DNA from: a virus
Virus record (IMG/VR): IMGVR_UViG_3300046328_000321
Coordinates: 49,369-113,368 of that record
Length of the DNA: 64,000 bases
Reading direction: 5' to 3' (one strand)
Shown: positions 1 through 64,000 of the stretch, piece by piece
How the letters are laid out: each line of letters begins with the position of its first letter
Position numbering within the stretch: position 1 is the first letter of the stretch
Notes under the pieces: generated by a model
Told to the model about the DNA's origin: nothing
Databases searched by the model: none
The model's input: only the letters and a program-made list of their open reading frames with translations
Made by a program: the position numbers and the translations under genes

Positions 1-9
1 GTAAAATCG

Positions 10-411
10 TTGCAAACAATTGTGGATTCTCAGTTTGTTAAGACACTTTGTCTTATGGAACATGAGGATGTGTTAGAACTGGTAAATGAACATAGTTTTA
101 ATAATGAATTTAAACAAGCCATTCTTGCTATGGATGCAGCAATCCATGCAGTATTATGGTCTCGTGGTACTTATGATGCTCTGACCATATCTCATTTTAA
201 TCAAATTCAATCTGATAAGAATATAAAACTAGCGATGAGGAATGTATCTGTAACAGATGCATTCATGGAACGAAACCGTGAGAAGTTAAATTCAGCTCCT
301 TCTCATGTTGCTCGCTGGCAAATTATTCTTGAATCTGAATTTAATAACGTTGTGTTGATGGATCGTACCGTTGCTATTATTTTGAAAGGTGAAAAAAATG
401 GTAAAAGGTAA
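10..411 (+). CDS. Hypothetical protein (probably 5'-truncated by window)
   Basis: Open frame from window edge, overlapping start of tmk. Confidence 0.5.
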   Translation: MQTIVDSQFVKTLCLMEHEDVLELVNEHSFNNEFKQAILAMDAAIHAVLWSRGTYDALTISHFNQIQSDKNIKLAMRNVSVTDAFMERNREKLNSAPSHVARWQIILESEFNNVVLMDRTVAIILKGEKNGKR

Positions 412-1120
412 ATTAATCGTTATAGAGGGTGTGGACGGTGTGGGTAAAAACACACAAGCTAAATTCATGACAACCTTGTTATCAGAGATAGTTCCTGTAA
501 GGTTTTTCTCATTTCCTCAATACCATACAGAAACTGGATTAGAGATTTCAAAATATCTTAACGGCAAAGCATCTGATCTTACAAGAATGCAAATTGCTGA
601 ACTCTATGCTAATGACAGGTTAGCTGTAAGAGATGAAATCAATGAATGTCTTGACAAAGGTATTTTTGTAATATGTGATCGATACGTCATGTCTAACATA
701 GCGTTTCAATCATCTTGGTATCTTAGCCGTGATGGAGCTGGTGAGGAACAAGTCAAACTAGCTCAGAAAATAATTAACGATATTGATGAGTTAGAATATC
801 AGCAAAATCAAATGCCTGTTCCTGATTTGACATTGAGTTTGATTCTACCTGTAGATGTAACTATGGTTAGGGTTACAGGTAAAGATAGACGAGAATACAC
901 AGATGCAATTCAAGATATTCACGAAGTAGATGTGAAGTTACAAACACATGCTGCTGATTTTTTCAGTAAGATGGCTAACATGGGATTTTCAGAAACAATT
1001 AAAGTGATCAATTGTTGGAATTTTGTTAAAAAAGAACAATATTCTAAACAAGAGATTCATGAGAAAATTTGGTTTCCAAATGTTGTCAACCTCATTAAGA
1101 GTGTACGCGGGGATCGGTAA
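389..1120 (+). CDS. tmk: Thymidylate kinase
   Basis: P-loop IEGVDGVGKNTQ, FSFP, and ICDRYVMSNIAFQ motifs. Confidence 0.92.
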   Translation: MKKMVKGKLIVIEGVDGVGKNTQAKFMTTLLSEIVPVRFFSFPQYHTETGLEISKYLNGKASDLTRMQIAELYANDRLAVRDEINECLDKGIFVICDRYVMSNIAFQSSWYLSRDGAGEEQVKLAQKIINDIDELEYQQNQMPVPDLTLSLILPVDVTMVRVTGKDRREYTDAIQDIHEVDVKLQTHAADFFSKMANMGFSETIKVINCWNFVKKEQYSKQEIHEKIWFPNVVNLIKSVRGDR

Positions 1121-1625
1121 CAGAGATACACCTGAGTTCTACCTGAATAGAATGCGTAAAATAGCAACCCTTCTAGAGTTGCGAGGTTATGTGTTGCGAT
1201 CAGGTGGGGCAGATGGAGCAGACTCTGCTTTCTACGAAGGTCTGTCAGACAAAGCCAACGCTGAGATATATTTGCCATGGGATGGTTATAATGGTCATTC
1301 CCATAAAGCATGTATCCCAGCGGAAGCTTACAGATTGGTGGAAAATCTGGTGCCAGACTTTCAATACAGATCACAAGCTGTACAACATCTGTTTGCCGGA
1401 AATGCGCAACAGATATTGGGTAAAGATCTGGATTCACCTTCTGAATTTGTGATCTGTTATACCAGAGATGGTTATACAGGTCCTCACGACAGGAGCTTCA
1501 GGACAGGTGGTACCAAGATAGCCATAGACTTAGCAGTCAGTATAGGTATACCTGTGTTTAATATAAAAAGGATAGATCATCATAATACAGTGGTGAACTA
1601 CTTCAACGATGATCACCTCCTTTAA
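1080..1625 (+). CDS. DprA/SLOG-family Rossmann-fold protein
   Basis: YAGIGNR, LRSGGADGAD, YLPW, GGT..A...A..IPVFN motifs; start moved to ATG 1080. Confidence 0.75.
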   Translation: MLSTSLRVYAGIGNRDTPEFYLNRMRKIATLLELRGYVLRSGGADGADSAFYEGLSDKANAEIYLPWDGYNGHSHKACIPAEAYRLVENLVPDFQYRSQAVQHLFAGNAQQILGKDLDSPSEFVICYTRDGYTGPHDRSFRTGGTKIAIDLAVSIGIPVFNIKRIDHHNTVVNYFNDDHLL

Positions 1626-1631
1626 ATCCCC

Positions 1632-1668
1632 TTTGTAAAAATACATAGTCATATATACTATACTTGAC
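1632..1668 (+). promoter_or_regulatory. Phage bipartite promoter motif (TGTAAA ... TATACTATACTTGA) upstream of the ncRNA unit
   Basis: Same motif and spacing recurs about 16 times upstream of + strand genes in this window. Confidence 0.65.
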
Positions 1669-1716
1669 AATTGGGTCAATTTTTAATTGATACGGTTATT
1701 AAATGAGTGAAAACTT

Positions 1717-1790
1717 AGTCGTAATTCTCTGATGAGTTCTGCGACTTTAAATAAAAGAACGAAACACCGTCCACAAGACGGTGTAAGAAA
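1717..1790 (+). ncRNA. Type I hammerhead ribozyme
   Basis: Core CTGATGA 1729-1735; stem II GTTCT/AGAAC; GAAA 1761-1764; stem III CACCGTC/GACGGTG; GTA cleavage triplet ending 1785; stem I TTCT/AGAA; loop II GCGACT can pair with AGTCGT 1717-1722. Confidence 0.9.
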
Positions 1791-2112
1791 TGTGTTAGCT
1801 TACGGTGATTACACACCATAAATCTTATTGGCTTATGGTCTAGCTGATGTTCTAACCAAACGTCAAACCGTGTGTCTATAGTTAGTTTCGCGAAAGAATA
1901 CCCTTGGTCGGGATCTTAGCGCCGCTTCTATAGAAAGTTGTAAACTCTGGACTTGATCGCTCTAGAGAGCAGCCTATCATCCATTCGTATCTAATATGAG
2001 TGGATTTTAGAGTGCTATAAGATCTTACCGACTATCAATCTACAGAACAATGTCAGCAGTTTATTCTGCGAAAATGACTTTGGTTCTTGATTGATAGTCG
2101 GTATTTTTTTTT
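1786..2112 (+). ncRNA. Candidate structured non-coding RNA released by hammerhead cleavage
   Basis: No ORF >=60 aa; multiple stems; ends in perfect 15-bp stem 2026-2040/2089-2103 plus T-run. Confidence 0.6.
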
Positions 2113-2130
2113 TTCTTTGGAAATATAAAT

Positions 2131-2165
2131 AGTACCATACGGAGCATCTGCTCCGTATGGTACTT
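2131..2165 (-). terminator. Intrinsic terminator for the minus-strand virion genes
   Basis: AGTACCATACGGAGCA/TGCTCCGTATGGTACT hairpin just after the stop of 2174..2758. Confidence 0.65.
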
Positions 2166-2173
2166 TATTATGT

Positions 2174-2758
2174 TTATGTATAAGTAAATGAAGTATCCTG
2201 ACCTTCATGTAACTGGACTATTAACCCAGTAGCATCTGTACCAGCACTTACAACATCGATGGATATAATATCATCATCGTTTATAACAATACCGTTAGAA
2301 GGTAATGAATTGTTAAAATTTACAACAGCTGTTAGACTTGAGGTTTCATTAGCGTCAATAGACAGTAATGTACTTCCAGCTATATTAACACCATTCAAAT
2401 TTACTTGTATGGTTACAAGTCCCATATTTGAAGGTATAAAAACACTGGCTCTTACATGTTTTAACAAGAAAGTTCGTGGAGATCTTAAATAAGCTACATT
2501 AACGCCTGCGGTTATAAACGTAGTAGTGTCTTTATACGCTAAAGCTAAAACTAGAGGATTAAAGATAGGTGAGTATTTTTTAACTGTGTCAGATCGAAGT
2601 CGTTCACTTGAAATATCAAGTAATGCTGTCGCATTAACATCTGAGATATATGCATCTGTTTTATACTCATTACCGGTTTTAACATAGTAAAGAGTGGAAG
2701 CCTGTATGGCTGAAAGTAACGGTTTAGTCAAAACCTTAGCTATACTAAGAATGTTCAT
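2174..2758 (-). CDS. Putative tail fibre-associated/virion protein
   Basis: Beta-rich composition, C-terminal DDIISIDVVSAG..ATGL segment; last gene of a three-gene minus-strand operon. Confidence 0.45.
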   Translation of the reverse strand: MNILSIAKVLTKPLLSAIQASTLYYVKTGNEYKTDAYISDVNATALLDISSERLRSDTVKKYSPIFNPLVLALAYKDTTTFITAGVNVAYLRSPRTFLLKHVRASVFIPSNMGLVTIQVNLNGVNIAGSTLLSIDANETSSLTAVVNFNNSLPSNGIVINDDDIISIDVVSAGTDATGLIVQLHEGQDTSFTYT

Positions 2759-2770
2759 ATTGTTCCTTTT

Positions 2771-5700
2771 TTATTTATTCCAAACTCTAGTACAGTTTAT
2801 CTCAACAGTTTTACCTTCATCAGTGGGATGAAAAGTTAAAGTTAGAGAATCTGTATCTAAAGATATTTCACCTGGAGATGGTAAGGCACCAGATATGATT
2901 ACAGGGACCGTGTTATTATTAAGTTTGCCAGAAATAGCTGTATCTATAACCACTTCTTTACAGTTCATATCGAAAGATTCGGTACCCTGTAATTCATTTC
3001 CTAACTTAATGGCATTATCACTACCATTTGAAACTATGGTTGTAACACCACAGAACTTATCAGATACCACATGGTCATTGGTACCATCGTATCCCAAACC
3101 AAACATAACATCAAGTCTACTATCTGCTTGCCTTATTGCTGAAACGACTATTGTATAAACAGTGTTACCATTTTTAGTAATAAATATTGTTGTACCAATG
3201 CGTTTTATACCGACATTATCCGAACTTGAAACAGAGAACGATGAAATACCGGCAACAGCTCCATTTTTATTTGAGCTATCTCTAATGCTATAATGTAAGA
3301 CGTCACTTGTACATATGTTAACAGTAGAAGATGTGCTGAATAGTAAATAAATAAGTGGTCTATCACCACGCTTATGTTTACCCACACCTACAAAAGTAAA
3401 TCTATTTAAAATATTTGACATATCTGCACATGACACAGTCAACTCAAAATCACCCGTGACTTGTTTATCACCTACAGCAAATTGACCTACATTGTTACCA
3501 GGAAAAGTAACTCTATTGGATCCATCTAAATAAACATCTTTAGATTTAAATACAGAGTGCGCACTCACGATACCAGTGGGTAAATTGGATAATGCAGGTA
3601 CTGTATTGCTTGTAAGTACAGGTACACCAGTTTCTGTTCTTGTAAAGAATGTAGGTACTTTGATACTCAGCCTTGTAGCGTTATCTTTTAAAACACCTTC
3701 AGCTAAACCAAATTTATAATAATTACCAGAAATAAAAGATGTACCAGAAACACCGTTGGTAAAAGCTATGTTAATGCCGTATGCTAAGGGTTCAGGAGTC
3801 GACGATGTTAATTTAGAACCACTGTGATCGAGTTCCCAATTAGTCCCATTCCAACCATAATTCTTAGTACATATCCATCTAGAAGCACCACCGTGTGGGG
3901 TGTTGTTTAACCCAGCTGTAATAACACCAGCTCTGAAAGAGTACTTATCAATATTCAGATGTGCTATGAACATAGTGAATAAAACACCATCACTCAGCAT
4001 AAATGACATTTGGCAATCGTAATTTGAAGAATCAGAGACAATGTTACTACGTAACGTAGCATAGCTACCAGACGAATTATCGATCGATCTTAATATCGAC
4101 ATTACAGGGTAACCATAACCATTGTTACCACGTATCACTGTGTTGATAGTACCATCTAAATTAATAAGGTTATAACCTTCATTATTTTCAACTGTAAATC
4201 TATACCAAACACCATTATTTTTTACAAAATTGTAAGTTGATATAGACTTGTCACTTGAACTTGGGTAATTTGTTTTATTTACAGGTGATGTTGTTTGTCC
4301 AAATGTCATATAACTAACATGATTGTACAACCAATGTCCTTGTAAACCGTATATTTGACCTTTATTTCTTTTACAATCCTGATAATAACTGGTTACATAG
4401 TTAGATGTTTCAACAACGGTTGTATCTACCGACCACCAGAATCCCAGTTTGGTACTAGATTCTGTCTTATAAACACAAAGCATCTGATCTGCACTAGATT
4501 CGAAGTCAACAACTAGATAGTTGATATATGTATAATCAACAGGTATGAAAGGATTAGTCGTTGTGGAATCATAAAGGGTCCAACTTGTACCATCAAACGA
4601 AGCTAACGCGTCTAAACCAACTGCCCATATTTTATTATCATAACCAATGGCAACACCATTACAAGAACTAAAATTAGCATTTCTGTAACCTGTTACTGTG
4701 ACTTGCTGCGCGGTTAAAGAGACTCTCGGATTAACAGTCCATAATCCAGTATCCCGACAAGCTATAAACACAACATCGTTTCTAACTGCTATTTGATGTA
4801 TGTTAGTAAACGAACCAGTTATTCTCCAATATCTAGATCCAGGTATCGAATAAAGAATAATCTCATTTTTTTTCGGTAATAAAACACTAGAAGCATCGTA
4901 TGGTTTAGCTGCGGATATTTGTTCAGGTCCGTAAATATCAGGACTGACAACACCCATAACACCTTTGTTATTGTGAACAACAGCATAATCTGTGTCACTT
5001 AAAAGACCCGTGATAAGTTCAGGAACCTGTTTATTTTTAGGTATGAGATTATACCCACTAACATAATCAACACCATTACTAACCTTAATAAAAGGTTGTA
5101 CGCTATATTTATAAGAAGCTGATCCTACTGGACCACCCGTTGTAATTTCTAAAGAGATTCGTTTTGCAAAGTCTTTCCTAAAATATAGATTAGGATTATT
5201 TGTAATTTCCTCATTCTCCCAGTCTCCAGTTAACTGTATGGATCCGGAACCATTTGCAAGTGCGTCTATATCTAAGAAGTAGTCAGAATTAGTGTTACTA
5301 CTTTCAAAAGCATAACCAAATATGTTTTGTATCTTAGATCTGTTTCTATATACGTCTGAAAAATGTGTAAAATTTTGAACACGTTCTTCTCTGGTACCAA
5401 TAGAGTTAAAAATACATCCTGATCTTTGATTGAAACCTAGATTCACAGAACCATCTGCGTGTTTTAAAGAATAATTTCTTTTATTTATAACAGGAAGATT
5501 AATATTTGGAATTATGGTTTCAGTGTAACACGATGTTGTATTAGGGTGTGATCTAGTTGTTACTCTTACTATGTCTTCAGAAGAGTTTATATTTAAAATT
5601 GGAAAACAACTATAAGAATCAAAATAACCTAAAGTATTAGAATAAAAATTGTTAACCAACAGATTTTTTATCATTGACTTGTAAATTACCCAAGGGATTC

Positions 5701-6178
5701 CATTTGGGACATCAGTGTAGTCAAAAATAATTCTATAATAAATATCGTAATATTGACTTGTAGTTTGAATGCAAGGAGTAGCTAATTCAGTCAGTGTTAA
5801 TAATTTTCCACTGCTACTTTCTAACATCACAGATTTGATGGTTCTAGATACAGTTGAAGGAGGAGCAAAACGTGCCGAATATTGAAGTATCGCTGGTGTT
5901 GATTGTGTTTCATCAATGAAAGACCAGGCGGGGACACCAAATACATCACCAGAACGAACTAAAGACTCAAATCCATTTGAATCATTTGTATGAACAGTAT
6001 ATGGATACAAAGTAGGTTTATAAATCGCTGTGGATAATCGGACATTTAACTGTAGATTTCCACCCTCGACAGTAAAGTTTCTAATAAATCCATCACCTAT
6101 GATGTTTTTACATTCAAATTCATTTTCTACTTCACTGGTTTGAATATTTACAGCTTTGATTGTAATGATACCTTGCAT
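2771..6178 (-). CDS. Large putative virion/tail protein with beta-propeller-like repeats
   Basis: 1135 aa, S/T/N/G-rich, with propeller-like segments (IWAVG..LASFDGTSW, GWNGTNW). Confidence 0.55.
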   Translation of the reverse strand: MQGIITIKAVNIQTSEVENEFECKNIIGDGFIRNFTVEGGNLQLNVRLSTAIYKPTLYPYTVHTNDSNGFESLVRSGDVFGVPAWSFIDETQSTPAILQYSARFAPPSTVSRTIKSVMLESSSGKLLTLTELATPCIQTTSQYYDIYYRIIFDYTDVPNGIPWVIYKSMIKNLLVNNFYSNTLGYFDSYSCFPILNINSSEDIVRVTTRSHPNTTSCYTETIIPNINLPVINKRNYSLKHADGSVNLGFNQRSGCIFNSIGTREERVQNFTHFSDVYRNRSKIQNIFGYAFESSNTNSDYFLDIDALANGSGSIQLTGDWENEEITNNPNLYFRKDFAKRISLEITTGGPVGSASYKYSVQPFIKVSNGVDYVSGYNLIPKNKQVPELITGLLSDTDYAVVHNNKGVMGVVSPDIYGPEQISAAKPYDASSVLLPKKNEIILYSIPGSRYWRITGSFTNIHQIAVRNDVVFIACRDTGLWTVNPRVSLTAQQVTVTGYRNANFSSCNGVAIGYDNKIWAVGLDALASFDGTSWTLYDSTTTNPFIPVDYTYINYLVVDFESSADQMLCVYKTESSTKLGFWWSVDTTVVETSNYVTSYYQDCKRNKGQIYGLQGHWLYNHVSYMTFGQTTSPVNKTNYPSSSDKSISTYNFVKNNGVWYRFTVENNEGYNLINLDGTINTVIRGNNGYGYPVMSILRSIDNSSGSYATLRSNIVSDSSNYDCQMSFMLSDGVLFTMFIAHLNIDKYSFRAGVITAGLNNTPHGGASRWICTKNYGWNGTNWELDHSGSKLTSSTPEPLAYGINIAFTNGVSGTSFISGNYYKFGLAEGVLKDNATRLSIKVPTFFTRTETGVPVLTSNTVPALSNLPTGIVSAHSVFKSKDVYLDGSNRVTFPGNNVGQFAVGDKQVTGDFELTVSCADMSNILNRFTFVGVGKHKRGDRPLIYLLFSTSSTVNICTSDVLHYSIRDSSNKNGAVAGISSFSVSSSDNVGIKRIGTTIFITKNGNTVYTIVVSAIRQADSRLDVMFGLGYDGTNDHVVSDKFCGVTTIVSNGSDNAIKLGNELQGTESFDMNCKEVVIDTAISGKLNNNTVPVIISGALPSPGEISLDTDSLTLTFHPTDEGKTVEINCTRVWNK

Positions 6179-6190
6179 GATTTTCCTTAT

Positions 6191-7225
6191 TTAACCCAAA
6201 GAAGAGTATTCGAAAGCTTTGACTTCTACAACAGATTGAGATCCCAGAACATAACCGATAGATGAAAATAACATATCGTTAGCAGTATTATTGGATACAA
6301 GTTGTCGTTCAATGACTTCTAAAACATTAGATATTGATTCAACATATGTTAAATTTGTTACAATACCATGTTCTGAATCTGATGTATAAGTGGATTCTAT
6401 GGTTCGCGTAACAGTTTCTAAAACCTCATTTATACCAGATGTGTATTTAATAGATGTATTTACAGTAGTATCATCAGTTATACCTAAATCAGGATCTGTT
6501 ATAAAATTCAGAGAGGAATAACTTTTAGCAGACGTTTGACTTGCTTCGTAATTAGTACGTGAATAAAATTTATAACTAACATCAGTTAACAATCCGTTTA
6601 GATATAGCAATACAGATGATGCATCATTATAGAAAGTTGTACTTATAATAACATCATTACCATTTAATAGTTGGGTTAGCAATACGTCAGAACCAACCAC
6701 CTTAGAGTTTGTGACAAGCACAGCACGTTGTATGTCATTCAATGCTGCGGAACCAGGCGGTCTAAATGATGGTATTAAATCACTGAACGCATCATCTATG
6801 TACAATCCAGATTGGTGTGGCCCGTCTCTATACCCTAAATAAGTCTTTAAAATATCAGTAGGTACTGCGCTGACTAAAATCTGTCTAGACTTAACTATAC
6901 TTGTACCACGATCTAAAGTAAATTTAAATACTTTATTGTCTCGAACAGCAGGTTGTTGAAATAACACAGTCTGTTGATTTTGCGGCTCCAACCAAATAAC
7001 AGGAGTTCCAGTTAACTGTTCCCAAAGAAATGTATGATTTGTTAGATCTCCTATCAGCGTTGCATTTAATGTAATGATATCATCGCAAGAAACAGTCATG
7101 ACTGCATCAAGCTGTATAGAAATGTTATCGAGAACGTTTCTAAATATATGACTTTGTGGATTGACAAATGGCATAAATCCCTCTTTATTTACTATCAAGT
7201 AATCACAAGATGATCGTAAAATCAA
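6191..7225 (-). CDS. Putative virion protein with PKD/Ig-like domain
   Basis: ITLNA...FLWEQLTG...FKFT pattern typical of PKD-like folds. Confidence 0.45.
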   Translation of the reverse strand: MILRSSCDYLIVNKEGFMPFVNPQSHIFRNVLDNISIQLDAVMTVSCDDIITLNATLIGDLTNHTFLWEQLTGTPVIWLEPQNQQTVLFQQPAVRDNKVFKFTLDRGTSIVKSRQILVSAVPTDILKTYLGYRDGPHQSGLYIDDAFSDLIPSFRPPGSAALNDIQRAVLVTNSKVVGSDVLLTQLLNGNDVIISTTFYNDASSVLLYLNGLLTDVSYKFYSRTNYEASQTSAKSYSSLNFITDPDLGITDDTTVNTSIKYTSGINEVLETVTRTIESTYTSDSEHGIVTNLTYVESISNVLEVIERQLVSNNTANDMLFSSIGYVLGSQSVVEVKAFEYSSLG

Positions 7226-7360
7226 GACTGCTTGACATTAATAGTTTAACAGAGAATGTCGGTACCGACTTCCTGTATTTTTTTTTTTCTGTCTTTTAGA
7301 GAATATATTAATACTACATACTTTATTTGAACTAACTTTAAAAAGGGTTCAAATGGTTAA

Positions 7361-7969
7361 ATGATTATCAGGTTCAAATCTTACAGCCTAAAATATCGAA
7401 TCTCACCAATGTGTTTCAACGTTTTTCAAAATGGTGGATACCCAAGATTTAAATATAAACATTTTAGACAATTTATTCAACACGCTGGAATGTTGAAAAA
7501 CCATAAAGAAAGTAACATGACAATAGAAATCAAATTTAAAACCCGTAGAGTTGTTAAGAAGAGGTATAAGACTTACAACCCTGTGACCTTTGCTGTTCCC
7601 AAAGAACTAAAGGATAAGATCCGTCGGGTATTTGAGTTGACGATCGCAGCGATCAAGACTAACACTGGTACTGTCACGGATTGGTACAACGTTGCCTTTC
7701 GCACCAAGCATGCTCTTGAGATAGCCAAAGTAGTCTATACAGATGAAACTGTTAAAGAATTTCAAACCATCTTTGACATGTTGGTATTGAAAGCTTCTGA
7801 ACATGAATCGAATCTCAACTGGTTTCGATTCAATGAAAACGAAGTGGCGTTGGTAGAAGACATGCATGAAGCCATGTGTGTGATGGAAGACGATGTTACC
7901 AGACGTATACAGTTAGAAACCATACACATAACTGACAGGTACATGAAACAGTTTATAAACAAATCATGA
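7361..7969 (+). CDS. Hypothetical protein (start may be 7517)
   Basis: ORF behind the promoter motif at ~7295-7331. Confidence 0.6.
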   Translation: MIIRFKSYSLKYRISPMCFNVFQNGGYPRFKYKHFRQFIQHAGMLKNHKESNMTIEIKFKTRRVVKKRYKTYNPVTFAVPKELKDKIRRVFELTIAAIKTNTGTVTDWYNVAFRTKHALEIAKVVYTDETVKEFQTIFDMLVLKASEHESNLNWFRFNENEVALVEDMHEAMCVMEDDVTRRIQLETIHITDRYMKQFINKS

Positions 7970-8361
7970 ATCAATTAAATTTATTTACCAAACAGACAGG
8001 TAAACCCAAAAACAATTTACTAAAACCAGTTCTATCTCCTTCTAATATTAAACCCACTGCTTCAGGTTTATTTTATACAAGTATTGATAAAACATATAGT
8101 TGGGCCAATCGAATAAGAACTAACTATTGTTTTACGATTAAGGATAAAATTTCATTTGGAAAAGTTAAAATAGTTGAGTTGATTTTAAACCAAGATATTT
8201 TATCTGCTGAAGAATATAGTAAGCTTTCTAAATGGGAAAAAAGAAATGTAGATCATTGGTTAAATGAAGATAAAACAAAAGCCATGATTAAAACACCTAT
8301 GACAGTCAGAGTTCTGACAGAAACAGAAGCTTGGTACTACTGGGTAACTAAAGATTTTTAA
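7966..8361 (+). CDS. Hypothetical protein
   Basis: ATGA-coupled to the upstream ORF; followed by a terminator hairpin. Confidence 0.6.
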   Translation: MNQLNLFTKQTGKPKNNLLKPVLSPSNIKPTASGLFYTSIDKTYSWANRIRTNYCFTIKDKISFGKVKIVELILNQDILSAEEYSKLSKWEKRNVDHWLNEDKTKAMIKTPMTVRVLTETEAWYYWVTKDF

Positions 8362-8415
8362 AATAAATAAACATATTTTACAAGACTGAGCCACATTTGG
8401 CTCAGTCTTGTATAT

Positions 8416-8682
8416 TTATTTTTTTACATTATCATTCTGCTGCCATTTATCATCAATTGTGGCAAACCCTATATATGTTCCCACCACACCCATAACAAAA
8501 ATATAAAAAGGACCAGCAACAGCACCTAATTGCGTATTGTTGCTATATAACAACAGCAATGGAAATCCTAAACCAGCGAGTAGTGATAACCAAGCCATTC
8601 GTCTTCTATTTCTCCATCTGTCTTGTTGCATATAACCTCTTTGAAAATAATGAGTATACTTTATACTCAAAAAATTTATCAT
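8416..8682 (-). CDS. Small two-TM membrane protein, holin-like
   Basis: Basic RWRNRRR followed by two hydrophobic helices. Confidence 0.5.
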   Translation of the reverse strand: MINFLSIKYTHYFQRGYMQQDRWRNRRRMAWLSLLAGLGFPLLLLYSNNTQLGAVAGPFYIFVMGVVGTYIGFATIDDKWQQNDNVKK

Positions 8683-8788
8683 AAATTAACTGTTTGTAAA
8701 TTATTTTGACCACATGTATTTTAATTGAAGTTTGGTATTTCACCAAGCATTATTAACACATAGGCTAATAACCAACTGTGTTTAAATC

Positions 8789-9160
8789 ATGGCAATTTTT
8801 TACAAGGGTGTTTTACGCTCATTGTTGAATGATAACTTTCGTCCTGGCACTGTGACGAAAGACTTCAAAGAAGCGTTGCGGTGGGCAGAACGTATCAAAG
8901 GATCTGTTAAGAAGGGGCCTTCGCGACACATCAGTCATGGTAAGTCATGTGTCATCGAGATCATTTTTGATGAAAGAAAACTTCATCACCATGATGAGTT
9001 TCAAAAGTCAGGAGTGTCTGAACATGATCGAAAAAATTGTTGGACTTCAATAGCACATGTCAAAGCTCAGATCAACTCCAAAGTTGAATATCGAGTACTG
9101 ACAGATGAAGAAGTCTGGGACATGTTTACTCTCAACACGAGTCAATCATGTTTATTTTGA
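8789..9160 (+). CDS. Hypothetical protein
   Basis: ORF after the promoter motif at ~8693-8729. Confidence 0.6.
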   Translation: MAIFYKGVLRSLLNDNFRPGTVTKDFKEALRWAERIKGSVKKGPSRHISHGKSCVIEIIFDERKLHHHDEFQKSGVSEHDRKNCWTSIAHVKAQINSKVEYRVLTDEEVWDMFTLNTSQSCLF

Positions 9161-9393
9161 TTTTCACCCGTCACAAAGATCCTAAATGGATTAACAAAAT
9201 TGTGGTCTGCGATATCAGAACCCTTTTCAATCTTGCAAAAAGTCTGGACAGTTCTTCTGAAATAAAATCTTGGAACATACCAGAAATTCAGCGAAAAGGT
9301 GGAGTTAAGAAAGTTTTTGGTTGGAACGATAGGTCGGATCATTGGAAAAAATTCGACCTTAGTCTCACAGATGATGTCAGCGTAGTCTCTTAA
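9148..9393 (+). CDS. Hypothetical protein
   Basis: Fills the operon between neighbours. Confidence 0.5.
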   Translation: MFILIFTRHKDPKWINKIVVCDIRTLFNLAKSLDSSSEIKSWNIPEIQRKGGVKKVFGWNDRSDHWKKFDLSLTDDVSVVS

Positions 9394-9410
9394 AACAGAA
9401 AGGATCAATC

Positions 9411-10334
9411 ATGGAACGTTTCTATGGAAAGAAAGTGGAGATTCATTTCCACAAAAATTGTAAAGATGGTTTTACCTCAGCATATCTGTTCTACAGATAT
9501 ATGACAAATGTTTGCCGAGAAATCATCTTTACACCTGTTCAATATGACATGAGTCCTCCTATGTTGGCTGATGATGTTGATGCCTTGGTGATTGTCGATT
9601 TCAGTTATTCTGTTGAACAAACAGAAAAGTACAGAACTGAAGTTAAGAACCTTGTCTTCATGGACCATCACCTCAAAGCAGCTAAAGACCATGGAGGTTA
9701 TTGTTTTTGTGAAGTGAAGAGTGAATTTGGTCTATTCACAAAGATCATCAAAGAAGAGCGTTCAGGCGCTGGTCTCATGATGGATTTTTTGGAAGATATT
9801 GGGTTCGACATCATCGACATTCATAAAGAGGTAGCCCTCGCTGTGGAAGATCGGGATTTGTGGAATTTTAAACTTCCAAAAACAAAGTACTGGACACAAG
9901 TCTTGAACAACGTACATATGACGTTTGAGGCTTGGGATCAACTCTTAAATAACAAGGTTGCTTTGTCAGATGCATTTTCAAAGGCAGTTATTCAGGTAGA
10001 ACAGTATGAGTTTATGGTGGCAGGTTATGTCAAACATTCTGTGACTGTTAATACATCTGAGGGACCTATGGCTTTGATCAATTGTGCTTCTAACTTTGCA
10101 TCTTCTGTTGGTGAGACTTTGAGTAAAACCCATGCATTTGCTTGCATGTTCATTGTTTCACCTAAGGACAAAATTGTAATTTGTTCTCTGAGAAGTGACA
10201 AAGAAACAGGTGTGGACGTGTGCGCAATCGCCGAAAAACATGGTGGTGGCGGACATCGCAATGCTGCTGGATTCTCATTCAGCTTATCTGACACCATGAC
10301 TATGGCTAAGTTGATGGACGGATCTTTGTTTTAA
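9411..10334 (+). CDS. DHH/DHHA1 phosphoesterase
   Basis: H..C.DG, VDFS, MDHH, SLRS and GGGGHRNAAG motifs. Confidence 0.88.
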   Translation: MERFYGKKVEIHFHKNCKDGFTSAYLFYRYMTNVCREIIFTPVQYDMSPPMLADDVDALVIVDFSYSVEQTEKYRTEVKNLVFMDHHLKAAKDHGGYCFCEVKSEFGLFTKIIKEERSGAGLMMDFLEDIGFDIIDIHKEVALAVEDRDLWNFKLPKTKYWTQVLNNVHMTFEAWDQLLNNKVALSDAFSKAVIQVEQYEFMVAGYVKHSVTVNTSEGPMALINCASNFASSVGETLSKTHAFACMFIVSPKDKIVICSLRSDKETGVDVCAIAEKHGGGGHRNAAGFSFSLSDTMTMAKLMDGSLF

Positions 10335-10387
10335 CAAACTGTAAAAAAGAAGAGGGTAAACCTCTTCTTTTTTATTAAAGGATTAAA

Positions 10388-10774
10388 ATGAAACTATATT
10401 TTACCACAGATTTTCTTTGTGAGTTGATAGACCGTACTACCAAGAAAGTATTTTTCTCAGAAATAATTAGAATTAAACACATAGGTTACATTCATGAAGG
10501 TCAAAACATTGATAATTTTGATTTCACAAAAAACATAGGAGTAACTTTAGATTTTAAGAATGTGATATTATCAGCATTAGATGACCGTAGTAAATTTGTT
10601 CCGTCTTTGAAAAACACAGTAAAAACAAAAAATTTTTATATTGACATTTGTCAGCTGTCAAATACCACGCATACTGTTGAGACAGATGTAAAAAACGACA
10701 ACAATCCATATCTGATAAAAATTGTTGACAATTATTGCATAGTAAACATGTCTGACCTTTTTTTATCAAAGTAA
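10388..10774 (+). CDS. Hypothetical protein
   Basis: AAGGA RBS, ORF track. Confidence 0.55.
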   Translation: MKLYFTTDFLCELIDRTTKKVFFSEIIRIKHIGYIHEGQNIDNFDFTKNIGVTLDFKNVILSALDDRSKFVPSLKNTVKTKNFYIDICQLSNTTHTVETDVKNDNNPYLIKIVDNYCIVNMSDLFLSK

Positions 10775-10841
10775 CCTACATTGTGGAAATAAAAATTTCC
10801 ACAATGTAGGTCAATCTTTTAGAAGGAAACAAAAGGACAAA

Positions 10842-11279
10842 ATGCATTCATTTATAATAGATAAGACATTACCAGACTTTAAAGACTGTACGTGTCTTAC
10901 AACATTTTTCAATTTAATTGGTGAATATCTATTTCTGTGTTTCAGCAATGATACAGATGATGTTTATTTGTTTGATGGAAATTTTAGAATTTTAATGGAG
11001 TTTTCATCGGGCGGTGAGGTGTACTCTATAGCTACTGACTGTAAAACAAAAATAAAACTTGGATCATTTACAGCTCCACACAGCAATAAATGGGACAGTC
11101 AGTTAGAATTCACACCAAATTCTTCATTCAGTTTAATATTAAATGTTTTTCAACAACATGCTGAAGCCTACATAGAAAGAGAAAAGAAACTTTGTAAGTT
11201 TCTAATAAATGGTAAAGATCCACAGATCTTAAAAGATTTTATAGCTGGACATTGGGATAAATTCCCTAAGAAAGGTTAG
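10842..11279 (+). CDS. Hypothetical protein
   Basis: AAGGA RBS, ORF track. Confidence 0.55.
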   Translation: MHSFIIDKTLPDFKDCTCLTTFFNLIGEYLFLCFSNDTDDVYLFDGNFRILMEFSSGGEVYSIATDCKTKIKLGSFTAPHSNKWDSQLEFTPNSSFSLILNVFQQHAEAYIEREKKLCKFLINGKDPQILKDFIAGHWDKFPKKG

Positions 11280-11280
11280 T

Positions 11281-11511
11281 ATGTTCATCGTTTTCGATAT
11301 TCTTTATAAAAGTAATGGTGTTGAACGAATCGAAATGGCTGTATCTTCAGCTAAAGAAGCTGTGACAACTATCTGCTTACTATATGATCATCCCAGGGTC
11401 AAGGCTTTCAAAATGAGTCAATTTAGCCCTTCTGATTTGGGTATGGGTCCGAACGAAAATTATGAAAAATATCGTAAAGATAGTTTCACACAGCAAGACT
11501 ATCGAGATTAA
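11281..11511 (+). CDS. Hypothetical protein
   Basis: Operonic spacing. Confidence 0.55.
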   Translation: MFIVFDILYKSNGVERIEMAVSSAKEAVTTICLLYDHPRVKAFKMSQFSPSDLGMGPNENYEKYRKDSFTQQDYRD

Positions 11512-11523
11512 AAGAAAAATAAC

Positions 11524-11982
11524 ATGGAAAACGTTTTGAGAATGTACAAACAGCAACTTGATGAAATCATCCGGGAAGCTGAAAGCGACGGTGTGGTTCT
11601 GACCATTGAGTTGGTCAGCAAAAAGCCATTAGCTATGGGTAATCACCGTATGGTTTCGTTTGTTCGTGAAAAACGAAAATTAGCCACAGCGAATTCTGAG
11701 ATGCATAAAGCATTAGATGAATCTGTTAAACAGGCTGGTAGTGTTTTAGCCGGTGATTCTGTTAAAGAACCCCCGTTTAAAATTTCCAAGTCCTCTATCG
11801 ATCTGTATAGATGTGTATATCCCAGCAACCCCGCACTTCGTTTGGGTCAAACTTTTCACCAGTATTTCAAACTGGAAAAAATCACCAATCCCGAAGCTAA
11901 GGTACTTGCCGATCGTATTTACAACGCTGACGAGGTTGAGATCAAAGATTTGATTGACTACATCACAGATTGGAGCAATTGA
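11524..11982 (+). CDS. Hypothetical protein
   Basis: Operonic; C-terminal P.LRLGQ.F motif seen in small phage proteins. Confidence 0.55.
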   Translation: MENVLRMYKQQLDEIIREAESDGVVLTIELVSKKPLAMGNHRMVSFVREKRKLATANSEMHKALDESVKQAGSVLAGDSVKEPPFKISKSSIDLYRCVYPSNPALRLGQTFHQYFKLEKITNPEAKVLADRIYNADEVEIKDLIDYITDWSN

Positions 11983-12218
11983 TGATTCCGAAAAGCAGGA
12001 TCGCTGATGCGTGGAACAGATTCTTCAACATTCCACCCTTTAAAGACTATAAAGTCAAAGCCAGCAGTGAAGAAGAGCGTACGGCCATTTCACAAACTGT
12101 GGATCAAAAGAAACTTGCTTGCGACTACGACAAAATAGCCATGTCAGACAAGTGTACTTTCTATCTCACAGATGGTGAAGTGGTTTGCGCTACATGTGGC
12201 AAGACTATCAGAGTCTAA
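11970..12218 (+). CDS. Hypothetical protein with CxxC
   Basis: Operonic; followed by a terminator hairpin. Confidence 0.5.
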   Translation: MEQLMIPKSRIADAWNRFFNIPPFKDYKVKASSEEERTAISQTVDQKKLACDYDKIAMSDKCTFYLTDGEVVCATCGKTIRV

Positions 12219-12269
12219 AGAAGAACAGGCCGAAGCCTGTTCTTCTTTTTCATTTAAATAAGGTAACAC

Positions 12270-12596
12270 ATGCATACGTATGAAGAATTGATGGCCTGTG
12301 ACAAGTTCACTTTGGTTGAATACATCAAAGATCTGGAAACAGAACTTGAAGGATTAAGCACCAGAATAGGTCCTCTTATCATGTCAAAAGAATCTTACGA
12401 TAGAGTAGAGGTGGTGTTCCCTGACAATGTTTACAAACCTTTTGAAGAAATCATAGGTAAAGCTGTTTGGGAAATGCAAAATTTGTTACAACTGCGTGAA
12501 GCAGCAGCTGTGTCAGGAGCCATGCGTTGGTCTTGGTCCCAAGAAGCTGGTATTGTTTCCGATAATCCATCAGTTAAAAAGTTTCGTTATGTCTAA
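12270..12596 (+). CDS. Hypothetical protein
   Basis: AAGGT RBS, ORF track. Confidence 0.55.
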   Translation: MHTYEELMACDKFTLVEYIKDLETELEGLSTRIGPLIMSKESYDRVEVVFPDNVYKPFEEIIGKAVWEMQNLLQLREAAAVSGAMRWSWSQEAGIVSDNPSVKKFRYV

Positions 12597-12719
12597 ATGA
12601 GAGAGATCTATTTTACTTATTCAGAAGTTCAACATGGAATTTCATAAGGTCCGTGAAGTCAAATAAGGTAAATTTTATATATCTGAACAAGAATCCAGAC
12701 TGACATCTTTAAGAAGAAG

Positions 12720-13547
12720 GTGTCAAATACTGACTTACTATCGTTACCACCTCATCGAGAAAAGCAAATCGTGAAAATTCAATTTGACAACGAACAAACC
12801 TCAGTACGCCCACCTATGGATATCGATCTGTATAACAGGTGTGTTGATAAAACAATGGAATTTCTGAACTTCAAAGAAGATCCTAAAGATAAACGCAAAC
12901 TCGACAGGTACATCAAAACCAAGTTACCTAATCTGATTAAACTTCTCACCTATCCTGAACCAGGTGCCTTTACAGCCGTCAAACTGACGATCTCAGACAT
13001 GATGCATCTTAATGACGCAGGTGTCTTGAAACATCTGACAGAAGGATCAGCTATCGATAAAGCCAAGACTTATGTGTCTGAGTTGAAAATTATCGGAGAA
13101 GAGACTCTTGCTACAGGTAAAGTTCTACCTGTTTACTGTTATCACCCTACAGTGGAACATATGGTGAATTATTTTACCCATTGTTTCAACAACCATAAAG
13201 GTGACTTGATGGCCAGAGACCTTTTGTTCTTTAGCCCCATGGGGTTGATTAACAAAGAAGGTAATGTGTTGTCTGAACTTGAAGTAGCAGATACTATGAT
13301 CTCAGGTACTTATAAACTTAACGGTAAGTGGAGAGAATTCTCATCATGGATGGTTGCTCATAATAAAACTGTTAATAATACATTCAGCAGGGTTAAATAT
13401 ATAAAATTGTTAAAAATGATGCTGGCCATGTTGACTATAAAGGTTATATGGGATACCAAACAAAATGATAAAATGACTGATATAAGTATTATGAACCATG
13501 TTGAGTTTATTTTATCAAGTGTAACTAAAGACTGGTTATATGCATAA
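12720..13547 (+). CDS. Hypothetical protein
   Basis: 275-aa ORF. Confidence 0.6.
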   Translation: MSNTDLLSLPPHREKQIVKIQFDNEQTSVRPPMDIDLYNRCVDKTMEFLNFKEDPKDKRKLDRYIKTKLPNLIKLLTYPEPGAFTAVKLTISDMMHLNDAGVLKHLTEGSAIDKAKTYVSELKIIGEETLATGKVLPVYCYHPTVEHMVNYFTHCFNNHKGDLMARDLLFFSPMGLINKEGNVLSELEVADTMISGTYKLNGKWREFSSWMVAHNKTVNNTFSRVKYIKLLKMMLAMLTIKVIWDTKQNDKMTDISIMNHVEFILSSVTKDWLYA

Positions 13548-13640
13548 CCCTTTCTAAAAAGACACAATCATATAAACTATAATTGGTAATCTATCTCGGA
13601 TAATTTTTATTCCGAGATATTATCTAATGAAGAACAGATT

Positions 13641-13667
13641 GGGCGGATGGCGAAATAGGTAGACGCA
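13641..13667 (+). pseudogene. 5' fragment of a Leu-type tRNA (acceptor strand and D arm)
   Basis: GGGCGGA TG GCG AAATAGGTAGA CGC A; complementary acceptor strand TCTGCCC-A-CCA at 14603-14613. Confidence 0.75.
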
Positions 13668-13670
13668 AAA

Positions 13671-14168
13671 ATGGATAAAGAAAAACTTCTTGGATTATAT
13701 CCAGGTTACACTTCTGTTTTGGGACCTTACACAAGGCCGGACGGTAGAAAACACGTTATACTTAATAATTCTAACGCTTCTAACGGAACTAAGGGTAAGA
13801 CTAAAACTATCTCTTACCCCAAAGCCTTAATGGAAGTTGAATTAAATAAGAAACTCAATCCAGATGAAACTGTCGATCACCATGACAGAGATTTCACTAA
13901 CGATAACAGTATTAATTTAAAAGTGAAGACGCGCTCTTTACACGCGTCTGAAGATGCTTTACGAATTAAGGTAGAAGATATTAGATGTCCACAATGTGGA
14001 AAATATTTTACACCTAGTGTAAGTCAAAGAAATAAAGTAAACAGTATAATTGCTGGTCCATTTTGTAGTAAACAGTGTTCCGGGTTATATGGAACAAATA
14101 TTCAAAAAGGTATGCAGCCTTTTAAGAGAACAGAAATTAGAAAATATTACTATCGTAAAGATAAATAA
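13671..14168 (+). CDS. HNH homing endonuclease with C-terminal zinc finger
   Basis: ETVDHHDRDFTND..NL HNH motif; CPQC...FCSKQC. Confidence 0.85.
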   Translation: MDKEKLLGLYPGYTSVLGPYTRPDGRKHVILNNSNASNGTKGKTKTISYPKALMEVELNKKLNPDETVDHHDRDFTNDNSINLKVKTRSLHASEDALRIKVEDIRCPQCGKYFTPSVSQRNKVNSIIAGPFCSKQCSGLYGTNIQKGMQPFKRTEIRKYYYRKDK

Positions 14169-14191
14169 ATATTTTATTAGAGAACATTGGT

Positions 14192-14521
14192 GGCCCGCTG
14201 ATGAAATTGGTAGACATAACGGAAAACCAGAAAGTTAGTCCGCCTTTACTAGTAATAGTAAAGTAAACTGTGGGTGAACTCAGGAGAATCTAAAGCGCAA
14301 GCCATGATAATCGTGAGCCAAGCTAGAAGTACACTTCTAGAAGGTGCAGAGACTACTGGAAAGGTAAAGTCCTTTTAATAACCAGCTAGAGCGCCCACTA
14401 CCGTAATAGAATTTCTATCGGTAAAGAGATAGTCCATGTCCATTGGAAACTTTGGAACACATGCTTAAAATCCGTCGCTTCCGAAAGGAGCATTCCGGTT
14501 CGATTCCGGAGCGGGCCACCA
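14192..14521 (+). tRNA. trnL: tRNA-Leu(UAA) interrupted by a group I intron
   Basis: Joining 14192-14223 to 14464-14521 gives a cloverleaf: acceptor GGCCCGC/GCGGGCC, anticodon arm ACGGA-CTTAAAA-TCCGT, long variable arm, TTCGATT loop, CCA. Confidence 0.88.
14224..14463 (+). ncRNA. ORF-less group I intron (IC3/trnL-like core), 240 nt
   Basis: P AACTCAGGAGAA, Q AATCGTGAGCC, R GTGCAGAGACT, S AAGAGATAGTCC; P3 GTGGGTG/CGCCCAC; terminal G at 14463. Confidence 0.85.
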
Positions 14522-14543
14522 ATGTTCTCTTCAATCTTTAATA

Positions 14544-14613
14544 CTGCTCGTAGTTAAATGGATATAAAGCTTCTAAGTTTTAGTTCCAAGTTCGATTCCC
14601 GTTCTGCCCACCA
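14544..14613 (+). pseudogene. Chimeric pseudo-tRNA: degenerate Arg(UCU) body fused at the T-loop to the 3' end of the Leu fragment
   Basis: GCTCGTAGTTAAATGGATATAA...CTTCTAA...CCAAG TTCGATT then CCCGT TCTGCCC ACCA; T-stem and acceptor strands do not pair with each other. Confidence 0.6.
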
Positions 14614-14639
14614 TGTATTATTGTTTATTAATACACGAT

Positions 14640-14716
14640 AGGTCTGTAACTCAATAGGATAGAGTAACTCCCTTCTAAGGAGTAAGTTGCTGGTTCGAAT
14701 CCAGTCAGACCTACCA
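14640..14716 (+). tRNA. trnR: tRNA-Arg(UCU)
   Basis: AGGTCTG/CAGACCT acceptor, ACTCC-CTTCTAA-GGAGT arm, TTCGAAT loop, CCA. Confidence 0.93.
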
Positions 14717-14732
14717 TTTATTAATAAATAAC

Positions 14733-15398
14733 GCCGGTTTAACTCAGTTGGTAGAGTAATCGCCTTAAAAAAAAAATAATGTTTAAAAGGATTGATTATG
14801 TATAAAAATCAAAAGAGAAGATTAGATACTAACGGTTATATAATAGTTCACTGTCCAGAACACCCAAAAGCAATGAAGAACGGGAGTTTTGAAGGATATG
14901 TTTACGAACATGTTTTGATGGCAGAAGAAATTTTGGATAGATCTGTTAAAGAAGGTGAAGTAGTTCACCATCTTGATGAAAATAAAAGTAATAATTCCCC
15001 TGATAATTTATTGATTTTATCAAACCCAATGCATGTTAAACTTCATGGTTGGTTAAACAAACATGAAATAAAACCTAAAGAAAAACAAGAAGAGCGAATC
15101 AGATTAGGTTGTATCAGATGTAAAACATGTGAAAAACCAATTTTACCTAATTTAATATACTGTTCTCCTCAGTGCACATTCTTTGATAAAAGAAAATATG
15201 ATCATCCGAATAAAGAAACTTTGACTCAAATGGTCTGGTCTGAACCTACTTCTAAAGTTGCTATGAAATTAGGTGTTTCAGACAAAGCCATAGAAAAACT
15301 TTGTAAGAAATTTGAAGTTGAAAAACCTCCCAGAGGTTATTGGATGAAAAATAAATCAAAAGTGTAAGTCGTCTGTTCGAGTCAGACAACCGGCACCA
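14733..15398 (+). pseudogene. tRNA-Thr(UGU) split at the anticodon loop by an HNH gene
   Basis: 5' half GCCGGTT...ATCGC-CTT (14733-14766); 3' half GTAA-GTC-GTCTG-TTCGAGT-CAGAC-AACCGGC-ACCA (15364-15398); 3' anticodon-stem strand missing. Confidence 0.8.
14798..15367 (+). CDS. HNH homing endonuclease with zinc finger and C-terminal HTH
   Basis: YVYEHVLMAE...VVHHLDENKSNN.PDNL; CKTC..YCSPQC; KVAMKLGVSDKAI..PPRGYW. Confidence 0.88.
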   Translation: MYKNQKRRLDTNGYIIVHCPEHPKAMKNGSFEGYVYEHVLMAEEILDRSVKEGEVVHHLDENKSNNSPDNLLILSNPMHVKLHGWLNKHEIKPKEKQEERIRLGCIRCKTCEKPILPNLIYCSPQCTFFDKRKYDHPNKETLTQMVWSEPTSKVAMKLGVSDKAIEKLCKKFEVEKPPRGYWMKNKSKV

Positions 15399-15416
15399 AC
15401 AAACAAAAAGATTAAA

Positions 15417-15493
15417 GGGTGTGAAGCTTAAGTGGTATAAGCATCGGTCTCATAAACCGGAGATAGTCGATTCGAGTTCGACGGCACCCACCA
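15417..15493 (+). tRNA. tRNA with CAU anticodon (Ile2 or Met)
   Basis: TCGGT-CTCATAA-ACCGG arm, GTCGA-TTCGAGT-TCGAC, CCA; G7-G66 mismatch and A8 are atypical. Confidence 0.8.
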
Positions 15494-15519
15494 TTTAAAT
15501 TTAATAGAAGTACTTAACT

Positions 15520-15554
15520 AAAGCCCTCCGCTATTACTGCGGAGGGCTTTTTTT
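15520..15554 (+). terminator. Intrinsic terminator of the tRNA cluster
   Basis: AAAGCCCTCCGC/GCGGAGGGCTTT hairpin plus T-run. Confidence 0.85.
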
Positions 15555-15560
15555 ATTTGC

Positions 15561-16354
15561 AATAGGACTTACACAGAAATTCGTCAGCATTCACCGTTGA
15601 TGACACGGGACGGTAAATGTGCCGTCTCCACATGGAGCAAAGAATGAAACTTTTTATTGAGGGTGACAAATTCAAGGCAATTTGCAGTCACTGTAAAGAT
15701 TGGGTTGACACGACCTTCAAATATCGGGATGTGTCGTTCAGCAACGGTTCCGGTGTGGTGAAAGACATCCTGGTTGCGGTGTGCGACAGCTGTGGTCAAG
15801 TGGTGGCCACCCCGCCCCAGTCCACTCCAAAAATAAAGAAATCGCGCGCCAAAGCGCTCAAGTCGGTGGAAGTCAGTGTCCCAGCCACTCTGGACGATGC
15901 GGTGAACGTAGCGATGCACGCTATTGATGTCGACTTCTCACAAGAATTCAAAAAGAAGGCCTTGTGGCTGTTTGTGCGAACCTACGCCAATGGTCCTAAA
16001 GACCCGATCGGGTTGAAGGCGGAATATGCAGCCAAGATTGGTGCTTTTGGGAAAGTCAAGTCTCGGTTTTCTTTCAAGGTTTCAGAGGCGATGCTGGTGG
16101 ATCTCAAAAAGGCTTCCGAAACCTTCGGTGAGAATCAAACAGAAACACTCAAGATTGCCGCCTTTGACCTTTACAACAAAGTCATTGAGCAGAAAGACAA
16201 GCGGCTGATTGCCAAGCTGCGGGACATCGCCTACATGGCGTGAGCTGGTGTCACCGAAGGTCCAACTCTTTAGCCTTTGTCCTTTCCCACTATCCCAACT
16301 GCTCCTGCAGCCATTCCCTAGTGCATAGCGTAGAAATTATGCGTAGGTCCTATT
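15561..16354. mobile_element. GC-richer island bounded by imperfect 15-bp inverted repeats
   Basis: AATAGGACTTACACA (15561-15575) versus reverse complement of TGCGTAGGTCCTATT (16340-16354), 13/15 match; abrupt GC rise inside. Confidence 0.65.
15644..16243 (+). CDS. MqsA/YgiT-type zinc-finger protein, probable orphan antitoxin
   Basis: CSHC...YRDV...VKDILVAVCDSCG; GGAG RBS; host-like codon usage. Confidence 0.65.
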   Translation: MKLFIEGDKFKAICSHCKDWVDTTFKYRDVSFSNGSGVVKDILVAVCDSCGQVVATPPQSTPKIKKSRAKALKSVEVSVPATLDDAVNVAMHAIDVDFSQEFKKKALWLFVRTYANGPKDPIGLKAEYAAKIGAFGKVKSRFSFKVSEAMLVDLKKASETFGENQTETLKIAAFDLYNKVIEQKDKRLIAKLRDIAYMA

Positions 16355-16419
16355 TAAAAAGAAAACCTGGCTTTGGCTGGGTTTTCTTTTTTCCCTATAC
16401 ATTCATAATGTGTCAAAAA

Positions 16420-17019
16420 ATGAAAATTCCTTTATTTAAAAAGATTCCTCGAAGTGTCTATTTGGCATTTTCTGGGGGTGTTGATTCAACAGTATTATTA
16501 AATATTCTTCTTGAAAAGAAAATCGATGTGACATTACTTACAGTGGATCACGGAACTGACTACAGTTTTACAGAAGTTGAATTTGCTTTTGAGACTTCTG
16601 TTAGACATGGATTGGAAATCGTTTTTAAAGATATTCCTAAGTTTGATAAATCAACTTCTTTGGAATCTTTTTGGTCTAGAAAAAGAAATTTAATTTTTCA
16701 ATCCATGGATAAACCGGTGTTAACGGGACACCATTTGAACGATGCTGTTGAATGGTATTTCATGACATTTTGCCAGGGTAATGCCAGGGTTATTCATTAT
16801 CAGAATGAAAATGTGTTAAGACCTTTAATCATAACTCCTAAAGAGAAAATTATCAAATACGCAGAAGAGAGAAAAATAGAACATCTGACAGATCCGACCA
16901 ACAGCGACAGTGACTTTAATCTGCGTAACAAGATTAGAAATAATGTACTACCTGTAGTTAAAACAGCATTCCCAGGTTTAGAAACTACTGTTAGAAAGAT
17001 ACTCTTAAATTCAGAATGA
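16420..17019 (+). CDS. tilS: tRNA(Ile)-lysidine synthase-like PP-loop ATPase
   Basis: AFSGGVDS, VDHG, TGHHLND..E, RPL, DPTN...LRNKIR motifs. Confidence 0.85.
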   Translation: MKIPLFKKIPRSVYLAFSGGVDSTVLLNILLEKKIDVTLLTVDHGTDYSFTEVEFAFETSVRHGLEIVFKDIPKFDKSTSLESFWSRKRNLIFQSMDKPVLTGHHLNDAVEWYFMTFCQGNARVIHYQNENVLRPLIITPKEKIIKYAEERKIEHLTDPTNSDSDFNLRNKIRNNVLPVVKTAFPGLETTVRKILLNSE

Positions 17020-17034
17020 CATAAAGTTTATAGT

Positions 17035-17730
17035 TTGGTGTGTTGTTTTTTCTTAAGGGTTATTATGGTTAAACGAAATTATGCTTTAGAAGAATTGATG
17101 AAACGTGGTGTTATGGATGAACGTGACATTGACTACCTTGATCATTTAAAAGTACCCGAAGTTGAAGTGAACGATGTGGCTGTCGAAGGTATATTTCGTG
17201 CCGTGGTTCACGATGGAGCTACAGTTTATACTGATGCTTATCGTGAGATGAAGGGTTGGTTCCTTGGCATGGAATCCAAGCGCAAGTATATAGAAGAGAT
17301 CTGTATCGATTTGATCGACTGGCTCAAAGACAAAGAGCTTGAGGAAAAAGGTCTGGATCTTGATATGGGTACCTTCAAAACCTGGATGAAAACAAGTGAG
17401 ACCTTCTTCTGGAGGTACTATTTTCTTCTGGACGATGGCACCTGGAAACGCATTGAAACAGATCTGAGAACTGACCGTATCTCTGGTCTGGAACAGATGT
17501 ACGATATAAATTTTAAGGATCGTACTGAAATTGCCCGTTATCTTGATTCAGTCAAAGACATTAAAGGTTTGATAGAAGTTGTGGAAACTTATAAAGACAG
17601 ATCTAATAAGTTCTTCACTCTGATCTCTAAACGTAGGACTACAGTTAAGAGTTTCCCTTTTCAGGTTATTCTGTTGGGCGCTGCTGACTTACGCCGTACC
17701 GTGAAAAAGATTGTCAATTTGGCAATTTAA
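17035..17730 (+). CDS. Hypothetical protein
   Basis: ORF track; followed by a terminator hairpin. Confidence 0.6.
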   Translation: MVCCFFLRVIMVKRNYALEELMKRGVMDERDIDYLDHLKVPEVEVNDVAVEGIFRAVVHDGATVYTDAYREMKGWFLGMESKRKYIEEICIDLIDWLKDKELEEKGLDLDMGTFKTWMKTSETFFWRYYFLLDDGTWKRIETDLRTDRISGLEQMYDINFKDRTEIARYLDSVKDIKGLIEVVETYKDRSNKFFTLISKRRTTVKSFPFQVILLGAADLRRTVKKIVNLAI

Positions 17731-17821
17731 TCACTAAGATACCACAACCTATTGGGGTTGTGGTATCTTTTAAACCCCAAACTTCATCTATTGAAGTAAA
17801 TCATTCAACGAAAGAATCATC

Positions 17822-18151
17822 ATGCAAGTATATAAAGATCACAACGGACTTATCGTCAATAACTTTGAACAAGTACCACAAGACAAAGGACATCTGTATC
17901 ATGTCTTTCTGGCCGAATCCACAGCCTGTGTTTCTTTTCAACGCGGACCTGTACCTAACCATGGTGTTAACGGTTTGACCAACGAGTGTCTGTTAGCTAT
18001 TCTTATTCACAGAACGAGATTCATCAACGATCAATTTCCTTGTGAGGAAAACAGAATGGCCATTGAACATATGGAAAAAGCTCTTCAGAGTTTCAACGAT
18101 CGTACGAATAATAGAATTGCCCGTGGGGTAGAAGGTAAGAATCTATTATGA
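17822..18151 (+). CDS. tad1: Tad1-like immune-signal sponge (anti-Thoeris/anti-CBASS family)
   Basis: FQ.GP....GVNG..NE.L, C.EN..AI...E.AL, R...R..RGVEG match my recollection of the Tad1 family. Confidence 0.75.
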   Translation: MQVYKDHNGLIVNNFEQVPQDKGHLYHVFLAESTACVSFQRGPVPNHGVNGLTNECLLAILIHRTRFINDQFPCEENRMAIEHMEKALQSFNDRTNNRIARGVEGKNLL

Positions 18152-18319
18152 AAAATCAATAGAGGATATTGAAAGTACCTATATAGCCTGTAAGGTTTAC
18201 AGAATGTTAATCAACAGCTATTTTAATATTTAGTGAGATTGATCAGAATACCAAGGTCACCCCTGGTATTCTGATTAAATATTTCTTTTTGTAAAAAATC
18301 TCAATAACATATAATATAC

Positions 18320-18727
18320 TTGACAATTCTGTCAAATCCATATAAGGAAAGTATCATGTCCGATGATGTTAAAACAGTAACAGAGTTGAAAGAAAAGATT
18401 GACGCATTCTTGATGTTGGATATACCAACGATCAAGAATGAAAATACTGGAATTGTTTGGTTCAAAGAAAAGAAAGAAACAATCGGATACGCAGTTACTC
18501 CTGTGGATTCTGAATATTCCATAGCTGATGATTGTCCTACCACAGCTTTGTCTTATGAGCTTTCTGGATATTTGATTACCTCTGAAGGACAAGCTTGGTT
18601 TAGAAGACATACCATTCTAAGAACTATTTCTAACGATAATTATAAAATTATCAGAGGAGAATATGATTCTTTCGGCTGGTTGTCAGGTGTGTTGATAACA
18701 CCCAAAGGACGAGTTAGTTTCGGTTAA
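18320..18727 (+). CDS. Hypothetical protein
   Basis: Promoter motif and AAGGA RBS; C-terminal DSFGWL.G..TPKG.V.FG motif. Confidence 0.6.
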   Translation: MTILSNPYKESIMSDDVKTVTELKEKIDAFLMLDIPTIKNENTGIVWFKEKKETIGYAVTPVDSEYSIADDCPTTALSYELSGYLITSEGQAWFRRHTILRTISNDNYKIIRGEYDSFGWLSGVLITPKGRVSFG

Positions 18728-18823
18728 CTCTTGTAAAAGATTTCAGTCACATATATTCTATTTGAGCTATCGCTGTGGTTTAAGCTGATATATCTGTCAG
18801 TACTATCAGCTAAGGAGATAAAT

Positions 18824-18904
18824 GTGGATACCATCGACGTAGTTGTCAGCATTGGTAGTTTTATTTACATTATCTTTCTGGTGAAAGATACATTGAAAAA
18901 GTGA
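18824..18904 (+). CDS. 26-aa single-TM micropeptide MDTIDVVVSIGSFIYIIFLVKDTLKK
   Basis: Own promoter motif, AAGGAG RBS 6 nt before GTG, own terminator; absent from the ORF track. Confidence 0.55.
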   Translation: MDTIDVVVSIGSFIYIIFLVKDTLKK

Positions 18905-18907
18905 TAT

Positions 18908-18948
18908 AAATATATACACAGCCTGATAAGCTGTGTATATATTTTTTT
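18908..18948 (+). terminator. Repeated cassette terminator
   Basis: ATATACACAGC-CTGATAA-GCTGTGTATAT plus T-run; near-identical copies at ~24323, 47684, 48574. Confidence 0.8.
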
Positions 18949-19042
18949 AGCTCTTCTAGACTATCTCAATCACTTATACTTTATTTGAGCTATTATAGTT
19001 TAAACTGATGTATCTGTCAGTAGTGTATATAAGGAGATACAA

Positions 19043-19186
19043 ATGACTATCGTTACTAATCAAGAAGGTACCTTTCATTATAATGAAAAGGGTGAATATC
19101 ACCGTGAAGATGGACCTGCTATCAAAGATACGCATAGTGGTAAAAAATACTGGGTTTGTGGTGTTAAACAAGTAGATCTTGTTTAA
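19043..19186 (+). CDS. HRxDGPA-repeat family protein, single repeat (47 aa)
   Basis: MTIVTNQEGTFHYNEKGEYHREDGPAIKD...YWVCGVKQ; shared leader and RBS; absent from the ORF track. Confidence 0.7.
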   Translation: MTIVTNQEGTFHYNEKGEYHREDGPAIKDTHSGKKYWVCGVKQVDLV

Positions 19187-19358
19187 CTAATGTGTGGTGA
19201 TTTATATTTTAAATCTTTTTACAGATGTAGGTCATAATTTGAAACTCATGTTTTAAACCCTATAAAACATGATTCAATTGTTTATACATAATATCGTTTA
19301 TTAAAATAAACAGTAAACACCATTAACATTAAATTAAATCTAAATAAAGAGAACCATT

Positions 19359-20204
19359 ATGTTTCTTAATTTTCTTCAAAATAACAATACCACTGTTATA
19401 AAGACAGCTGACGATGCTAAATTATTTTTAGGATTTTTCAATGACTATAAACAAAATAGACAAAAAATTGAGAACAGATTAAAATATCTCTCAGGTGATG
19501 GAAACTCATCCATCACTATACTCACTGAACAACGTGATAATTTTCTAAAGCAAGAAAATATTTGTTTAACAGCTTTAACTAAATATGCTAAAAATCATCA
19601 CATGGCAAGTTGGTTTAAAGGTGTTTACGGATTAAGCCATGTTTTAGAAGCTGGTCTTGTTGCACATATTGATATAACAAAGGCTCCAACTGTCGGCCAT
19701 ATTTGGTCTTACTGTGGTTTAGATCCTAAAAAAATTGATATGATTGGTCAACAAAATCACAGTCAAACTTTAAAAAGAATTACTTGGTTAATAGGTTTTA
19801 GTTTTAAACATTTTAGTCATCATGATGAATGTCTATATGGTAAATTGTATCTTAAACGTAAAGAATACGAAACAAATAAAAATTTAAATTTAGAATATTC
19901 TAAAACAGCTAAACGTTATTACGACAGTGAAAAATATACAGATGATAAGTCTAAAGAGATATTAAAAAATGGTATGCTGACTGAACCACATATCGATGCT
20001 CGTGCACGTAGATGGACAGTAAAAATATTTTTATCCCATTTACATCAAGTTTGGTACGAACGTCATTATGGTAGACCACCACCCATGCCTTTTGACAATT
20101 CAAAACTGTCAGAAGATGATTTTAAACTATCTCATGAACATTTTGTTTCAAAACCAATTGCTAAAACAGATAAAAACACACTGACGAGCATACATGTATT
20201 GTAA
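19359..20204 (+). CDS. IS110/IS116-related Nop-domain protein lacking the RuvC domain (TasA-like)
   Basis: N-terminal coiled coil, then G..G....A.LVAHIDI..APTVGHIWSYCGLDP, YG.LY..RKEYE, HI.ARA.R..VK.FLSHL; no N-terminal DEDD domain. Confidence 0.65.
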   Translation: MFLNFLQNNNTTVIKTADDAKLFLGFFNDYKQNRQKIENRLKYLSGDGNSSITILTEQRDNFLKQENICLTALTKYAKNHHMASWFKGVYGLSHVLEAGLVAHIDITKAPTVGHIWSYCGLDPKKIDMIGQQNHSQTLKRITWLIGFSFKHFSHHDECLYGKLYLKRKEYETNKNLNLEYSKTAKRYYDSEKYTDDKSKEILKNGMLTEPHIDARARRWTVKIFLSHLHQVWYERHYGRPPPMPFDNSKLSEDDFKLSHEHFVSKPIAKTDKNTLTSIHVL

Positions 20205-20459
20205 TCAATAATGATGTCAGTTAATAATTTTCAATGTAATTTAAAATAGCTATAATACTATGGAAGAAAAAGTAGATCTTTTAATTCAAGAGGCAGGTAC
20301 GATTTCTCCCACTTAAATTTACCTTGACAAGTCATAACCGACCAAGGACGTAACGAGAATTTCTACCTATAGTTAATTGAATTAAATTTCCACCTACATC
20401 CTGTTTATCGGTAGTTTGTATGTTTTACATGCATTTAAATTTACCGATAAAAAATTGAA

Positions 20460-20499
20460 CTCCAGAGAAGCTTCGGCTTCTCTGGTTTTCTTTTTTTTT
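20460..20499 (+). terminator. Intrinsic terminator
   Basis: CCAGAGAAGC-TTCG-GCTTCTCTGG plus T-run. Confidence 0.85.
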
Positions 20500-20541
20500 A
20501 GAAATTATCTGGCCCTTAGACTTAACCAGGATGTTTTCATC

Positions 20542-20730
20542 ATGTCAGAATCTGAAACAATTGTAACTGAACTTAAAATGAGACTAACAGATTGTCAGAT
20601 AAGACTAAAAACTTTAGAAGAAAACTCTATAAGACAAACCAATGAACTTTCATATCTGGCAATACAGCTTGGTAAGATGGGTCTGAATAACACAGCTAAA
20701 ATACCCGCTCTGTTAAAACCTAAGGTTTAA
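20542..20730 (+). CDS. Small coiled-coil protein
   Basis: AGGA RBS; MSESETIVTELK heptad pattern. Confidence 0.5.
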   Translation: MSESETIVTELKMRLTDCQIRLKTLEENSIRQTNELSYLAIQLGKMGLNNTAKIPALLKPKV

Positions 20731-20810
20731 TAATATTTATAGAATTTATATGTAAATATGATTTTAAAATAAGTTTTATTTACATTCTATAACAATATGT
20801 TGGTGGTATA

Positions 20811-21512
20811 ATGACACGAATGACTTTACGTGAAATGAGTGAAATGGGAAAACAGCATAAAAAATCAACAGTTAACTATACGGAATTAACAAAATCGTAT
20901 AAAACAGGTCATGATATATCTTTGCTAGATACTATTGCTTCAGATTTAGATTTAATTGATTATATTAAAGCACATAAGAAAATATATTGTTTAGATGCAC
21001 ATTGTGTCCACCCTAATTATAGGTTAGATATAATCTATGCTTTAAATGTATTTGAAGGTTGTCAACATTATGATCTGACTTTAAAAGAAAAGAAATTAGC
21101 CATTATAGCTGCTCTTTTTAGAAATATTAAAAAGTCAACAGTTACTTCAAATGTGTACAGGCAATTACAGCAAGATGGTAGAAGTATTGATGTTAAAGAC
21201 ATAGATATTTTAGATACTGTATTTCATCTGAATAAACGAAAAACAAAACCATCTAAAAATGATACAGTCATATCTATGATTCTTTGGGATGCTAGATATA
21301 TGTATCTTTATAATCCAGATTTAAATAGATTAGATTATTTGCTAGAAGTGTTTCAGGGTAAAGAAGTTAATGAACTTGCTGCAAGTTACATGGCTAGAAA
21401 AATTATTAATATTGAATTTACTACCAATTGGGGCAGATTAAAAGCTTTTAAACTCAATTGGTCAGATGTTGTTATCAACATCTATAAAGATTGGAAAATG
21501 GCAGTTATTTAA
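20811..21512 (+). CDS. Degenerate HD-domain-like protein
   Basis: IAALF.N and ILWDA segments resemble the HD fold, but H/D ligands are not intact. Confidence 0.35.
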   Translation: MTRMTLREMSEMGKQHKKSTVNYTELTKSYKTGHDISLLDTIASDLDLIDYIKAHKKIYCLDAHCVHPNYRLDIIYALNVFEGCQHYDLTLKEKKLAIIAALFRNIKKSTVTSNVYRQLQQDGRSIDVKDIDILDTVFHLNKRKTKPSKNDTVISMILWDARYMYLYNPDLNRLDYLLEVFQGKEVNELAASYMARKIINIEFTTNWGRLKAFKLNWSDVVINIYKDWKMAVI

Positions 21513-21592
21513 ATATTGACACCTTACCACCTGAAAGGGTGGTAAGGTGTCTTCATCTTATTTTATATCTCAGTTCTATCGTTTGATAAGGA

Positions 21593-23722
21593 GTGAATAT
21601 GTCTAGTAATCCATTTTTGAAATCAGCAGATGAATATGATAGGGATATAGATCCTATCAAACATTATATTTCCCAATCAGCTTATTTTCTTCATAAGCAA
21701 AAAGGTAAATCCATAGCCTACTATGAGGAACAGCTAAGGAAAAAACTGTTTGATGGTTCTATTCCAGATATACGTAACCCCACCGTAACTCATTACGAAC
21801 GTGGAGAAAATGGTGACCGTTATGTTACCAAATCAGGTCTTTATCAATATATCACCGGTGTGCAAAAAACCAATAGAATCATAGCTCCTACATTCACTAC
21901 ATATTTATCATCCAAGGAACAACCTTCTATTCTTGTAGACTTTGTAGACGATAACGTAGCTGGTAGGTCTAAATCTAAGAAAGAAGCATTTGTTGCTAAA
22001 ACAGATGGTAACATGGTGCTGTTTGCCATCAAAGATAATGAACAGAATAATAAGAAGACTTATAATAACTCTTTGTCTGGTGCTTTTGGATCTAAGGGTT
22101 CACCTTTTTATAACCCAACAGCCCACAGTACTTTAACCAGCACAGTCAGAACAGAAAGTTCATTAGGTAATGCACTCAATGAAAAAATCGTAGCTGGCAG
22201 TAGACATTATAAAGACATCCAAACTACTTTAAACAATGTGATTACACTTTCAATGAGTGTGGATCAAGAGTTTAAAAATACTATTCATAAATACAAATTA
22301 CACATGCCTACAATAGATGAGACCATGGATTGTATTCAGTACTCATCTAAGTTGTATTGGTTAGACAGCAGAGGTACTGCCTCTATACGCAGATTAGTAG
22401 AAAAATTAGATGGATATGAAAGAGCTGCTGTGGTTTATATCAGCGATCTTTATCATATTCGTAAACATAATGAAAATTTCATCAGACAATTTTTGTTCAG
22501 AATATCCAGGAAAATTACTGATAAAATTTATGACGAACCCATTAAAGTCATCCATAATCTTGATGAAAGCTTTGTAAATTACGGACATCAGATATGTCAG
22601 ACAGAGATGAGAGGGTTTGGTAAGAAATATAATGAACTTTCTTTAGAATCTGTTAATACCGTAGCTGCTACTTGTGTGAACATAAAAACAATAGTGGATG
22701 AATATCTAGATTTCATAAGAAGTTTTTTTCTAACTAATAACGTACCTGCTAGTACAGCATTTATACCCAACATGATGCGTAGAGCTGTGGTTCTAAGTGA
22801 CACAGATTCCACCATGTTTTCAGTAGATGATTATGTGCAATGGTATTTTGGCGAATTGTGTTTTCACGATGAGGCTTTTGCAATAGCAGGTGCTGTAGTT
22901 TTTTTGGCTACTCAATGTATCGCGCATACGTTGGCTATTTTTTCTTCCAACATGGGTGTGGATAAGAAAAAGCTTTTTCAGATAGCTATGAAACCAGAGT
23001 TTGTGTTTCCTGTATTTGCCCAAACACCTGTATCTAAACATTATTTTACTTTTAAAACCATTCAAGAAGGTAATGTTTATAAGAAACCAGATTTTGAAAT
23101 CAAAGGTGTGCATCTGAAAAATTCCGCTTCCCCAGTGGAAGTGATTAAAGATGCCACAGGTTTGATGGAGAAATTACTTTTAGATATTTACGCAGGTAAG
23201 AAAATTAGATTGGCTGAAGTGATTAAACATATAGCCGATCTAGAAAAAACCATTATTAAATCTTTGCTTACTGGTGAGGTTACTTATTATAAGAGAAGTA
23301 AAGTCAAATCCAAAGAAAGTTATTCTCAAGATGAGGATCAGTCTAATTTTAAATGGCATAAATTTTGGCAACTTGTTTTTCAACCTACATATGGTGAAAT
23401 ACCCCTACCACCTTACAGTGTTTTGAAAGTACCAACCACAGTGACCAATATCACTGGGTATAAAGAGTGGTTAGATAAGATAGATAACGATTCTTTTAAG
23501 CAAGCTTTAATGGGATGGATGGCATCCCGTAATAAAGTAGATTTACCTACTTTATATATACCCATGGATTATGTATTAGCTAGAGGTATGCCTAAAGAAG
23601 CTTTGGCTGTGTTAGATGCAGAAAAAATTGTATTGGATCTTACAAGTACGTATAGACTTATATTAGGCAGTTTGGGATTTTACGGTAAAACAAACATGTC
23701 TTTGACAGCTCAAGGTTATTAA
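21593..23722 (+). CDS. Jumbo-phage family B DNA polymerase, polymerase subunit (phiKZ gp50-like)
   Basis: K..NNS.SG, SDTDS, KHY, EIKGVHL motifs; synteny. Confidence 0.88.
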   Translation: MNMSSNPFLKSADEYDRDIDPIKHYISQSAYFLHKQKGKSIAYYEEQLRKKLFDGSIPDIRNPTVTHYERGENGDRYVTKSGLYQYITGVQKTNRIIAPTFTTYLSSKEQPSILVDFVDDNVAGRSKSKKEAFVAKTDGNMVLFAIKDNEQNNKKTYNNSLSGAFGSKGSPFYNPTAHSTLTSTVRTESSLGNALNEKIVAGSRHYKDIQTTLNNVITLSMSVDQEFKNTIHKYKLHMPTIDETMDCIQYSSKLYWLDSRGTASIRRLVEKLDGYERAAVVYISDLYHIRKHNENFIRQFLFRISRKITDKIYDEPIKVIHNLDESFVNYGHQICQTEMRGFGKKYNELSLESVNTVAATCVNIKTIVDEYLDFIRSFFLTNNVPASTAFIPNMMRRAVVLSDTDSTMFSVDDYVQWYFGELCFHDEAFAIAGAVVFLATQCIAHTLAIFSSNMGVDKKKLFQIAMKPEFVFPVFAQTPVSKHYFTFKTIQEGNVYKKPDFEIKGVHLKNSASPVEVIKDATGLMEKLLLDIYAGKKIRLAEVIKHIADLEKTIIKSLLTGEVTYYKRSKVKSKESYSQDEDQSNFKWHKFWQLVFQPTYGEIPLPPYSVLKVPTTVTNITGYKEWLDKIDNDSFKQALMGWMASRNKVDLPTLYIPMDYVLARGMPKEALAVLDAEKIVLDLTSTYRLILGSLGFYGKTNMSLTAQGY

Positions 23723-23821
23723 ACCATATTCACTCCTCTTCTAGACTATTTTAAGTATACATACTTTATTTGAGCTATTACAGTTTAAACTGATGTATCT
23801 GTCAGTACTGTATATAAGGAG

Positions 23822-24316
23822 ATGAAGATGACTGTAATTACAAACCAGTATGGTACCTTTCATTATAATGAAAAGGGTGAATATCACCGTGAAGATGGTC
23901 CTGCTATAGAAGGTACCAATGGTGATAAAGCCTGGTATCTGAACGGTAAACTTCATCGCACAGATGGTCCTGCTGTCCAAGATGTGAGTGGTACTAAAGA
24001 ATGGTGGGTCAACGGCAAACGGCACCGGATCGACGGTCCTGCTATTGAAACATTAGGTGGTTATAAAGCCTGGTTCGTTAACGATCAACGACATCGTACA
24101 GATGGTCCTGCTGTCGAATATGTAAATGGTGATAAAACATACTGGGTCAATGATCAACACCATCGTGAAGATGGACCTGCTGTGGAAGGTGCGGATGGTT
24201 ATAAAGCCTGGTATCTGAACGGTAAACTTCATCGTACAGATGGTCCTGCTGTAATATGGATAAATGATTATAAACAATACTGGGTTAACGGTGTTAAACA
24301 AAACCCACCTGGTTAA
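23822..24316 (+). CDS. HRxDGPA-repeat protein, six repeats
   Basis: 22-aa repeats; cassette promoter and terminator. Confidence 0.85.
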   Translation: MKMTVITNQYGTFHYNEKGEYHREDGPAIEGTNGDKAWYLNGKLHRTDGPAVQDVSGTKEWWVNGKRHRIDGPAIETLGGYKAWFVNDQRHRTDGPAVEYVNGDKTYWVNDQHHREDGPAVEGADGYKAWYLNGKLHRTDGPAVIWINDYKQYWVNGVKQNPPG

Positions 24317-24368
24317 CTGATATAAATATACACACAGCTTATCAGGCTGTGTGTATATTTTTTTTGTT

Positions 24369-25178
24369 TTAAATACCAGGACTTATTTGCAGTCTAATAA
24401 ATCTACTATAATTCGTAGCAGAGTTCATGAAATTAACAGCTTGCCAAACTTCCCTTAATTGAGTCTGATACATTTCTTCACTATCTGCCAAACCATCCAC
24501 ATAATTCTTAAACGCACCCAATTCTTGACCACCAGACAAAAATGCCTGATCAATCCGAATTAACATAGTGTTATAAATATAAGCTTTAACAGCTAATTCA
24601 CATAACTTACAAAATACATGCCAAGATCTTGGATTGATATTTTCCATATTCTGTTCATTACCCACTACACATCTCAATACATAATAGTAATTGGGATGTG
24701 AGCTATCTCTAATAACTACAGTGGACCGCTCTACCAATTCAGCTGTAGCATTGGACATAATAGGTACCGAGGAGAAGGAATTACCTACTCTAGCAGCAAC
24801 ACCCAATACATCACTGGAACATTCATTATTAATAGCAGGAAATCCGTTGTTACCTATTCCATAAGGAGCTAATCCCACACTTAACACAGACATAATACTT
24901 CTATTATTCAATCTTTCAGGTGGGATGTGATATAAGAGACTATATCTGTCTATATATTCAGGATTTAATCCATCTAAAGGAATCAAAGTGATTTGACCTC
25001 CCACGATATTGGTGTCCAATACCACTCTAGGTTTAATAACTTTACTTAATATTTCAGAATCCATACTCACAGGAGCCATAGGTCTCCAAGATCCATAGTT
25101 AGGACGAAATGTTTCTTGTAACACTTGGATAGGTATTCTATATTTGACCTCATCCAAAGCTTTTGTCATGATGGACAT
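24369..25178 (-). CDS. Conserved phiKZ-like protein (gp52-like), probable virion protein
   Basis: Synteny between DNA polymerase and chimallin; LSGGQELG.FK motif. Confidence 0.55.
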   Translation of the reverse strand: MSIMTKALDEVKYRIPIQVLQETFRPNYGSWRPMAPVSMDSEILSKVIKPRVVLDTNIVGGQITLIPLDGLNPEYIDRYSLLYHIPPERLNNRSIMSVLSVGLAPYGIGNNGFPAINNECSSDVLGVAARVGNSFSSVPIMSNATAELVERSTVVIRDSSHPNYYYVLRCVVGNEQNMENINPRSWHVFCKLCELAVKAYIYNTMLIRIDQAFLSGGQELGAFKNYVDGLADSEEMYQTQLREVWQAVNFMNSATNYSRFIRLQISPGI

Positions 25179-25187
25179 AAAGTATCC

Positions 25188-26318
25188 TTATTTAGAAAAT
25201 TCATTAGCAAATATGATGTCATCCATAAACAGTTCATCTTTTTTCATAAAATCTAAACTGTTGTCTCTGTCTAATCTAGCAAGGTCATTTCTAAGATCTT
25301 GAATATAGAAATTATTTAATCTCCTACCCTTCTCAGGATTTTGAGTCAATAACAGTTCCATAGTGCGTCGTTTAGCCATTAACAAATACCACCAGACTTG
25401 TTTAGTAGGTGCTAAATCAGGCATCAAACCAAACTCTTGAAAGTCTTCTGAATAGACAGAAGGTATCAGTTTTAATACACTATAGTAATGCATAGGTTTA
25501 CGTTTTACATGTTTGACTAACTCATATAAGACATTATCCAAACTCGTATCTTGATCGATTATAGGAAAAGGGTGATTCTTATAAGTATCACCCATAGGCT
25601 GACCTGTTAGTAAATTATTAAACCTATTAAAGATCACCAACTCTAAATGAGATCTCATCATGTTAGGTAGCACATACCGCATGATAAATTGCGAGATAGG
25701 GGCAATTCCACCATCTGTATTTATTCTAATGTCAAGTTGTTTTTCATAAAAAGCACGATACATCAGTAACAGTTTAGGTATATCTATCTTGACATAATTA
25801 ATACCTTCTTCTGAATTATAATTAGGATTATCAGGTATTAGAAACCTAGTGTTACTTACATTGTGGGTAATAACCTCTACAGGTCTCATATTTTCCCAAT
25901 TTCTATAAGCTTCTTCTACATCAAAGTAATCAGAAACAGAAAGTAAACAAGTCAATCCTCTGTATAAAAAATCTTTTCTGAATCTTCCAAAACTAACTTC
26001 TGATGTAAGTTCGAAATGGCGAGCGTAGTTATTAACTCTTAAGTTATTAAGTTGGTTGAATCTGTATATATCCAAAGACATACCAGACAAAGCTGTTGTG
26101 ATGATCCTGCAAAATAAATGTTTACTTCTAACAGAAAATCCAGATGTCCTATAATAGTTTTCAATTTTAGTAATTTGTTTTTGAAAATTTCTTTTTATCA
26201 AATCAAATTGGCCTGGACGTATGAGGTCGTTGTTTTCTTGATAGTGTTTTGTGAACAACTCGTACATGATGATGTCTTTTTTAATAGAACTATAGGATTG
26301 CTGGTAAGATTGGAACAT
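25188..26318 (-). CDS. Conserved phiKZ-like hypothetical protein
   Basis: Long ORF divergent from chimallin. Confidence 0.6.
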   Translation of the reverse strand: MFQSYQQSYSSIKKDIIMYELFTKHYQENNDLIRPGQFDLIKRNFQKQITKIENYYRTSGFSVRSKHLFCRIITTALSGMSLDIYRFNQLNNLRVNNYARHFELTSEVSFGRFRKDFLYRGLTCLLSVSDYFDVEEAYRNWENMRPVEVITHNVSNTRFLIPDNPNYNSEEGINYVKIDIPKLLLMYRAFYEKQLDIRINTDGGIAPISQFIMRYVLPNMMRSHLELVIFNRFNNLLTGQPMGDTYKNHPFPIIDQDTSLDNVLYELVKHVKRKPMHYYSVLKLIPSVYSEDFQEFGLMPDLAPTKQVWWYLLMAKRRTMELLLTQNPEKGRRLNNFYIQDLRNDLARLDRDNSLDFMKKDELFMDDIIFANEFSK

Positions 26319-26553
26319 TTTTTACGGATAGTGTACTTATAATATGGAACTTAACGTTCAATCAATTCAGAGGGTAACCTCTGAGTAAATCATTGGTCGC
26401 GAATTTTCCCGTTTCTAAAAAAACTAGGACTTACATACTTAATATGGAGTCGCTGGTTGATTAGTTTCAACGGGTAGTTCTACTTAGTCTTTAGTCATAA
26501 AGGCTGATTGTGCACAATCATTATTTAACTTCCATACTTCAAGGAAAATCAAA

Positions 26554-28389
26554 ATGGCTATCATTCACGACGACAAAATCACCACCTCTGCTCCTAAGGT
26601 ACAAGACCAGCATGTTAATACCAACACTGCTGCCGTACAGCGTAATAGCTGGAACTTTGGTTCCGGTGGTAATATTTTTGCGGCACCTATTGGTCGCAGT
26701 ATCGGTTCAGAAGTTTACAACGAGCTGAAAGGTTCGCTGATTGAGATTTATAAGAATGCTCAAAGTGATGCGTCTATCTCCATCTTGGACATGGATAATC
26801 AAAACGAAAGTGCTCTTGCATTTTCATGTCTGATTGTTGCCATGCGGTTGAAGAACGTCCCCAATAAGGTTGCATATCACATTCTGATGTTGGAAGCTAC
26901 CGGTGAACGTCCAAATCCAGTAATCCAATATAATGGATCTAAGCAGATTGAACTACATCGTACTGCCGGCGATGCGATCGATGATATCCTTATTGGTAAG
27001 GCAAAGAGTATTGTTCAACGTGCATTTCCTTCTCATGAAACCCATTATACCGACACCACTGTCGTACCAGCGGGTTTCAATATGAAGGACAAAGCGGCTG
27101 TATACAAGTTGGCGTTGAATGCTGGTCTAGCCAACGGTACCGAATTGGAAACTTCTTCCAACACGTTCCAGGATCTGAATGTGAGTCAGATTCCCCAAGG
27201 TCAGCAATTGGTAGTGAACATGACCTTCGGGTCCACACCCATCGCCGATGATGTCGGTAACCTGATGCGTTCTGACTTCCAATTGAGCTTTGCTGCACAA
27301 AACAGTAAAGCTCAAAACAATCAGTCGTTGAACAGTGGGGGTCGTGAGACTCGTATTGCTGACGTGGCTGGTTTTGTGGAAATGCTTTGGGCACCTGTGG
27401 AACCCATGGTCAATCCATACATGCCTGTGCAACAACGACAGACACAGAAATTTGCTGCTCGTTCTGTCATCACCAGCATGACTTCTACACACAGCTATAC
27501 TCCTGGATCTATGCTGTTGGCTGTGGCTATGTTGGACGCTTTGGCTCTCCATAATAACTATTACCAAGTCTTCCGTCCCTCTATGACGAAAGATCTGGAT
27601 ATTCGTGATGTGGGTGCCCTGAATATTGAAGGTAACTACGATAACAACCCAACCGGTGTGTCGTCTGTACTGGATACCAAGTCCTCCAGCTTCTCTCATG
27701 AGAACCTGGGTATGTTCTTGAATGCTTTAGTGCGTCCTGGTATGTTGGTGGCTATCGATTGTCCAGTCGGCGGTGCTCAATCTTGGTATACAGGTCTGTA
27801 CGATGCAGCTTCCACTCGTGGTGGTTCTGCCTATGACATCTTATACACAGCTGCGCAAGAACTGACGAATGGTAACTTTGCTCGTTTGTTCCCCAAGGGT
27901 GCACAGATGTTCTTGGATGCGGGTAATCGTATTCATACGGGTATCTATACTGATCGCCAAGGTGCTCAGCGTGATATTCGAGATATCGACTATCTTGCAG
28001 CAGCAAACATTCTGGGTGCTAATAACGTGCAAGCGTTGCGTCAGTACACTGAAACATTCTGGAATCAGAACATCAGCTTGGCTGAGCGTTTGTCGGATCG
28101 TAAGCGTATGATTTCCAGCATGACCAACGAGACTGCTACTTTTACCGGGTATGCAAATCGAGTTACTTTTTCTGGTACTTTCATCGAAGCACTACGTAAA
28201 GGTATCCAGGCATGTAACATGAATGTACGGATCAACAGTCCGATGAGCGGTGCAGATTTCAACGCTCAACGCGGCGTTGCAACATTTGCTAACGCAGGTC
28301 TGATTGTACCTACCGGTTCGTTCATGGGTTTTGGCATTGCTCCTCAACACATGCAAAACATGATGCACATGGGTGGTTACCGCTATTAA
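26554..28389 (+). CDS. chmA: Chimallin, phage nuclear shell protein
   Basis: 611 aa immediately upstream of nvRNAP beta'; RI..G.Y.D..G..RDIRDIDYLA motif; highly expressed codon style; strong terminator. Confidence 0.88.
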   Translation: MAIIHDDKITTSAPKVQDQHVNTNTAAVQRNSWNFGSGGNIFAAPIGRSIGSEVYNELKGSLIEIYKNAQSDASISILDMDNQNESALAFSCLIVAMRLKNVPNKVAYHILMLEATGERPNPVIQYNGSKQIELHRTAGDAIDDILIGKAKSIVQRAFPSHETHYTDTTVVPAGFNMKDKAAVYKLALNAGLANGTELETSSNTFQDLNVSQIPQGQQLVVNMTFGSTPIADDVGNLMRSDFQLSFAAQNSKAQNNQSLNSGGRETRIADVAGFVEMLWAPVEPMVNPYMPVQQRQTQKFAARSVITSMTSTHSYTPGSMLLAVAMLDALALHNNYYQVFRPSMTKDLDIRDVGALNIEGNYDNNPTGVSSVLDTKSSSFSHENLGMFLNALVRPGMLVAIDCPVGGAQSWYTGLYDAASTRGGSAYDILYTAAQELTNGNFARLFPKGAQMFLDAGNRIHTGIYTDRQGAQRDIRDIDYLAAANILGANNVQALRQYTETFWNQNISLAERLSDRKRMISSMTNETATFTGYANRVTFSGTFIEALRKGIQACNMNVRINSPMSGADFNAQRGVATFANAGLIVPTGSFMGFGIAPQHMQNMMHMGGYRY

Positions 28390-28417
28390 TCTGTTACCGT
28401 GAAAAGTAACTGAGTGT

Positions 28418-28456
28418 AAAGATACCCAGCTTCGGCTGGGTATCTTTTTTTTTTTT
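28418..28456 (+). terminator. chmA terminator
   Basis: AAAGATACCCAGC-TTCG-GCTGGGTATCTTT plus T-run. Confidence 0.9.
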
Positions 28457-28548
28457 CTGCTATATAACCTTTGAAAAATATACTAATACTATATACTTTA
28501 TGTGATGGTATTTCCTAATATCATCAAACAACCAAAGGAGTATCGCCT

Positions 28549-31380
28549 ATGCCTGTCATACAGGAAATCATTCAGTTTGATGATATGTTTCATAAACTAC
28601 ATCACACACCTACTCTTATTAACCACATAGCTTGCGCCACATTGGAAGATAGGGAGAAGGTAAAAGAAATTCTTACCACTCATCTTAACAGTGATCAGAT
28701 AAGTTTAGTACCTTCATGTCAATGCGGAGCTACTAAAGGTGAATATTCCAAGAGTATGGTTTGTCCCGTCTGTAATACAGAAGTAAAAACTTCTGTGACT
28801 ACAGATATCGAACCAGTAGTCTGGCTGAAGCAACCAGAGAGTGTGGATAAGTTGATCAGTCCTATCTTTCTGATGATGTTAATCAAAAGGTTTACCAAAT
28901 CAGGATTCTCAGTGATCGAATGGTTATGTAATACAAATTACTCTTCGACATCTAAACCTCCTGATAAAGTATTAGCTAAAATCCAGACATGTGGGATTGA
29001 ACGAGGTTATAACAACTTCGTTAGGAATTTTGATCCTATTATGGATTTGTTGTTTTCATTCATTGAGTTTGCTCCTAAAACTCAAAAGTTTGAAATGAAA
29101 CAAGAAGACAAAATAGATCATTTACAACAACTAATCAGAGATCACAGAAACGCGATCTTTAGTGAGTATTTACCCATCCCAAATAAGATCATTTTGATCT
29201 TTGACACCCAGCCATTAGGGACTTATACTGATCCTTCAGTAATGAAAGCTGTGGATGCTATTAACACAATGGTGTCCATTGATCGAGATTTCTATGATCA
29301 GAGTTCAAAAACCAAACAGAACCGTACGATCAAAGCTTTGATGTTACTTTGTGATTTTTATAACGATACCTTATTGTTAATGGCACATAAGCATGGTCAT
29401 TTCCGTAAGCACATGTTTGGTAGTAGAACCAATTTTTCTTTCCGAGCTGTAATCACATCGATTACAGCCGGTAAGAATTATGATGAGATCGAAGCTCCAT
29501 GGTGTATGGCAATCACAGCATTCCGTATTCATTTGTTGAATAAACTTTTGAAATACGGTATGGGTCATAACGAAGGGTTAGGATTTTTGTATAAACATAC
29601 GTACAAACACCATTCTCTTCTGGAAAGATTCATGCAGGAGATGATTGATGAGACCCCAATGAAAGGTATTTTCATTTGTTTGCAACGCAATTAACTATTT
29701 AGGTTGCCTTTATCAGTAATGGTAAAGTAAAATTCTCCTTAATTGACGGGAACATCCTGCTAAAAACTTGTACACCAAACTACAATAGAAATATATGTAG
29801 CGGCCAAGGTAACTACTTGGGTATGGTAAAAGAAACAAGTCTGGGATAATCCGCAGCCGAACTCTTAACCAGAAATGGAAAGAGATGGGTTCAACGACTA
29901 GTCGAAAGACGTAACTCTTAGCAAGAGTGAAACAGGAGACCCCTTTTGTATAAAAGGGTGAAGATATAGTCTGCTCTCGTATGAATAATACGAGCGGGTG
30001 TCGTAGCACACCGGGTAAAGAGAGTAAGCTGTTTAAGCTGAGCGACTTTACTGGACAATGGCCGAGTTTGTTACAAGGGTCAGCTCAACGAGTGAAAATC
30101 ACAAAGTTCAAAACTAACCCTATGGACTTGACTATAGGGATGCACATCTTAACAGTGCGTGCTAATCATTATTGGCATTTAACCAGGTAACTGGTTAAAG
30201 AATCTCTTCGAATTGCTGGAAACTCCTTAGAGTCTCATTACCACTGCGAGCTGTAAAGCAAAGCCACGGTTTAAAAAGTATGAGAATTGGACAATCAGCA
30301 GCGAAACTTCCTACGGGAAGTACGTTCAACGATCATCGGAGTTACGCCCGAGTAGAACCTCAAGCGAGGAAGAAGTGGAGAGCACCCTACTATTTATGAG
30401 GGTGAAGATATGATCTGTTCCTGTATGAAAATACAGGCGGGTGTCTTAGCACACCGAGTAAAGAGAGTAAGCTATTATAGCTGAGCGGCTTTACTGGACA
30501 ATAAGCCAAATGCTGATCAAAAGGTCCTCTTAACTTGCGAAGGTTAAGATGTATTTCCTGAATTGCTGGGAACTCTCGTTAGACTGTTGAACTAAAGCGG
30601 AGTGTGAAAACACAAACGTAAATGTTTGAAAATCAGCAGGTAGAGACAATCAGCAGCTAAGACGCTAAAGACAGTTGTGAAACTGGCTATGCGTAAAGTT
30701 CAACGACTATCCGGTAGCACGGAGTAGACCCATGAGGGTCAAAGTAGGAAACGTCTCTAGGAAGACGGTGATATAGTCTGCTCTCACATGAGAATGTGAG
30801 CGGGTGTCAAAGCACACCGGGTGAGGAATCGAAAGATGGCTTCACTGGACAAAAGGTTTGATGGTAGAGTATTGCCATCTCTAAACATTCTTAACTGCGG
30901 GAAACTCCTTAGAGCTTTGTTGACCAACCTGTGGTAGAAATACACACAGCGGCTGAACTAACTATTCAGATATGGTAAAACTAACAAAGATTGGACAATC
31001 CGCACCGAAGCTCCTAACTAAGTATATTAACATATACTTACATGGAGTGTGGCCAACGACTATCCCGTAAGGGAGTACACTCAAGCGAGTGGAAACAGAA
31101 TGTACCGAAAGGTAAAGATATAGTCTAATCAGATATGAAAGTATCTGGATCCTTAAGCAAGATCGATGAGTAGTAGCGTACTCAGGTTGGTGCTAGAGAG
31201 TTATGGTTTATGGATGCTCTCAACGTATCCATAGCTCTTGATCAGAAAATGTCAGATATGTGGTATCCACTTTCACCGGAGTTCAACATCTTCCAAATGA
31301 CAAAACCATTTCAAGTATCGGGAAACATAGCGATCCCTAAACCTAACATCGCTACCATTTCATCTTGGTTGGAAAACTAG
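28549..31380 (+). CDS. nvRNAP beta' catalytic subunit (phiKZ gp55-like), spliced, ~477 aa; exons 28549-29691, 30062-30163, 30506-30517, 30857-30865, 31213-31380
   Basis: N-terminal zinc ribbon, RKH.FG.R..FS.RAVI; splicing restores QRN-PSL and PNAD-FDG-D in frame. Confidence 0.93.
29692..30061 (+). ncRNA. Group I intron 1 of nvRNAP beta' (370 nt, ORF-less)
   Basis: P1 GCAAT/GTTGC with U.G; P AATTGACGGGAA, Q AATCCGCAGC, R GTTCAACGACTA, S AAGATATAGTCT; terminal G. Confidence 0.92.
30164..30505 (+). ncRNA. Group I intron 2 of nvRNAP beta' (342 nt, ORF-less)
   Basis: P1 GTGCT/GGCAT; AATTGCTGGAA, AATCAGCAGC, GTTCAACGATCA, AAGATATGATCT; terminal G. Confidence 0.92.
30518..30856 (+). ncRNA. Group I intron 3 of nvRNAP beta' (339 nt, ORF-less)
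   Basis: Short P1 GAT/GTC; AATTGCTGGGA, AATCAGCAGC, GTTCAACGACTA, GATATAGTCT; terminal G. Confidence 0.9.
30866..31212 (+). ncRNA. Group I intron 4 of nvRNAP beta' (347 nt, ORF-less)
   Basis: P1 GATGGT/GCCATC; P10 AGAGTATT/GATGCTCT; AACTGCGGGA, AATCCGCACC, CAACGACTA, AAGATATAGTCT; terminal G. Confidence 0.92.
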
Positions 31381-31381
31381 T

Positions 31382-32005
31382 ATGTATCAAATCAATGTAG
31401 TTGAAGCTGCACCCATGGCTTTTGATTACCTTGCATTCCCTAACCAGTCTCCGATAACCGCTCTGTATTTCCAAAACCAACTTCAAAACTTCAACGCTGC
31501 GTTGACTGAAACTGGTCAAAGATTTATGCAAGGTGCGAGAGAACTCTATCAGCGTATCAACGACAGTACAGCCATCCGTATGGCTAAAGCTGCCATACGA
31601 CATGCTAAAGGGATGTATCAACCTAATGTTATCATTCAGATAGACGACATCGAAGGATTTAGAAGTGCCACACCCATGATGCAAAACTACATCATGGCAC
31701 AACCTGATCTTCGAGACTTGTATCATCAACAACGTGTAAACGGATACAGTGATACGTATATAGACATTGATCCTCAACGAAATTATGGACAACATTACTA
31801 TTATCGCAGGGTAATGGATGGTGTGGTACAAGATACTGAAGTCGATGGTGAATTTCAATGGGTAGCTAAACAATATTGTGACGAGCTTCTAGAAGGTCAT
31901 ACGGATTTGACCAATCAAGAACGTCATGACATCTTGTTGACCTGGGACAAGATTCAAGCGATCCTAGCTGAGGAACGTGATCCTACAGACATATTCGGTA
32001 ATTGA
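31382..32005 (+). CDS. Conserved phiKZ-like protein (gp59/Imp3-like by synteny)
   Basis: Position after nvRNAP beta'; MQNYIMAQP..R..Y and C-terminal DPTD motifs. Confidence 0.5.
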   Translation: MYQINVVEAAPMAFDYLAFPNQSPITALYFQNQLQNFNAALTETGQRFMQGARELYQRINDSTAIRMAKAAIRHAKGMYQPNVIIQIDDIEGFRSATPMMQNYIMAQPDLRDLYHQQRVNGYSDTYIDIDPQRNYGQHYYYRRVMDGVVQDTEVDGEFQWVAKQYCDELLEGHTDLTNQERHDILLTWDKIQAILAEERDPTDIFGN

Positions 32006-32091
32006 CAACATAAAAATACAGGGGGAAATCCCTGTATTTTTTTTTTCACTAGCTGTCATCATGTTATGATCTTTTACAAATAAAGGCTTAT

Positions 32092-32502
32092 ATGACTTTA
32101 TCAGCTACCATGCCAAGTCTTAGTACAGATGGTTGGGTAAACAGTAGTCTTAAGACAGCGGACTATCTATTTTCACATTTCTTTGCTTCTGACTACAGTC
32201 AAACTTATGTCTTTCCTGGTCAAATTGCTTCCTTTGCATATATCCTACACAGCAATCAAGGTAATATACAAGGTACCATGACTGCTCTTCGACAAACTTT
32301 ATCTACTTATTTCAGCAAGTACTATAAAGATGTGATTGTGGAAGTGGATGACAGTCCTACAGTATCGGGATCGAGTTTTATTGCTTTAAACATTTTCATG
32401 AACTTTACTGATGACAAAGGGGTGATTCATTCCTTAGGTAAAATGATTGAATACACTAACACAACTGTTAATAAAGTTGTTACTCTTAACAATGGACAAT
32501 AA
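32092..32502 (+). CDS. Conserved phiKZ-like hypothetical protein
   Basis: PSLSTDGWV..SDYSQT motif; synteny. Confidence 0.55.
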   Translation: MTLSATMPSLSTDGWVNSSLKTADYLFSHFFASDYSQTYVFPGQIASFAYILHSNQGNIQGTMTALRQTLSTYFSKYYKDVIVEVDDSPTVSGSSFIALNIFMNFTDDKGVIHSLGKMIEYTNTTVNKVVTLNNGQ

Positions 32503-32504
32503 TC

Positions 32505-33032
32505 ATGGAAAATAATCTACAAAAAGAATTAGAAGATAGTATCAACCAAGGTTTCAAAGCTTTGGTATCTGATATACCTGTGGCTAAATTACCTGAAGAA
32601 ATCTTCTCTAAACATTTTCTTCCTTATTTCTCAGGTGAAAAAACCCCTACTCAAGATAAACCTGTTTTTGCCGAATGGATATCTGTAGCTGGTACTCCTA
32701 TGTCTCCTGTCGATATCATCGATAAAAACAACGAGGTACTATTCAGAGTACCACCTATGTTTGACACAGGAATGATGACTCAGTTGCAAGGTCGTACCAT
32801 GCGTGAGATCTTTAAACAATACGAGTTGTATAACAACAACTTACCTCAAGTAGCCAATAATTTCCTGACCAAAGCTTTAACTGCTAAGTCTGAAGGTTAT
32901 GATTCTGTGTCTTTAACCAAAGCCCAAGAAGAATGGAATAGTATTCTTCAGCGATATGACTTAGGTGAGAAAACTAAGATTGCTGAAAAAAATGCTAATG
33001 TGCAAATAGATGATGATTTAATCTATGACTAA
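32505..33032 (+). CDS. Conserved phiKZ-like hypothetical protein
   Basis: LPE..F..HFLP.F, W..VAG, LF.VPP motifs. Confidence 0.55.
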   Translation: MENNLQKELEDSINQGFKALVSDIPVAKLPEEIFSKHFLPYFSGEKTPTQDKPVFAEWISVAGTPMSPVDIIDKNNEVLFRVPPMFDTGMMTQLQGRTMREIFKQYELYNNNLPQVANNFLTKALTAKSEGYDSVSLTKAQEEWNSILQRYDLGEKTKIAEKNANVQIDDDLIYD

Positions 33033-34173
33033 ACTCAAGTATTTGGTGTTGAGTGATATACATCTAGGTAGTAAGAACAACACCACTGCTGAGATCATCA
33101 ACAACTTAGATATTTTTTTTAAAAACTATACTCAAGACGGTGAGTTTTCCGAGTTGGATATTATTTTCATAGCAGGTGATTTGTTCGACAGATTGCTTGA
33201 CATGAACGATGATGACACACATTTGATCAAACTTTGGTTAGACAGATTTTCTCGTTATTGTTCTAGATTTGATATTTCGATAAGAATACTGAAAGGTACG
33301 CCCAGTCATGATTGGAATCAATCTGCTCAGGTAGAAACAATTTGGAAAATCTCTAGATTGACAGGAGATTTCAAATATATAAATACATTATATATAGAGT
33401 ACATGGAAAAACATAATATCCATGTACTCTATGTACCTGATGAATGGGCAGGTACTACTGAAGAAACTTTAGAACAAGTTAAAACTCTAATGCGTGAGAT
33501 GCAGTTAAAACAAGTAGACATTGCTATCATGCATGGTTTGTTTAACTATCAACTACCTGGTATAGGTAAAGCTTCTAGTAAACACGACGAAGTTTCTTAT
33601 CTTGAGATTGTCAGGTATTTTATTAACATTGGTCATATTCATACTCATTCTACCTATGAGCGCATATTAGCTCAAGGATCTTTTGACCGGCTGTCTCACG
33701 GTGAAGAAGAACCTAAAGGTGGTATGATCATGATCATAGACCCTGATGAGGGAAACAAATATTTCTTTATCGAGAACAAGGGTGCTAAGATTTTTAAGAC
33801 TATTACCTTAAAGAATGCAGATGTTGAAAAATCAATGGAATTTATAGAGCGACAGCTTTTAAAGATTCCTATAAACGCATATATTAGAATTAAGGCAGCT
33901 AAAGATCACGGTGTTTATATCGGATTTGAAGAACTAAAAATCAAGTTCCCTTTTTATAATTTCAGCAAGAAAAGCATAGAAGATGAAGAGGAAGCTGCCT
34001 ATAATTCTCGTGTCAACGATATGCTAGATCTAGAATACACATCCATACAGATCGATAGAGATAACATCCAAATACTTTTATGGGATGAAATTTCTAAAAA
34101 ACATATATTTAACACACAGCAACAAGCTATTTATAGTCGAGTCGTCGAAAGTACTTTAGCAATTACAAGGTGA
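33025..34173 (+). CDS. SbcD/Mre11-like metallophosphoesterase nuclease
   Basis: SDIHLG, AGDLFD, GTPSHD, MHG, GHIH. Confidence 0.88.
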   Translation: MTKLKYLVLSDIHLGSKNNTTAEIINNLDIFFKNYTQDGEFSELDIIFIAGDLFDRLLDMNDDDTHLIKLWLDRFSRYCSRFDISIRILKGTPSHDWNQSAQVETIWKISRLTGDFKYINTLYIEYMEKHNIHVLYVPDEWAGTTEETLEQVKTLMREMQLKQVDIAIMHGLFNYQLPGIGKASSKHDEVSYLEIVRYFINIGHIHTHSTYERILAQGSFDRLSHGEEEPKGGMIMIIDPDEGNKYFFIENKGAKIFKTITLKNADVEKSMEFIERQLLKIPINAYIRIKAAKDHGVYIGFEELKIKFPFYNFSKKSIEDEEEAAYNSRVNDMLDLEYTSIQIDRDNIQILLWDEISKKHIFNTQQQAIYSRVVESTLAITR

Positions 34174-34176
34174 TAT

Positions 34177-35028
34177 ATGAACCCTTTATTTAACAGAGAT
34201 ATTTCTGCATTTCCCTTAAGCATCGGTACGTCACTTGCATTTGAGTCTGTCTTTACAGGCAGACTCCCTGCTTTTGACCCAGAGCGTACAATACCTAACA
34301 AAGTCATACTGAGTAGCTATGATAGTTGTTACATTAATATAGCTACTCTTTATAGAAACATAGCTGGTGCTGTAGATAAAGAAGTCAAGTTACAGTCTAA
34401 TGAAAATCATTATGCAGAAGTAGTAGAACAAGAAATGGATATCATTCAAAGTTTGTTCAAAGTAGAAGGTGGGGGTACAACTACACCTATTTTCTATACC
34501 ATGACTTATGACAAAGCTGTTTCTAAAGCAAAATCTAAGATTGTAGATCTGCGTCAAGACAGAACAGATCTTCAGAAGCACGAAAGAGCTATTTTGGTTA
34601 AAACCATAGAGAAGCTTAAACAGATACCTTCAATTGAAAAGTACAAAGATTATCTCAAGACTTCTATTTCAACCAAAGCTTTGATCATGACTCATGTACC
34701 TTTTGATCTTCTGTCTCATCAAAAAATGGGTAAGTTGGATCTACTAGAAAGCCATACAGGTAAACTGAAACCTAGATATGAATGGGGGAGTAAATTTTAT
34801 CCTTTAGGTGATCGAGATATGTCACACCTACCTTTTATTGAAAAATTGCTTTTAATCTTTGGTGATAAAGTTTTGATACAACCCGCATTGACAAAAATCA
34901 GACAGCAAGTTTACGATGTTTCTATAAAAAGAGGTTGGACCTCCATGACAACAAAAGCCAAAGTAGTGATGGACTTATCTACAGATATTCCTGAACCCAT
35001 GATAGCTCGTATGTTGGCTCAGCTATAA
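34177..35028 (+). CDS. Conserved phiKZ-like protein (gp66-like)
   Basis: PLSIGTSLAFE, TL.RN, LLESHTG motifs; synteny. Confidence 0.55.
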   Translation: MNPLFNRDISAFPLSIGTSLAFESVFTGRLPAFDPERTIPNKVILSSYDSCYINIATLYRNIAGAVDKEVKLQSNENHYAEVVEQEMDIIQSLFKVEGGGTTTPIFYTMTYDKAVSKAKSKIVDLRQDRTDLQKHERAILVKTIEKLKQIPSIEKYKDYLKTSISTKALIMTHVPFDLLSHQKMGKLDLLESHTGKLKPRYEWGSKFYPLGDRDMSHLPFIEKLLLIFGDKVLIQPALTKIRQQVYDVSIKRGWTSMTTKAKVVMDLSTDIPEPMIARMLAQL

Positions 35029-35086
35029 ATTAATTTCCCTAATAATGTATTGATTGTAAAAACACTAACCATTTTAAGGCACCATC

Positions 35087-35776
35087 ATGTCAACAGAAAA
35101 TAATTCACCTAAAGTTATCGAACCTCCAAAAATCAACGAACTTGCTAAGTTCTTGATGTTTGCACCTAATCCTAACAACGCAACCCGTCGCAGTCGTTTG
35201 GTATGGGCCATTCGCGACGGTAACCCCCGCATCACAATTTGGACCAATGATCCTTCTGATAAAGACGGTCGTGGTTCTATCAATGCCCCGATGAATCCTG
35301 AAACCTTCTTCATGTTTTTAGATATGTTTGAAGAGATTGTCAAGGGTGAAAATAATAAGAAAATGTCAATTGACATGTTGACGGCAGTACGCAGTGAAAA
35401 TCCAACTGAACGAAATGTCAATCCAGAAAAGATTCCTTTGTCTAAATTGTTCTTCGGTAAAGATGATCAAGGGTTGGCCTGGATGTCTGTTATTTCTCTA
35501 GAAAGTGATACCCGTCCACGTTTAAAATTCACATTTCGATTGTCTGATTATCACAAAATCTATCGGTCTGATGGCAGTGTTTTGTCAGAAAGTGAAGCTT
35601 CTTGTCTACACGCATTGTCAACTATTCGAGCCATCCGTAGTATTTATACCCAAAACGTTAATTTCTACAAACCGCCTTATGATAAAAATGCGGTCATGGG
35701 AAGTTATGGTAAGAAACCTTTTGAATCTAAAACTTCATCAAAATCAATTGCTAATTTTGACGACCTAACTTTTTAA
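35087..35776 (+). CDS. ChmC-like nucleic-acid-binding protein (gp67-like by synteny)
   Basis: Immediately upstream of the gp68-like gene; GNPRITIWTN motif; disordered tail ending FDDLTF. Confidence 0.55.
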   Translation: MSTENNSPKVIEPPKINELAKFLMFAPNPNNATRRSRLVWAIRDGNPRITIWTNDPSDKDGRGSINAPMNPETFFMFLDMFEEIVKGENNKKMSIDMLTAVRSENPTERNVNPEKIPLSKLFFGKDDQGLAWMSVISLESDTRPRLKFTFRLSDYHKIYRSDGSVLSESEASCLHALSTIRAIRSIYTQNVNFYKPPYDKNAVMGSYGKKPFESKTSSKSIANFDDLTF

Positions 35777-35880
35777 TACCAACTTTACAGACAGGCCCTC
35801 ATTAGAAGGGCCTGTCTAGATATTTTAGGTAGTATATATTTTACTTGAGCTGTATATCAACTTCTTTAAGAAAGTAACAA

Positions 35881-37434
35881 ATGCGAATAGTGACAAGTAT
35901 TGCTCAACAAACACCAAAAGCCATGGTTGAACATAAAGGTCAAACAATTGACTTTCAAGTCAGTGTGTTTGGTAAAGGGGCCATGATTTCAGATGAGGAT
36001 GATGATGTAGATTTGAAAGACGATGTCTTTCATTATTTAAATTTCTATTGGTCAAGTTTGCCTGCTGAAGATCAGGATAAACTATTTGAAGTTTATGGAC
36101 GGTTGAAAGAAATATTGACACTTTCGTACACCATATCAGAATTGAATGAAAATTTAGCAAGAGCAAGTGCTGAACTTTTATCTTTCCATAAACTCGATAC
36201 TATTAAAATGTGGATGTCGTTCAGTTCTGGGATTATGATTCCAGAAGCTTTTCTTCCAGATTACATTCCCAATACGGATAATAACTCAACAAGAGAAAAA
36301 ACATATACTAAGTCCGATTATGTTGGTCTTGTATCTTTGTCATTGGCTTTGCGTTGTATGATTCCAATTTGGGGTGAATACATTGCGGGTACACGACGTT
36401 CCTATGGTAACTATTATAAAGAGTTTTGGGCATTCATGTTGTTGAAGTATTCTGATATTCTTCACAGCTTAGACATGCAAAAACTGAAAATTTATATTGA
36501 AAACAATCTTGCTCAATCAAAAGACGACAGTGAAAAATTACTAAATGTACTTCCAATTGAAGATTACCCGCAATGGTTGTTATCTCTAACAGTAGTTAAG
36601 AAACTTTGTATCGGTGATATTTCAGGCAATTATCCGAAAGATCCACAGTACAGTTTAATCAAGTACATTTACAAGTTCTTGATGCAACGTATTAAATCAC
36701 CTGAAGCTGATCACGCTAACAAAATTCAAAAGAATCGCTTGGATGAGATCGGTCGTGATAATAAAGGTACCGTCTTAGAACGATACCGTATGAAAACAAA
36801 TTTGTCACCGGGTGAGGTGGTAGAACTAGAATACTCCGTAGAGAATCTTCCCTATGTGGCCAGTCGACTGACCACTAAGATGACAGAAGAAATTTTCACA
36901 TCTGCACAACATACTTGTTGTCAACTTCGTGACCATCAAATCACAGACGTACAGGTATTGTTGTTATCATGGGTGTTAAAACCTGTTATATCTCCAAGAG
37001 GAATTCCTTATCTTAACAGAGATATTATCATTCAGTTACTTGGTGTGTTGCAAAGTGTTCTTTGGGTTCGAGGACATAAATATTTGGCATTATTGGTTTC
37101 TTCTTTTCCGAGAATTTCAGATAGGGAATATGTCTTAGCCCCACAAAGTTCTAAAGACAGAATTCCTAAGGAGCTCTCAGATAAATTGGAATCATTATAT
37201 CCTTATAGTAAACCAGTTGGTCGAATCACCACAGGTAAAGTTTCCAATTACGCGTTAGAAGCTATTGAACAAGTTGTGACTGCTTTGGTAGCTCATAGTT
37301 GGGTACCTACAGCTGAAGATAAATGGCTGAAGGAAGTTTTAGGTTCTAACAGTCGTGTATTTATTATCAAGTCAGACATTAGGTCTGATTTATCAAAACT
37401 GCTCATTGAGTTGGGCGAAAGGAGTTGGTCATGA
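35881..37434 (+). CDS. nvRNAP promoter-specificity subunit (phiKZ gp68-like)
   Basis: 517 aa; TY..SDY..L...LR.MIPIWGEYI motif; synteny. Confidence 0.7.
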   Translation: MRIVTSIAQQTPKAMVEHKGQTIDFQVSVFGKGAMISDEDDDVDLKDDVFHYLNFYWSSLPAEDQDKLFEVYGRLKEILTLSYTISELNENLARASAELLSFHKLDTIKMWMSFSSGIMIPEAFLPDYIPNTDNNSTREKTYTKSDYVGLVSLSLALRCMIPIWGEYIAGTRRSYGNYYKEFWAFMLLKYSDILHSLDMQKLKIYIENNLAQSKDDSEKLLNVLPIEDYPQWLLSLTVVKKLCIGDISGNYPKDPQYSLIKYIYKFLMQRIKSPEADHANKIQKNRLDEIGRDNKGTVLERYRMKTNLSPGEVVELEYSVENLPYVASRLTTKMTEEIFTSAQHTCCQLRDHQITDVQVLLLSWVLKPVISPRGIPYLNRDIIIQLLGVLQSVLWVRGHKYLALLVSSFPRISDREYVLAPQSSKDRIPKELSDKLESLYPYSKPVGRITTGKVSNYALEAIEQVVTALVAHSWVPTAEDKWLKEVLGSNSRVFIIKSDIRSDLSKLLIELGERSWS

Positions 37435-38891
37435 ATTTTATCGGTATGTCTAAACAATCTTTGCGTGTGGCTAAACTCACCATGCAGGAGACGGGTACTT
37501 ATAACCCAGTACATCAGCGTCCCTATATGACGCATGTTTCAGGGGACTTAATGCAGTCTATCGGTCAACGTCTAGAACAAGTTGGTAATAACACTATTTC
37601 TGGATCTGTGCTGGGTGGCATCGCAAGTTCGATCATGTCTCCATCTGCCACTCCTGGTAATGTGGTGCAAATCCCTTATGGTTGGGCTGAGCGTCGCATT
37701 CGTTTCATTCTTGAAGTCCATGCGACGAGCAATACAGGTATCACCACCATCTTTTATTTTCAAGGTTTCACAGACCATTTGGGTGTAAGTGTTAATGGAC
37801 ATGTAGATCCTAATATGAGTTTTGTACTTAACAGTTATATTCGAGTTAATCGAATTGAGCAGTTGGGACCTATGGGGTACACAGTGCGCGACACAGTGAC
37901 TCAATCGTCACAGGTGATCAACCCCGATCCATCGGAAGCCATGAAACAGACGTACAAAATGCGTCCGCAAGAAGTATTTACAGGCATTCAATCCGGATAC
38001 ATTGAGAATGCACACAGCTACACAGAACCAGGCGTTGGTTTTATTGATGGACGATTGCGTTTAGGTACAGAAGCTATTGGTAGTAATAGAGATAATAACT
38101 TACCAGCTTCATACGTAAGTAAAGTTTTTGAATCGCATCGGCAAGCGTGTGCACTTGCAGATTTTGGTCAAAATGACGCGGACATTTTGACACGAGGTAG
38201 TCAACTGGCTCTTGACACCATGATAGGTGAGAATCCGTTTGTTCGAGCCTTAGGTGCTGTTCGCGGTATGATGAATGCTACAACATTCACATATGGAGAT
38301 CTGATGAAGATTGACCCTAATACATCCGCTGTGACCAACATGATTCGTTTAGGATACACACATCAAACGGCGGTTCATCAGACTGGTCAAACTGAGTATT
38401 GGAATGGAGCTAATCGTGAAACTGTAGTGGCTACTATGTTGTCCAATGCGGTACCAGCCATCATGATGAGTTTGTTCATTTCAAAAGTGTCATTCATGAG
38501 TACTAACCACAGCTCTATGGGTCAAATCCATACGCAATTATTGGGTGGTTCTTCTGTAACTGCTGCTGACATGACCCACGCATTTCAGATTCTTCGAAAT
38601 CGCTTAGATAATGAAATCTTCATGGATATCTCTTACGGCGGTCAACAGTTGTACACCTTAGAAATGGAAGTAGATATTTTTGGTGAGACAAAAATTAATA
38701 TTGCCATCGACGGTGGTCCTTCGATTATCTATGTGACACCATCATTCTGCGATGGTTTGCTTGTACCTGTTTTGGCTCCTAATCGTCAGGTGTTCGATCA
38801 CAACGTACATAATTTCGAACAAATGTTTAAAGTTGTAGAACAAGTATCGACACCAATGCAAACTGGTAATACCATCAATAACACAATCTGA
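37425..38891 (+). CDS. Phage-nucleus import factor (gp69/Imp1/PicA-like)
   Basis: ETGTY....RPY, IP.GW.E.R.RF.L, PSFCD.L..PV motifs; synteny. Confidence 0.65.
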   Translation: MVMNFIGMSKQSLRVAKLTMQETGTYNPVHQRPYMTHVSGDLMQSIGQRLEQVGNNTISGSVLGGIASSIMSPSATPGNVVQIPYGWAERRIRFILEVHATSNTGITTIFYFQGFTDHLGVSVNGHVDPNMSFVLNSYIRVNRIEQLGPMGYTVRDTVTQSSQVINPDPSEAMKQTYKMRPQEVFTGIQSGYIENAHSYTEPGVGFIDGRLRLGTEAIGSNRDNNLPASYVSKVFESHRQACALADFGQNDADILTRGSQLALDTMIGENPFVRALGAVRGMMNATTFTYGDLMKIDPNTSAVTNMIRLGYTHQTAVHQTGQTEYWNGANRETVVATMLSNAVPAIMMSLFISKVSFMSTNHSSMGQIHTQLLGGSSVTAADMTHAFQILRNRLDNEIFMDISYGGQQLYTLEMEVDIFGETKINIAIDGGPSIIYVTPSFCDGLLVPVLAPNRQVFDHNVHNFEQMFKVVEQVSTPMQTGNTINNTI

Positions 38892-38901
38892 AAGTACCAC
38901 C

Positions 38902-40272
38902 ATGAAATTGCTATCAGTTTATCAAGCTATTCTAGAATACGCAACAATGTCTGCGGATATCAAAGGTTTTGTGCATAATAAATACGGCGCAGACTCGAAG
39001 GAACCTGTGTTGATTGAAGGTAAGCAACTTGTATTACCGTATAGTGAACAGCTTCGAAATTTTGATCCAGACGCTAAAATGATCTTTCACCCTATGGCAG
39101 AAAATATTTTCAAGGGTGAGTCTGAGGTCATCAAACATTTGAAAGAACGTATCATGACCAAAGCTAATATCAGCTTTGCCATGATCTTTCAATCACTGTT
39201 AAACATTCTGGCAAGTCCGGATCTGCATTCTCAGATGAATCCTCAGCAGGCTGAATTGTTCAATATGGGAATGGATGCAGATGTAAAGGCTTTAGCTAAT
39301 TTTACCCGCATCATGACACAAAGTTTGAAGACGAAACCAGATCGCGGATTCATCTCTTCATATCTTAATCGTGGTGCAAGTTATGAGGGTAAACGTTGTA
39401 CTCGTGTAAACGTGGTGTCGTTTCCTCTATATGAACAATTGACCAAGGAGAAACCATCTCCAAATGGTATTACAATTGACCATCTGCGTGTGAAGGATCG
39501 TGAATGTTTCATTAAGTTGTATGAATTTATCTTTCCTGATCTGGAAAAAATTGAAGTCTATAACTACGGTACTAATAATACCACAGCACCTTACTTAGAT
39601 GCTTTGTTATTGGGTTCGACTAAAATCACATCTCGATTGAATGATCTGGTAGAGCTCTATGGGGACTATATTGGAGATACTGAGAAAGTATTGTTTAGTA
39701 CAGACTGGTATGACGATGTAAAATCCATGGAGTCATTGAAATCTGATATTCTTCGTATACCTGTACAGTATGGCAGCGATGGTACTTTGGCACCTCAAAC
39801 AGTTGTAGAACAATCGCAAGATAATAAAACTCCTGTAGTAAATGTGTCTCAGATGTCCACAATGCCTGTTGCTCAATCTCAACGTCAAGCAGTTGCCCCT
39901 GTTGTAAAAGGTAAGATCAGTTTCCAAGATGCGGTGCAAAGTAACGGAGTGGCTCAACAAATGCAGTATCCACCACAGCACATGATGCCTGTCGGATATC
40001 CTCATCAGCAACCCATGGCTCCGGTGGGATATCCGCAACATCAACAACCTATGATGCAACCGCATCCTCAACAAATGCAACCTCAAATGTATCAGCAACC
40101 TATGCAACAACCTATGATGCAACCTATGATGCAACCGCAAATGTATCCTCAACAAATGCCTATGCAGCCTCAGATGTATCAGCAACCTATGCAACAACCG
40201 ATGATGCAACCGCAGACTAGTATGGGTAGTTGGCCAGCACCAGCTGCCGGATCACAAGTCTATTATAGATAA
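38902..40272 (+). CDS. gp70-like protein with Q/P/M-rich C-terminal tail
   Basis: K.LVLP, FHP..ENI..GESEV motifs; low-complexity tail. Confidence 0.65.
   Translation: MKLLSVYQAILEYATMSADIKGFVHNKYGADSKEPVLIEGKQLVLPYSEQLRNFDPDAKMIFHPMAENIFKGESEVIKHLKERIMTKANISFAMIFQSLLNILASPDLHSQMNPQQAELFNMGMDADVKALANFTRIMTQSLKTKPDRGFISSYLNRGASYEGKRCTRVNVVSFPLYEQLTKEKPSPNGITIDHLRVKDRECFIKLYEFIFPDLEKIEVYNYGTNNTTAPYLDALLLGSTKITSRLNDLVELYGDYIGDTEKVLFSTDWYDDVKSMESLKSDILRIPVQYGSDGTLAPQTVVEQSQDNKTPVVNVSQMSTMPVAQSQRQAVAPVVKGKISFQDAVQSNGVAQQMQYPPQHMMPVGYPHQQPMAPVGYPQHQQPMMQPHPQQMQPQMYQQPMQQPMMQPMMQPQMYPQQMPMQPQMYQQPMQQPMMQPQTSMGSWPAPAAGSQVYYR
39955..40215 (+). repeat. Imperfect coding tandem repeats (QPMM / QPQMY)
   Basis: Repeated CAACCTATGATG and CAAATGTATC units. 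Confidence 0.8.
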
Positions 40273-40334
40273 CCTAATAGGTTAAATAACCCAGAGCCCC
40301 ACAAGGAGCTCTGGGTATATTTAAAACATATAGG

Positions 40335-40658
40335 TTATTTTTTTGTACGGTAAATGTCTTTAATGGATTCTATCTCTGTGAAGTCTGGCAGTATTATGGC
40401 TGTCATGGTGGATCTATAGTTATCACTACTTTCCAAACCATTGACTCTCATAACTGTATAATGATATTGTTTGTCAATACCCAGTTCATCTAAAAGACCG
40501 TAGAAGTCACCTCTGTACTTATCCAACAAATGTGTATCTATGACTTTAAACTGTGTGTTTGTATTTCTCAAATAAGTTAAATGAGATTCTACTGTGTTGA
40601 TGAAACCTTCTTCAAAATAAAAAGTTTCAATATTAGGAAGTTGTTTAAGGATGTTCAT
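40335..40658 (-). CDS. Conserved small LysM-like phage protein
   Basis: KY.GDFYGLL..LGI...YH...MRVNG motif. Confidence 0.5.
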   Translation of the reverse strand: MNILKQLPNIETFYFEEGFINTVESHLTYLRNTNTQFKVIDTHLLDKYRGDFYGLLDELGIDKQYHYTVMRVNGLESSDNYRSTMTAIILPDFTEIESIKDIYRTKK

Positions 40659-40738
40659 GATAGATTTTATTCCTGTATCTATAACATCTAGGTTACATAT
40701 ACTTTACTTGACTTATATCCCTTCAATAAAATTGTATC

Positions 40739-41242
40739 ATGAACATCTTTGTTCTGGATTTAGATCCTAAGACATCAGCAAGATATTTGTGTAATGAACA
40801 TTGCTGTAAGATGGTTGTGGAATCCGCTCAAATGTTATCTACAGCACACAGACTTAAGTCAGATGACACAGACGGACTTTACAAATTAGCTCACATCAAT
40901 CATCCATCTACTATTTGGACCAGAGAATCGGTAGAAAATTACTTGTGGCATTATGAATACTTTTGCTATATGGCAGAAGAGTATGAGGAACGTTATGGTA
41001 AGATTCATTTAACATACATGATGTTAAAGAACAGACTTCAGTTACCTCCAGAGAAAATAACGGAAACTAAAAGGACTCCGTTTACTTTGTGTATGCCGGA
41101 AATTTATAAACAGGACGATCCCGTTCAAGCTTATAGAGCTTTTTATATAGGTGAAAAACTTAAGTTTGCTCACTGGTCTTTACCATCAACAATACCATCA
41201 TGGATCATCAAACACGTAAGGAACAATCATGCAGAACAATGA
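40739..41242 (+). CDS. Pyrimidine-dimer DNA glycosylase (DenV-like)
   Basis: MNIF.LD.DP, H..KM..E.AQMLST, H.NHP...W.RES, AYR.FY motifs. Confidence 0.8.
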   Translation: MNIFVLDLDPKTSARYLCNEHCCKMVVESAQMLSTAHRLKSDDTDGLYKLAHINHPSTIWTRESVENYLWHYEYFCYMAEEYEERYGKIHLTYMMLKNRLQLPPEKITETKRTPFTLCMPEIYKQDDPVQAYRAFYIGEKLKFAHWSLPSTIPSWIIKHVRNNHAEQ

Positions 41243-43711
41243 ACTGAAACTTCAATATGTGGGTATACAAGGACTTAATTCTTACTGTATGCATAATTCA
41301 TCATCACGAGCTGTGATGTTTTCTTCTCACATTGGACAACGTCTGGTAATTGAAGGAGCTCAACAGAAACTTGTACAAACTGGGCTTGAACAAGAATTTG
41401 GTAAATATACGTTCAATGTCAAGATGCCTGAGAATGGTCGTATTGTTGCTATCTTAGACAGGTATCCTCGTGGTGTAGGTAGTAAATCTCTTAATTTCAA
41501 TCCAGAGACCTATGTCTTCTTTGAACGTGAAGACAACAAGCAAGTAGATTATATTCTCATCCCGTACAAAGCTCAGTTCCATCAGAATTTTGGTTTTAAG
41601 TACAAGATGAATAAGAAAAATATCGGAAAGCTTCAGCCAGGTGCTTATATTGCAAAAGATACTATTTTTGCAGACAGTCCTGCTGTTTCTGACAATGGTA
41701 ATTTCATGTTTGGTATCAATGCCAACATTGCCCTGATGTCCATTCCCTCAGTGGCTGAAGATGGCATTATGATCTCCAGAGACTTTCTACCTAAGTTAAA
41801 GTTCAAGATTTATGATACTCGACAAGTCAACTTTGGATCTAAACAATTTCCATTGAACCTTTATGGTACTTTGGATGAAGTAAAACCATTTCCTGAGATC
41901 GGAGATAAGATTCGAGAAGATGGTATTTTGATGGCTTTTAGAGACTTTAACACAGCTCTGTCTCCTGTTGAAATGTCTAAGATGGATTTAATGGAAGTAG
42001 ATCACACTTTTGATGAATGTGTATATGTACGAGGTGGTGTGGGTACTGTGGTTGACATTAAGATTACCAGAAACAACTCACCTATTAAGAACATGCCTGT
42101 GGAAATGTCATGTTATCTGAACCGTTACTGGGAAGCCAATCAAGCTTTTTATAAGAAAGTTATTGATTTAGAAGCCGGTCTGCGTAAAGATAACCGAATG
42201 AAATTTGGAACCACTGATATTTTAACAACATCAAAGTTTGATAAATTAGTTTATGAGGCTATGGTGCATACTAACCATAACTTCAATCAGTTTAAACAAC
42301 CTCTTCAACTCCAATCACGTAAGTCTACTGTAGACGAATACCAGATACAATTTACTATTGAATACACCATTGAACCCTGTGAAGGATTCAAATTGACTGA
42401 TAATCACGGTTTTTACTAGCCGCTTTTGACAGAGATGTCAATCGATCATTTTCCTAATTGCGGGGAACCACCTAAAGCTTCATTGACCAACTTAGTTACG
42501 AAAGTAAGTTAAGGGCTACGCTAACTACGTAGGTATGGTAAAACTAATGAAGATATATGGGCAATCCGCACCGAAGCTCCTAACTAAGTATATTAACATA
42601 TACTTACATGGAGTGTGGCCAACGACTATCCCGTAAGGGAGTAGGCTCATGAGAGTCGAAATGGAAAGCGTCCTACTGTTGAACAGAGGATGAAGATATA
42701 GTCTGTTCCTACATGAAAGTGTGGGTGGGTGTCACAGCACACCGGGTGAAGAATCGAAAGACGGCTTCACTGGACAAAAAGGGAAAAGGTGTTATTTGTA
42801 AAGTAGAAGAACCTGAGAACATGCCTGTCGATGAAAATGGCAACCGTGCCGACATCGTCATGGATGCAGCTTCTACTATCTCACGTATGAACTTAGGCAG
42901 GCTTTACGAGCAACACATGGCATCTGCCTTGCGCGACGTTACTCAAAATGTTCGCATGTTGTTTGGATTTGAACGATTGAAACCAACATCCATTAAAGCT
43001 GAGAATTTGCTAGACAGTTTTCCAATTCAAAAGATCGAAGAAGCTCATCAGTACGTGTTAGGTTTCTATAACCTTATTTCAGAAAAGCAATATAACTTTT
43101 ATTCTAAACTGACAGATCCTAAGCAAATTGCCGAGCATATCTGTGATATCATATCCGATCACGTTTATGCATATATTCCTATTGATAAACAGATCAGTAG
43201 TAAAGATATCGTGAAACGCATCGAGAATTCCATATACAAACCCGTTTATGGAAAAATTACCTATCGAGGTAATTCTGGTGAGGTCGTGCTTACTGAACGA
43301 AATGTGCGCATTGCTCCTTTATACATGATGTTATTGGAAAAAATCGCTGATGATTGGACAGCTGTAGCCACTGGTAATCTTCAGCTACATGGTTTACTGG
43401 CTCAGGTCAACAGACGTGAAAAGCATTCAAGACCTCATAGGAACACTCCTGTTCGCACCATCGGTGAAACAGAGGGACGTTTATTTGTAGGTTATTGTGG
43501 AAGAGAAGCGGTCGCTGAGATGTTGGATCGTTCAGGTAATCCTCTTGTACAAAGACACATGACTAGGAACATTCTTGAAGCCAATCGTCCAACAAATATC
43601 AATGAGATTGTAGATCGTAACTTGGTTAACTACGGTAATACCAAGTCTGTACAGATCATCAACCATATGTTTACTTGTATGGGTTTTAAAACCAAATACG
43701 TTCCAGAATGA
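41229..43711 (+). CDS. nvRNAP beta subunit (phiKZ gp71-73-like), spliced, ~703 aa; exons 41229-42410 and 42782-43711
   Basis: SSSRAVM, EDG; splicing restores KLTDNHG-GKGVIC; SRMNLG and GETE motifs. Confidence 0.92.
42411..42781 (+). ncRNA. Group I intron of nvRNAP beta (371 nt, ORF-less)
   Basis: P1 CGGT/GCCG with U.G; AATTGCGGGGAA, AATCCGCACC, CAACGACTA, AAGATATAGTCT; terminal G. Confidence 0.92.
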
Positions 43712-43718
43712 GAACATC

Positions 43719-45725
43719 ATGATAAATGCAAGAGAAATTTGTAATAAACCAGTAGAAGAGTTGGTCCATCTTCCTATCAAATTCAATCTGGTTTTTGAAG
43801 ATGGGTCAACTGTAGCAAGTAGTCGTAATAAGACTATTTATAATTGGTATTTCTGGCAGATCCATCGATCTTATCCAGGATTACCTTTGACATCTCGTCA
43901 CTGTGTGGAGAGTATACTTAAAGGGCAACCTTTGAGTTCGGATACACATATAGAATTACTTAGTAAAATAGCCGAGGACACTGTCTGGCATTTCAAACTG
44001 AGTAATCCTGCCGATCGTGAAGTCCTTAACAAACTGATTTATCAAATTACCAACAACATCCATGATAAGGTAACATGTACAGCTGAGGCTTCTGTATCAT
44101 CCATTGACATTCTTGATTTCATTGAGGTAGTAGATCACCCAATGGTCAAACAAATCAATGATTCCACACAACCTCATAATGATTCAATTGTTGACAGCTA
44201 TAATAAAATTTTAACTATTATTAAAAATAATGATGAACTGGCTAATAACAATTTGGCTAGAGCTGTACGATCAAAGATGGTAAATGCCAACCAGGTGACA
44301 CAATGTGTTGCTGTGCGTGGATTCATGACTGAAGTAGATGGTAAGATTCTTCCTACTCCTATTATGAGTAATTTCACAGAAGGTTTTACTCGATTACACG
44401 ATTATGTCGCTGAGTCAAGATCAGCTGCTAAGAGCCATTATTTCTCTGAGTCCCCTCTGGAAGATGCTGAGTATTTTGCTCGACGGCTTCAACTATTGTG
44501 TATGACTGTAGAACGACTGACTTATACAGACTGCGGAAGTAACGAGTACATGGAGTGGTTGGTTCTTCCTCCTACTAAAGATGAAAACGGAGCAACTGTT
44601 TATCAGGGTGATTTAGCTTATATGGCTGGTAAATATTACCTAGACGAAACATCAGGATCTTTAAAAATGATTCGTGGGGATGATCCGTCACTTCATGGTA
44701 AAATTCTAAAAATTCGGTCTGTATTAGGTTGTAGGGAATCTGATAAACATGCAGTTTGTGCCGTGTGTTTTGGTGGTTTATCCTTTAATTTGTCAGCATA
44801 CACAAACTTAGGTCATATTTGTGCAGCTACGATGACTCAACAGACTTCTCAATCTGTGTTGTCAAACAAACATTATCAGGCAAGTTCGGTTTCTCCAACG
44901 ATCAATTTATCTGAAAACACAGGTAGATTTTTCACACTTACCAAGGAGAAAACAGGTTACATTATGGATGGTAAGTATAGAAAATTGAAACCAACAATTA
45001 CGATCAGCCGCGAGTCACTTCCAGGACTTGTAGATTTACACATTGCTCAAGATGTAACAAAGATTAATCCTACACGGGTATCTGCCATCACAACCATTGA
45101 TATTTGCATCACGGATACTAAAGGTAAGCAATTGGTAGATACAGTTGATTTGTCACAAGGTAATCGTGGGGCTAATTTATCACAAGAGTTCTTGTACTAT
45201 CTCAAGGACAATGGATGGCAGACTGATGCAAGAGCTAATTTTGTGTTAGATTTGGCTAAGTGGAACTTTAGTCTTCCATTGTTTAAGATGCCTGACATCG
45301 AATATTCGTTCTCAGATCACTCTAAACAAGTGGCGGAGATCATCGAATCTAAATTGGAGAACTTAAACGATCGTCAAACTCCAGAGTCAGCGGTTTATAC
45401 ACTGCAACAGCTATTCATGTTGGTCAATGCTAAGCTCAATGTAAATATAGCGTGTTTGGAAGTAATCATCTACGCAAGTATGGTGAGTAAAGCAGGTACT
45501 TATGGTTTGTCTCGTGGATCTGCTGAGGCTGTGATGTCAATCGCTGCTCGCGTTATGAAGAACCGCAGTCTATCTGTGGCATTTGCCTATCAAGGCCAAC
45601 AAGATGTCATTCTAAATCCGTCAAGCTATTACAAGCTGGACAGACCAGATAGTCCGTTTGATGTGTTCGTAATGCCTCATGAGGTACTCGAAGCAGAGAA
45701 ACAGCGTAGAATGATGTCAGTCTGA
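43719..45725 (+). CDS. nvRNAP beta' C-terminal subunit (phiKZ gp74-like)
   Basis: ESRSAAK, EYFARRLQL, DCGS, RS...C...VC..C.G, Q..LS.KH motifs. Confidence 0.88.
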   Translation: MINAREICNKPVEELVHLPIKFNLVFEDGSTVASSRNKTIYNWYFWQIHRSYPGLPLTSRHCVESILKGQPLSSDTHIELLSKIAEDTVWHFKLSNPADREVLNKLIYQITNNIHDKVTCTAEASVSSIDILDFIEVVDHPMVKQINDSTQPHNDSIVDSYNKILTIIKNNDELANNNLARAVRSKMVNANQVTQCVAVRGFMTEVDGKILPTPIMSNFTEGFTRLHDYVAESRSAAKSHYFSESPLEDAEYFARRLQLLCMTVERLTYTDCGSNEYMEWLVLPPTKDENGATVYQGDLAYMAGKYYLDETSGSLKMIRGDDPSLHGKILKIRSVLGCRESDKHAVCAVCFGGLSFNLSAYTNLGHICAATMTQQTSQSVLSNKHYQASSVSPTINLSENTGRFFTLTKEKTGYIMDGKYRKLKPTITISRESLPGLVDLHIAQDVTKINPTRVSAITTIDICITDTKGKQLVDTVDLSQGNRGANLSQEFLYYLKDNGWQTDARANFVLDLAKWNFSLPLFKMPDIEYSFSDHSKQVAEIIESKLENLNDRQTPESAVYTLQQLFMLVNAKLNVNIACLEVIIYASMVSKAGTYGLSRGSAEAVMSIAARVMKNRSLSVAFAYQGQQDVILNPSSYYKLDRPDSPFDVFVMPHEVLEAEKQRRMMSV

Positions 45726-45770
45726 GGACATAGAAAAAGTCTACATATGTAGACTTTTTCTTTTACCATC

Positions 45771-47318
45771 ATGGAAATAAATGTAGATAAACACTTTCAC
45801 CTGGTTAAATACACACATTCATTTAGTGTCTCTTTACCATCACCCAGAACTGTAGCCATGTTGCTTAAGTTCTGTATTAAATTTGTTCAAGTTAATTATG
45901 TTAACGTAGGTAATCGACAAAATGTGATTCAAAAAACCTACGCATGGAAAAATAAGTCCAGTACAGAGTTTCGATTTCACATAGCTCAATATGCAGATTT
46001 CCAAAAGATTTTAGCATATGATCATTTTGACGACAGTATGTACACCATTGCAGAAGCTGAACCCTATGAAGCTGTAAAGTGTGACATTAAGTTAAACCCA
46101 GGTTGGGAATTGAGAGACTATCAAAAAGAAGTAGTCGATTTCTGTTCCAATAAGTATGAAGGTGATTTTAACAGTAGATTGGTGTCTTTACCAACAGGTA
46201 CAGGTAAAGGTATAAGTTCATTAGCGACAGCCGCTAATTTAGGTGAACGAGTTTTTGTTCTCGTATTACCTAAGTATATTGAGAAATGGGCAGAAGAGAT
46301 CACTTCAGTTTTAAATGTCAAACCTAAAGAAGTGATGACGGTACAAGGTGGGGATCAGCTAAAAGGATTAATTTCTTTGGCTTCAGATGGACAGCTCACT
46401 AGTAAATTCGTCATTTGTAGTTTGACCACATTCATGTACTATATAGATGCTTATTCACAATCTGTAGATGAGTTTGCTGCAAGTGGTTATGAATGTAAAC
46501 CTTGTGATTTTGCCAAAATCATTAAAGCCGGTACGATGATCGTGGATGAGGGACATCAACATTTCCATGCCGTATTCAAAGCCCTTACTCACATGCACAT
46601 CAATAATCTGGTGTTTCTGACGGCCACTTTGGTGTCAGAAGATGCATTTATGAAAAGGATGTATCAGCTTATATTCCCCAAACAGATTCGTTTCGACAAA
46701 ATCGAAATGAAAAAATATATTAAGCTATATCCGATCAGTTATGAGATGTCTGATTTTGCTAATTCTAAGATACGCACGTCACCTTATGGGAGTAACAACT
46801 ACAATCATATCGAATTTGAGAAAAGCTTGTGTAAAAATCGACGCAAAAAAGATAATTATTACACCATGCTAAATCGGTTAGTTAAAGAAATGTATATAAC
46901 CGATAAAAAAGAAAACGATAAACTGGTTGTGTTCTGTGGAAGTATTGATATGTGTACGGAGTATAGTAACATACTCAAAGAAGAGTATCCTAATTTAGAT
47001 GTAAGAAGATATGTGGAAGACGACCCTTATGAAAACATCATAGAGGCAGATATACGTGTAACTACTATCCAGTCAGGTGGGACGGCTATTGATATTCCCA
47101 ATTTAAGGGTAGCGATCATGACTGTTTCTGTAGATAGCCCTGTATCTAATTTACAAGCGTTAGGAAGACTTCGAGAATTAAAAGATCGAGATGTTAGATT
47201 TTATTATCTATATTGCGTTCAAATACCAAAACAAGTCCAATACCACAGAAATAGAAAAACATTATTTGAATCTAAAGTAGCTTCTATTAATGAATTACAT
47301 TATCCTAGTTTGATTTAA
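45771..47318 (+). CDS. Superfamily 2 helicase (gp75-like)
   Basis: LRDYQ, PTGTGK, DEGH, TAT, QALGRLR. Confidence 0.88.
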   Translation: MEINVDKHFHLVKYTHSFSVSLPSPRTVAMLLKFCIKFVQVNYVNVGNRQNVIQKTYAWKNKSSTEFRFHIAQYADFQKILAYDHFDDSMYTIAEAEPYEAVKCDIKLNPGWELRDYQKEVVDFCSNKYEGDFNSRLVSLPTGTGKGISSLATAANLGERVFVLVLPKYIEKWAEEITSVLNVKPKEVMTVQGGDQLKGLISLASDGQLTSKFVICSLTTFMYYIDAYSQSVDEFAASGYECKPCDFAKIIKAGTMIVDEGHQHFHAVFKALTHMHINNLVFLTATLVSEDAFMKRMYQLIFPKQIRFDKIEMKKYIKLYPISYEMSDFANSKIRTSPYGSNNYNHIEFEKSLCKNRRKKDNYYTMLNRLVKEMYITDKKENDKLVVFCGSIDMCTEYSNILKEEYPNLDVRRYVEDDPYENIIEADIRVTTIQSGGTAIDIPNLRVAIMTVSVDSPVSNLQALGRLRELKDRDVRFYYLYCVQIPKQVQYHRNRKTLFESKVASINELHYPSLI

Positions 47319-47395
47319 AATATACAGATGTAAATTTATCATAGAGTAAGTTTTACCAGACTCATTATAATTTAAACAACTAAAGGACATAAGAA

Positions 47396-47677
47396 ATGCA
47401 AATCATTAGAAATAAGAATGGTGTATTCTATATTAATGATAAAAACCAATTTCATCGTATCGATGGTCCTGCTGTTGAAACATTAGGTGGTGATAAGCGT
47501 TGGTATCAGAACGGTAAACTTCATCGTATCGATGGACCTGCTGTGACATGGATAAATGGTTATAAAGCCTGGTATCTGCATGGTCAGCGACATCGTGAAG
47601 ATGGACCTGCTGTCGAATATCCAGATGGTAGTAAAGAATACTGGCTCCATGGTGTTAAACAAGATCCACCTGTTTAA
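47396..47677 (+). CDS. HRxDGPA-repeat protein, three repeats
   Basis: 22-aa repeats, shared C-terminus GVKQDPPV. Confidence 0.8.
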   Translation: MQIIRNKNGVFYINDKNQFHRIDGPAVETLGGDKRWYQNGKLHRIDGPAVTWINGYKAWYLHGQRHREDGPAVEYPDGSKEYWLHGVKQDPPV

Positions 47678-47816
47678 CTGTATAAATATATACACAGCCT
47701 GATAAGCTGTGTATATTTTTTAGCTCTTCTAGACTATTTCAGTTACACATACTTTAACTGAGCTATTATAGTTTAAACTGATCTATCTGTCAGTACTATC
47801 AGCTAAGGAGATAAAG

Positions 47817-48236
47817 ATGACTGTAGTTACTAATAAAGAAGGTATCTTTCATTATAATGAGAAAGGTGAACTCCATCGTACAGATGGTCCTGCTGCGGAA
47901 TATGTAAATGGTGATAAACTATGGTTTGTTAATGGTCAACTCCATCGTGAAGATGGACCTGCTGCAGAAGGTGCAGATGGTGATAAAGCCTGGTGGGTCA
48001 ATGATCAACTCCATCGTGAAGATGGACCTGCTATCGAATATGTAAATGGTGATAAGCGTTGGTATCTACATGGTCAACTCCATCGTACCGATGGTCCTGC
48101 TGTTAAAACATTAGATGGTTTTAAAGCCTGGTATCTGAACGGTAAGTATCATCGTATCGATGGTCCTGCTGTCGAATATCCAGATGGTACTAAAGAATAC
48201 TGGGTTAACGGTGTTAAACAAAACCCATCTGTTTAA
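47817..48236 (+). CDS. HRxDGPA-repeat protein, five repeats
   Basis: 22-aa repeats; cassette promoter and leader. Confidence 0.85.
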   Translation: MTVVTNKEGIFHYNEKGELHRTDGPAAEYVNGDKLWFVNGQLHREDGPAAEGADGDKAWWVNDQLHREDGPAIEYVNGDKRWYLHGQLHRTDGPAVKTLDGFKAWYLNGKYHRIDGPAVEYPDGTKEYWVNGVKQNPSV

Positions 48237-48270
48237 CTGATGTATCTGTCAGTACTGTTAATTAAAGGAG

Positions 48271-48564
48271 ATGAAGATGACTGTAGTTACTAATCAAGAA
48301 GGTACTTTTCATTATAATGAAAAGAATGAGCTCCATCGTGAAGATGGACCTGCCATCGAAGATGCAGATGGTTATAAAGGCTGGTATCTGAATGATAAGC
48401 TTCACCGGGTTGATGGTCCTGCTGTGGAAGATGTGAACGGTTACGGTTATAAAGCCTGGTATCTGCATGGTCAACGCCATCGTACTGATGGTCCCGCTAT
48501 TGAGCGGGCGGATGGCTATAAAGAATACTGGTTACACGGTGTTAAACAGGATCCACCTGTTTAA
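48271..48564 (+). CDS. HRxDGPA-repeat protein, three repeats
   Basis: Repeats; leader fused directly to the preceding stop codon. Confidence 0.82.
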   Translation: MKMTVVTNQEGTFHYNEKNELHREDGPAIEDADGYKGWYLNDKLHRVDGPAVEDVNGYGYKAWYLHGQRHRTDGPAIERADGYKEYWLHGVKQDPPV

Positions 48565-48706
48565 CTGATATAAAAATATACACAGCCTGATAAGCTGTGT
48601 ATATTTTTTTCCTGTTTGTAAACTATTTCAGTCACATATATTCTATTTGAGCTATCGCTGTAGTTTAATTCACATCTCTGTGAAACTATCAGCCAAGGAG
48701 ATAGAC

Positions 48707-49063
48707 ATGAATTTCGTAAACCTGTGCCCCCACACCATCCACATCTGCAACAGCAGATTTATTGTCTCATTTCAACCCTCGGGCATCGTAGCCCGGGTAA
48801 CGGCAGCATATGAAACCCTGCCGTCCCTGGCAGGATTTCGTGTAAGTCGACAAGTATTCGGGGAGGTGGAAAACCTCCCTGATCCAGCTCCTGACACCAC
48901 GTATGTCGTGTCAGGAATGGTTTTGGCTGCTCTCAAGGGCAGTCGACCTGATGTCGTGGCTCCTGATACAGGAACCACACAGGTCCGTTTCACACCGGCC
49001 GACGAAGCCGCCGGGCTCGGCAAAGCTGGTCAAACCCGCTATGTCACAGGTTGGGTTTCATAA
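48707..49063 (+). CDS. Conserved small phage protein (NLxPHxI family)
   Basis: VNLCPHTI...PSG.VARV...LP......YVVS..V....R.DV.AP; AAGGAG RBS. Confidence 0.65.
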   Translation: MNFVNLCPHTIHICNSRFIVSFQPSGIVARVTAAYETLPSLAGFRVSRQVFGEVENLPDPAPDTTYVVSGMVLAALKGSRPDVVAPDTGTTQVRFTPADEAAGLGKAGQTRYVTGWVS

Positions 49064-49205
49064 CCTAACCTGGATCACATCTTAACTTTACGAACGTTAA
49101 GATGTGATAAGAATGGCCAATTAACCCTGTCGCCTGGCCAGCAAAAAAGGGATTGAATTAACTGTTTAAATGTATAATCGTACATACAGTTAAATAGGAG
49201 AAACC

Positions 49206-49460
49206 ATGGAACTAGTCATTCCAATGGGAGTCGCGACTCACTACGAGTCGTGGACTGACGAAGCCGGTGATGGCTTCATCCTCTGTGACAGGTCGGTCAA
49301 ATCGACCGTGGACGGTAAAGAGGTTACCGTGACAGACCGGTGGGAATCCGGTCCCTGTAACTTTGACAGTGTGCTTGAAGCCACTGTCAAAGTGGGGGGA
49401 GAGATTGTGAAAGCAATCTCTGTCGAAGCCTCAGAAGGGAGATACATTATTTCTCTCTGA
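49206..49460 (+). CDS. Hypothetical protein
   Basis: AGGAG RBS; terminator downstream. Confidence 0.6.
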   Translation: MELVIPMGVATHYESWTDEAGDGFILCDRSVKSTVDGKEVTVTDRWESGPCNFDSVLEATVKVGGEIVKAISVEASEGRYIISL

Positions 49461-49502
49461 GAGAAAACACTCCAACCCTTACAGGTCGGAGTGTTTTTTT
49501 TT

Positions 49503-50951
49503 TTAATTTTTTATTAAGTAAATAGGAGACAATATTTTAACAGAAGAAAAGTTTGTAATTATAGTGGGATTTATAATATATTCACCAGCAGTCTGTCCAT
49601 TTAACAAAACAGTAATAGGTACGGACATGCTCTGACCATAAGTGGTAATTACCATTATTCCACTCTCTCCCACTTTACTAAGTTCCCATTCTACAGCTAA
49701 TGTAATTTCTGTAGGCCAAATACTATTTAGAGGTTCTAACTCTATAACAGAACTATTAGATGCAGTATGCATTCCATTATTAAAAACAGCATTTGAAACA
49801 GTTTTTAATACAGGTGGCTCACTGTAAGAATTGACCATGGTAAATAAAACAGATTGAGACCATTCTGACCAATTTGATAAACTACCGCGATGTCGAATTT
49901 TTAGTTCTAAAGTTCTACCAGACTCTAAATAGTTAAAAATTTCACACACTTTTCCCGATGTTAAAAATACATTACTCAATACAGATACACTGTCCACAGA
50001 CCATTCTGTTTCCACATGTCTATCGTTAGCAGAAATTGGTTTGAACAACGATGTTTGCAATAGATCGTTAGGTAAAACATTATCACTTCCATAAACTGGA
50101 AATGTGATATCAGGTGTAAAATTAATTATACTGTTTGAAAAATTACTTGTATTAAATCTTCTGACATAAGACCAATTACTATGTCCAAAATTGATATCGC
50201 GATATCTTATTTTTAAGAAGTATTCAGCAGATTGATTTAAACCTTGAATGAGAAAGTTATTATTCAATATTGGTACATCAATTCCATAGTCCACAATGTT
50301 ATTAAATTGATTATCTGTAGAGACTTGATAATCAACACCAACAGCAGAGTACACTTTACCTTCATAACTGCCGGTGGGTAGAGTGTAAGAAACTGTAAAT
50401 TTATTATTGTGTATTACTAAGTTTTGTGTCGGATGAGAAATAGTTGCTATGGGTAAAACAGGATTACTTAATCCAACTCTTATAAGGAAATTATGATCAT
50501 TTAATTTAAAACCATAGAGACCACCTGATCCTACGATTAAAGAATTTGGAGATGTATAGGTAATGACATTATCGTTTCTAACTACAGTACCAGCTCCCAA
50601 GACCAACAGACTTAAATCATAAGAATTTTTACTATCATAGTTGGTGATAGTATACGTGGCAGAAGTTTCCACAGATAAAGAAACTGGACCTAAAATAGTT
50701 GGTCTTTGTTTTATGGACTTAGGTAAAAATACTTCAGGTATGATTCCATATTCATTTAATTGAACTGGTCCACCTGCACGATTGATTGAATTTTTATCAA
50801 TACCATTTAAATTTTGCAAAGCCGTATTGACTCTTGTGGCACTTGTACCACCAATATTTAAATTAAAAAGTCCTTCATGAGAACCTGGTGCTTTTGCATT
50901 AACTATACTTCTCATTTCGATATTCCTTAAAAGATAATTTAATCCTATCAA
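49503..50951 (-). CDS. Virion/tail protein with Ig/FnIII-like domains
   Basis: YTITNYDS, Y...IRY......S.WS motifs. Confidence 0.55.
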   Translation of the reverse strand: MIGLNYLLRNIEMRSIVNAKAPGSHEGLFNLNIGGTSATRVNTALQNLNGIDKNSINRAGGPVQLNEYGIIPEVFLPKSIKQRPTILGPVSLSVETSATYTITNYDSKNSYDLSLLVLGAGTVVRNDNVITYTSPNSLIVGSGGLYGFKLNDHNFLIRVGLSNPVLPIATISHPTQNLVIHNNKFTVSYTLPTGSYEGKVYSAVGVDYQVSTDNQFNNIVDYGIDVPILNNNFLIQGLNQSAEYFLKIRYRDINFGHSNWSYVRRFNTSNFSNSIINFTPDITFPVYGSDNVLPNDLLQTSLFKPISANDRHVETEWSVDSVSVLSNVFLTSGKVCEIFNYLESGRTLELKIRHRGSLSNWSEWSQSVLFTMVNSYSEPPVLKTVSNAVFNNGMHTASNSSVIELEPLNSIWPTEITLAVEWELSKVGESGIMVITTYGQSMSVPITVLLNGQTAGEYIINPTIITNFSSVKILSPIYLIKN

Positions 50952-51006
50952 AAGATTTGCCGAAACAAAGATAAAGAGGGTTTGACCCTCTTTATCTTAT
51001 TCTTTA

Positions 51007-51696
51007 TTAAGAATTATAATAGTTAGCAATACGTTGTTTAGCTTTCTCAGAAAAACCTTCAGCAAAAGTACGAGAAATACTTACACGTCGTACATCATCC
51101 TTACGAGTTGCCGGATTGCAAGTTGTGATGACCAAATTTATAACGCGTTGCATATTACTGAGTTCATCCAAACCCCATACCCATTGATCAGCAAAACGAT
51201 ATACATAACGATCATTAAATACACCGTTGATGTTTTGATGCACGTAAGCCAGTAAAACAGACCAAAGCTTTTTAAATTCAGCTTCTGGTGCACCTTCAAG
51301 TAGAGTTTCGAAAAGTTTCCAAAGACCGTACTGTTGACGAGCACCATCTTCAGGACTTACTGGAAAACCAGGCTGCATCTTAGCCACATAAAAATCTAGA
51401 CTGGCCATGGTCATTTTTTCATAAACAGTACCAGACTGACGCATCTTTTCAAAAACACTAGAAAAATCATTGGTAACAGAAGTGTTTATCGTGATGGGTT
51501 TAACCTCAACGTTTTTGACAACAACTGGTGCAACAGAAATGACCGGAACTTCCATCACAGGAGTTGTTTCAGCCGTCAATTCAGAAGTGTTTTCAATAAC
51601 TGGAAGGGTGTCAGTGGTTTCATTTTCTTCAGTGGTCATAGGTTTCTCCATTACAGGTGGTTTAACGTAAAGCTTCTTAGCTTGGAATTTATTCAT
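51007..51696 (-). CDS. Conserved phiKZ-like hypothetical protein
   Basis: Y..KM.PG......GA..Q motif; synteny. Confidence 0.55.
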   Translation of the reverse strand: MNKFQAKKLYVKPPVMEKPMTTEENETTDTLPVIENTSELTAETTPVMEVPVISVAPVVVKNVEVKPITINTSVTNDFSSVFEKMRQSGTVYEKMTMASLDFYVAKMQPGFPVSPEDGARQQYGLWKLFETLLEGAPEAEFKKLWSVLLAYVHQNINGVFNDRYVYRFADQWVWGLDELSNMQRVINLVITTCNPATRKDDVRRVSISRTFAEGFSEKAKQRIANYYNS

Positions 51697-52550
51697 CGAG
51701 CATATCCTTCTGATAATGATTTTGTTTGTGTTTCGGCATCTGGGTTAAAACCTATATAGGTATATAGACGATGTTCAGCATCTGGTCGAACTAGATTGAA
51801 TACAGGAATTCCAATTGCATCTGCAATGGCAATTGCATTACCAGAATTACCTGTCTTAAAAGTTTTTTCAATTGCCTTTTCAGTGCCATCTTCGGTCCAG
51901 ACTATCAGGAACATAGCAGGACTTTTACCTTCCTTGCCTAAAACCAATCGTACATTTTTAGCAAGGAAGGTTTGAACCACGGGTTTTAATGTGTCAAAAG
52001 ATGTGTGAAACATTTTAGCGACACCTTTGACAAAGTCAGAAGTATAAGTAAATTTACTCTGCTTGCCATCGAAATCTTTAAAAGGTAAATGTAATTCTAA
52101 CTTAGTAACAGATTTTTCAATCACATCCTCTAAACCTTCCATACCTCCGGTACGTAGGATGTAACCAGCTTTCTCAAGATTACGTCCAATGCGTTGTACT
52201 TGGGGTTTAAAAGACTCAGGCATCTCTTTATTACCAGTAGCTGCATAAGGTTTATATAGATAGGGTTCTTCTTGCTCAGCAGGAGACTTAGGACGGAAAC
52301 CACCATTGTTACCTTGAAAACCACCAGAACGCTGTTGGTAACCACCGCCTGGTGTGTGAGGTTTCTTCTGATAACCGTTAGCTTGGTAACCGCCGTCACT
52401 GCGATCTTTAGGATAACCGTTGTTGTTATAAGATTGATGAGGTCCAGAGTTCTCTTGTCTTGGTTGATAACCATCATTACGTGGTTCTTGCTCACGTTGC
52501 TGGTATGGTTGTTGAGGGGGATTGTTTTCGCGAGGTTCAAAGAAACTCAT
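51693..52550 (-). CDS. DprA/SLOG-family protein with N-terminal Q/N/G-rich disordered region
   Basis: YAATGN, ILRTGG, HLPF, P..FL..WT.DG, IPVFNL. Confidence 0.65.
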   Translation of the reverse strand: MSFFEPRENNPPQQPYQQREQEPRNDGYQPRQENSGPHQSYNNNGYPKDRSDGGYQANGYQKKPHTPGGGYQQRSGGFQGNNGGFRPKSPAEQEEPYLYKPYAATGNKEMPESFKPQVQRIGRNLEKAGYILRTGGMEGLEDVIEKSVTKLELHLPFKDFDGKQSKFTYTSDFVKGVAKMFHTSFDTLKPVVQTFLAKNVRLVLGKEGKSPAMFLIVWTEDGTEKAIEKTFKTGNSGNAIAIADAIGIPVFNLVRPDAEHRLYTYIGFNPDAETQTKSLSEGYAR

Positions 52551-52561
52551 TTTTTATTCTC

Positions 52562-53866
52562 TTATGAAAAATGTTGATCCAAAGAAATCTTAGCTGTTGA
52601 CAAAACTACACCATGCATGCGCTTCATGGATGAGGTCATGATGATTGCAGAAATTTCTGTCAAGGGAATAGAGAGACCTGTTGGCAATGTCGAAAGCTTA
52701 GCGCCTGCACAAACAGAGCAAATAGTGTCACCTTTTAATTTACAAAACATAGGTGATCTGACAGCGATGGCTTTACCCAAATAGACACCAGCTTCTTCAC
52801 CTGTATTTACTACTTTAGATCCACCTGTTAAAACTGTTTTTCCAATTAACTGTTTGTAGTTAGATTTATCATAAATACGAGTTAGACCTAACTTAGACCC
52901 ACAGTCTCCTTCTTTAATGGAAAAATTATTAGCAGCTCTCAATAAAGTTTTGGCAGACACACCGCCTTTAACAGTTTCAGCTCCTCGAAAGAAACTGGCC
53001 ATACGAGCGTCATTGACCATAGAAGTCATGTCATCAGGATCTGTAGACCATCCGTCTACAAGAGAGTTAGTGATAGGTTTTTTATTACCACCCTCATCAA
53101 AAGAAAGACCCTGACCCAATGTGAGAAACAGTTTTTTTCTAGCGATATTTTTAATTTTACCTTTGACAAATTTTCCATCAGTGGGATCATCTGCCATATA
53201 AGCGTCATCAAAAGCTTTTAACTCACCTTCAAATTTAGCTAATTCAATTGGATCGTTTAACTTACCATCATATTTTATCATTACCTGTTTCTTAAAAGCG
53301 TCGATACCGGTAGGTTTACGAATGTTCTTACGAGTAGCTGATAAAGAAACAAGATGGGAGAAATCTCTCACATATAACATAGCATCTGTGAACTTGATAT
53401 ATTCGTCCACATAGTAATAAGCGTCTGATCGATCTGTTTCATTTTTAGGAGTATCTCTAAGTTTATCTACAATTATATTCTCAAAAGTACTCACAGAAAT
53501 AGTACCGGTCTGATAAGGAAACTTAGTGCCAAAAGCTTCTAACACAGTGACAGCATTTAAAAATAAATTACCAACACTGGTTTCAACAGGCTGTTTAATG
53601 TTAGGAGCCCAGGTCTCATCCGCCGTGACTCTTTCTGAAAATTTAAACAGAGGTTCACCAGGTTTGGGACTGTCTTCAAATTGTTCAAAGATAGATTCAC
53701 TATTTATATACCCAAAACCAAAAGGTTGGCATATAGGTTTTAAATAGTAAGAATCTTTAATACTATCTGTATCTGGTTTCAGAATGGCAAAACATCGAAT
53801 CACCCAATCGTGATCGCTGTATTTCTTATGTTTAAGAGCTAGTTTTAGATAGTCTATTCTTTTCAT
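52562..53866 (-). CDS. Virion RNAP beta' subunit (phiKZ gp80-like)
   Basis: R..S..RG.ET..GG, DCGS, RSPMFC...ICSVCAG, MK.MH motifs. Confidence 0.85.
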   Translation of the reverse strand: MKRIDYLKLALKHKKYSDHDWVIRCFAILKPDTDSIKDSYYLKPICQPFGFGYINSESIFEQFEDSPKPGEPLFKFSERVTADETWAPNIKQPVETSVGNLFLNAVTVLEAFGTKFPYQTGTISVSTFENIIVDKLRDTPKNETDRSDAYYYVDEYIKFTDAMLYVRDFSHLVSLSATRKNIRKPTGIDAFKKQVMIKYDGKLNDPIELAKFEGELKAFDDAYMADDPTDGKFVKGKIKNIARKKLFLTLGQGLSFDEGGNKKPITNSLVDGWSTDPDDMTSMVNDARMASFFRGAETVKGGVSAKTLLRAANNFSIKEGDCGSKLGLTRIYDKSNYKQLIGKTVLTGGSKVVNTGEEAGVYLGKAIAVRSPMFCKLKGDTICSVCAGAKLSTLPTGLSIPLTEISAIIMTSSMKRMHGVVLSTAKISLDQHFS

Positions 53867-54692
53867 ATACAGCTTTCTGGTATTCGTTAAAATTAGCTAA
53901 ATGAGCAGCCAGTCTATTTTCCACTATACCGATCACATTCATTTCATCAAAGAAAACATGACTGTATTTTCTGTAAGCTAAAATAGGACTGTTGTAACCC
54001 TCTGGGGACATATAGAGTAAGGACAGAATGTTCCAAGCCAAACCATCCATATCACCGACATCTATGCTCTGTATAAAAGATGCATAGACTATAAGGTTTT
54101 GACCCAAGAGCATTCCGCTCTCGGTCAGTTTAAGACCTAACAGGTCATTGCGTTTAGTGTATTCTTTCAAGTCTTTAAGTATTTTTACATACTTTTCTAC
54201 TTTTGGAATTGATTCTTCTATTTCTTTAGTTTGTAAATATTCTTTAAGAGTTCTCAAGACAGTAGGTCTGAATGACGCTATAGCTGTCATCACATCTACA
54301 ACTTCCAATGTGGAGAGTTCACTAATGATAAAAGCAAGAATCTCTTCATCATTTTCATTAGACTCTAACGCTATTTGAAAAGGTCTAGAATCTTCTAAAT
54401 GTTGCACTAAAAACAATGCGGATAAAATTTCATTCTTAATATATAAAGAAGTACTATTGTACGTTTCGATCGTATGGGCTTCTAATATACTATCAGCTAT
54501 GAGATGAATGGCTTTATATACCCCATCTTTCTGTTCTACTGAAGTCATATTACTGTCCATAATGACTTCAATTAATTTTTCTTCATGATCTTGATTGTTA
54601 AAAACTTCAAACAGTTCAAATGAACGTTTGATGTCCTCAATGGTTTCAGGTGTGAATTGGTAACCAACGAACTCAGATATTAGTTCATTCAT
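53832..54692 (-). CDS. Hypothetical protein
   Basis: Long ORF overlapping the vRNAP subunit start. Confidence 0.6.
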   Translation of the reverse strand: MNELISEFVGYQFTPETIEDIKRSFELFEVFNNQDHEEKLIEVIMDSNMTSVEQKDGVYKAIHLIADSILEAHTIETYNSTSLYIKNEILSALFLVQHLEDSRPFQIALESNENDEEILAFIISELSTLEVVDVMTAIASFRPTVLRTLKEYLQTKEIEESIPKVEKYVKILKDLKEYTKRNDLLGLKLTESGMLLGQNLIVYASFIQSIDVGDMDGLAWNILSLLYMSPEGYNSPILAYRKYSHVFFDEMNVIGIVENRLAAHLANFNEYQKAVYEKNRLSKTSS

Positions 54693-54778
54693 AATGCTTT
54701 CTCACTTTGATAAAAAATAAGTCTCAGAATCATACTATAGCTCCAGGGCTTAATTTCTTTTGACAACAAGGATTTAAA

Positions 54779-55357
54779 ATGACACAAGCATACAAACAAA
54801 AACCATCTCAAGGACCTGTAACATTCCCTCTTTTGCAACAGCTTATGGATCGTGCTGGTATTGTACCAGATGAGAAACCTTTCACAATGCTTTGGGAAGA
54901 ACTTGAGGAACTTTACAATGTAGTGGCTGGTGGTCTTATCGATCAAGCCATTTCTGTAAATCAAGCAATTGGTTTGTTTAAGCAATATGCTGTAAGCATG
55001 AATTCAGAACTGACTATTACAATACAAGGACTGACTCGTGACATTGAAACCATGACACAAGAACTCATGGCCATTCATAAACACCATGTTGGTAAAGTTG
55101 GTAAAGTGGGTGATGATGACATTTCAGCTTTTTTGACTTTGGGTTCAGACTATAAGACTGCGGCTGATCGTATCCAATCACTTTTAGTTTCACCTATGCT
55201 CACAGTGACTGAACATTTGATTGAAATGCAAACACAGCTTCAAGCTAAAGTAGAAGAAGATAAGAAAATGAAAGATTTGGTGGATCCTACTGTTATTTCT
55301 GACGCTATTGTCAAGACAGTTGAAAACACAACTAAGGGAGTTATTGTAAATGAGTGA
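54779..55357 (+). CDS. Hypothetical helical protein
   Basis: AAGGA RBS; operonic. Confidence 0.6.
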   Translation: MTQAYKQKPSQGPVTFPLLQQLMDRAGIVPDEKPFTMLWEELEELYNVVAGGLIDQAISVNQAIGLFKQYAVSMNSELTITIQGLTRDIETMTQELMAIHKHHVGKVGKVGDDDISAFLTLGSDYKTAADRIQSLLVSPMLTVTEHLIEMQTQLQAKVEEDKKMKDLVDPTVISDAIVKTVENTTKGVIVNE

Positions 55358-56882
55358 AGAACTTAATGTGAAAATTGATACTAACGTATCTTTAACCACT
55401 GAAGAACTGCCTAAAGGTGTTCCTGTGATCGACGAACCTGAACATGAATCTCCTACTGTTGTAGAAGAAGTTATTCATGGTGATGGTTCATGTGTGATGG
55501 ATTATGAATATTCATCTGTAACAGACAGTGCTCCTGACACCATTGCCCTTCCTTCAGATACAGCCAAACGCACTCGTGAAATTGTTTCTGGTATTCCTAA
55601 CATCAATATGTTAGATAATCCAGAGTCTCGTAAATGGGCTAGTGCGCTGACTGAAGGTCTGGGTCGTACTATGTACTCAGATGTGTTTGGTGACACAGTT
55701 ACAAAACCTGGTATTAACTTCAATCAAAAAATTGAATATAAAGGTACCAGTCTGAATGCGGCTTCTCCTAAATTCAAAGCTTTAGAGAACCAGCAGATCA
55801 AAGGTGAACGAGCCATCATCCGAATGATTTCTCAGTTGGGACTGGGTACTTTGATCCAAATCCCTCTGTGGCATACTGGTATATGGGTAACAATTAAACC
55901 TCCGACTGAAGCTGAATTGCTTGAATTGAATCGCATCATGTTGAATGATAAAATTCGTTTTGGACGTTTCACTCATTCGTTAGCTTTCTCCAATGTGAGT
56001 TCATACACCACGGATCGTTTGACTGACTTTGCTTTAAGCCATGTTTACGATACAACACTAAAGTCTGATGATCTAAATACAGAATTGTTGAAGACTACTA
56101 TTGTTTCTCAAGATATTCCTACTTTGATCTGGGGTTTGATGTGTTCGGTATATCCTCGTGGATTTAAATACCAACGAGCGTGTGTGGCTGATCCTGAGAA
56201 GTGTCATCACGTTTTGGAAGAGACTCTGAATTTATCCAAGCTTCAGTGGGTCAACACAGCTCCTTTGACTGAATGGCAAAAAGCTCATATGGCTTCTCGT
56301 CAGGCACGTACAAAAGATCTAGAATCCGTCAAACGCTATAAAGAAGAACTCGCCACCACCCATAACAAACGTGTCTCTGTCGATACCAGCAATGGTAGTA
56401 AAATTTTCTTCACGCTACGTACTCCTTCTATTAAAGAATACGTAGATGCAGGACATGTTTGGATCTCTGATATGGTTGAGTCAATGGAAAAGGCTTTGAC
56501 TTCTGAGACTTCATCTACAGAACGTGAAGCCATGCTGACTAAATATGGTCAAGCATCAGCCATGCGACAATATCGTCACTGGGTGGAAAGTGTAGAGATT
56601 GGTACTAATATTATCTCTGACCCAGAAACTATCTCTCAGTCTCTGGATGTTCTGTCCAGTGAAGATATGATTCTAGGTAACTTCATTAAAGAAGTGATTT
56701 CTTATATCGGTGAAAGTACGATCTCTGTAATCGGTATTCCTGTATATGACTGTCCTAATTGTGGTAAAAAACAAGAGGTAGAACATAAACTACCACGTCA
56801 TACCAACATCATTCCGTTGGATACTATGACAGTTTTTTTCGACCTCTATACTCAGCGTCTAACGAGATTGACCGAACGCTGA
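55350..56882 (+). CDS. Conserved phiKZ-like protein, possible tail/baseplate assembly chaperone
   Basis: IPLWHTG.W, YP.G, C-terminal CPNCG; TTTTTTC slippery site near the 3' end. Confidence 0.55.
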   Translation: MSEELNVKIDTNVSLTTEELPKGVPVIDEPEHESPTVVEEVIHGDGSCVMDYEYSSVTDSAPDTIALPSDTAKRTREIVSGIPNINMLDNPESRKWASALTEGLGRTMYSDVFGDTVTKPGINFNQKIEYKGTSLNAASPKFKALENQQIKGERAIIRMISQLGLGTLIQIPLWHTGIWVTIKPPTEAELLELNRIMLNDKIRFGRFTHSLAFSNVSSYTTDRLTDFALSHVYDTTLKSDDLNTELLKTTIVSQDIPTLIWGLMCSVYPRGFKYQRACVADPEKCHHVLEETLNLSKLQWVNTAPLTEWQKAHMASRQARTKDLESVKRYKEELATTHNKRVSVDTSNGSKIFFTLRTPSIKEYVDAGHVWISDMVESMEKALTSETSSTEREAMLTKYGQASAMRQYRHWVESVEIGTNIISDPETISQSLDVLSSEDMILGNFIKEVISYIGESTISVIGIPVYDCPNCGKKQEVEHKLPRHTNIIPLDTMTVFFDLYTQRLTRLTER

Positions 56883-57301
56883 GTATTAATAACATTACAC
56901 ATCCTGAGTTTGGTGCTGGGTTCAGTATAGATGCTTTTAGAGATAAACTCTTTGGGAATCTGCCTAAGTTAGACAGAACGGATGTGAAGATAGTGCTTGG
57001 AGATCTCTATGAAACAGAAATAGGGATATTCAATCATTTCGGTCAACAGGCTAAATCTAAACCTCTTGCCTCTGTGGCTTTTCATCCTATCGAAGATATT
57101 AACGATGGAAGTGGGTTACAACTGGCCATGCGTGTGTATGTAGACAGAGGTATACGGGAATACTTTGGTTTGTCTTTTGAAGAGTATCTGGCCGTACCCA
57201 GAGATATTCATGAGATGATGAATCAAGTAGCTCTTGAGTATATCAAGAAGAAGTCTGCTGCCATGACTAATATAGAGAATGAATTAAAGACACAGACATA
57301 A
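56840..57301 (+). CDS. -1 frame extension of the upstream gene (track ORF 56984..57301)
   Basis: Frame open from the slippery heptamer to 57301; no start codon before GTG 56984. Confidence 0.55.
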   Translation, partial: RPLYSASNEIDRTLSINNITHPEFGAGFSIDAFRDKLFGNLPKLDRTDVKIVLGDLYETEIGIFNHFGQQAKSKPLASVAFHPIEDINDGSGLQLAMRVYVDRGIREYFGLSFEEYLAVPRDIHEMMNQVALEYIKKKSAAMTNIENELKTQT

Positions 57302-57533
57302 ATACCCTATCCACCTTAGGGTGGATAGGGTACTATGCTGCACTTTTAACTATCGACGCACTCACGGGAAAAAACTCCTGTGTTTTACGTTATGTGAAAC
57401 ACAGGAGTATAAACGGTGTATTATCACCGAATCCACCTCAAGGACATCACGACAACACTGGAAACCAGCATCTTCACTCTGTCATAATATAGACTTTCTA
57501 ATACCTTTCAGCCATTTAAACTTTATTTGATCA

Positions 57534-57962
57534 GTGACTCAATTCTTAAAGGAAAGTATCATGAACTTATTGCAGAAACTCTACCAAACCTCTCGACAGA
57601 CTGATCGTCCATTTGTATTCAGCAAAGAACTAGCGACTGTATTCGTCAACAAACATGCATACATAACTTCTCACAGCTTCCATAAGAAAGTTGGGTGTAA
57701 CATGTATGTGCGGTATGTGTTCTTTAACTCAGATCACTTATTCGCGTATGGTTGGGAAACAAAAACCAAAGTTCTTGACAGCGTACCCGCTACAACCTAT
57801 CTGCCTACAAAGATAGTTCCACGACCTGGTGTTGAGGATGGCATCATTGCTGACTTCGAAACATACCTGAATGTTTTTGAAAGTGAAGGTAATGTCATCT
57901 ACAGCTTGAATCAGCTGTTGGATGTATTTGATTGTAAACCAAACGGGGATTTAAAAACATGA
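57534..57962 (+). CDS. Hypothetical protein
   Basis: AAGGA RBS before the internal ATG; terminator downstream. Confidence 0.55.
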   Translation: MTQFLKESIMNLLQKLYQTSRQTDRPFVFSKELATVFVNKHAYITSHSFHKKVGCNMYVRYVFFNSDHLFAYGWETKTKVLDSVPATTYLPTKIVPRPGVEDGIIADFETYLNVFESEGNVIYSLNQLLDVFDCKPNGDLKT

Positions 57963-58084
57963 AAATTCGCATGGGTTGTTGAAAGAAAACCTGGCTTCGG
58001 CTAGGTCTTCCTTTTTTTTATCTTTGTAAAATGTTTCAATGATATATAATTTACTTGAGAGTTGCAATGGTTTAAGTTGACGTA

Positions 58085-58804
58085 TTGTCGATACCATTTG
58101 CTAAGGAGACTCTAATGTTGAACCTTATGTCTGAGGCGTTTTTTGTGGTTGTCACACTGTGTGCGGTGGCTGATATCCAGCTTCTGCTGACCCTTAAGTT
58201 GGGTCTGGGGAAGATTGTTCGAAGGTGGGTCACCGCCGCTGCGACAGCCACGGCTGTGGTGATGAAGTTGGTCGGTACCACGCTGGTGCTCTTCTGTACC
58301 AGCAAGGGACACAGGACTAAGTTTGGTCGCAAGACCAGCATGGTCTCTGTCCCTAATTGGGACTGGCTCACTGTTCTGGCCAAGGATGCCAGCGGCAAGT
58401 TCCAGGTCCATAGTCTTGTGGGTTACACCAAAGCCATGGGCGGAGCCTTCGCAACGACGGTTAAACGTCACGACATGGTGTTCGTGTTGAAAGGGTATTA
58501 TAGTCCTGAGACCGAACGCTTCGTTACGGAGCATGAACTCGGCCATGTTCGTCACAACCATCTGCCTCGCATGATGGCAGTGGGTCAATTTGGTGTCATG
58601 GATCAACCCAAGTTCGAGGTGGAAGCAGACATGCACGCCGCTTCTGTGGTGGGGTGGTCAAACGCCTACTACGCCTTGACAGAAGTTCAGCAGAAGATCT
58701 GTCAAGAGTTTGGCCGCGAGGCTGAAGATGGTGTTCGCAAGATCGCTGTTCGTAAGGTAGCGATGATGGAGAAGTGGAAGTCCACATCCATGATCCCTGT
58801 CTAA
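58085..58804 (+). CDS. Putative HExxH zinc metallopeptidase-like protein
   Basis: F...HELGH and E.EAD..A motifs; promoter motif and AAGGAG RBS. Confidence 0.6.
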   Translation: MSIPFAKETLMLNLMSEAFFVVVTLCAVADIQLLLTLKLGLGKIVRRWVTAAATATAVVMKLVGTTLVLFCTSKGHRTKFGRKTSMVSVPNWDWLTVLAKDASGKFQVHSLVGYTKAMGGAFATTVKRHDMVFVLKGYYSPETERFVTEHELGHVRHNHLPRMMAVGQFGVMDQPKFEVEADMHAASVVGWSNAYYALTEVQQKICQEFGREAEDGVRKIAVRKVAMMEKWKSTSMIPV

Positions 58805-58858
58805 CCAACAGGGAAAAATAACACCCCAGCCCACAAGGCCAGGGTGTTATTTTTTTTT

Positions 58859-60586
58859 TCAGTCTATCAAATCCAATAACTGATAAGGCTCAGGCATCTT
58901 AAACATGTTGGTACAATACTCCAATGAGTTTGTAGAACCCAACACCATATTCAGATTCTGCATCCTAAACACACTCTCATCCACACCGTTGATATCGATG
59001 ATCTCTCTGTGTGTCGTGGCTTTACTTACATTGCAGACAGATGTCGCTGATGGGTAAGCAGCTGAACTATCTGAATCGTAGACAAAAGCTCTGAAGTTAG
59101 TTTGTATGGTCGGATCTTCTTCAATAAGATTTAATCCCAATACAGACATATAAGAAGGTAATGTAACGATCCATCCTGCTAAAGATAGACAGCGGGCTCC
59201 TTCATCATAGATTAAATCATCTTCGTCACCCACATCTTCGTCCAGAGTAATGTCTTCTTCCATGTCTTCAGCGATAACTTTATCCCTGACCATTCCAACA
59301 GTACCTAAAATATGATCTTTTTTACTATTGGCAAAATAAAAAAAAGCATCTGCAATTTTTTTAGGCTGTGAATTAAATCTGCTAAACTCAGTTGTGTCGC
59401 AAGAAGAAGTGAAGGCATAGGCAAGATCTGTAGTTTTAGCATCCAGTTCTATCATGGAAATACAATCGAACATGTTATAAATAACATATTCCATCTTGTA
59501 ATGGGACTGCATAAAACTGTGCCATTGAGCTTTTTCATAGGCATCAGCCTCTTTGAACTTTAATTTACGTATACCAAGTTCAAGATTTAGAATCCAATCC
59601 AAAGAATAGTGCGGTTGTTCTGCTTTAGCCAATCTTAACAATTTGTAAACACACATAGCATCAATTACATAAAAAGATGCTGTTAAGTTTAAAGTATGCC
59701 ATTGAGCAGCAATGTTGATAGGCATGACCTTACCAGAAGCTGTCACTCGTTTAGTTTTACCTAACTTATAGTTACAAACTCTGTAAGTTTTAGGTATTGC
59801 AGGGTCACAAAAAATATCCGCAGGGTCCAGACCAGCATCTTCTATCTCAGCTATGATCTTAGGAATATCGTAATTAATGTTCCAGATGGCTAAGATATCT
59901 GGCTTAATTTGATGCAGTCTTTTAAAAGCTTCTGTGAATGCGGCAATGTTATCTTCTACAACCAACAACTCACATTCTAGATTATGTTTTTCAATATATT
60001 CTTGTATGTACTTTTTCTTGCAAATGTCATACAAAGATTGTATATCAGCCAAACCTGAAATATATTCTTTAGTAACGGCTGTAAAACATTTACCTTTACT
60101 GACAATAGTAATAAGGACAGTTTTATTATGTCCTATCACCATATCAGTTTCAATATCAAGAAAAGCCAGACTATTAGCAGACACGCATCCTGGATGTTTG
60201 GTTTTGTAGTCATTTTTAATAAACGACATAGAAGAAACATCAGCACCGTAAACATAAGGAGAAACTAACAGTTCTTTCAAATGTTCTTTGGTCCAAGATT
60301 TATCTAAAGCTCTGGCTATGTTGTTTCTCAAACTGGATTCGGTACATTCAAACCTATCTAACTTAGAGATGCGCTCACATTCTTTTTTTTGTTTATGATT
60401 GCGAAAAGCTCTTTTAGTAATCCAGTAAGGTCTTTTATAATTTTTAATCAAACGAATGCTTGGTACTAAAGTCCCATCTGAGAAATGTGTGACTTCTTTA
60501 ATCAAATGGATGTCTTCAATGTCCGGGTGGATGCTCGGAACATGAACGACAAATTTACATTCTTTGCCCTTGATTTCAGTAGTCAT
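58859..60586 (-). CDS. DNA polymerase B exonuclease/N-terminal subunit (phiKZ gp82-like)
   Basis: DIET, WNINYD, YN.FD, D.D..AAYPS motifs; start moved to MTTEIK. Confidence 0.82.
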   Translation of the reverse strand: MTTEIKGKECKFVVHVPSIHPDIEDIHLIKEVTHFSDGTLVPSIRLIKNYKRPYWITKRAFRNHKQKKECERISKLDRFECTESSLRNNIARALDKSWTKEHLKELLVSPYVYGADVSSMSFIKNDYKTKHPGCVSANSLAFLDIETDMVIGHNKTVLITIVSKGKCFTAVTKEYISGLADIQSLYDICKKKYIQEYIEKHNLECELLVVEDNIAAFTEAFKRLHQIKPDILAIWNINYDIPKIIAEIEDAGLDPADIFCDPAIPKTYRVCNYKLGKTKRVTASGKVMPINIAAQWHTLNLTASFYVIDAMCVYKLLRLAKAEQPHYSLDWILNLELGIRKLKFKEADAYEKAQWHSFMQSHYKMEYVIYNMFDCISMIELDAKTTDLAYAFTSSCDTTEFSRFNSQPKKIADAFFYFANSKKDHILGTVGMVRDKVIAEDMEEDITLDEDVGDEDDLIYDEGARCLSLAGWIVTLPSYMSVLGLNLIEEDPTIQTNFRAFVYDSDSSAAYPSATSVCNVSKATTHREIIDINGVDESVFRMQNLNMVLGSTNSLEYCTNMFKMPEPYQLLDLID

Positions 60587-60679
60587 GGTAAAGAGTGGTT
60601 GGTTGTTATACACATAACATCTGACCGGAGCATGGTTTTTTCTTTTTCCGACCACCCAGACATCATAGGAGATATTATA

Positions 60680-62029
60680 ATGTTTTTAGAGAGAAGAAAT
60701 AAATTTAATTTTGCCATGGAAATGATCGATTTCCAAAACGATAAGTTTGGTGAACGGCTTGAAGGCGTGGTCACTCGAATCTATAAAGTCATTGACAACA
60801 CCATCGGTATCACCAGTGATCGTGTGGCATTACTATCTGAAACTAAAGAATTGGCTATGTTAGTCAAGTCTCGTTTGGGATTTGGTGTGGATATCATCAC
60901 ACATAAAGCTTTAGCTGCTGTGATGCCTTTTTATGGACAGGCTCATAGCATCTTTATTCCTAAAAAATGGCATGGTGAATTGGCTGATGATTTTGTTCAA
61001 GAACAATTAAATGCAGTCAAATCAAATAAAAAAGATAAGGGTACTGTTAACACAGCCGAGGCGAGAGTCGGGGGTGTTTTTGCAGATGTAGTTATTCAAT
61101 TGTTTATAGATTTTCTTCAGTTAAAGAATGTTTATAGATGTACCCCTGCTGAAACCACAGGTATTATGCTGCATGAGCTTGGTCATGCTTTTTGCGGTAT
61201 GGAATACAGCGATCGCATGGACACCAATAATCAGGTATTAGCTGATTTAACTAAAGCAATATTGGGTAAAAAATCTAATAAAGATGTTAACTATATTTTT
61301 AGAGAACTTAAAACTGTTAACCCAAAGATTAAACGTGAAGAAGCAGATAAACTAATGTCTTCAGATAAGACAGTGGCTTCTTATAATTGGTTTAAGTATA
61401 TCATTGATATCTCTGGTGACGGCACTGGTACTCAGATAGAAAATGGTAAGTATAGTTCTACTAGTTTTGAACAAATGGCCGATAACTTTGCCAGTCGATT
61501 TGGTTACGGAAGACATGTTACCACCGGTTTAGATAAATTAATTAAATCTGGATGGTCACCCGAAAAACAACGAAGTGCTTGGTTGTTTTGGCAAATTTTT
61601 ATTTTAATTGGTATTGTAACCATGGTTTGGTGGTTAGCTGTTGCTATTTCTGGGGGTTTCTTACTTGAAATATTAATAGGTGCACTTTTAACGGTCATGT
61701 TTGTTTCAACGTCTGGTGAGGATGGTAGGGACTACACCTATGATAAATTAAAGTTACGTTATATACGAATCCGTAATGACCTTGTGGAATCTCTTAAAGA
61801 CCCCAAGATGGATAAAAAAGAAGTTAAGACAATAGTTGATAACATCTATGTCATAGACGGATGTATCAAAGAAACTTTTGAATATAATAATTTGTTAGAT
61901 GGTTTCTTGAATGTGTTCTGGAGTTCAGATCGCAGAGCAGGTAAATCTATTCAAGAAGAACAACTTCTTGAAGAATTGGCTTCTAACATGTTGTTTGTAA
62001 GAGCAGCAGAACTTCGTCTCAAGATTTAA
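60680..62029 (+). CDS. Virion protein with HExxH motif and TM segments (gp83-like)
   Basis: LHELGH, EQMAD.FASRFG, hydrophobic helices; AGGAG RBS. Confidence 0.6.
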   Translation: MFLERRNKFNFAMEMIDFQNDKFGERLEGVVTRIYKVIDNTIGITSDRVALLSETKELAMLVKSRLGFGVDIITHKALAAVMPFYGQAHSIFIPKKWHGELADDFVQEQLNAVKSNKKDKGTVNTAEARVGGVFADVVIQLFIDFLQLKNVYRCTPAETTGIMLHELGHAFCGMEYSDRMDTNNQVLADLTKAILGKKSNKDVNYIFRELKTVNPKIKREEADKLMSSDKTVASYNWFKYIIDISGDGTGTQIENGKYSSTSFEQMADNFASRFGYGRHVTTGLDKLIKSGWSPEKQRSAWLFWQIFILIGIVTMVWWLAVAISGGFLLEILIGALLTVMFVSTSGEDGRDYTYDKLKLRYIRIRNDLVESLKDPKMDKKEVKTIVDNIYVIDGCIKETFEYNNLLDGFLNVFWSSDRRAGKSIQEEQLLEELASNMLFVRAAELRLKI

Positions 62030-62037
62030 GGATTAAT

Positions 62038-62499
62038 ATGTTACTCACTCTTAATGCAAAATCAAATGAATTTTTGGTAAACATTGGTTCTACAGGTAAG
62101 TCTAAAACCAAAGGTGTGACTTTAGGTTTGGCTCGTGCCATTGCCTATCGATTAGATCTTCCTCCAGGTCCTGTGGAAGATATCTTTCAATATTACCGTA
62201 CCGAACATTTAACAGATGTATCTCGTGATGTGGGATCTATTAATGAGATCTGTTTGTTAGATACCTCTGCCGTATTAAAAGAAGTAGAAGCTTTCTACAT
62301 GTTTAGATGCCAGGCTGTCTATGATAACGGCATGTTCCATACTCAAAGCACTATTGGTAATGGTATTATAGATATATTTAAACTGTACAAATATTTCTCT
62401 GAAGAAACTCTGAACTTCATGAAAGACAACTCTATGGAAGTGTCAGTTATGAACAATGGTTTTTTGAAAGTATTTGAACAAATAAAGAAAGTCAATTGA
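62038..62499 (+). CDS. Conserved phiKZ-like virion protein
   Basis: Operonic; synteny. Confidence 0.5.
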   Translation: MLLTLNAKSNEFLVNIGSTGKSKTKGVTLGLARAIAYRLDLPPGPVEDIFQYYRTEHLTDVSRDVGSINEICLLDTSAVLKEVEAFYMFRCQAVYDNGMFHTQSTIGNGIIDIFKLYKYFSEETLNFMKDNSMEVSVMNNGFLKVFEQIKKVN

Positions 62500-62500
62500 T

Positions 62501-63598
62501 ATGTTAAATGATGACATCATGGACGATCTGGAAAACTCTGTGGTAGATCACGATTTAATTCAAGCTCCATCGCAAATTACCTCCAGCTCCAAAGCAGTTG
62601 TACTTATCGGTAATCCCAAAGACCAAACAACTACACCTTTAGTTACTCACCAACTAACCCAAGCAAACGTACAGTTTCAGATAATTGGTCAACACAGCAA
62701 CAAGATAATCGAAATGCAAGCTGTGCATGACGAAATTGCTGCCGAGGGTGTGGTATCTAAAATAGATGTGGCTTATGCTCTTGAAGAATTTCCACATCTA
62801 CTTGGTACTAAAATGAGTTTGGAGCAATTTACAAATAGTAAAACCAAAGTCAACTACGATATGATCATTTCTAATATGAAGCGTTCTATTGGGTTGGAAG
62901 AAGCTTTACTATTTGAAAATGCTAAGACTTTTCTTAAAGATCCGATGGACATGGCTATCGCATCTGTGGCCGTTTTGTTATCTGATCATTTACCCGCTGT
63001 TAAAAACACAGGAAATGATCTTCATATCAACGCCAAAGATATCGCTTCTAAATTAGAAGGATCTAAACATACTGTAGTTAAATATAAAGAAGAATTTAAA
63101 TCTTTCTTAAATATTCCTATACGTGAGTTGATTCCTGATATGTTCATAGGTGGTACCATGGATCAGGAAGCTTTTAAGAGAGCCGTTGCTAATATAGAAA
63201 TTGTTTATGAATGTAAGGCTTTAAAGACTTGTATCGCCAGTGTGATCTATGGTGAAGATCTTAAGAACGTATTTTCTTCTGAAAACATGCGTGGTGAAAC
63301 TATTCACGATCTGTCTTTTAAAGATCTATTAAACTTTTTTTCCAATGAAAAGTTTCCTGAGCTTTTCATTGGAATTGAAGATACTCTAAAAGATCTGAGT
63401 ACTAAGTTAGACTTTCTAAAAAATAGTGCTAAAACTGAAACAGCTACTCCTATTGAACTCCATAAATTTCTCATTGAAAACAATAGCATGTTCGTCAGAA
63501 CCATGAGAACATCTGTGACTATTGTTAATGCTGTATTTAGTTTAGGTCAATTAAATTTTAATACTCGTATTTTATTTGAAGAGCTTAAGAAAGCTTAA
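62501..63598 (+). CDS. Putative head protein with protease-site-like motifs
   Basis: AAE/ALE/SLE/GLE (S/A/G-x-E) motifs typical of phiKZ-like processed head proteins. Confidence 0.5.
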   Translation: MLNDDIMDDLENSVVDHDLIQAPSQITSSSKAVVLIGNPKDQTTTPLVTHQLTQANVQFQIIGQHSNKIIEMQAVHDEIAAEGVVSKIDVAYALEEFPHLLGTKMSLEQFTNSKTKVNYDMIISNMKRSIGLEEALLFENAKTFLKDPMDMAIASVAVLLSDHLPAVKNTGNDLHINAKDIASKLEGSKHTVVKYKEEFKSFLNIPIRELIPDMFIGGTMDQEAFKRAVANIEIVYECKALKTCIASVIYGEDLKNVFSSENMRGETIHDLSFKDLLNFFSNEKFPELFIGIEDTLKDLSTKLDFLKNSAKTETATPIELHKFLIENNSMFVRTMRTSVTIVNAVFSLGQLNFNTRILFEELKKA

Positions 63599-63735
63599 AC
63601 AACATATTTTTCATATCAAGCCTACGTAGGCTTGATATGAACCTTTTATAACATATCTCAATCACTTATACTTTAACTGAGCTATTATAGTTTAAACTGA
63701 TCTATCTGTCAGTACTATCAGCTAAGGAGATAAAG

Positions 63736-64000
63736 ATGACTATCGTTACTAATGAAGAAGGTACTTTTCATTATAATGAAAAGGGCGAATACCATCGTGA
63801 AGATGGACCTGCTGTAGAATATAACAATGGTACTAAAGAATGGTATCTGAATGATCAACGACATCGTGTAAATGGTCCTGCTTTTGAACGGTCAGATGGT
63901 TATAAAGCCTGGTTCGTCGACGATCAACCACATCGTACAGATGGTCCTGCTGTTGACGATGTAAATGGTTATAAAGCCTGGTTTGTTAATGGTGTGTACC
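63736..64000 (+). CDS. HRxDGPA-repeat protein (runs off the window end)
   Basis: Same promoter and leader; MTIVTNEEGTFHYNEKGEYHREDGPA. Confidence 0.8.
   Translation, partial: MTIVTNEEGTFHYNEKGEYHREDGPAVEYNNGTKEWYLNDQRHRVNGPAFERSDGYKAWFVDDQPHRTDGPAVDDVNGYKAWFVNGVY

Follow-up and report, generated by a model that had tools for sequence, protein, structure and literature searches.

A predicted pseudoknotted type I hammerhead ribozyme heading a structured non-coding RNA in a chimallin-encoding jumbo phage

Hammerhead ribozymes have been known in phages since 2011. In the phage genome fragment studied here, a hammerhead-like element lies in a 550-nt gap between two convergent genes, a + strand ORF ending at 1625 and a - strand ORF ending at 2174. 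This raises the question whether the element is a ribozyme, and what it could be doing between the ends of two genes. Coordinates refer to the window, the whole stretch of 64,000 nucleotides that was analysed, unless a locus or an accession is named.

The source is a 113-kb IMG/VR record (CheckV, 43% complete). A homologue of chimallin, the nuclear shell protein (PF25677, 26554-28389), was identified in the window together with a divergent family B DNA polymerase (21593-23722), and the record was therefore regarded as part of the genome of a nucleus-forming jumbo phage. Among cultured phages, Burkholderia phage FLC9 has the best relative of the chimallin (34% identity). In addition, six group I introns were detected by Rfam (62-88 bits; 29691-31147, 14208-14456 and 42401-42725), four of which stand head to tail within 1.5 kb directly after the ORF 28549-29694.

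The element itself could be divided into the following parts:

1717-1790, + strand: probable type I hammerhead ribozyme, with stem I at 1725-1728/1786-1789 and core at 1729-1735 and 1761-1763
1717-1723, + strand: 5' strand of the pseudoknot, AGUCGUA, whose partner is the first bases of loop II (1740/1741-1746)
1725-1728 and 1786-1789, + strand: stem I, UUCU/AGAA, 4 bp, open
1729-1735, + strand: core CUGAUGA, equal to C3-A9
1736-1740 and 1756-1760, + strand: stem II, GUUCU/AGAAC, 5 bp
1741-1755, + strand: loop II, 15 nt, starting with GCGACU
1761-1763, + strand: core GAA, equal to G12-A14
1764-1771 and 1777-1784, + strand: stem III, 8 bp including A15.1-U16.1, with a 5-nt loop
1785-1786, + strand: predicted self-cleavage site between A1785 (position 17) and A1786 (position 1.1), placed by hammerhead numbering

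From 5' to 3' on the + strand, the order within 1717-1790 is AGUCGUA, AUUCU, CUGAUGA, GUUCU, loop II, AGAAC, GAAA, CACCGUC, CACAA, GACGGUG, UA and AGAAAU, with CACAA forming the loop of stem III between CACCGUC and GACGGUG. All invariant bases of the type I core were found in place (C3 U4 G5 A6 N7 G8 A9, G12 A13 A14, and the A15.1-U16.1 pair, which is A1764-U1784), and the cleavage triplet is GUA, so that position 17 is A1785 and not G. Stems II and III are closed by loops, stem I is open, and the modelled pairs are all standard. The side of stem I is joined to that of stem II by a pseudoknot of 6-7 bp, in which AGUCGU (1717-1722) pairs with GCGACU (1741-1746), one of the pairs being G.U, and A1723-U1740 is a possible seventh pair. 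An earlier note, made from the sequence alone, had described a type I hammerhead with a loop II pseudoknot that would cleave after A1785; the architecture was borne out, and hammerhead numbering applied to the sequence puts the predicted cut at the same place. Judged in silico, 1717-1790 is very probably a self-cutting hammerhead ribozyme of a known kind. Hammerhead cleavage leaves a 2',3'-cyclic phosphate on the upstream piece and a 5'-OH on the downstream RNA.

Both stem I and stem II are short and rich in A and U; when pseudoknots are disallowed, the minimum free energy (MFE) fold favours the pseudoknot helix alone. The segment 1717-1723 could either pair with loop II or form a weak extension of stem I.

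Such weak stems might belong to a chance look-alike, or to a decayed and inactive relic in an intergenic region that works without cleavage; moreover, rare chance motifs are to be expected somewhere among very many windows scanned. The frequency of the motif speaks against this reading. A descriptor of the core plus three stems matched a single site in the window, which was also the single site in the whole 113-kb record. A loose descriptor gave 0.01 matches per window in 400 dinucleotide-preserving shuffles, and a strict one, with stems as long as the real ones, gave none (0/400 dinucleotide shuffles); rough arithmetic, not the output of a tool, set the chance at ~6e-6 per window.

Relatives of the element were obtained by several routes. 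A stem II pattern led to nine IMG/VR loci, nearly all of them well-formed hammerheads and mostly of type I. BLAST started from one of these (L010) turned up intergenic elements that carry no annotation in Pseudomonas phage ZC08 and in Klebsiella phage Miami and its relatives, while a pattern search of chimallin-encoding phages revealed an element in Erwinia phage RAY, from which BLAST reached phage AH06. Two of them were located as follows:

KU356691, about 42366-42435: hammerhead of ZC08, unannotated
MT701590, about 222402-222480: hammerhead of Miami, unannotated

A common register was observed in the studied element, ZC08, L008-L011, RAY and AH06: the 5' pseudoknot strand stops 6 nt short of C3 and has the first bases of loop II as its partner, and beyond these loop II is rich in A. 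The studied element and ZC08 do not differ in the sequence of pseudoknot and loop II (AGUCG / CGACUUUAAAU). One such ribozyme per genome was found in ZC08, Miami, RAY and two complete or near-complete uncultured jumbo phages, and the studied record likewise carries exactly one.

Searches starting from the locus and its neighbours had a different outcome. When the region was compared by BLAST with 50,697 phage records, no match appeared, near or distant. Viral contigs were also scanned with the 194-aa and 1135-aa neighbour proteins, and with the 1135-aa protein aligned to its relatives, and nothing was found. A metagenome scan with the neighbour proteins gave five loci, none with a hammerhead or a similar RNA. 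The closest relatives were at 66-45% identity, and a relative at 44% identity (L012) had neither gap nor hammerhead at the syntenic place. By pattern search, no such hammerhead was present in Burkholderia phage FLC9, Bacillus phage AgentSmith, Xanthomonas phage LucasX or Ralstonia phage RSF1, with a positive control that worked.

The Rfam models are also silent, which would suit a chance motif or a relic. An Infernal search with the Rfam hammerhead models, the check suggested in the earlier note, did not call the element: no hammerhead above threshold was given by gathering-score and E-value scans of the window and of 1600-1900, the best hammerhead score was 13.9 bits against a cut-off of 48.5 and came from a mis-permuted type III match, and RF00163 and RF02276 gave nothing at E<=10 on the whole record. 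The elements of ZC08, Miami, RAY, AH06 and L010 were missed by these models as well. Rfam detected three of the nine pattern-found IMG/VR loci, and the gathering score was reached by one only (L006, a type III match with 52.3 bits against the cut-off of 48.5). Because clear phage relatives were missed too, the result was attributed to a blind spot of the models instead of a flaw in the motif; a whole phage subfamily is overlooked by the current Rfam hammerhead models.

Two covariance models were built from other phages. Since MAFFT failed to align the variable 3' halves of the hammerheads, the first model (R1) was seeded from the ZC08 element alone; it found 1714-1793 with 38.8 bits and E=1.5e-9, all modelled pairs being standard and the next match having E=1.2. 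Stem II of ZC08 differs from that of the studied element, yet ZC08 had been reached through the stem II pattern (by BLAST with L010). The second model (R2), made from ten other phage hammerheads with the studied element excluded, gave 49.1 bits and E=7.9e-13 and no other match in the window at E<=10, a score that is inflated by the fact that 8 of the 10 training sequences had been found by a pattern taken from the stem II of the studied element.

The helices also covary. In an alignment of 13 sequences, in which stems I-III were fitted to the model and the pseudoknot was outside it, 92% of the cells were paired, compared with 68% in shuffles and ~35% with slid partners. Compensatory changes were present in 15 of 21 pairs, and all four helices covaried, pseudoknot included. 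Across the family the pseudoknot helix was 82% paired, with compensatory changes in four of its seven pairs, such as CGUCG/CGACG in RAY against CGUCU/AGACG in AH06. A test by best complementarity anywhere, with the flank shuffled, was uninformative, both partners being AU-rich, and support for the pseudoknot comes from the fixed-register and covariation tests. With the shuffle counts and rough estimate above, the E-values of 1.5e-9 and 7.9e-13 from models of other phages, an intact invariant core, a pseudoknot in the exact register of the family, and a structured RNA behind the element as behind its relatives, a look-alike or relic is very improbable.

What follows the ribozyme was then the second part of the question. 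The gap holds these further features:

1633-1679, + strand: promoter-/operator-like block, TTGTAA, 17 nt, TACTAT, then a TTGAC-N6-GTCAA palindrome
1786-2114, + strand: structured non-coding RNA of about 327 nt, predicted to be released by the ribozyme
1935-1941, + strand: motif 1, AAGUUGU, a predicted single-stranded joiner after the long hairpin 1875-1934
1966-2018, + strand: conserved domain with motif 2, GCAGCC (1969-1974); outer helix AGCA/UGCU, small internal loop and long inner helix
2026-2118, + strand: terminal stem, a perfect 15 bp (2026-2040/2089-2103) with branched interior, then 11 T
2131-2164, either strand: bidirectional hairpin terminator, 15 bp; it ends the convergent - strand gene 2174-2758 and is a second stop for the RNA gene

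The earlier note had stated that there is no downstream + strand ORF, and this holds, as no + strand ORF of at least 30 aa exists between 1626 and 2258. The sole one there has 29 aa and starts at the AUG inside CUGAUGA; it has no ribosome-binding site, and a protein-coding reading of it was rejected. The downstream RNA contains no credible ORF. In contrast to shuffled sequences, 1786-2180 folds strongly (MFE -139 kcal/mol vs -89+/-5 in shuffles, z=-9.4), and the + strand of the downstream RNA folds ~10 kcal/mol better than the - strand. Its GC content is 0.41-0.42, compared with 0.33-0.36 in the flanks. The 15-bp stem with the T-run is likely the 3' end and terminator of the RNA, and the T-run fits transcription of the + strand. 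The proposal of the earlier note that the ribozyme makes the 5' end of a downstream RNA thus gains in silico support from an ORF-free fold, a terminator of its own and the same layout in other phages, all pointing to a predicted non-coding RNA.

Stem III could be given another meaning, namely that the hairpin 1764-1784 is mainly an intrinsic terminator of the - strand and the hammerhead-like bases are incidental. A terminator scan does call it, with 9 pairs, 5 of them G-C, and a T-rich tail, and UUCGUUCUUU follows the reverse complement of stem III. However, this tail is no more than GAAA and the A-rich loop II read as their complement, and any family member would therefore show such a tail on the other strand, those in + strand tRNA operons included. 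For the - strand gene, the strong terminator 2164-2131 already provides an end about 350 nt before the hairpin is reached, while CUGAUGA, stems I and II and the pseudoknot would be left unexplained. The G.U pairs and the folding energy favour the + strand, and a terminator as the main role of the hairpin is extremely improbable.

Upstream, the earlier note had placed a phage promoter. A promoter-like block is indeed present at 1633-1679, but its assignment as a promoter is tentative: the 47-nt block occurs in two copies only in the 113-kb record (1633-1679 and 18289-18335), a sigma-70 scan does not call the copy at 1633-1679, and TTGAC-N6-GTCAA is found in each. Because TTGACA is half of this palindrome, the block may be an operator or a 5' hairpin. 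The copy at 18289-18335 precedes a protein gene of about 123 aa, and the presence of the block before both this gene and the RNA unit suggests, by sequence, a shared control.

Whether the downstream RNA has relatives of its own was approached by several searches. On 1780-2250, Rfam gave no family, at gathering score or at E<=10, with the GOLLD and ROOL models included. Nothing was found by blastn and nhmmer of the downstream RNA, and a sequence profile of the related RNAs gave no match. In RNAs behind the hammerheads of ZC08, L062, L081/L085, L010, L011, RAY and AH06, AAGUUGU occurs at +120 to +150 and GCAGCC at +178 to +209 after the predicted cut, and the studied RNA has them in the same order at +150 and +184, so the motif pair is common to it and to the RNAs behind the hammerhead in five other phage lineages. 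A 6-mer common to 6/6 lineages was seen in 0/2000 shuffles. In the window a single match to the composite AAGTTGT-N15-75-GCAGCC was seen, and all its matches in 1.23 Mb of fetched phage DNA stand behind these hammerheads; if the other lineages are used to define the motifs, a match in the studied RNA has an a priori chance of about 3e-5.

Independent MFE folds of eight RNAs gave a hint of a common structure, in which GCAGCC ends an outer helix (..GCA/UGC..), followed by a small internal loop and a long inner helix. The layout is alike in all eight, and the inner-helix sequences differ between lineages. A covariance model of the GCAGCC domain (R3), built on a poor MAFFT alignment, scored the studied copy at 7.8 bits (E=0.059 within 395 nt) and gave nothing over the whole window. 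RNAs of the AAGUUGU...GCAGCC group are defined as starting at the cut of a pseudoknotted type I hammerhead, as the studied RNA is predicted to do, and the studied RNA is a probable member of this family by its motifs. These RNAs are uncatalogued, in that no RNA catalogue has them.

The same type of hammerhead was also observed in front of other RNAs:

L004:6186-7093 and L007:5724-6580, - strand: pseudoknotted type I hammerhead with GOLLD (RF02032, 190-202 bits)
L003:1424-1510 and L009:6032-6129 (-): hammerheads in phage tRNA arrays

GOLLD lies directly 3' of the hammerhead in L004 and L007, where the predicted cut is about 380 nt ahead of the part of GOLLD covered by Rfam. The RNAs behind L003 and L009 are tRNAs; in L003 the predicted cut is 1 nt before the tRNA 5' end, with the acceptor strand of the tRNA forming part of stem I, and in L009 it is 8 nt before the tRNA. 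Different RNAs again stand behind the same hammerhead type in L077, L099 and L076/L094. GOLLD or ROOL was considered as the identity of the studied RNA and rejected, for there was no match even at E<=10 in 1780-2250.

Some neighbouring elements were recorded in addition. L005 carries a pistol ribozyme between small protein genes (7407-7472, - strand; 42 bits, above threshold), and ~1 kb downstream of it, also on the - strand, comes a type I hammerhead. In RAY, a partial Y-RNA-like (YrlA) match of 44.5 bits, below threshold, lies ~1.1 kb upstream of the hammerhead. Small CDSs of hypothetical proteins are annotated over the hammerhead-led RNA in Miami (L052; CPT_Miami_268/269), AH06 (L054; AH06_220), Ea35-70 and Simmy50. 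In Miami and AH06 they are on the strand opposite to the RNA, and these CDSs are probably mis-calls.

Taken together, the locus may be a family case. The broader reading is that an undescribed RNA family of ~250-330 nt exists in single copy in unrelated phage lineages (N4-like ZC08, the nucleus-forming RAY and AH06, the studied chimallin phage and several uncultured jumbo phages), with a pseudoknotted type I hammerhead at its 5' end, single-stranded AAGUUGU plus GCAGCC, and an irregular hairpin domain, the hammerhead serving also as a portable end maker for GOLLD and tRNAs. We lean towards this reading, by a little more than an even balance. If it is true, the RNA would play an important role in infection and would require an exact 5'-OH end.

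For the locus itself, our explanation is held with good confidence: a pseudoknotted type I hammerhead would cut after A1785 and free a structured RNA of ~327 nt with a fixed 5'-OH in a chimallin jumbo phage. In it we infer transcription, the actual cleavage and the purpose of the RNA. A small transcription unit without ORF would lie between the two convergent genes and start in or just after the 1633-1679 block. When the leader is transcribed, AGUCGU(A) would pair with the start of loop II, the pseudoknot would keep stems I and II, both short, next to each other, and the core would cut after A1785. A co-transcriptional cut would discard the leader and leave an RNA from 1786 to about 2114 whose 5'-OH is fixed whatever lies upstream, and which would terminate at the 15-bp stem and T-run. 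In the preferred reading the ribozyme would be an end-maker and insulator, the exact 5' end being needed for the fold or stability of the RNA, and such a portable 5'-end maker could work behind a promoter, as in the studied phage, or behind tRNAs, as in ZC08.

The ribozyme could also be real and regulatory, with a switch between active and inactive folds that sets the level or timing of the RNA, or with the leader as the functional product. The two pairing choices of 1717-1723, with loop II or as a weak extension of stem I, would allow a switch, and the operator-like palindrome is common to the RNA unit and one protein gene. On the other hand, what precedes the ribozyme in relatives is tRNAs or other sequences, and no leader is conserved; conservation is seen in the RNA behind the ribozyme and not in the part before it. 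No ligand-binding or sensor element is evident either, and this role appears unlikely. As an end-maker, the ribozyme would be tied to one clear job, the cutting of the front end of a dedicated and strongly folded non-coding RNA (predicted). The ribozyme-plus-RNA unit is also present in cultured, tractable phages, ZC08 on Pseudomonas aeruginosa and RAY on Erwinia amylovora.

In the literature searched, no paper was found to connect hammerheads with either jumbo phages or GOLLD, apart from incidental co-mention. Pseudoknots occur in about 40% of hammerheads, in all three types, and are needed for fast hammerhead cleavage, and phages and prophages contain many hammerheads (Perreault et al. 2011, PMC3088659). 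Because many phage hammerheads and pseudoknots are reported there, the ribozyme could be assigned to a known kind. With the bacterial and phage pseudoknotted hammerheads (PMC3088659; Rfam CL00010, type I RF00163) it shares the core, three helices and an intergenic site in a phage, and in both a Watson-Crick pseudoknot links the sides of stems I and II in place of loop-loop contacts. It differs in that its pseudoknot is formed by loop II and a 5' tail beyond an open 4-bp stem I, in that it scores below every Rfam hammerhead threshold, and in that it stands in front of a non-coding RNA gene of its own instead of between mRNAs.

Among the new relatives, ZC08, Miami, RAY and AH06 all have the same architecture and register and an ORF-free structured RNA behind the hammerhead, as in the studied phage. 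ZC08 is N4-like, and its unit is inside a tRNA operon with tRNAs after it. In the hammerheads of RAY (L028:1487-1690) and AH06 (L054), stem III is enlarged by an insertion of ~130 nt, and behind the Miami hammerhead the RNA is longer, with motif 1 preserved in part only. Unlike all four, the studied unit has a promoter-like block and a terminator of its own.

GOLLD (RF02032) and ROOL are likewise phage-borne (or carried by prophages) and strongly structured, and often lie near tRNAs; they have 600-800 nt, whereas the studied RNA has about 327 nt. Of the two GOLLD loci, L004 has neither motif and L007 has a single copy of motif 1, far outside the family position. HDV-like theta ribozymes adjoin phage tRNAs and assist in tRNA maturation. 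Thus a small self-cleaving ribozyme sets the end of a stable phage non-coding RNA there, as is predicted here, while the ribozyme class, the end that is set and the cargo RNA are others.

Follow-up and report, generated by a model that had tools for sequence, protein, structure and literature searches.

In the window considered in the current analysis (a stretch of 64,000 nucleotides), a DprA-like gene (1023-1625, + strand) is followed by convergent minus-strand genes (from position 2174), and an RNA unit is placed between them. No plus-strand ORF of at least 30 residues has been found between the DprA-like gene and the gene from 2174. The small ORFs at the RNA locus differ in the related phages and are not conserved, in agreement with a preliminary description in which the unit was regarded as ORF-less. 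The features of the unit are listed below.

1629..1666, + strand, bipartite phage promoter-like motif with a CCCTTTGTAAAA box, a spacer of ~10 nt and a TCATATATACTATACTTG box; recognised by its recurrence, putative promoter
1664..1679, + strand, inverted repeat TTGAC-N6-GTCAA in the leader, read from the sequence
1717..1785, + strand, type I hammerhead with pseudoknot; predicted cut between 1785 and 1786, after A1785
1717-1722/1741-1746, + strand, hammerhead pseudoknot of 6 bp between the 5' strand and loop II (AGUCGU:GCGACU)
1725-1728/1786-1789, + strand, hammerhead stem I, open
1729-1735, + strand, hammerhead core CUGAUGA
1736-40/1756-60, + strand, hammerhead stem II, 5 bp with a 15-nt loop
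1761-64, + strand, hammerhead GAAA
1764-71/1777-84, + strand, hammerhead stem III, 8 bp
1786..2022, + strand, conserved non-coding RNA core (~237 nt), predicted 5'-OH start after cleavage
1802-06/1867-71, + strand, P2 (domain 1802..1871), one compensatory pair
1815-21/1833-39, + strand, P2a, variable hairpin inside P2; a hairpin in all three sequences, letters differ
1846-51/1859-64, + strand, P2b, two compensatory pairs
1852-58, + strand, invariant P2b loop CUAACCA
1875-81/1928-34, + strand, P3 base helix (domain 1875..1934), one compensatory and two one-sided changes
1901-1912, + strand, P3 apex CCC-UUGGUC-GGG; the middle of P3 is variable
1935-41, + strand, signature AA-GUUGU (module 1935..1973)
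1945-51/1961-67, + strand, P4 hairpin, 9-nt loop with the palindrome GAUC; one compensatory and two one-sided changes
1969-73, + strand, signature GCAGC, which can pair with GUUGU
1974-76/2008-10, + strand, P5 lower helix CUA/UAG, invariant (region 1974..2016)
1979-90/1994-2005, + strand, P5 apical hairpin, 12 bp, variable; sequence lineage-specific, pairing always kept
2012-16, + strand, conserved GUGCU after P5
2026-40/2089-2103, + strand, 3' hairpin with an exact 15-bp stem around an inner hairpin
2104-2114, + strand, U11 run; intrinsic-terminator-like end (2026..2114)

The source record is a 113-kb IMG/VR virus contig with a completeness estimate of 43%. A chimallin homologue (PF25677, 104 bits) is encoded on the contig, as is the divergent DNA polymerase of family B known from phiKZ-like phages, here with at most 40% identity to those of cultured phages. 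Based on these two genes the source virus is a jumbo phage of the nucleus-forming type, and the chimallin gene supports the earlier assignment to jumbo phages. The contig also carries nine group I introns above the Rfam cut-off (RF00028, 62-88 bits). Four of them immediately follow the ORF 28549-29694 and are situated head to tail at window positions 29691-31147 with gaps of 41-160 nt, an unusually dense array; others are found at window positions 14208-14456 and 42401-42725 and at contig positions 11590-12262 and 15897-16186.

The product of the DprA-like gene has 200 residues with the motifs GNRDTP and SGGADGAD and is represented by homologues in over 1400 phage records of GenBank. In each of the three related phages this gene is a neighbour of the RNA unit. 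No partner protein conserved beside the RNA gene has been found. Relatives of the DprA-like protein with 60-83% identity are present in metagenomes, and the matches listed in a metagenome scan with this protein include a relative at 57% identity. Two IMG/VR phages, referred to here as G001 and G002, were reached by way of this protein and their full records have been compared by BLAST. Both encode homologues of the RNA that are about 69% identical (G001:119229-119474 and G002:46779-47066), situated ~650 nt behind a cluster of tRNA genes, HNH genes and group I introns that is homologous to the cluster at 13.6-15.4 kb of the window. The RNA gene of the relatives lies in an ORF-free stretch of 1.3 kb. 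The rest of this stretch in G002 (L004 6600-7200 and 7550-7910) has no homologue in the contig analysed here and no Rfam match, and may hold further unclassified RNAs.

The preliminary description had placed a promoter motif ahead of the ribozyme, and this is borne out as a recurrent element. The consensus TCAYATAWACTnnAnTTG, seen here at 1649-1666, is matched 10 times in the window (1649, 13568, 18305, 18747, 18970, 40693, 48632, 57512, 58040 and 63662) against an expected 1.7. All the 10 sites are intergenic, lie on the plus strand and have a TTTnTAAA box ~10 nt upstream. One copy of the motif immediately precedes the tRNA cluster at 13548. The motif also precedes the hammerhead in G001 and G002, and it is found in another relative, G006, as well. 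The bipartite motif is probably the consensus promoter for one of the RNA polymerases that the phage itself encodes. The inverted repeat at 1664-1679 falls within ~45 nt that are missing from the relatives and may serve as an operator or form a hairpin in the leader; a second TTGAC-N6-GTCAA copy is found at 18319-18334, again directly after the promoter motif.

Candidate hammerhead ribozyme

The segment 1717..1785, previously referred to as a hammerhead, has a complete CUGAUGA...GAAA core, an A1764-U1784 pair (A15.1-U16.1) and a residue other than G, A1785, before the cut. Three helices surround the core; loops close stems II and III, while stem I is open. A scripted search of the whole 113-kb contig has identified no other strong candidate. 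The core is identical in the hammerheads of G001 and G002, and the helices differ from those of the relatives by compensatory pairs, two each in stem I, stem III and the pseudoknot and one in stem II. The pseudoknot is AGUCGU:GCGACU here and AGCCUU:AAGGCU in the relatives, with both sides changed and the pairing kept. The identification as a hammerhead is thus supported by its complete core, by its uniqueness in the contig and by the covariation of its stems and pseudoknot.

Unlike members of the Rfam family RF00163, this hammerhead receives no match with the RF00163 model in the window at E <= 10, and a run on the whole contig likewise gives none; the hammerhead of a relative scores 16.1 bits, below the gathering cut-off of 34 bits. 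The 15-nt loop II and the 8-bp stem III probably lower the score. Pseudoknots of this kind between stem I and loop II are common among hammerheads and are required for fast cleavage (Perreault et al. 2011, PMC3088659). The same work reported hammerheads in intergenic regions of phages (PMC3088659). The candidate resembles these type I hammerheads in its complete core, open stem I, A at the cleavage position, 6-bp pseudoknot and intergenic location, and differs from them in that it would lead a dedicated non-coding RNA gene and not separate mRNAs. No paper linking hammerheads with Chimalliviridae was found in the literature.

Folded RNA core

The RNA 1786-2112 (327 nt) folds at -106.7 kcal/mol (z = -7.3), and none of 100 shuffled sequences is as stable, which agrees with its earlier portrayal as densely paired. 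The three RNA sequences fold alike when folded individually. The letters of P2a, of the central part of P3 and of the P5 tip vary among them, but a hairpin forms at each of these places in all three. Over the 30 pairs of the core that can be scored by column, 97.8% of the cells pair, compared with 29-48% when the partners are slid by 1-3 columns. Changes on both sides are seen in four core pairs, a number reached by 4 of 500 shuffles; this covariation derives from three sequences of two lineages, and its statistics are thin. The search for homologues and covariation proposed in the preliminary description has thus yielded two relatives in which the hammerhead, P2, P2b, P3 and P4 covary.

Positions 1904-08 of the P3 loop and 1855-59 of the P2b loop are complementary, a candidate loop-loop contact. 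The GCAGC segment has two possible partners, GUUGU or, as AGCA (1968-71), the conserved UGCU at 2013-16, a conformational choice that is distinct from the switch proposed earlier. That switch, a competition of TGGTCGG (1905-11) for CCGACTA (2028-34), is possible in the window, but as a two-state arrangement it is not conserved in the relatives. The long-range stem 1911-22/2012-25 likewise forms in the window and is missing from the relatives, which support local P3 and P5 hairpins instead, and the TGTTAGCT/AGCTGATG helix is present in the window but has no counterpart in the two relatives. All three have been ruled out as conserved features by the relatives. Of the other pairings noted before, CCATAA/TTATGG is present and corresponds to P2a. 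ACGGT/ACCGT is a real and covarying pairing that forms an ordinary nested helix and not a pseudoknot.

At the 3' end, the perfect 15-bp terminal stem and T-run were described exactly. The hairpin at 2026-2114 cannot be aligned in G001 and G002, where three other hairpins occupy that position, and conservation ends near 2022. Judged from this comparison, the 3' hairpin with its U11 run is a lineage-specific terminator. The ~320-nt RNA of the preliminary description is therefore present as a folded unit, but only ~237 nt (1786 to ~2022) are conserved and the remainder is the lineage-specific terminator.

For hammerheads located between genes of phages, a role in dividing long transcripts into units has been proposed (PMC3088659). 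The element at the present locus could by analogy act in cis on transcript ends, the hammerhead trimming the 3' end of an upstream mRNA or tRNA and the fold serving merely as a protective structure or terminator. It would suit such a role that many of the pseudoknotted type I hammerheads returned by the IMG/VR scan described in the next section directly follow a tRNA 3' end. At this locus, however, the ribozyme is separated from the upstream gene by a promoter motif of the unit's own, and in G001 and G002 the motif nearly abuts the hammerhead, leaving little upstream to process. The invariant loops and junctions together with the covarying helices over 237 nt exceed the needs of a protective hairpin, and the terminator is the part that is not conserved. 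An end-processing element is accordingly considered quite unlikely, and the arrangement is better described by a separate gene for a structured RNA.

Comparison with Rfam 15, which includes GOLLD, ROOL, 6S, RNase P, tmRNA, SRP and riboswitches, has been run at the gathering level and at E <= 10 and has revealed only chance-level matches; these have E >= 0.02, are far below the cut-offs and lie on flanking hairpins. The relatives and Erwinia phage RAY (see below) likewise give nothing credible with Rfam. ARAGORN identifies only a tRNA-Arg at 14640 and nothing at the RNA locus or the homologous loci. The group I intron model RF00028 finds nothing at E <= 10 when applied to 1500-2300, nor does it mark the locus in a run on the whole contig. 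The statement that the RNA is not a tRNA, tmRNA, 6S RNA or intron is upheld by these searches, and the RNA continues to be an unclassified one, a strong Rfam match having been sought with negative outcome. The conserved RNA apparently represents an undescribed family.

The silence of RF00028 also bears on a possible origin from a mobile RNA element that has decayed or been domesticated, such as a group I intron remnant or the template RNA of a retroelement. The contig with its nine group I introns, the HNH genes and introns within its tRNA cluster (window 13.6-15.4 kb) and the differing distances of the cassette to its neighbours among the relatives provide a setting for such an origin. Against this, the model that scores 62-88 bits on the nine introns is negative here even at E <= 10; an interrupted host gene or exon is not apparent, and no paralogue of the RNA has been found elsewhere in the contig. 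The conservation is moreover purifying and structure-preserving, so that derivation from a mobile element is very improbable compared with a functional RNA gene.

The covariance model R1 recovers just three sequences, namely this RNA and those of G001 and G002. The conserved RNA blocks used as exact patterns in IMG/VR and GTDB genomes return only G001 and G002 and a chance match, L099. BLAST of the locus and of a 12-kb flank against GenBank phages gives no match.

Hammerhead-led RNAs in other phage lineages

A scan of IMG/VR with the pattern CTGATGAG-N8-14-TTAAA-N4-12-CGAAAC returned 87 stretches. About 15 of these contain pseudoknotted type I hammerheads and about 38 belong to an unrelated group of type III hammerheads. 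The latter group (L139, L144 and ~36 other IMG/VR loci on contigs of 200-400 kb) has a nearly identical hammerhead with a stem I hairpin GUUAGG...CCUAAC, loop II ACGAGGUUAAACUCAA and a stem III of 9 bp, situated upstream of an A+T-rich hairpin and T-run. The pseudoknotted hammerheads of RAY, L185, L196, L161/L166 and L135/L204 have a loop II of the form GAC-N-UUAAA and precede RNAs of 220-250 nt. None of the pseudoknotted hammerheads at L185, L196, L161, L166, L170, L160 and L135 reaches the Rfam gathering score.

A common signature has been identified in five independent lineages, represented by the present phage, L161/L166, RAY with L176, L185 and L196. It consists of AAGUUG, located +119 to +151 from the cut and followed at a distance of 28-56 nt by GCAGCC, with which it can pair; in the present RNA they are found at +150 (1935) and +184 (1969), respectively. 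In 2.84 Mb of fetched DNA, AAGTTG-N20-65-GCAGCC occurs 18 times, 17 of them behind pseudoknotted hammerheads (redundant loci counted) and one unrelated. The pairs that extend the GUUGY:GCAGC helix covary, being C-G in L185, A-U in RAY and A-U and G-C in L135; the support for the AAGUUG/GCAGCC pairing comes from this extension alone, because both motifs are invariant.

The L185 RNA shares with the present RNA the colinear anchors UUACGGU, AACCGU (P2), AAGUUGU, GCAGCC and GUGCU. Its hairpin loops are UGGUA and UACCA, compared with ACCAA and UUGGU here, so that loop-loop complementarity is kept; since the letters are exchanged between the hairpins, the loop-loop pair is conserved with its strands swapped. 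Long-range complements centred on ACC:GGU, differing in sequence, are seen in L161, L196 and RAY. The P4 hairpin with a GAUC-palindrome loop is near-identical in L135 and has a covarying stem in RAY. The modules are ordered otherwise in RAY and L135, in which the GAUC-loop hairpin precedes AAGUUG and a large domain lies within the helix.

The L185 contig (232 kb) encodes chimallin, as does the L204 phage; the L196 phage (70.8 kb) does not. The L196 RNA (~248 nt) lies between the hammerhead and the next tRNA within a tRNA array and is comparable in length to the conserved core described here. In RAY (KU886224) the hammerhead-led RNA locus spans 168,306-168,660. The pseudoknotted hammerhead has its core at 168,306 and a stem I ACUCC/GGAGU, its stem III carries an insert of ~95 nt, and ~220 nt of RNA and then a U-run follow downstream. 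The locus falls in an unannotated gap of 1.27 kb (167,689-168,956) that contains a tRNA-like T-arm remnant, the hammerhead and the ~220-nt RNA, elements that are absent from the GenBank annotation and from Rfam detection.

The link among these lineages is made by the motifs, their order and helices compared by hand, the sequences being too diverged for BLAST or R1. The highest score of R1 on the other lineages, 13.7 bits (E = 0.07), falls on the P4 hairpin of L135, and L185 gives at best 5.9 bits; nothing significant is obtained on RAY, AgentSmith, FLC9, RP12, G006 and 78 hammerhead loci. It is thus on short motifs and manual comparison that the wider family is based. The L185 unit gives no match by BLAST against GenBank phages. 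The composite motif also arises by chance in G+C-richer genomes, and its matches in phiKZ, PhiPA3, OBP and RP12 were set aside as chance occurrences inside genes. It is absent from 201phi2-1 and EL, and in RisingSun it lies in a non-coding stretch with no canonical hammerhead within 400 nt. A 15-nt match to the hammerhead core in G006 was rejected as it lies in a coding region, and so was a candidate in FLC9 with no plausible stem II. With these limits, the present RNA appears to belong to a hammerhead-led family of ~220-250-nt RNAs that occurs in several lineages of phages, mostly within or next to tRNA arrays.

A location in or beside a tRNA array is seen in G001 and G002, L196, L166 and RAY; in the window, 11.5 kb separate the RNA gene from the tRNA cluster, which nevertheless has the same promoter motif. 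Since most lineages place the RNA in or beside such arrays, the 240-nt body could be a catalytic or tRNA-handling RNA, a reduced RNase-P-like or tRNA-3'-end-binding one, that processes or protects the phage tRNAs. RNase P and T-boxes pair with the CCA ends of tRNAs. The compact fold with its loop-loop tertiary contact resembles ribozymes and riboswitches, and, as a lead, the invariant AAGU.../...GCC(U) helix, which follows a P3-like hairpin, is reminiscent of helix P4 of RNase P RNA, and the ACC:GGU contact of the pairing with tRNA CCA ends. RNase P, T-box and other ribozyme families are absent even at E <= 10, however, other short likenesses to E. coli M1 RNA are not colinear, and no catalytic core can be named. 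This assignment is quite unlikely. A broader form of the proposal, in which the body is a new RNA machine tied to tRNA biology, acting as a small ribozyme or tRNA-end binder through the AA-GUUGY/GCAGC-C helix or by self-assembly through the GAUC loop, is unlikely, if slightly less so; if true, the phages would co-express the RNA with their tRNAs during infection, so that these tRNAs are processed, protected or employed as decoys.

Proposed role of the RNA and comparison with known phage RNAs

Taken together, the sequence comparisons make it likely that the locus is a self-contained non-coding RNA gene, with a phage promoter, a 5' end made by a hammerhead, a stable RNA whose action would depend on its fold, and a terminator. 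The recurrent motif and the covarying helices of the hammerhead and the RNA lend support to the preliminary description of a dedicated RNA gene with a ribozyme-made 5' end.

A phage polymerase would start the transcript at the promoter motif, of the type that probably also drives the tRNA cluster of the phage. The leader is predicted to fold into the pseudoknot-stabilised type I hammerhead and to cut itself after A1785, removing the triphosphate-bearing leader (~30 nt in the relatives and ~100 nt here) and providing the RNA with a precise 5'-OH end free of triphosphate. The 15-bp hairpin and U-run would end the transcript. The compact body would then comprise P2 with its two inner hairpins, P3, the contact between the P2b and P3 loops, the AA-GUUGU/GCAGC-C helix around P4, and P5. 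The RNA presumably accumulates like the tRNAs that are co-encoded with its relatives. The invariant loops and junctions, the loop-loop contact and the variable hairpin tips argue for action through shape; the stable RNA, made together with tRNAs, would bind a protein or RNA partner by its three-dimensional fold and would be neither antisense nor coding. A dimer formed through the palindromic P4 loop is predicted as possible.

Structured non-coding RNAs of phages and prophages have been described before. GOLLD and ROOL, large ornate RNAs that occur in bacteria as well as in phages and prophages, have been found by cryo-EM to form RNA-only multimers (PMC5737381; bioRxiv 10.1101/2024.12.08.627333). 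Their function is unexplained. GOLLD and ROOL genes often lie beside tRNA genes. The present RNA is similarly a phage-borne structured RNA that is associated with tRNAs in the relatives, and its palindromic P4 loop hints at self-association. Unlike GOLLD and ROOL (~600-800 nt), it is ~240 nt in length and led by a hammerhead, shares no sequence or model match with them, and its multimerisation is hypothetical.

The species 1 and 2 RNAs of T4 and the small RNAs of T5 are small stable RNAs within phage tRNA clusters with unexplained function, and are matured from tRNA transcripts by host RNases. Compared with these, the present RNA has a built-in candidate ribozyme, and a relation in sequence is not expected. 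The Rfam hammerhead models systematically miss this group of pseudoknotted phage hammerheads.

Stable RNAs of unexplained purpose have long been known in the tRNA clusters of phages, and the RNAs described here add to them a compact and well-delimited family with a predicted maturation ribozyme of its own. The family is carried by nucleus-forming jumbo phages, including the cultured Erwinia phage RAY, through which the RNA is open to mapping, deletion, probing and pull-down in a laboratory phage-host pair.

Follow-up and report, generated by a model that had tools for sequence, protein, structure and literature searches.

General Features of the Locus

The window, as the whole 64-kb stretch of DNA that was analysed is called here, forms part of a 113-kb viral record with a CheckV completeness of 43%. 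The record encodes a divergent family B DNA polymerase of the type typical of crAss-like phages (PF20286, E 1.9e-208), and the phage carrying the window is crAss-like. Nine group I introns were found in the record, which fits with the intron-rich groups described among crAss-like phages (PMC7886860). No close relative was found among GenBank phages or in IMG/VR: the region had no megablast match in the former, and no loci related to the flanking proteins (12720–13544 and 16240–17016) were recovered from the latter.

The locus lies in a tRNA cluster which extends from position 13641 to a strong terminator at 15520–15550, with all features described here on the plus strand. Three of the six tRNA-like genes in the cluster are broken, and ARAGORN alone called just one tRNA in the whole window. 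The context of the locus includes an intact tRNA-Arg(UCU) (14640–14716; ARAGORN, RF00005 at 69.3 bits) and a second broken gene, a tRNA-Thr(UGU)-like gene (14733–15398), the halves of which match the intact tRNA-Thr of a related locus (L003, see below). The latter is cut in its anticodon loop by an HNH_3 gene at 14798–15367 (Pfam HNH_3, E 6.9e-8; PHROG 15471, E 8.7e-33). No ribozyme core was detected in this interruption (14733–15398).

The Outer tRNA-Leu Gene

At the start of the cluster a resident tRNA-Leu gene was identified in two separate pieces. The 5′ piece (13641–13667), read directly from the sequence, comprises the acceptor strand GGGCGGA, the TG of nt 8–9, a type-II-like D arm and the A of nt 26. 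The 3′ piece (14590–14613) reads GTTCGATTCC-CGT-TCTGCCC-ACCA and provides the T-loop, the 3′ strand of the T-stem (CCCGT), the acceptor strand TCTGCCC and a terminal ACCA. An earlier annotation of the window made from its letters only (hereafter the first-pass annotation) had described these ends as lying about 920 bp apart with the right junction within the T-loop, and both points were borne out on re-reading. The acceptor strand at 13641–13647 pairs with TCTGCCC at all seven positions (six Watson-Crick pairs and one G-U pair). The two strands of the window together contain 408 T-loop-like motifs, and just two of these, the present one included, have a fully pairing acceptor strand at the tRNA offset; the second lies on the opposite strand at a distance of 31 kb and is a chance match rich in G-U pairs. 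In a comparison with 301 phage tRNAs of at least 60 nt, of which 19% are tRNA-Leu, 18 of the 25 best matches of the 5′ piece were the 5′ parts of tRNA-Leu genes. The CCCGT strand likewise matches the ACGGG/CCCGT T-stems of the outer tRNA-Leu genes in two related loci (L003 and L004).

All that remains of the outer tRNA is nt 1–26 and the stretch from the T-loop to the CCA; the anticodon arm, the variable arm and the 5′ strand of the T-stem are gone. The pieces do not form a complete cloverleaf with an anticodon arm, no tRNA was called here by ARAGORN or Rfam, and the outer tRNA-Leu is dead. The possibility that it represents a functional intron-containing gene was rejected, as the anticodon arm is gone and the guide sequence of the intron described below does not match the outer exon. 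The first-pass annotation had expected an intact, cassette-free allele (GGGCGGA...TCTGCCCA) among relatives. Neither exact nor degenerate patterns recovered one from IMG/VR, JGI metagenomes or GTDB genomes, and in the same search with the outer tRNA of L004 that locus's own contig was the sole match.

The HNH Endonuclease Gene

An intact, free-standing HNH endonuclease gene of 165 aa (13671–14168; PHROG 14913, E 8e-19) follows the 5′ piece, its ATG lying 4 nt after the D stem as previously annotated. The protein has 182 homologues, many with Pfam HNH_3, and itself had no Pfam match at E 0.001. Residues D69, H70 and N82 and four Cys are invariant in the family alignment, and the C-terminal part consists of a four-Cys zinc module. 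For the AlphaFold2 model of the protein (pLDDT 94.9), the best solved structural match was I-HmuI (1u3e; Z 5.4, rmsd 3.1 Å over 83 residues, 24% identity), the match covering the N-terminal DNA-binding sheet and the HNH motif of the model. Foldseek against the PDB returned nothing at E 0.001 or better, with I-HmuI ranked first at E 0.056, and a PDB sequence profile search placed I-HmuI weakly at E 0.6. On the basis of its catalytic motif and fold, the gene is predicted to encode an I-HmuI-like HNH (beta-beta-alpha-metal) homing endonuclease.

Inner tRNA-Leu(UAA) and Its Stem Extension

A second tRNA-Leu gene, complete and carrying an intron, lies between the HNH gene and the outer 3′ piece. 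Its exon 1 (14192–14223, nt 1–31) and exon 2 (14464–14521, anticodon loop to CCA) were joined in silico and gave a standard tRNA-Leu(taa) cloverleaf, in agreement with the first-pass view that the insert brings its own tRNA-Leu(UAA). The gene is bracketed by a 13-bp extension of the acceptor stem, with a leader strand at 14179–14191 pairing with a trailer strand at 14518–14530, and the minimum free energy fold of the inner tRNA is closed by this helix (z −7.5). Extensions of 14 bp, of other sequence, are found in L003 and L080, and just two of the 301 control tRNAs have an acceptor extension of more than 5 bp.

These helices could mean that what moves is the tRNA-Leu with its intron and bracketing stem, the HNH gene having arrived separately as an independent neighbor. 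The 13–14-bp leader/trailer helices around the inner tRNA in the window, L003 and L080, each with a different sequence, speak in favor of such a unit. However, nested HNH shells without a bracketing helix are present in L004 (tested) and L071 (by eye), and the HNH family is tied to tRNA-Leu with or without the bracket. Two tRNA-Met genes in a further locus, L076, also have similar helices without any nesting, so the helix may be a mere processing stem, and the idea that it is special to intron-bearing tRNA-Leu genes was rejected on account of the same two genes. A hairpin-ended tRNA unit is considered improbable.

The Group I Intron

The intron is 240 nt in length, contains no ORF and lies between tRNA nt 31 and 32 (14224–14463). 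It matches RF00028 over the full model length (positions 1–253) at 62.4 bits, compared with a gathering score of 50. Exon 1 ends in ...ACGGA (nt 31) and exon 2 begins with CTTAAAA (nt 32), giving an A at position −1 and a G at omega, and the insertion is not at the classical U34/A35 site (Leu.3Ug). The guide sequence lies within 14234–14244. Read at the aligned guide positions, UCCG pairs with the exon sequence CGGA, which places A31 opposite the U of the guide, and the P1 helix thus has neither U-1 nor the U.G wobble. Alternative 5′ splice sites with U at −1 were considered and rejected, as none yields a tRNA cloverleaf.

The window's intron is homologous to those of L003 (RF00028 at 59.7 bits), L070 and L080, which are located at nt 25/26. 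These three have U at −1 and a guide GUGUC which pairs with GACAU, and in L003 the P10 pairing fits exon 2. Compared with L003, exon 1 of the window is longer by six tRNA nucleotides (12 extra bases in the alignment, across the exon and the intron start). Guide and exon have changed together, and this speaks for a functional P1. In a survey of 5292 bacterial tRNA introns, U-1/G-omega was found in 98.5% of calls, and C was the only other −1 base reported to define a separate intron type (10.1101/2020.01.27.920355). The A-U pair at the splice site of the window's intron falls beyond this surveyed range, which makes maturation of the spare tRNA uncertain, and judged from its sequence the spare tRNA-Leu(UAA) may fail to mature. 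All phage introns known to a 2014 review were in protein-coding genes, and no description of tRNA introns at 25/26 or 31/32 was found in the literature.

The inner intron of L004, the HNH gene of which belongs to the same clade, is at the classical 34/35 site and has the U.G pair. The three intron sites (25/26, 31/32 and 34/35) and the break points of the outer tRNAs are within the same stretch of ~10 nt. This fits with the intron acting as a shield of the carried tRNA copy.

The tRNA-Arg Relic and the Junctions

Between the inner tRNA and the outer 3′ piece lies a decayed piece of a tRNA-Arg(UCU) gene (14546–14589), which runs from the 5′ acceptor strand to the T-stem with deletions. It was recognized by local matches, tRNA-Arg(tct) genes accounting for 14 of its top 30, and this is consistent with the remnant named in the first-pass annotation. 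The best alignment extends from acceptor to T-loop with two deletions, and the best matches are the tRNA-Arg(tct) genes of related phage loci. Rfam gave no tRNA match to the piece at E values up to 1. It had also been considered as the variable arm of the outer tRNA, since TTAATACT is common to L003, and this was rejected after alignment to tRNA-Arg(tct).

Nucleotide 26 marks the left junction in the window and likewise in L003, L004, L070 and Salmonella phage vB_Sen_SG_WM_RUS_R7 (L001), each of these four having a homologous 5′ piece with the same end point upstream of its HNH homologue. In more distant relatives this junction varies from about nt 20 to 34. Outer 3′ pieces longer than that of the window start at about nt 33/34 in L003, L004, L071 and L080. 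Break points of outer tRNA-Leu genes near members of the HNH family fall at nt 26–34, and these positions suggest that the target of the family in tRNA-Leu DNA lies between the D stem and the anticodon. In the window, GTTCGATT holds the right join, at which the tRNA-Arg relic meets the outer T arm, and we infer that this join arose by illegitimate crossover in the T-loop.

Recurrence of the Nested Arrangement

Searching with aligned HNH homologues gave 66 loci from IMG/VR, 18 from metagenomes and one from GTDB; among the closest homologues (P0002–P0011), only that of L070 (75% identical, from the metagenome scan) could be placed on DNA. An outer tRNA-Leu split around an HNH gene and a complete inner tRNA-Leu was found in seven loci including the window. 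The other six are L003, L004, L054, L071, L076 and L080, each of which has its own self-complementary pair of outer acceptor strands. The pairs include GGGCGGA/TCTGCCC in the window, ACCAGGA/TCCTGGT in L003, GCGGGGG/TCCCCGC in L004, CCCCGAG/CTTGGGG in L071 and GCCTGAG/CTCAGGC in L080. A screen for acceptor pairing, which is loose by itself, identified 17 of 52 loci, compared with ~5 for shuffled pairings.

The arrangement is repeated in the closest relatives, among them L003, with an HNH protein 62% identical to that of the window. The outer 5′ piece of L003 reads ACCAGGA...GGGA and is followed 4 nt later by the ATG of the HNH gene, the exons of the inner tRNA-Leu(UAA) are near-identical to those of the window and are separated by a group I intron, and the outer 3′ piece ends in TCCTGGT-ACCA. 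A free-standing HNH gene adjoining an ORF-less intron in tRNA-Leu is the layout of L003, L004 and L070 alike. In Salmonella phage vB_Sen_SG_WM_RUS_R7 a 47%-identical HNH gene directly follows GCGTCCT...GGCA, the 5′ piece of a tRNA-Leu, and the order HNH, tRNA-Leu(UAA), tRNA-Arg(UCU) is also present in this phage and in L019.

Such recurrence bears on whether the locus could be a chimera formed during assembly at repeated tRNA motifs. The record is indeed a metagenome assembly with a completeness of 43%, and T-loops are short repeats. However, a contig of 2371 nt is recorded as the source of an HNH protein with 99% identity, and the same architecture was assembled independently in several other contigs, so that an artifact of this kind is extremely improbable.

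The association with tRNA-Leu extends to the wider family. In 23 of the 26 IMG/VR loci L003–L028 (HNH proteins 38–65% identical) the HNH gene is within ~100 nt of, or inside, a tRNA-Leu gene, being just upstream in some and just downstream in others. In nine of these loci the gene is part of a group I intron that occupies the classical 34/35 site and directly follows ...GGACTT. The same adjacency of HNH and tRNA-Leu genes is seen in L089. In a quick maximum-likelihood tree, the window, L070, L003 and L004 form one clade (SH-aLRT 88), a clade that adds L071 and L072 has a support of 96, and the intron-encoded HNH members are placed elsewhere.

Inner exon 1 is near-identical in the window, L070 and L003 (GGCCCGCTGATGAAAT.GGTAGACAT), whereas the outer tRNAs of these three loci differ and the gene order around the L003 locus is unlike that of the window. 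A common inner tRNA in different outer tRNAs and surroundings is what a mobile cassette predicts. Furthermore, the outer acceptors mostly differ between loci yet match within each locus, for which independent landings are a simpler explanation than one old insertion followed by drift.

The matching ends could also be read as a sign that the outer halves are kept for work at the RNA level, for instance as tRNA-like signals for processing that releases the HNH transcript, or as portions of a tRNA which is rebuilt by an unusual RNA pathway. In seven diverged loci the outer acceptor strands are fully or almost fully complementary, and the outer D stem shows a compensated change between L070 and the window. 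The outer tRNA of the window, however, is without its anticodon arm, variable arm and 5′ T-stem strand, the parts that are kept vary between loci, and independent landings in different resident alleles would explain the matching ends without selection. A role of this type is regarded as very unlikely.

Stepwise local scrambling was considered as another origin of the nested order. Here the HNH gene alone would have entered the tRNA-Leu, and a resident inner tRNA-Leu and the tRNA-Arg piece would have been moved between the halves by T-loop-mediated recombination of the kind associated with SegB, which cleaves T-loop motifs and drives tRNA-gene recombination (PMC2330249; PMC13096335). It would be compatible with the right junction in the T-loop and with the heavily rearranged state of the cluster, half of its tRNA-like genes being broken and its tRNA-Thr interrupted by a second HNH gene. 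Against this, several independent events would be needed to produce a nested order found in six other loci with different outer tRNAs, the window, L070 and L003 have the inner but not the outer tRNA in common, and the outer and inner tRNA-Leu are too unlike for a recent duplication. Scrambling is considered an unlikely account of the locus.

Proposed Origin of the Nested Arrangement

It is probable that the locus arose when a mobile cassette, consisting of the HNH gene, its own tRNA-Leu(UAA) and part of a donor tRNA-Arg(UCU), was copied into a resident tRNA-Leu. As a reading of the history of the locus, the landing of a cassette in the resident tRNA-Leu is well supported. The nuclease would cut or nick tRNA-Leu DNA between the D stem and the anticodon, at about nt 26–34, and repair would then copy the nuclease gene together with neighboring tRNA genes from the donor genome, as the nesting suggests. 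The left join was made at nt 26/27. The right join, the position of which is likewise observed, may have formed through microhomology in the near-universal GTTCGA T-loop, between the donor tRNA-Arg and the resident tRNA-Leu. The resident tRNA was left dead, stripped of the anticodon arm, the variable arm and the 5′ strand of the T-stem, and the tRNA-Leu(UAA) of the cassette would substitute for it, provided that the 240-nt group I intron splices. As tRNA-Leu genes are alike in all phages, a cassette of this type can land in unrelated genomes.

The intron interrupts the stretch which the nuclease family appears to attack; the carried copy is therefore probably immune, an arrangement resembling collaborative homing. 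The homing cassette proposed in the first-pass annotation is thus retained as an HNH gene with its own tRNA-Leu(UAA) inside a broken tRNA-Leu, with a tRNA-Arg(UCU) relic dragged along, and it is strengthened by recurrence of the nested order in the six other loci with other outer tRNAs. Its further suggestion that the replacement is protected by the intron would apply less widely, as many members of the HNH family adjoin intron-less tRNA-Leu genes: the intron is not a general means of self-protection and is not required for the cassette.

A broader hypothesis, which is put forward tentatively and is rather doubtful as a whole, is that a single I-HmuI-like HNH lineage uses tRNA-Leu as a universal landing pad between unrelated phage families and carries a spare tRNA-Leu shielded by group I introns which have been re-sited to 25/26, 31/32 and 34/35. 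Two of these positions are undescribed for tRNA genes, and under this hypothesis the intron of the window would be an active ribozyme with A-U instead of U.G at the 5′ splice site.

No published description of an HNH and spare-tRNA cassette nested in a tRNA gene was found. The arrangement suggests a route by which a homing endonuclease may enter a short, essential and highly conserved RNA gene, namely by supplying a complete substitute for the gene instead of depending solely on an intron or intein. The same nesting in unrelated phages indicates that a parasitic element can settle in a tRNA gene when it carries a spare along. Because the target hardly differs from phage to phage, examples of the cassette are found in crAss-like, Salmonella, Klebsiella and jumbo phages, where layered relics record each landing. 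The HNH family spans free-standing genes beside intron-less targets, free-standing genes beside ORF-less introns and genes internal to introns. The loci also place group I introns in phage tRNA genes, at new positions which test the U.G rule for the splice site. Standard tRNA finders miss such genes, and the tRNA repertoires of phages are consequently under-counted.

Comparison with Known Systems

Some integrative elements have tRNA genes as their insertion sites and carry a copy of the tRNA end by which the interrupted gene is made whole again. The locus described here is similar in that an insertion into a tRNA gene would be made harmless by sequence that is brought in. It differs in having no integrase or att-type repeat and in that a whole tRNA gene is supplied while the old one is left broken.

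SegB of phages T4 and T6, a GIY-YIG enzyme, is a free-standing homing endonuclease encoded in a phage tRNA cluster (PMC2330249; PMC13096335), and the HNH gene of the window is likewise a free-standing nuclease gene among phage tRNA genes. SegB cuts tRNA genes, with recognition centered on the T-psi-C motif, carries neighboring tRNA genes and drives tRNA-gene recombination. T-loop-centered breaks and recombination in phage tRNA clusters are thus a parallel to the right join of the window. On the other hand, the protein of the window is of the HNH type and only its right junction is in the T-loop, and SegB as described in these two papers involves no nested spare tRNA, no intron and no restriction to tRNA-Leu.

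I-HmuI, the closest structural match, is an intron-encoded HNH nicking endonuclease of Bacillus phage SPO1 located in the DNA polymerase gene, whereas the HNH gene of the window is free-standing. The C-terminus of I-HmuI is made up of helical DNA-binding domains, in contrast to the four-Cys zinc module found here.

The tRNA-Leu(UAA) intron is established in cyanobacteria and plastids. The window's intron is in the same tRNA and belongs to the same ribozyme family (RF00028), and some phage tRNA-Leu genes have an intron at precisely the classical site which contains a distant HNH relative. The window's intron departs from the classical one in its position (31/32 instead of 34/35), in its −1 base (A instead of U) and in its host, a phage. 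Its nearest relatives (L003, L070 and L080) are at 25/26, outside the anticodon loop, which again sets them apart from the classical intron.

Collaborative homing is known from F-CphI with the psbA intron of cyanophage S-PM2 and from MobE with the nrdB intron (PMC3984707; PMC6083498; PMC2790892). The targets of F-CphI and MobE are protein-coding and their cleavage sites have been mapped, whereas the window has a tRNA gene as the putative target, with nuclease and intron enclosed by a second, broken copy of that gene and the cut site deduced from junctions. The layout is nevertheless that of a collaborative pair, with the HNH stop at 14168, the start of the inner tRNA at 14192 and an intron without an ORF, and as in those systems the intron sits at the putative cleavage site of its nuclease.

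Helix around the inner tRNA-Leu

The acceptor stem of the inner tRNA-Leu, the complete tRNA gene carried by the cassette, was found to be prolonged into leader and trailer by a helix of 13-14 bp in the window (14179-14191 paired with 14518-14530) and in two loci with homologues of the window HNH gene, L003 (2999-3012 with about 3320-3333) and L080 (about 2499-2512 with 2813-2826). The pairing is kept despite a different sequence in each case. More than five such extension pairs were seen in just 2 of the 301 control tRNAs, both being tRNA-Met genes of L076, another locus of this set. The helix may act as a processing stem or as an exon clamp for splicing.

Variant and decayed cassettes

Decay of the cassette is apparent in L080 (1995-2500), where the HNH gene is interrupted by a stop after 124 aa and the nested intron-bearing tRNA-Leu appears intact, and in the homologous locus L083 (2001-2330), which has ATA in place of the HNH start codon and an ORF-containing intron in a second tRNA-Leu downstream. 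In two further loci (L017 and L084), a complete tRNA-Leu is followed by the HNH gene and, just past its stop, by an orphan tRNA-Leu 3' piece beginning at about nt 35-36 (AATCCCT...), an arrangement which is the mirror-image version of the cassette footprint. The sole match of this HNH clade among 185,579 prokaryote genomes (GTDB) was L089, a 71.7-kb contig from a record labelled Promethearchaeati archaeon MAG, on which a tRNA-Leu(UAA) precedes the HNH gene by 28 nt; the contig may come from a phage and have been binned together with the archaeal MAG.

Neighbouring tRNA genes

A second broken tRNA of the window, a tRNA-Thr(UGU)-like gene (14733-15398), is split in the anticodon loop by a different HNH gene of the HNH_3 type (14798-15367), which lies there without a ribozyme. 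As 7 nt are absent from its 3' anticodon stem region, this tRNA gene is dead too; its homologue in L003 is intact. In the window, the split tRNA-Thr gene is followed by a tRNA with anticodon CAU (15417-15490; Rfam, 47.5 bits), not called by ARAGORN, and about 750 nt further downstream by a PP-loop ATPase gene (16240-17019; PF01171, E 2.6e-25), whose product may be a lysidine synthetase of the TilS-like kind acting on a tRNA-Ile2. On the jumbo-phage contig L004, a homologue of this ATPase gene with 52% identity (1129-1713) adjoins the block of HNH gene and tRNA-Leu.

Other group I introns

Immediately after the ORF at 28549-29694, the window has four tandem group I introns (29691-31147), located at 29691-29994, 30154-30437, 30481-30800 and 30841-31147; the exons between them measure about 159, 43 and 40 nt. 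A further group I intron (42401-42725) lies between the ORFs at 41229-42419 and 42713-43711.

The tRNA-Leu(UAA) genes of L003 (3039-3260), L080 (2539-2757) and L070 (from 1781), the last being another HNH-homologue locus, contain group I introns at nt 25/26, with U-1 and the guide GUGUC. This site is the junction of the D stem and anticodon stem, outside the anticodon loop, and would therefore have escaped the survey of Williams (2020), which tested only anticodon-loop positions for introns.

Follow-up and report, generated by a model that had tools for sequence, protein, structure and literature searches.

A group I intron at position 31/32 of a phage tRNA-Leu(UAA) gene with a predicted A-U pair and bulged G at its 5′ splice site

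The U·G wobble at the 5′ splice site is usually regarded as the single sequence rule that group I splicing strictly obeys. Published biochemistry holds a G:U pair with the U on the substrate strand to be a strict requirement (PMC6155759), and the closest characterized intron, that of Anabaena tRNA-Leu, needs both a pyrimidine at position −1 and the guide G (PMC12355055). Ribozyme engineering, for trans-splicing and for making circular RNA, and intron-finding software have been built on this rule. Can an intron that carries an A-U pair in place of the wobble be spliced, and if so, what marks its 5′ splice site? The question is raised by a split class II tRNA-Leu(UAA) gene of a gut phage, which lies in two exon pieces at positions 14192-14522 (+) of the 64,000-base stretch of DNA that we analysed (the window). 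The contig from which the window is taken is viral, comes from a human gut metagenome, is 113,368 bases long with a G+C content of 36.9%, and is estimated by CheckV to be ∼ 43% complete. A preliminary description of the sequence had placed an intron at tRNA position 31/32 and offered three readings of it: a new insertion position with a non-canonical A-U splice site, cleavage one nucleotide later to give an 8-nt anticodon loop, or a non-functional intron.

The 5′ exon opens with the acceptor strand GGCCCGC; a D stem of 3 bp, whose loop is AAUUGGUAGA, and A26 lead to ACGGA, which represents tRNA positions 27-31 (14219-14223). The 3′ exon begins with the anticodon loop CUUAAAA (14464-14470) and continues through UCCGU (14471-14475), a long variable arm, the T arm and the acceptor strand GCGGGCC to the discriminator A14519 and an encoded CCA. 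The insertion point is between A31 (14223) and C32 (14464), where the anticodon stem meets its loop. ARAGORN missed the split gene when run on the unspliced window and called tRNA-Leu(taa) once 14223 was joined to 14464. A scan of viral contigs for TGGTAGACATAACGGA gave 77 loci, of which ∼ 60 are uninterrupted phage tRNA-Leu(UAA) genes with TGGTAGACATAACGGA followed directly by CTTAAAATCCGT. Across the junction these intronless homologues read ...GACATAACGGA and then CTTAAAATCCGT, and all of them have the 7-nt anticodon loop CUUAAAA. Deletion of 14224-14463 from the window restores the intronless sequence. The same deletion slid one base either way yields a different sequence, and the 31/32 junction is therefore unambiguous. 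The homologues and the ARAGORN call on the joined exons thus fix the location that had been proposed for the intron; the coordinates given for the join of ACGGA (ending at 14223) to CTTAAAA (from 14464) check, and the normal 7-nt loop that it restores is the one seen in the homologues.

The intron matches the Rfam model RF00028 at 14208-14456 with 62.4 bits (E = 1.9e-13; gathering score 50), the ends of the match being approximate because the model does not position P1 or the terminal G. The structure was tested on an alignment of 40 sequences and 415 columns in which P1, the P1 extension, P2-P8, P7 and P10 were checked by hand. Paired cells amount to 96.5% in this alignment, against 78.8% in shuffles and 35-45% when the partners are slid. 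Compensatory double changes are found at 41 of the 58 pairs, and the observed values were not reached by any shuffle. P3, P4-P5, P6 and P8 covary across the 40 introns, P7 and J8/7 are the same in all of them, and the window copy forms every one of the 62 consensus pairs. These substitution patterns indicate that the core is under strong structural selection. At the downstream end, the last intron base is an invariant G preceded by a P9.0-like helix, in which three of four pairs covary and 85% of cells are paired, a score that no shuffle reached; one of the pairs varies between A-U (22), G-C (9) and G-U (4). Judged by this covariation, the helix fixes the predicted 3′ end of the intron at the terminal G. 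The positions of the exons, the intron elements and the neighbouring endonuclease gene are collected in Table 1.

Table 1. Features of the split tRNA-Leu(UAA) gene, its intron and the adjacent HNH gene (window coordinates).
Feature	Position	Strand	Description and basis
Free-standing HNH endonuclease gene, 165 aa	13671-14168	+	3′ end 23 bases before the tRNA; phrog_14913 'HNH endonuclease', E = 8e-19
5′ exon	14192-14223	+	Acceptor strand, D arm, anticodon-stem 5′ strand; last base A31; sequence and identical 5′ half in ∼ 60 intronless phage genes
P1 exon strand CGGA	14220-14223	+	Pairs with UCCG 14239-14242; predicted splice-site pair A14223-U14239; position-28 covariation
Group I intron	14224-14463	+	240 nt; terminal G (omega G) 14463; Rfam RF00028 and 40-sequence alignment
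P1 extension hairpin	14225-14236	+	AAC 14225-14227 with GUU 14234-14236; A14224 faces A14237
Internal guide AGUCCG	14237-14242	+	UCCG, P1; G14238, bulge; A14237 and G14238, P10
P2 hairpin	14244-14263	+	8 bp, GUAA loop; double changes at all 8 pairs across the family
P3 5′ strand	14270-14275	+	Covariation
P4-P5 domain	14279-14317	+	Covariation
P6 hairpin	14323-14340	+	Covariation
P7	14351-14355 with 14430-14434	+	Invariant in 40/40
J8/7 AAAGAGA	within 14351-14434	+	Invariant in 40/40
Extra hairpin between P7 and P3′	14356-14385	+	Covaries
P3 3′ strand	14393-14398	+	Covariation
P8	14399-14423	+	Covaries
P9.0-like pairing enclosing P9 hairpin	14435-14438 with 14460-14463	+	CAUG with the last four intron bases, CAUG; covariation
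3′ exon	14464-14522	+	Anticodon loop, 3′ stem strand, long variable arm, T arm, acceptor strand, discriminator, CCA; sequence and ARAGORN on joined exons

What identifies the element as a group I intron is present: the RF00028 score, a P3-P8 core including the P3/P7 pseudoknot and J8/7, the P1/P10 guide and the omega G. The J6/7-P7 and J8/7 segments of the window, GUGCAGAGACUA and AAGAGAUAGUC, presumably resemble those of Anabaena and Azoarcus. The U(−1)·G wobble at the 5′ splice site is absent from this family; it is a near-universal feature of group I introns and not part of their formal definition, and the intron is thus classed as a group I variant.

Collections of viral, metagenome and genome sequences were scanned by pattern and yielded 40 distinct introns at the 31/32 site; the patterns demanded a G followed by CTTAAAATCC, which limits the variation that the family sample can show at the 3′ junction and at U39. 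Where they align, the relatives share 67-83% identity with the window copy. They come from IMG/VR phage contigs (L208, L315, L318 and L321), from many environmental contigs and from seven Burkholderiales genomes, two of which belong to cultured species, Curvibacter microcysteis RS43 and C. cyanobacteriorum HBC61. Only three of 401 genomes sampled from the bacterial family of Curvibacter gave full-length BLAST matches, which shows a patchy distribution at BLAST sensitivity and not absence. When annotated phages were searched with BLAST, only core similarity (∼ 80% over 95 nt) to introns of crAss-like and Flavobacterium phages was found, none of them in a tRNA. A generic J6/7-P7 pattern search was rejected, because its matches were many unrelated introns, with no close relative among them; matches to the search pattern in Nostoc and other genomes proved to be chance matches in coding DNA. 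One family member (L401:236-605, reverse strand) has the loop of the extra P7-P3′ hairpin enlarged by an insertion of ∼ 100 bases, the core being otherwise intact. Introns with the same extra hairpin (CUGGAG...CUUAAUAACCAG) also split protein-coding genes in phage contigs L312, L314, L324-L327, L326 and L180, and L314 carries two copies.

The guide region, TTAGTCCG (14235-14242), had been proposed to pair continuously across the ligated junction with A31 opposite a U. Throughout the family, exon positions 28-31 are paired with the guide GUCC(C/G). The pair formed by position 28 is G:C in 33 and C:G in seven of the 40 members; this exception-free covariation fixes the register of P1 and confirms the proposed register, with A31 opposite U. 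The splice-site pair is A31-U in 40/40 and a U·G pair in none; being invariant, it draws no support from covariation of its own. The G directly 5′ of the pairing U is equally invariant (40/40), and it refines the proposed pairing, being a conserved single-base bulge and not part of a continuous helix. With this G bulged, intron positions +2, +3 and +4 are paired in 32, 28 and 29 of the 40 introns through many pair types, whereas the continuous helix pairs them in only 8, 10 and 7. The first intron base is U in 14 introns, A in 13, including the window, and G in 13, and is never C. In 24/40 it can pair with the base that precedes the bulged G (U-A 14, G-C 6, A-U 4), a level reached by one of 2000 shuffles. 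On this comparative evidence, the predicted P1 is a 4-bp exon helix ending in A-U, followed by one bulged G opposite the scissile bond and then by an extension of 3-4 bp. The P10 pairings are also well represented in the alignment, with G-C in 38 of 40 rows and A-U or G-U in 30 of 40, and a 2-bp P10 forms in 85% of cells; in the window, the possible pairs are A14237-U14465 and G14238-C14464.

Other placements of the splice site were tried and rejected. If P1 is shifted by one base to create a G30·U wobble, the helix fails in the seven CGGA members, in which C28 would face C. If the 5′ splice site is instead moved to a U, the nearest one upstream is U25 in the D stem, and no 5′ strand of the anticodon stem is left. 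A viral scan for members with a base other than U at tRNA position 39 gave 95 chance matches, none with the intron, and in that scan no family member with another 31:39 pair was found.

We consider it likely that the intron functions as a ribozyme, uses a non-canonical 5′ splice site and splices accurately after A31, the option of the preliminary description that the covariation and the A31-U pair in 40/40 support. In this model, the guide UCCG would pair with the exon end CGGA and so mimic the 3′ strand of the anticodon stem, and exogenous G would attack the bond after A31, the catalytic step being one that we infer. A31 would lie in a Watson-Crick A-U pair beside the invariant bulged G14238, which would be placed where the wobble G is normally recognized, with the P1 extension helix on the other side of the bulge. 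For the second step, the bulged G and A14237 would pair with C32 and U33 as P10, while the terminal G14463 would be held by the P9.0-like helix. The exons would then be joined to read ...ACGGA followed by CUUAAAAUCCGU, and the anticodon stem would re-form with its normal 7-nt loop CUUAAAA. The tRNA dictates an A at position 31, and the 31/32 subfamily probably accommodates it in some such manner. More tentatively, we suggest that a Watson-Crick A-U pair with a bulged G might constitute a second natural mark of 5′ splice sites, in which the bulged G would replace the wobble G in docking P1 and would later pair in P10.

The ordinary rules could be retained if the cut were made one base downstream, after the first intron base and facing the conserved G, to leave either an 8-nt loop or a 7-nt loop and an intron that does not end in G. 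The 14 introns that begin with U could indeed form a wobble with the invariant G in this way. However, the corresponding base in the window is an A, and with U, A and G in equal shares across the family a conserved wobble is absent. Even in the members with U, the bulged register sets this base opposite the A that lies 5′ of the G, where other members show G-C or A-U pairs. The G at the intron end is invariant and held by a covarying helix, and the intronless homologues uniformly have the 7-nt loop, both of which speak against the later cut. We regard this second option of the preliminary description as very unlikely. Accurate splicing after A31 might alternatively be non-autonomous, with a host or phage protein or the folded body of the tRNA compensating for the missing wobble. 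In vivo, many group I introns depend on protein cofactors, and the exon helix of P1 has only 4 bp and would compete with an anticodon stem of the same sequence. The family nevertheless spans unrelated phages and Burkholderiales chromosomes, which makes a shared dedicated cofactor improbable, and no conserved neighbour gene was seen other than the sporadic HNH gene. Dependence on such help seems quite unlikely to us; it overlaps with the preferred explanation, a ribozyme cleaving after A31, and does not exclude it.

It is also unlikely, in our view, that the intron is dead or splices poorly. The split gene would in that case be a pseudogene, retained only because the adjacent HNH endonuclease can no longer cut a target site that the insertion has disrupted. 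Consistent with this, HNH genes and remnants of tRNAs are scattered across the locus, and the canonical U·G, mutation of which cripples well-studied introns (PMC6155759; PMC12355055; accessible text of bioRxiv 10.1101/2020.01.27.920355), is missing. Against it, the compensatory changes run throughout the catalytic core of 40 diverged sequences and point to selection on the fold, the window copy is intact in all of its consensus pairs, and both exons keep perfect tRNA features. Moreover, a second tRNA-Leu(UAA) went undetected in three intron-carrying bacterial genomes, a check by BLAST and patterns and not a full tRNA census. In two Curvibacter genomes and a related MAG, searches by pattern turned up no tRNA-Leu(UAA) lacking the intron; with the exons as BLAST queries, the two Curvibacter genomes gave the intron-bearing gene, a paralogous tRNA-Leu(CAA) and nothing else. 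On the phage contig, 33% of the leucine codons are UUA, more than any other, and the contig, at its ∼ 43% completeness, contains no other tRNA-Leu(UAA). Because the core has been kept by compensatory change, both exons are perfect and no other tRNA-Leu(UAA) was detected, the intron probably works; the non-functional intron of the preliminary description is disfavoured, as is the reading of the split gene as an assembly error.

The classical tRNA-Leu(UAA) intron (Leu.3Ug) has the same host gene, is likewise small and ORF-less, and forms a short P1 from bases of the anticodon arm. The host gene is where the match ends as far as location is concerned: the classical intron is inserted between U34 and A35 and uses a U·G pair, whereas the present one lies between A31 and C32, has A-U and a bulged G, and carries the extra P7-P3′ hairpin. 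The Williams survey examined ∼ 80,000 bacterial genomes at eight junctions, including 31/32, and its accessible text describes 21 types of tRNA group I intron (bioRxiv 10.1101/2020.01.27.920355). In that text, raw calls without U(−1)/G are accounted for as four errors or as 72 'Leu.3Cg' introns, position −1 is U or C only, and an A(−1) class is absent. As described there, 'Leu.3Cg' of Proteobacteria resembles the present family in being a sizeable natural class of tRNA-Leu group I intron that does without the U·G wobble. It differs in having C(−1):G, a Watson-Crick pair with the guide G kept, at loop position 3, whereas here position −1 is a purine, A, paired to U, and the G is bulged. No description of the A-U and bulged G design was found in the searchable literature, the accessible text of which has tRNA introns with U(−1) or C(−1) only. 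Within that body of text, the 31/32 A-U design would appear to be a previously undescribed form of group I intron.

A related intron on the reverse strand of IMGVR_UViG_3300001594_000002 (L320, bases ∼ 8000-8500) splits a phage tRNA-Leu(UAA) between U25 and A26. The two introns are alike in their core, in the P7-P3′ hairpin CUGGAGAGG...CCUCUUAAUAACCAG and in their host gene, and in both the base that pairs with position −1 sits 5 nt before P2. Unlike the window copy, the L320 intron lies at the junction of the D stem and the anticodon stem and has a canonical U·G (exon GACAU, guide GUGUC). It ends ...GAUG before AGCGGACUUAAAA. The lineage can therefore use the wobble mechanism.

A natural family that combines a working-looking core with A-U and a bulged G would show that the U·G rule can be bypassed and would provide a simple design for doing so. 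If the bulged G is truly a substitute for the wobble, introns would be freed from the need for a U at the insertion site and could colonize the ends of helices, tRNA 31/32 being an example. Since the dedicated survey, in its accessible text, scored only U or C at −1 (bioRxiv 10.1101/2020.01.27.920355), some phage and Burkholderiales genomes that carry such introns may seem to lack tRNA-Leu(UAA).

The HNH gene upstream of the tRNA (Table 1) contains no Pfam domain in its 165-aa ORF. Homologues with 52, 52 and 38% identity are located directly upstream of intron-bearing tRNA-Leu genes in the unrelated contigs L428, L335 and L336, and a weaker homologue lies ∼ 1 kb upstream in L368 and L370; 36 of the 40 family members have no such neighbour in the flanking DNA available. 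Linkage of an endonuclease gene to the intron in independent genomes, by which a homing cassette is recognized, was thus found. The arrangement fits a mobile cassette spread by the HNH endonuclease beside the tRNA: the enzyme would cut intronless tRNA-Leu genes, and the intron would shield its own, donor copy from cleavage. Collaborative homing of this kind is known from T-even phages and from cyanophage psbA. As in those systems, the group I intron has no ORF and the HNH gene stands beside it and not within it; several unrelated contigs show the same pairing. The difference is that the target here would be a tRNA gene, and that the cleavage specificity is a prediction. T4 mobE/I-TevIII is a published case of a free-standing endonuclease paired with an intron (PMC2790892). 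The recurrent HNH link would add an example in a tRNA gene to endonuclease-driven cassette spread in phages.

Several further features of the locus deserve mention. The leader of the split tRNA-Leu (14179-14191, AGAGAACATTGGT) is perfectly complementary to its trailer (14519-14531, ACCAATGTTCTCT), a pairing that lengthens the acceptor stem to a 20-bp helix and buries the CCA. It was not seen in the relatives checked, and could be a processing signal or the edges of an inserted cassette. The HNH gene and the split tRNA-Leu are together flanked by the two ends of another tRNA-Leu-like gene (13641-13669 and about 14570-14613). Its 5′ end reads GGGCGGA UG GCG AAAUAGGUAGA CGC A, its 3′ end consists of a T arm and UCUGCCC A CCA, and the acceptor strands pair with one G·U; the two ends have neither an anticodon arm nor an intron core between them. 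No such tRNA shell is present in three relatives with the same HNH gene. In a Burkholderiales MAG (L345, identical to the L497 sequence), a tRNA-Leu(UAA)-like 5′ fragment, GCGCGGGTGACGGAACAGGTAGACGTAGCGGGCTTAAAAG..., lies ∼ 230 bases upstream of the intron-bearing tRNA-Leu; it has no matching 3′ stem strand and may be the remnant of a displaced resident gene.

Downstream of the split gene in the window, a tRNA-Arg(UCU) (14640-14716) is followed, in the region 14733-15490, by a tRNA-like 5′ half (GGTAGAGTAATCGCCTTAA, at ∼ 14750), by a second HNH gene (14792-15367; Pfam HNH_3, 6.9e-8) and by a tRNA with the loop CUCAUAA (15417-15490), which scores 47.5 bits with Rfam and was missed by ARAGORN. 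Farther along, four Rfam group I introns (68-88 bits) are arranged in tandem at 29691-31147, with exons of only ∼ 40-160 bases between them, and another Rfam group I intron is found at 42401-42725. The whole contig holds nine group I introns at the Rfam level.

Follow-up and report, generated by a model that had tools for sequence, protein, structure and literature searches.

The window analyzed here is a stretch of 64,000 nucleotides (GC content, 37%) from a viral record of 113 kb that is estimated to be 43% complete. Because it encodes both a chimallin-type nuclear shell protein (positions 26554 to 28389; phrog_4795, 2.4e-69) and the beta subunit of a multisubunit RNA polymerase, the source is a phiKZ-type jumbo phage that forms a nucleus, and a crAss-like identity is rejected. 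A tRNA cluster on the plus strand (13641 to 15493) contains, in order, a class II tRNA 5′ fragment, a first HNH gene (HNH#1), a tRNA-Leu with a group I intron, a chimeric pseudo-tRNA, a tRNA-Arg(UCU), a tRNA-Thr split by a second HNH gene (HNH#2), a tRNA(CAU), and a terminator hairpin, which likely marks the end of the tRNA/HNH transcription unit. Searches with positions 13500 to 15600 against GenBank phages gave no match by megablast and only tRNA and intron-core pieces in the distant mode. The features at and around the split gene are the following.

14640 to 14716, plus strand: intact tRNA-Arg(UCU), the upstream neighbor (ARAGORN; Rfam tRNA, 69.3 bits)
14733 to 14766, plus strand: 5′ half of tRNA-Thr(UGU), positions 1 to 34, with the acceptor 5′ strand, D arm, anticodon-stem 5′ strand, and C32, U33, and U34 (34/34 against L004 8085 to 8118)
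14767 to 14797, plus strand: leader of the cassette, with an A10 run (14767 to 14776) and the SD sequence AAAGGA (14786 to 14791), read from the sequence
14798 to 15367, plus strand: putative HNH homing-endonuclease gene of 189 aa, from ATG (14798) to TAA (15367) (Pfam HNH_3, PHROG 15471, and homologs)
15365 to 15398, plus strand: 3′ remnant of tRNA-Thr, probably T43, the variable loop AAGTC, T arm, acceptor 3′ strand, discriminator A, and encoded CCA (by comparison with L004 and L009)
15417 to 15493, plus strand: tRNA(CAU), the downstream neighbor (Rfam tRNA, 47.5 bits)
about 15522 to 15556: hairpin and T-run terminator, read from the sequence

The first-pass annotation had described an HNH gene lodged in a tRNA-Thr(UGU), and the boundaries it gave, 14733 and 15398, proved exact. 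The 5′ half begins after a gap of 16 nt from tRNA-Arg(UCU) and reads GCCGGTT TA ACTC AGTTGGTA GAGT A ATCGC CTT, which places the 5′ junction within the anticodon loop, after C32-U33-U34. As annotated, this CTT is followed by the A-run and the HNH open reading frame (ORF), whose ATG stands 6 nt from the SD sequence. The letters from 15368 to 15398 are GTC + GTCTG/TTCGAGT/CAGAC + AACCGGC + A + CCA. The two halves have acceptor strands that form 7 bp with each other (GCCGGTT/AACCGGC), their D and T arms are free of decay, and ARAGORN leaves the split gene uncalled. Just 31 nt of the 601-nt insert are noncoding, and the region from 14733 to 15398 has no match to Intron_gpI or any other Rfam family even at an E value of ≤10, in the same runs that detected the adjacent tRNA-Leu intron as Intron_gpI at 62.4 bits; the earlier remark that no intron core is present therefore stands.

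An exact-pattern scan of viral contigs located an intact tRNA-Thr(UGU), called tRNA-Thr(TGT) by ARAGORN, at positions 8085 to 8160 of L004, a viral contig of 52% GC that is unrelated to the window. The halves in the window are identical to it at every comparable base (34/34 and 31/31, or 65/65), and the locus is therefore a genuine tRNA gene in two parts and no accidental likeness, with acceptor, D, and T arms as intact as the first reading had them. Between the two pieces, the L004 gene has GTAAGCGATAA and the window has the 601-nt insert. According to this alignment, 8 nt are deleted in the window, namely, tRNA positions 35 to 42 (GTAAGCGA), and these include the 3′ anticodon-stem strand that had been noted as absent. 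The core of the intact tRNA-Thr had no exact match in 185,579 bacterial and archaeal genomes, and no relatives came up through the upstream 275-aa gene, the intact allele being found only in the unrelated phage contig L004. Judging from these occurrences, the L004-type tRNA-Thr allele seems to travel among phages.

The stop codon of the HNH gene allows two alignments. The first-pass annotation had placed it in the anticodon loop (CTT + GTAA), but the window sequence TAAGTC also aligns with GCGA-TAAGTC of L004, which would make TAA and the following GTC equivalent to T43 and the variable loop AAGTC. A related contig, L009, has the same junction, with TAG directly followed by GTC, a T arm, and AACCGGCACCA; because AGGTC would make a fitting variable loop here, T43+A44+A/G45 is the better reading of the stop codon. 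It is thus probably T43-A44-A45 of the tRNA remnant in the window, with a 3′ junction at 42/43 in common with L009, and the earlier placement is the less likely one even though the two alignments are not fully separable. The HNH proteins of the window and L009 both end exactly 7 residues past a conserved RGYW motif. Another relative, L038 (HNH, 49% identity), has a similar 5′ half that is also broken after CTT, without a spare tRNA. The window keeps both junctions and shares the 3′ one with L009 and the 5′ one with L038, which are different diverged relatives.

The product of HNH#2 matches Pfam HNH_3 (6.8e-8; 32.5 bits against a cutoff of 24.8) and phrog_15471 (8.7e-33). It combines an HNH_3 nuclease core with a Cys4 zinc ribbon and a C-terminal region for which DNA binding is predicted, and the nuclease is probably active, since all 26 invariant columns in an alignment of 44 homologs are kept. 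The A1 profile found no match among PDB sequences at an E value of ≤0.01. An identical HNH protein is present on three other contigs, and 161 homologs were found at an E value of ≤1e-10; tblastn identified phiKZ gp296 as a homolog, with 40% identity over 89% of the length.

Flanking sequences were obtained for 35 full-length members of the family, including the window, from GenBank phages, IMG/VR, and metagenomes. Among them, ARAGORN called a tRNA ≤130 nt upstream of the gene in 16 homologs (17 loci with the window), and an orphan T arm lies ≤80 nt past the stop codon at 8 of the 35 loci, where about 0.65 would be expected from a background of 0.019 per 80 nt. Within the sequences compared, the family, phiKZ gp296 included, is almost confined to phage tRNA clusters. 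Both 5′ and 3′ pieces with pairing acceptor strands occur at five loci (the window, L009, L041, L042, and phiKZ).

The members take three forms. In the intron-borne form (L046, L047, L050, L051, and L057), the gene lies inside a group I intron, confirmed by Rfam, in the anticodon loop of a tRNA(CAU) after CTCAT; L044 and L052 have the same build as judged by eye. In the second form, a cassette with a spare tRNA is nested in a broken older tRNA (Thr in L009, Asn in phiKZ and Psa21, Arg in L039, and likewise L041 and L042). The naked form is found in the window, L034, and L038. A maximum-likelihood tree places the window in an 11-row clade (support, 90/88) made up of free-standing members only, with all 7 intron-borne rows in the other half of the tree and the second and third contexts interleaved.

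Some loci show arrangements of their own. L060 (1874 to 2540) has a tRNA(CAU) 5′ half cut after CTCAT, the HNH gene, and a complete tRNA-Met that overlaps the end of the ORF, with no intron core; its HNH protein is sister (100/100) to that of the intron-borne L057, and the locus looks as if it had recently given up its intron and become free-standing. In L041 (1614 to 2560), the 5′ half of an old tRNA breaks off at CTT, and behind it come a group I-like core (…gaaggtgtagagactagacgg…atagtcc…), a tRNA-Met as the spare, the HNH gene, and the 3′ remnant of the old tRNA, an order that appears to record a nested history, with the intron first and the nuclease cassette later. Phage-encoded tmRNA genes were found in L048 (1959 to 2852; Rfam, 122 bits) and L047 (1353 to 1697; 86 bits). 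The HNH stop codon of L048 abuts the first base of its tmRNA gene, and the family therefore also adjoins tRNA-like genes. Directly upstream of the HNH gene in L008 lies an 85-nt tRNA(CAU) with a long variable arm (2408 to 2492), an atypical tRNA of the spare type, and a further tRNA-like element with the acceptor TTCCAGTG/CACTGGAA occupies about 2266 to 2375. L038 carries, after its HNH gene, a tRNA-like Arg(UCU) element (2606 to 2690) whose D arm is reduced and whose variable region is very long; ARAGORN does not call it, and it sits where relatives carry a 3′ remnant.

The tRNA cluster of the window holds a further case of an HNH gene right behind a tRNA 5′ piece, as had been noticed from the sequence alone: the ORF of HNH#1 (13671 to 14168) directly follows the class II tRNA 5′ fragment (13641 to 13667). 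Further downstream, 14546 to 14613 is a chimeric pseudo-tRNA with an Arg-like CTTCTAA loop, AT-rich broken stems, and the 3′ end TTCGATTCCCGTTCTGCCCACCA. The GGGCGGA of the fragment at 13641 pairs with the acceptor 3′ strand of this pseudo-tRNA, and the block from 13641 to 14613 is therefore read as a second nested HNH insertion.

A comparison with and without the insertion is available for the phiKZ homolog. Between gp297 and gp295.1, phiKZ has a tRNA-Asn 5′ half (TCCGTGA...AATGA CTGTTA), a spare tRNA-Asn(GUU) of 87 nt with a long variable arm, the HNH gene gp296, and a tRNA-Asn 3′ part (A TCACT GGGTC CCTGG TTCTAAC CCAGG TCACGGA G CCA). At the same spot and between identical flanks, Phikzvirus KEN49 has a single intact 76-nt tRNA-Asn. 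The alignment of this pair shows the classical signature of homing-endonuclease insertion and indicates that the anticodon loop is where the family cassette inserts. Set against the KEN49 gene, the phiKZ halves have 4 substitutions, 3 in the T loop and 1 that breaks an anticodon-stem pair; by position, this is decay at functionally critical sites. Presence and absence at one site are thus seen for the homolog (phiKZ versus KEN49), and the intact allele for the window comes from the unrelated L004 only.

A conserved tRNA-Asn(GUU) of 82 to 90 nt with a class II-like long variable arm is found in jumbo phages, here in phiKZ (L005, 1312 to 1398), Psa21 (L007, 1321 to 1408), L011 (2351 to 2436), L008 (3096 to 3177), and L010 (3022 to 3108). 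Its T stem shows compensatory changes between phiKZ (GTAGG/CCTAC) and Psa21 (GCTGG/CCAGC). In both of these phages, the long-arm tRNA-Asn lies upstream of the HNH gene and just downstream of a truncated tRNA 5′ piece, which is the tRNA-Asn half in phiKZ and a fragment with a GAT anticodon in Psa21.

The closest comparison for the tRNA halves of the window is with L009, a 180-kb jumbo-phage contig whose HNH protein has 58% amino acid identity to that of the window. L009 retains only positions 1 to 25 of the 5′ fragment of the orthologous tRNA-Thr and has a spare tRNA-Thr between this fragment and the HNH gene. The HNH genes are 64% identical in DNA sequence (49% at third codon positions), and the tRNA remnants are identical at 24/25 and 28/34 positions (52/59 overall). 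The differences in the T stem are two double changes that preserve pairing (50-64, T-A to G-T; 52-62, T-A to A-T), the pattern expected if the flanks stem from different functional tRNA-Thr alleles. By this measure, the tRNA remnants have not drifted in step with the nuclease gene. Elsewhere in the family, only a 5′ piece is left in Psa21, L034, and L038, and only a 3′ piece is left in L001, L036, L037, L039, L043, and L049, where its length varies between a full T arm and about 10 nt.

Taken together, we consider it probable that the locus is an intron-less, free-standing HNH homing-endonuclease gene seated in the anticodon-loop region of a killed tRNA-Thr(UGU), with flanks that have been renewed by repeated homing. 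The split tRNA-Thr gene is most likely dead, as the cassette of leader and ORF (about 600 bp) replaces positions 35 to 42 and no mature tRNA-Thr could therefore result. Of the two fates that the first-pass annotation had offered for the gene, a tRNA-like shell around the HNH mRNA or a simple dead tRNA, the comparison thus favors the second. The HNH enzyme would recognize and cut intact tRNA-Thr genes of coinfecting relatives near the anticodon loop, and repair from the HNH-bearing allele would copy in the cassette with both junctions. Every new invasion would supply fresh, functional-looking tRNA flanks, which would explain pristine halves beside an old nuclease lineage; repeated homing into intact tRNA-Thr genes, with flanks from recently functional alleles, is the simplest account of their condition. 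The ORF would be expressed off the tRNA-cluster transcript through its own SD sequence and ATG and would terminate at T43-A44-A45 of the remnant. What the sequences show is how the locus is built, that the nuclease is intact and a ribozyme missing, that the whole family is associated with tRNA genes, and that the phiKZ homolog has an insertion/no-insertion pair; cleavage specificity and homing are our proposal. A point against the proposal is that the 7-bp acceptor pairing is kept and is present in the predicted fold of the 666-nt RNA. As HNH#2 comes without a spare tRNA, the phage would lose its tRNA-Thr outright, unless a copy lies in the unsequenced 57% of the genome. For a homing endonuclease, there is nothing unusual in such a mechanism, save for the direct, intron-less occupation of a tRNA gene.

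The origin could also be sought in a decayed mobile intron, in which the HNH gene once belonged to a group I intron of the tRNA-Thr anticodon loop until a later deletion took away the core and, with it, 8 nt at the start of the 3′ exon. Distant members of the family are indeed borne by introns at nearly the same loop site, immediately after CTCAT in tRNA(CAU) genes, and the order within them is ORF first and core second, so that a single 3′ deletion would suffice. The coreless 5′ half and HNH gene of L060, sister (100/100) to the intron-borne L057, and the group I-like core that L041 retains between its old 5′ half and the spare tRNA and HNH gene are likewise consistent with such a loss. However, the clade of the window (11 rows, 90/88) is free-standing throughout while the 7 intron-borne rows lie in the other half of the tree, the coreless 3′ junction is common with L009 such that the loss of the core would predate a split at 58% identity, and no trace of core sequence is left. 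We therefore regard an intron origin of this particular insertion as unlikely. In its present state, the locus has neither a catalytic core (P3-P9) between the exons nor complete exons that could be joined, and splicing would be unable to restore the tRNA-Thr because exon bases are missing.

The tRNA-like shell supposes that the ends of the split gene pair as a tmRNA-type acceptor/T-arm module, that RNase P and 3′ processing excise and stabilize the HNH mRNA, and that the module might, in a phage that forms a nucleus, also mark it for export. In its favor, the minimum-free-energy fold of the 666-nt RNA (z = −2.3) still contains the 7-bp acceptor pairing, the D and T arms show no decay, many homologs have a tRNA remnant immediately at the stop codon, and the remnants are far better conserved than the adjoining coding DNA. 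The pairing is no proof of function, because it is expected for any two tRNA halves by descent. Against a shell, L009 and phiKZ have a whole spare tRNA separating the 5′ piece from the ORF, where ordinary tRNA processing would detach the 5′ piece, and many homologs have one piece only, with 3′ pieces as short as about 10 nt. Relative to the intact KEN49 allele, the phiKZ remnants have substitutions in the T loop and in a stem, the stop codon stands 3 nt before the T stem, which a terminating ribosome would be expected to unwind, and there is no tmRNA or other Rfam signal. Across the homologs, L009, Psa21, and others keep their pieces unequally and those of phiKZ have mutated, which is the decay of the halves that the first-pass annotation itself had set against a shell. 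We consider this reading very improbable, and the claim of a tmRNA-like mRNA capsule is not supported.

The undecayed arms leave room for a related thought. Zero decay over 65 nt beside a long-diverged nuclease could reflect selection on the halves instead of renewal by homing, with the arms kept to serve the nuclease gene, either as a module that recruits RNase P, 3′-end enzymes, or an export route for the HNH mRNA or as homology arms. If true, a tRNA gene would have been reused as the expression or mobility chassis of a homing endonuclease. We give selection on the arms, whether for an RNA role or as homology arms, a low rating, and the specific service to the nuclease gene equally little credence as the shell, because relatives keep the pieces so unequally and a spare tRNA separates the 5′ piece from the ORF in L009 and phiKZ. 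To our knowledge, bacteria and phages have no splicing system of the bulge-helix-bulge type, which, together with the absence of the 3′ anticodon-stem strand and four loop bases (two of them anticodon bases) from both insert and flanks and the restoration of function in relatives by a complete spare tRNA, makes it scarcely conceivable that the halves are joined in cis or trans into a working tRNA-Thr by an unknown nonribozyme route, a reading that has the perfect preservation of both halves as its only point in favor; in contrast to a split tRNA of the Nanoarchaeota type, 8 internal positions are in neither piece.

T4 SegB is, by analogy, the closest characterized system to the free-standing homing endonuclease that we propose. 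It is a homing endonuclease in a tRNA cluster that recognizes the T-psi-C stem-loop sequence of tRNA genes (PMC2330249); it is a free-standing GIY-YIG enzyme and drives the inheritance of itself and neighboring tRNA genes in mixed infections (PMC2330249; also PMC13096335). Both are selfish nuclease genes embedded in a phage tRNA cluster, but SegB is a GIY-YIG enzyme encoded between tRNA genes, whereas the enzyme of the window is of the HNH_3 type and sits inside a tRNA gene that it has destroyed, with homing as our proposal. Cyanobacteria are known to have intron-encoded endonucleases with specificity for tRNA anticodon regions, according to a citation in PMC3984707. The window resembles group I introns of tRNA anticodon loops in its insertion in the loop and in the endonuclease ORF between the halves and differs from them in having no ribozyme core and missing 8 nt of exon. 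The cassettes of phiKZ gp296, L009, L039, L041, and L042 belong to the same HNH family, likewise occupy the anticodon-loop region of a tRNA, and are bracketed by the halves of a broken old tRNA; these cassettes and that of HNH#1 (13641 to 14613) carry a replacement tRNA with the same anticodon, whereas HNH#2 has none.

Insertion of homing endonucleases in protein genes has produced fractured genes with split inteins (PMC2677866). There, too, an intron-less endonuclease gene divides a conserved host gene into adjacent pieces, although the fractured split-intein genes (PMC2677866) still give a working product, while the tRNA-Thr of the window has an essential internal segment deleted. The feature shares with tmRNA its topology, an internal ORF enclosed by an acceptor/T-arm module that the 5′ and 3′ ends can form by pairing. 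Unlike tmRNA, the 3:70 pair is C:G (no G3:U70), there are no pseudoknots and no resume-codon tag ORF, and the internal ORF is an SD/ATG-initiated gene for a conserved enzyme of 189 aa; neither ARAGORN nor Rfam made a tmRNA call in the feature. Our literature search, incomplete in its coverage, found no paper on an intron-less HNH gene inside a tRNA gene or on the split tRNA-Asn of phiKZ, and novelty is accordingly unproven.

The tidy tRNA halves are most likely the footprint of a nuclease family specialized on phage tRNA genes and no new RNA device, and the interest of the finding lies mainly in the family-level picture. The general view is that a homing endonuclease has to sit in an intron, an intein, or an intergenic position, where the target gene is spared. 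Here, one HNH family appears to use all options on phage tRNA genes, either riding in a group I intron, bringing a spare tRNA, or, as in the window, destroying a dispensable tRNA, and it offers a natural series for the study of lifestyle switching in homing elements. The family also accounts for tRNA halves that have gone unannotated in phiKZ-like phages and for their oddly long "tRNA-Asn" genes. For annotation, it is a warning that tRNA finders miss split genes, such that the tRNA repertoires of phages may be over- or undercounted. The enzymes of this family may be nucleases with specificity for tRNA genes.
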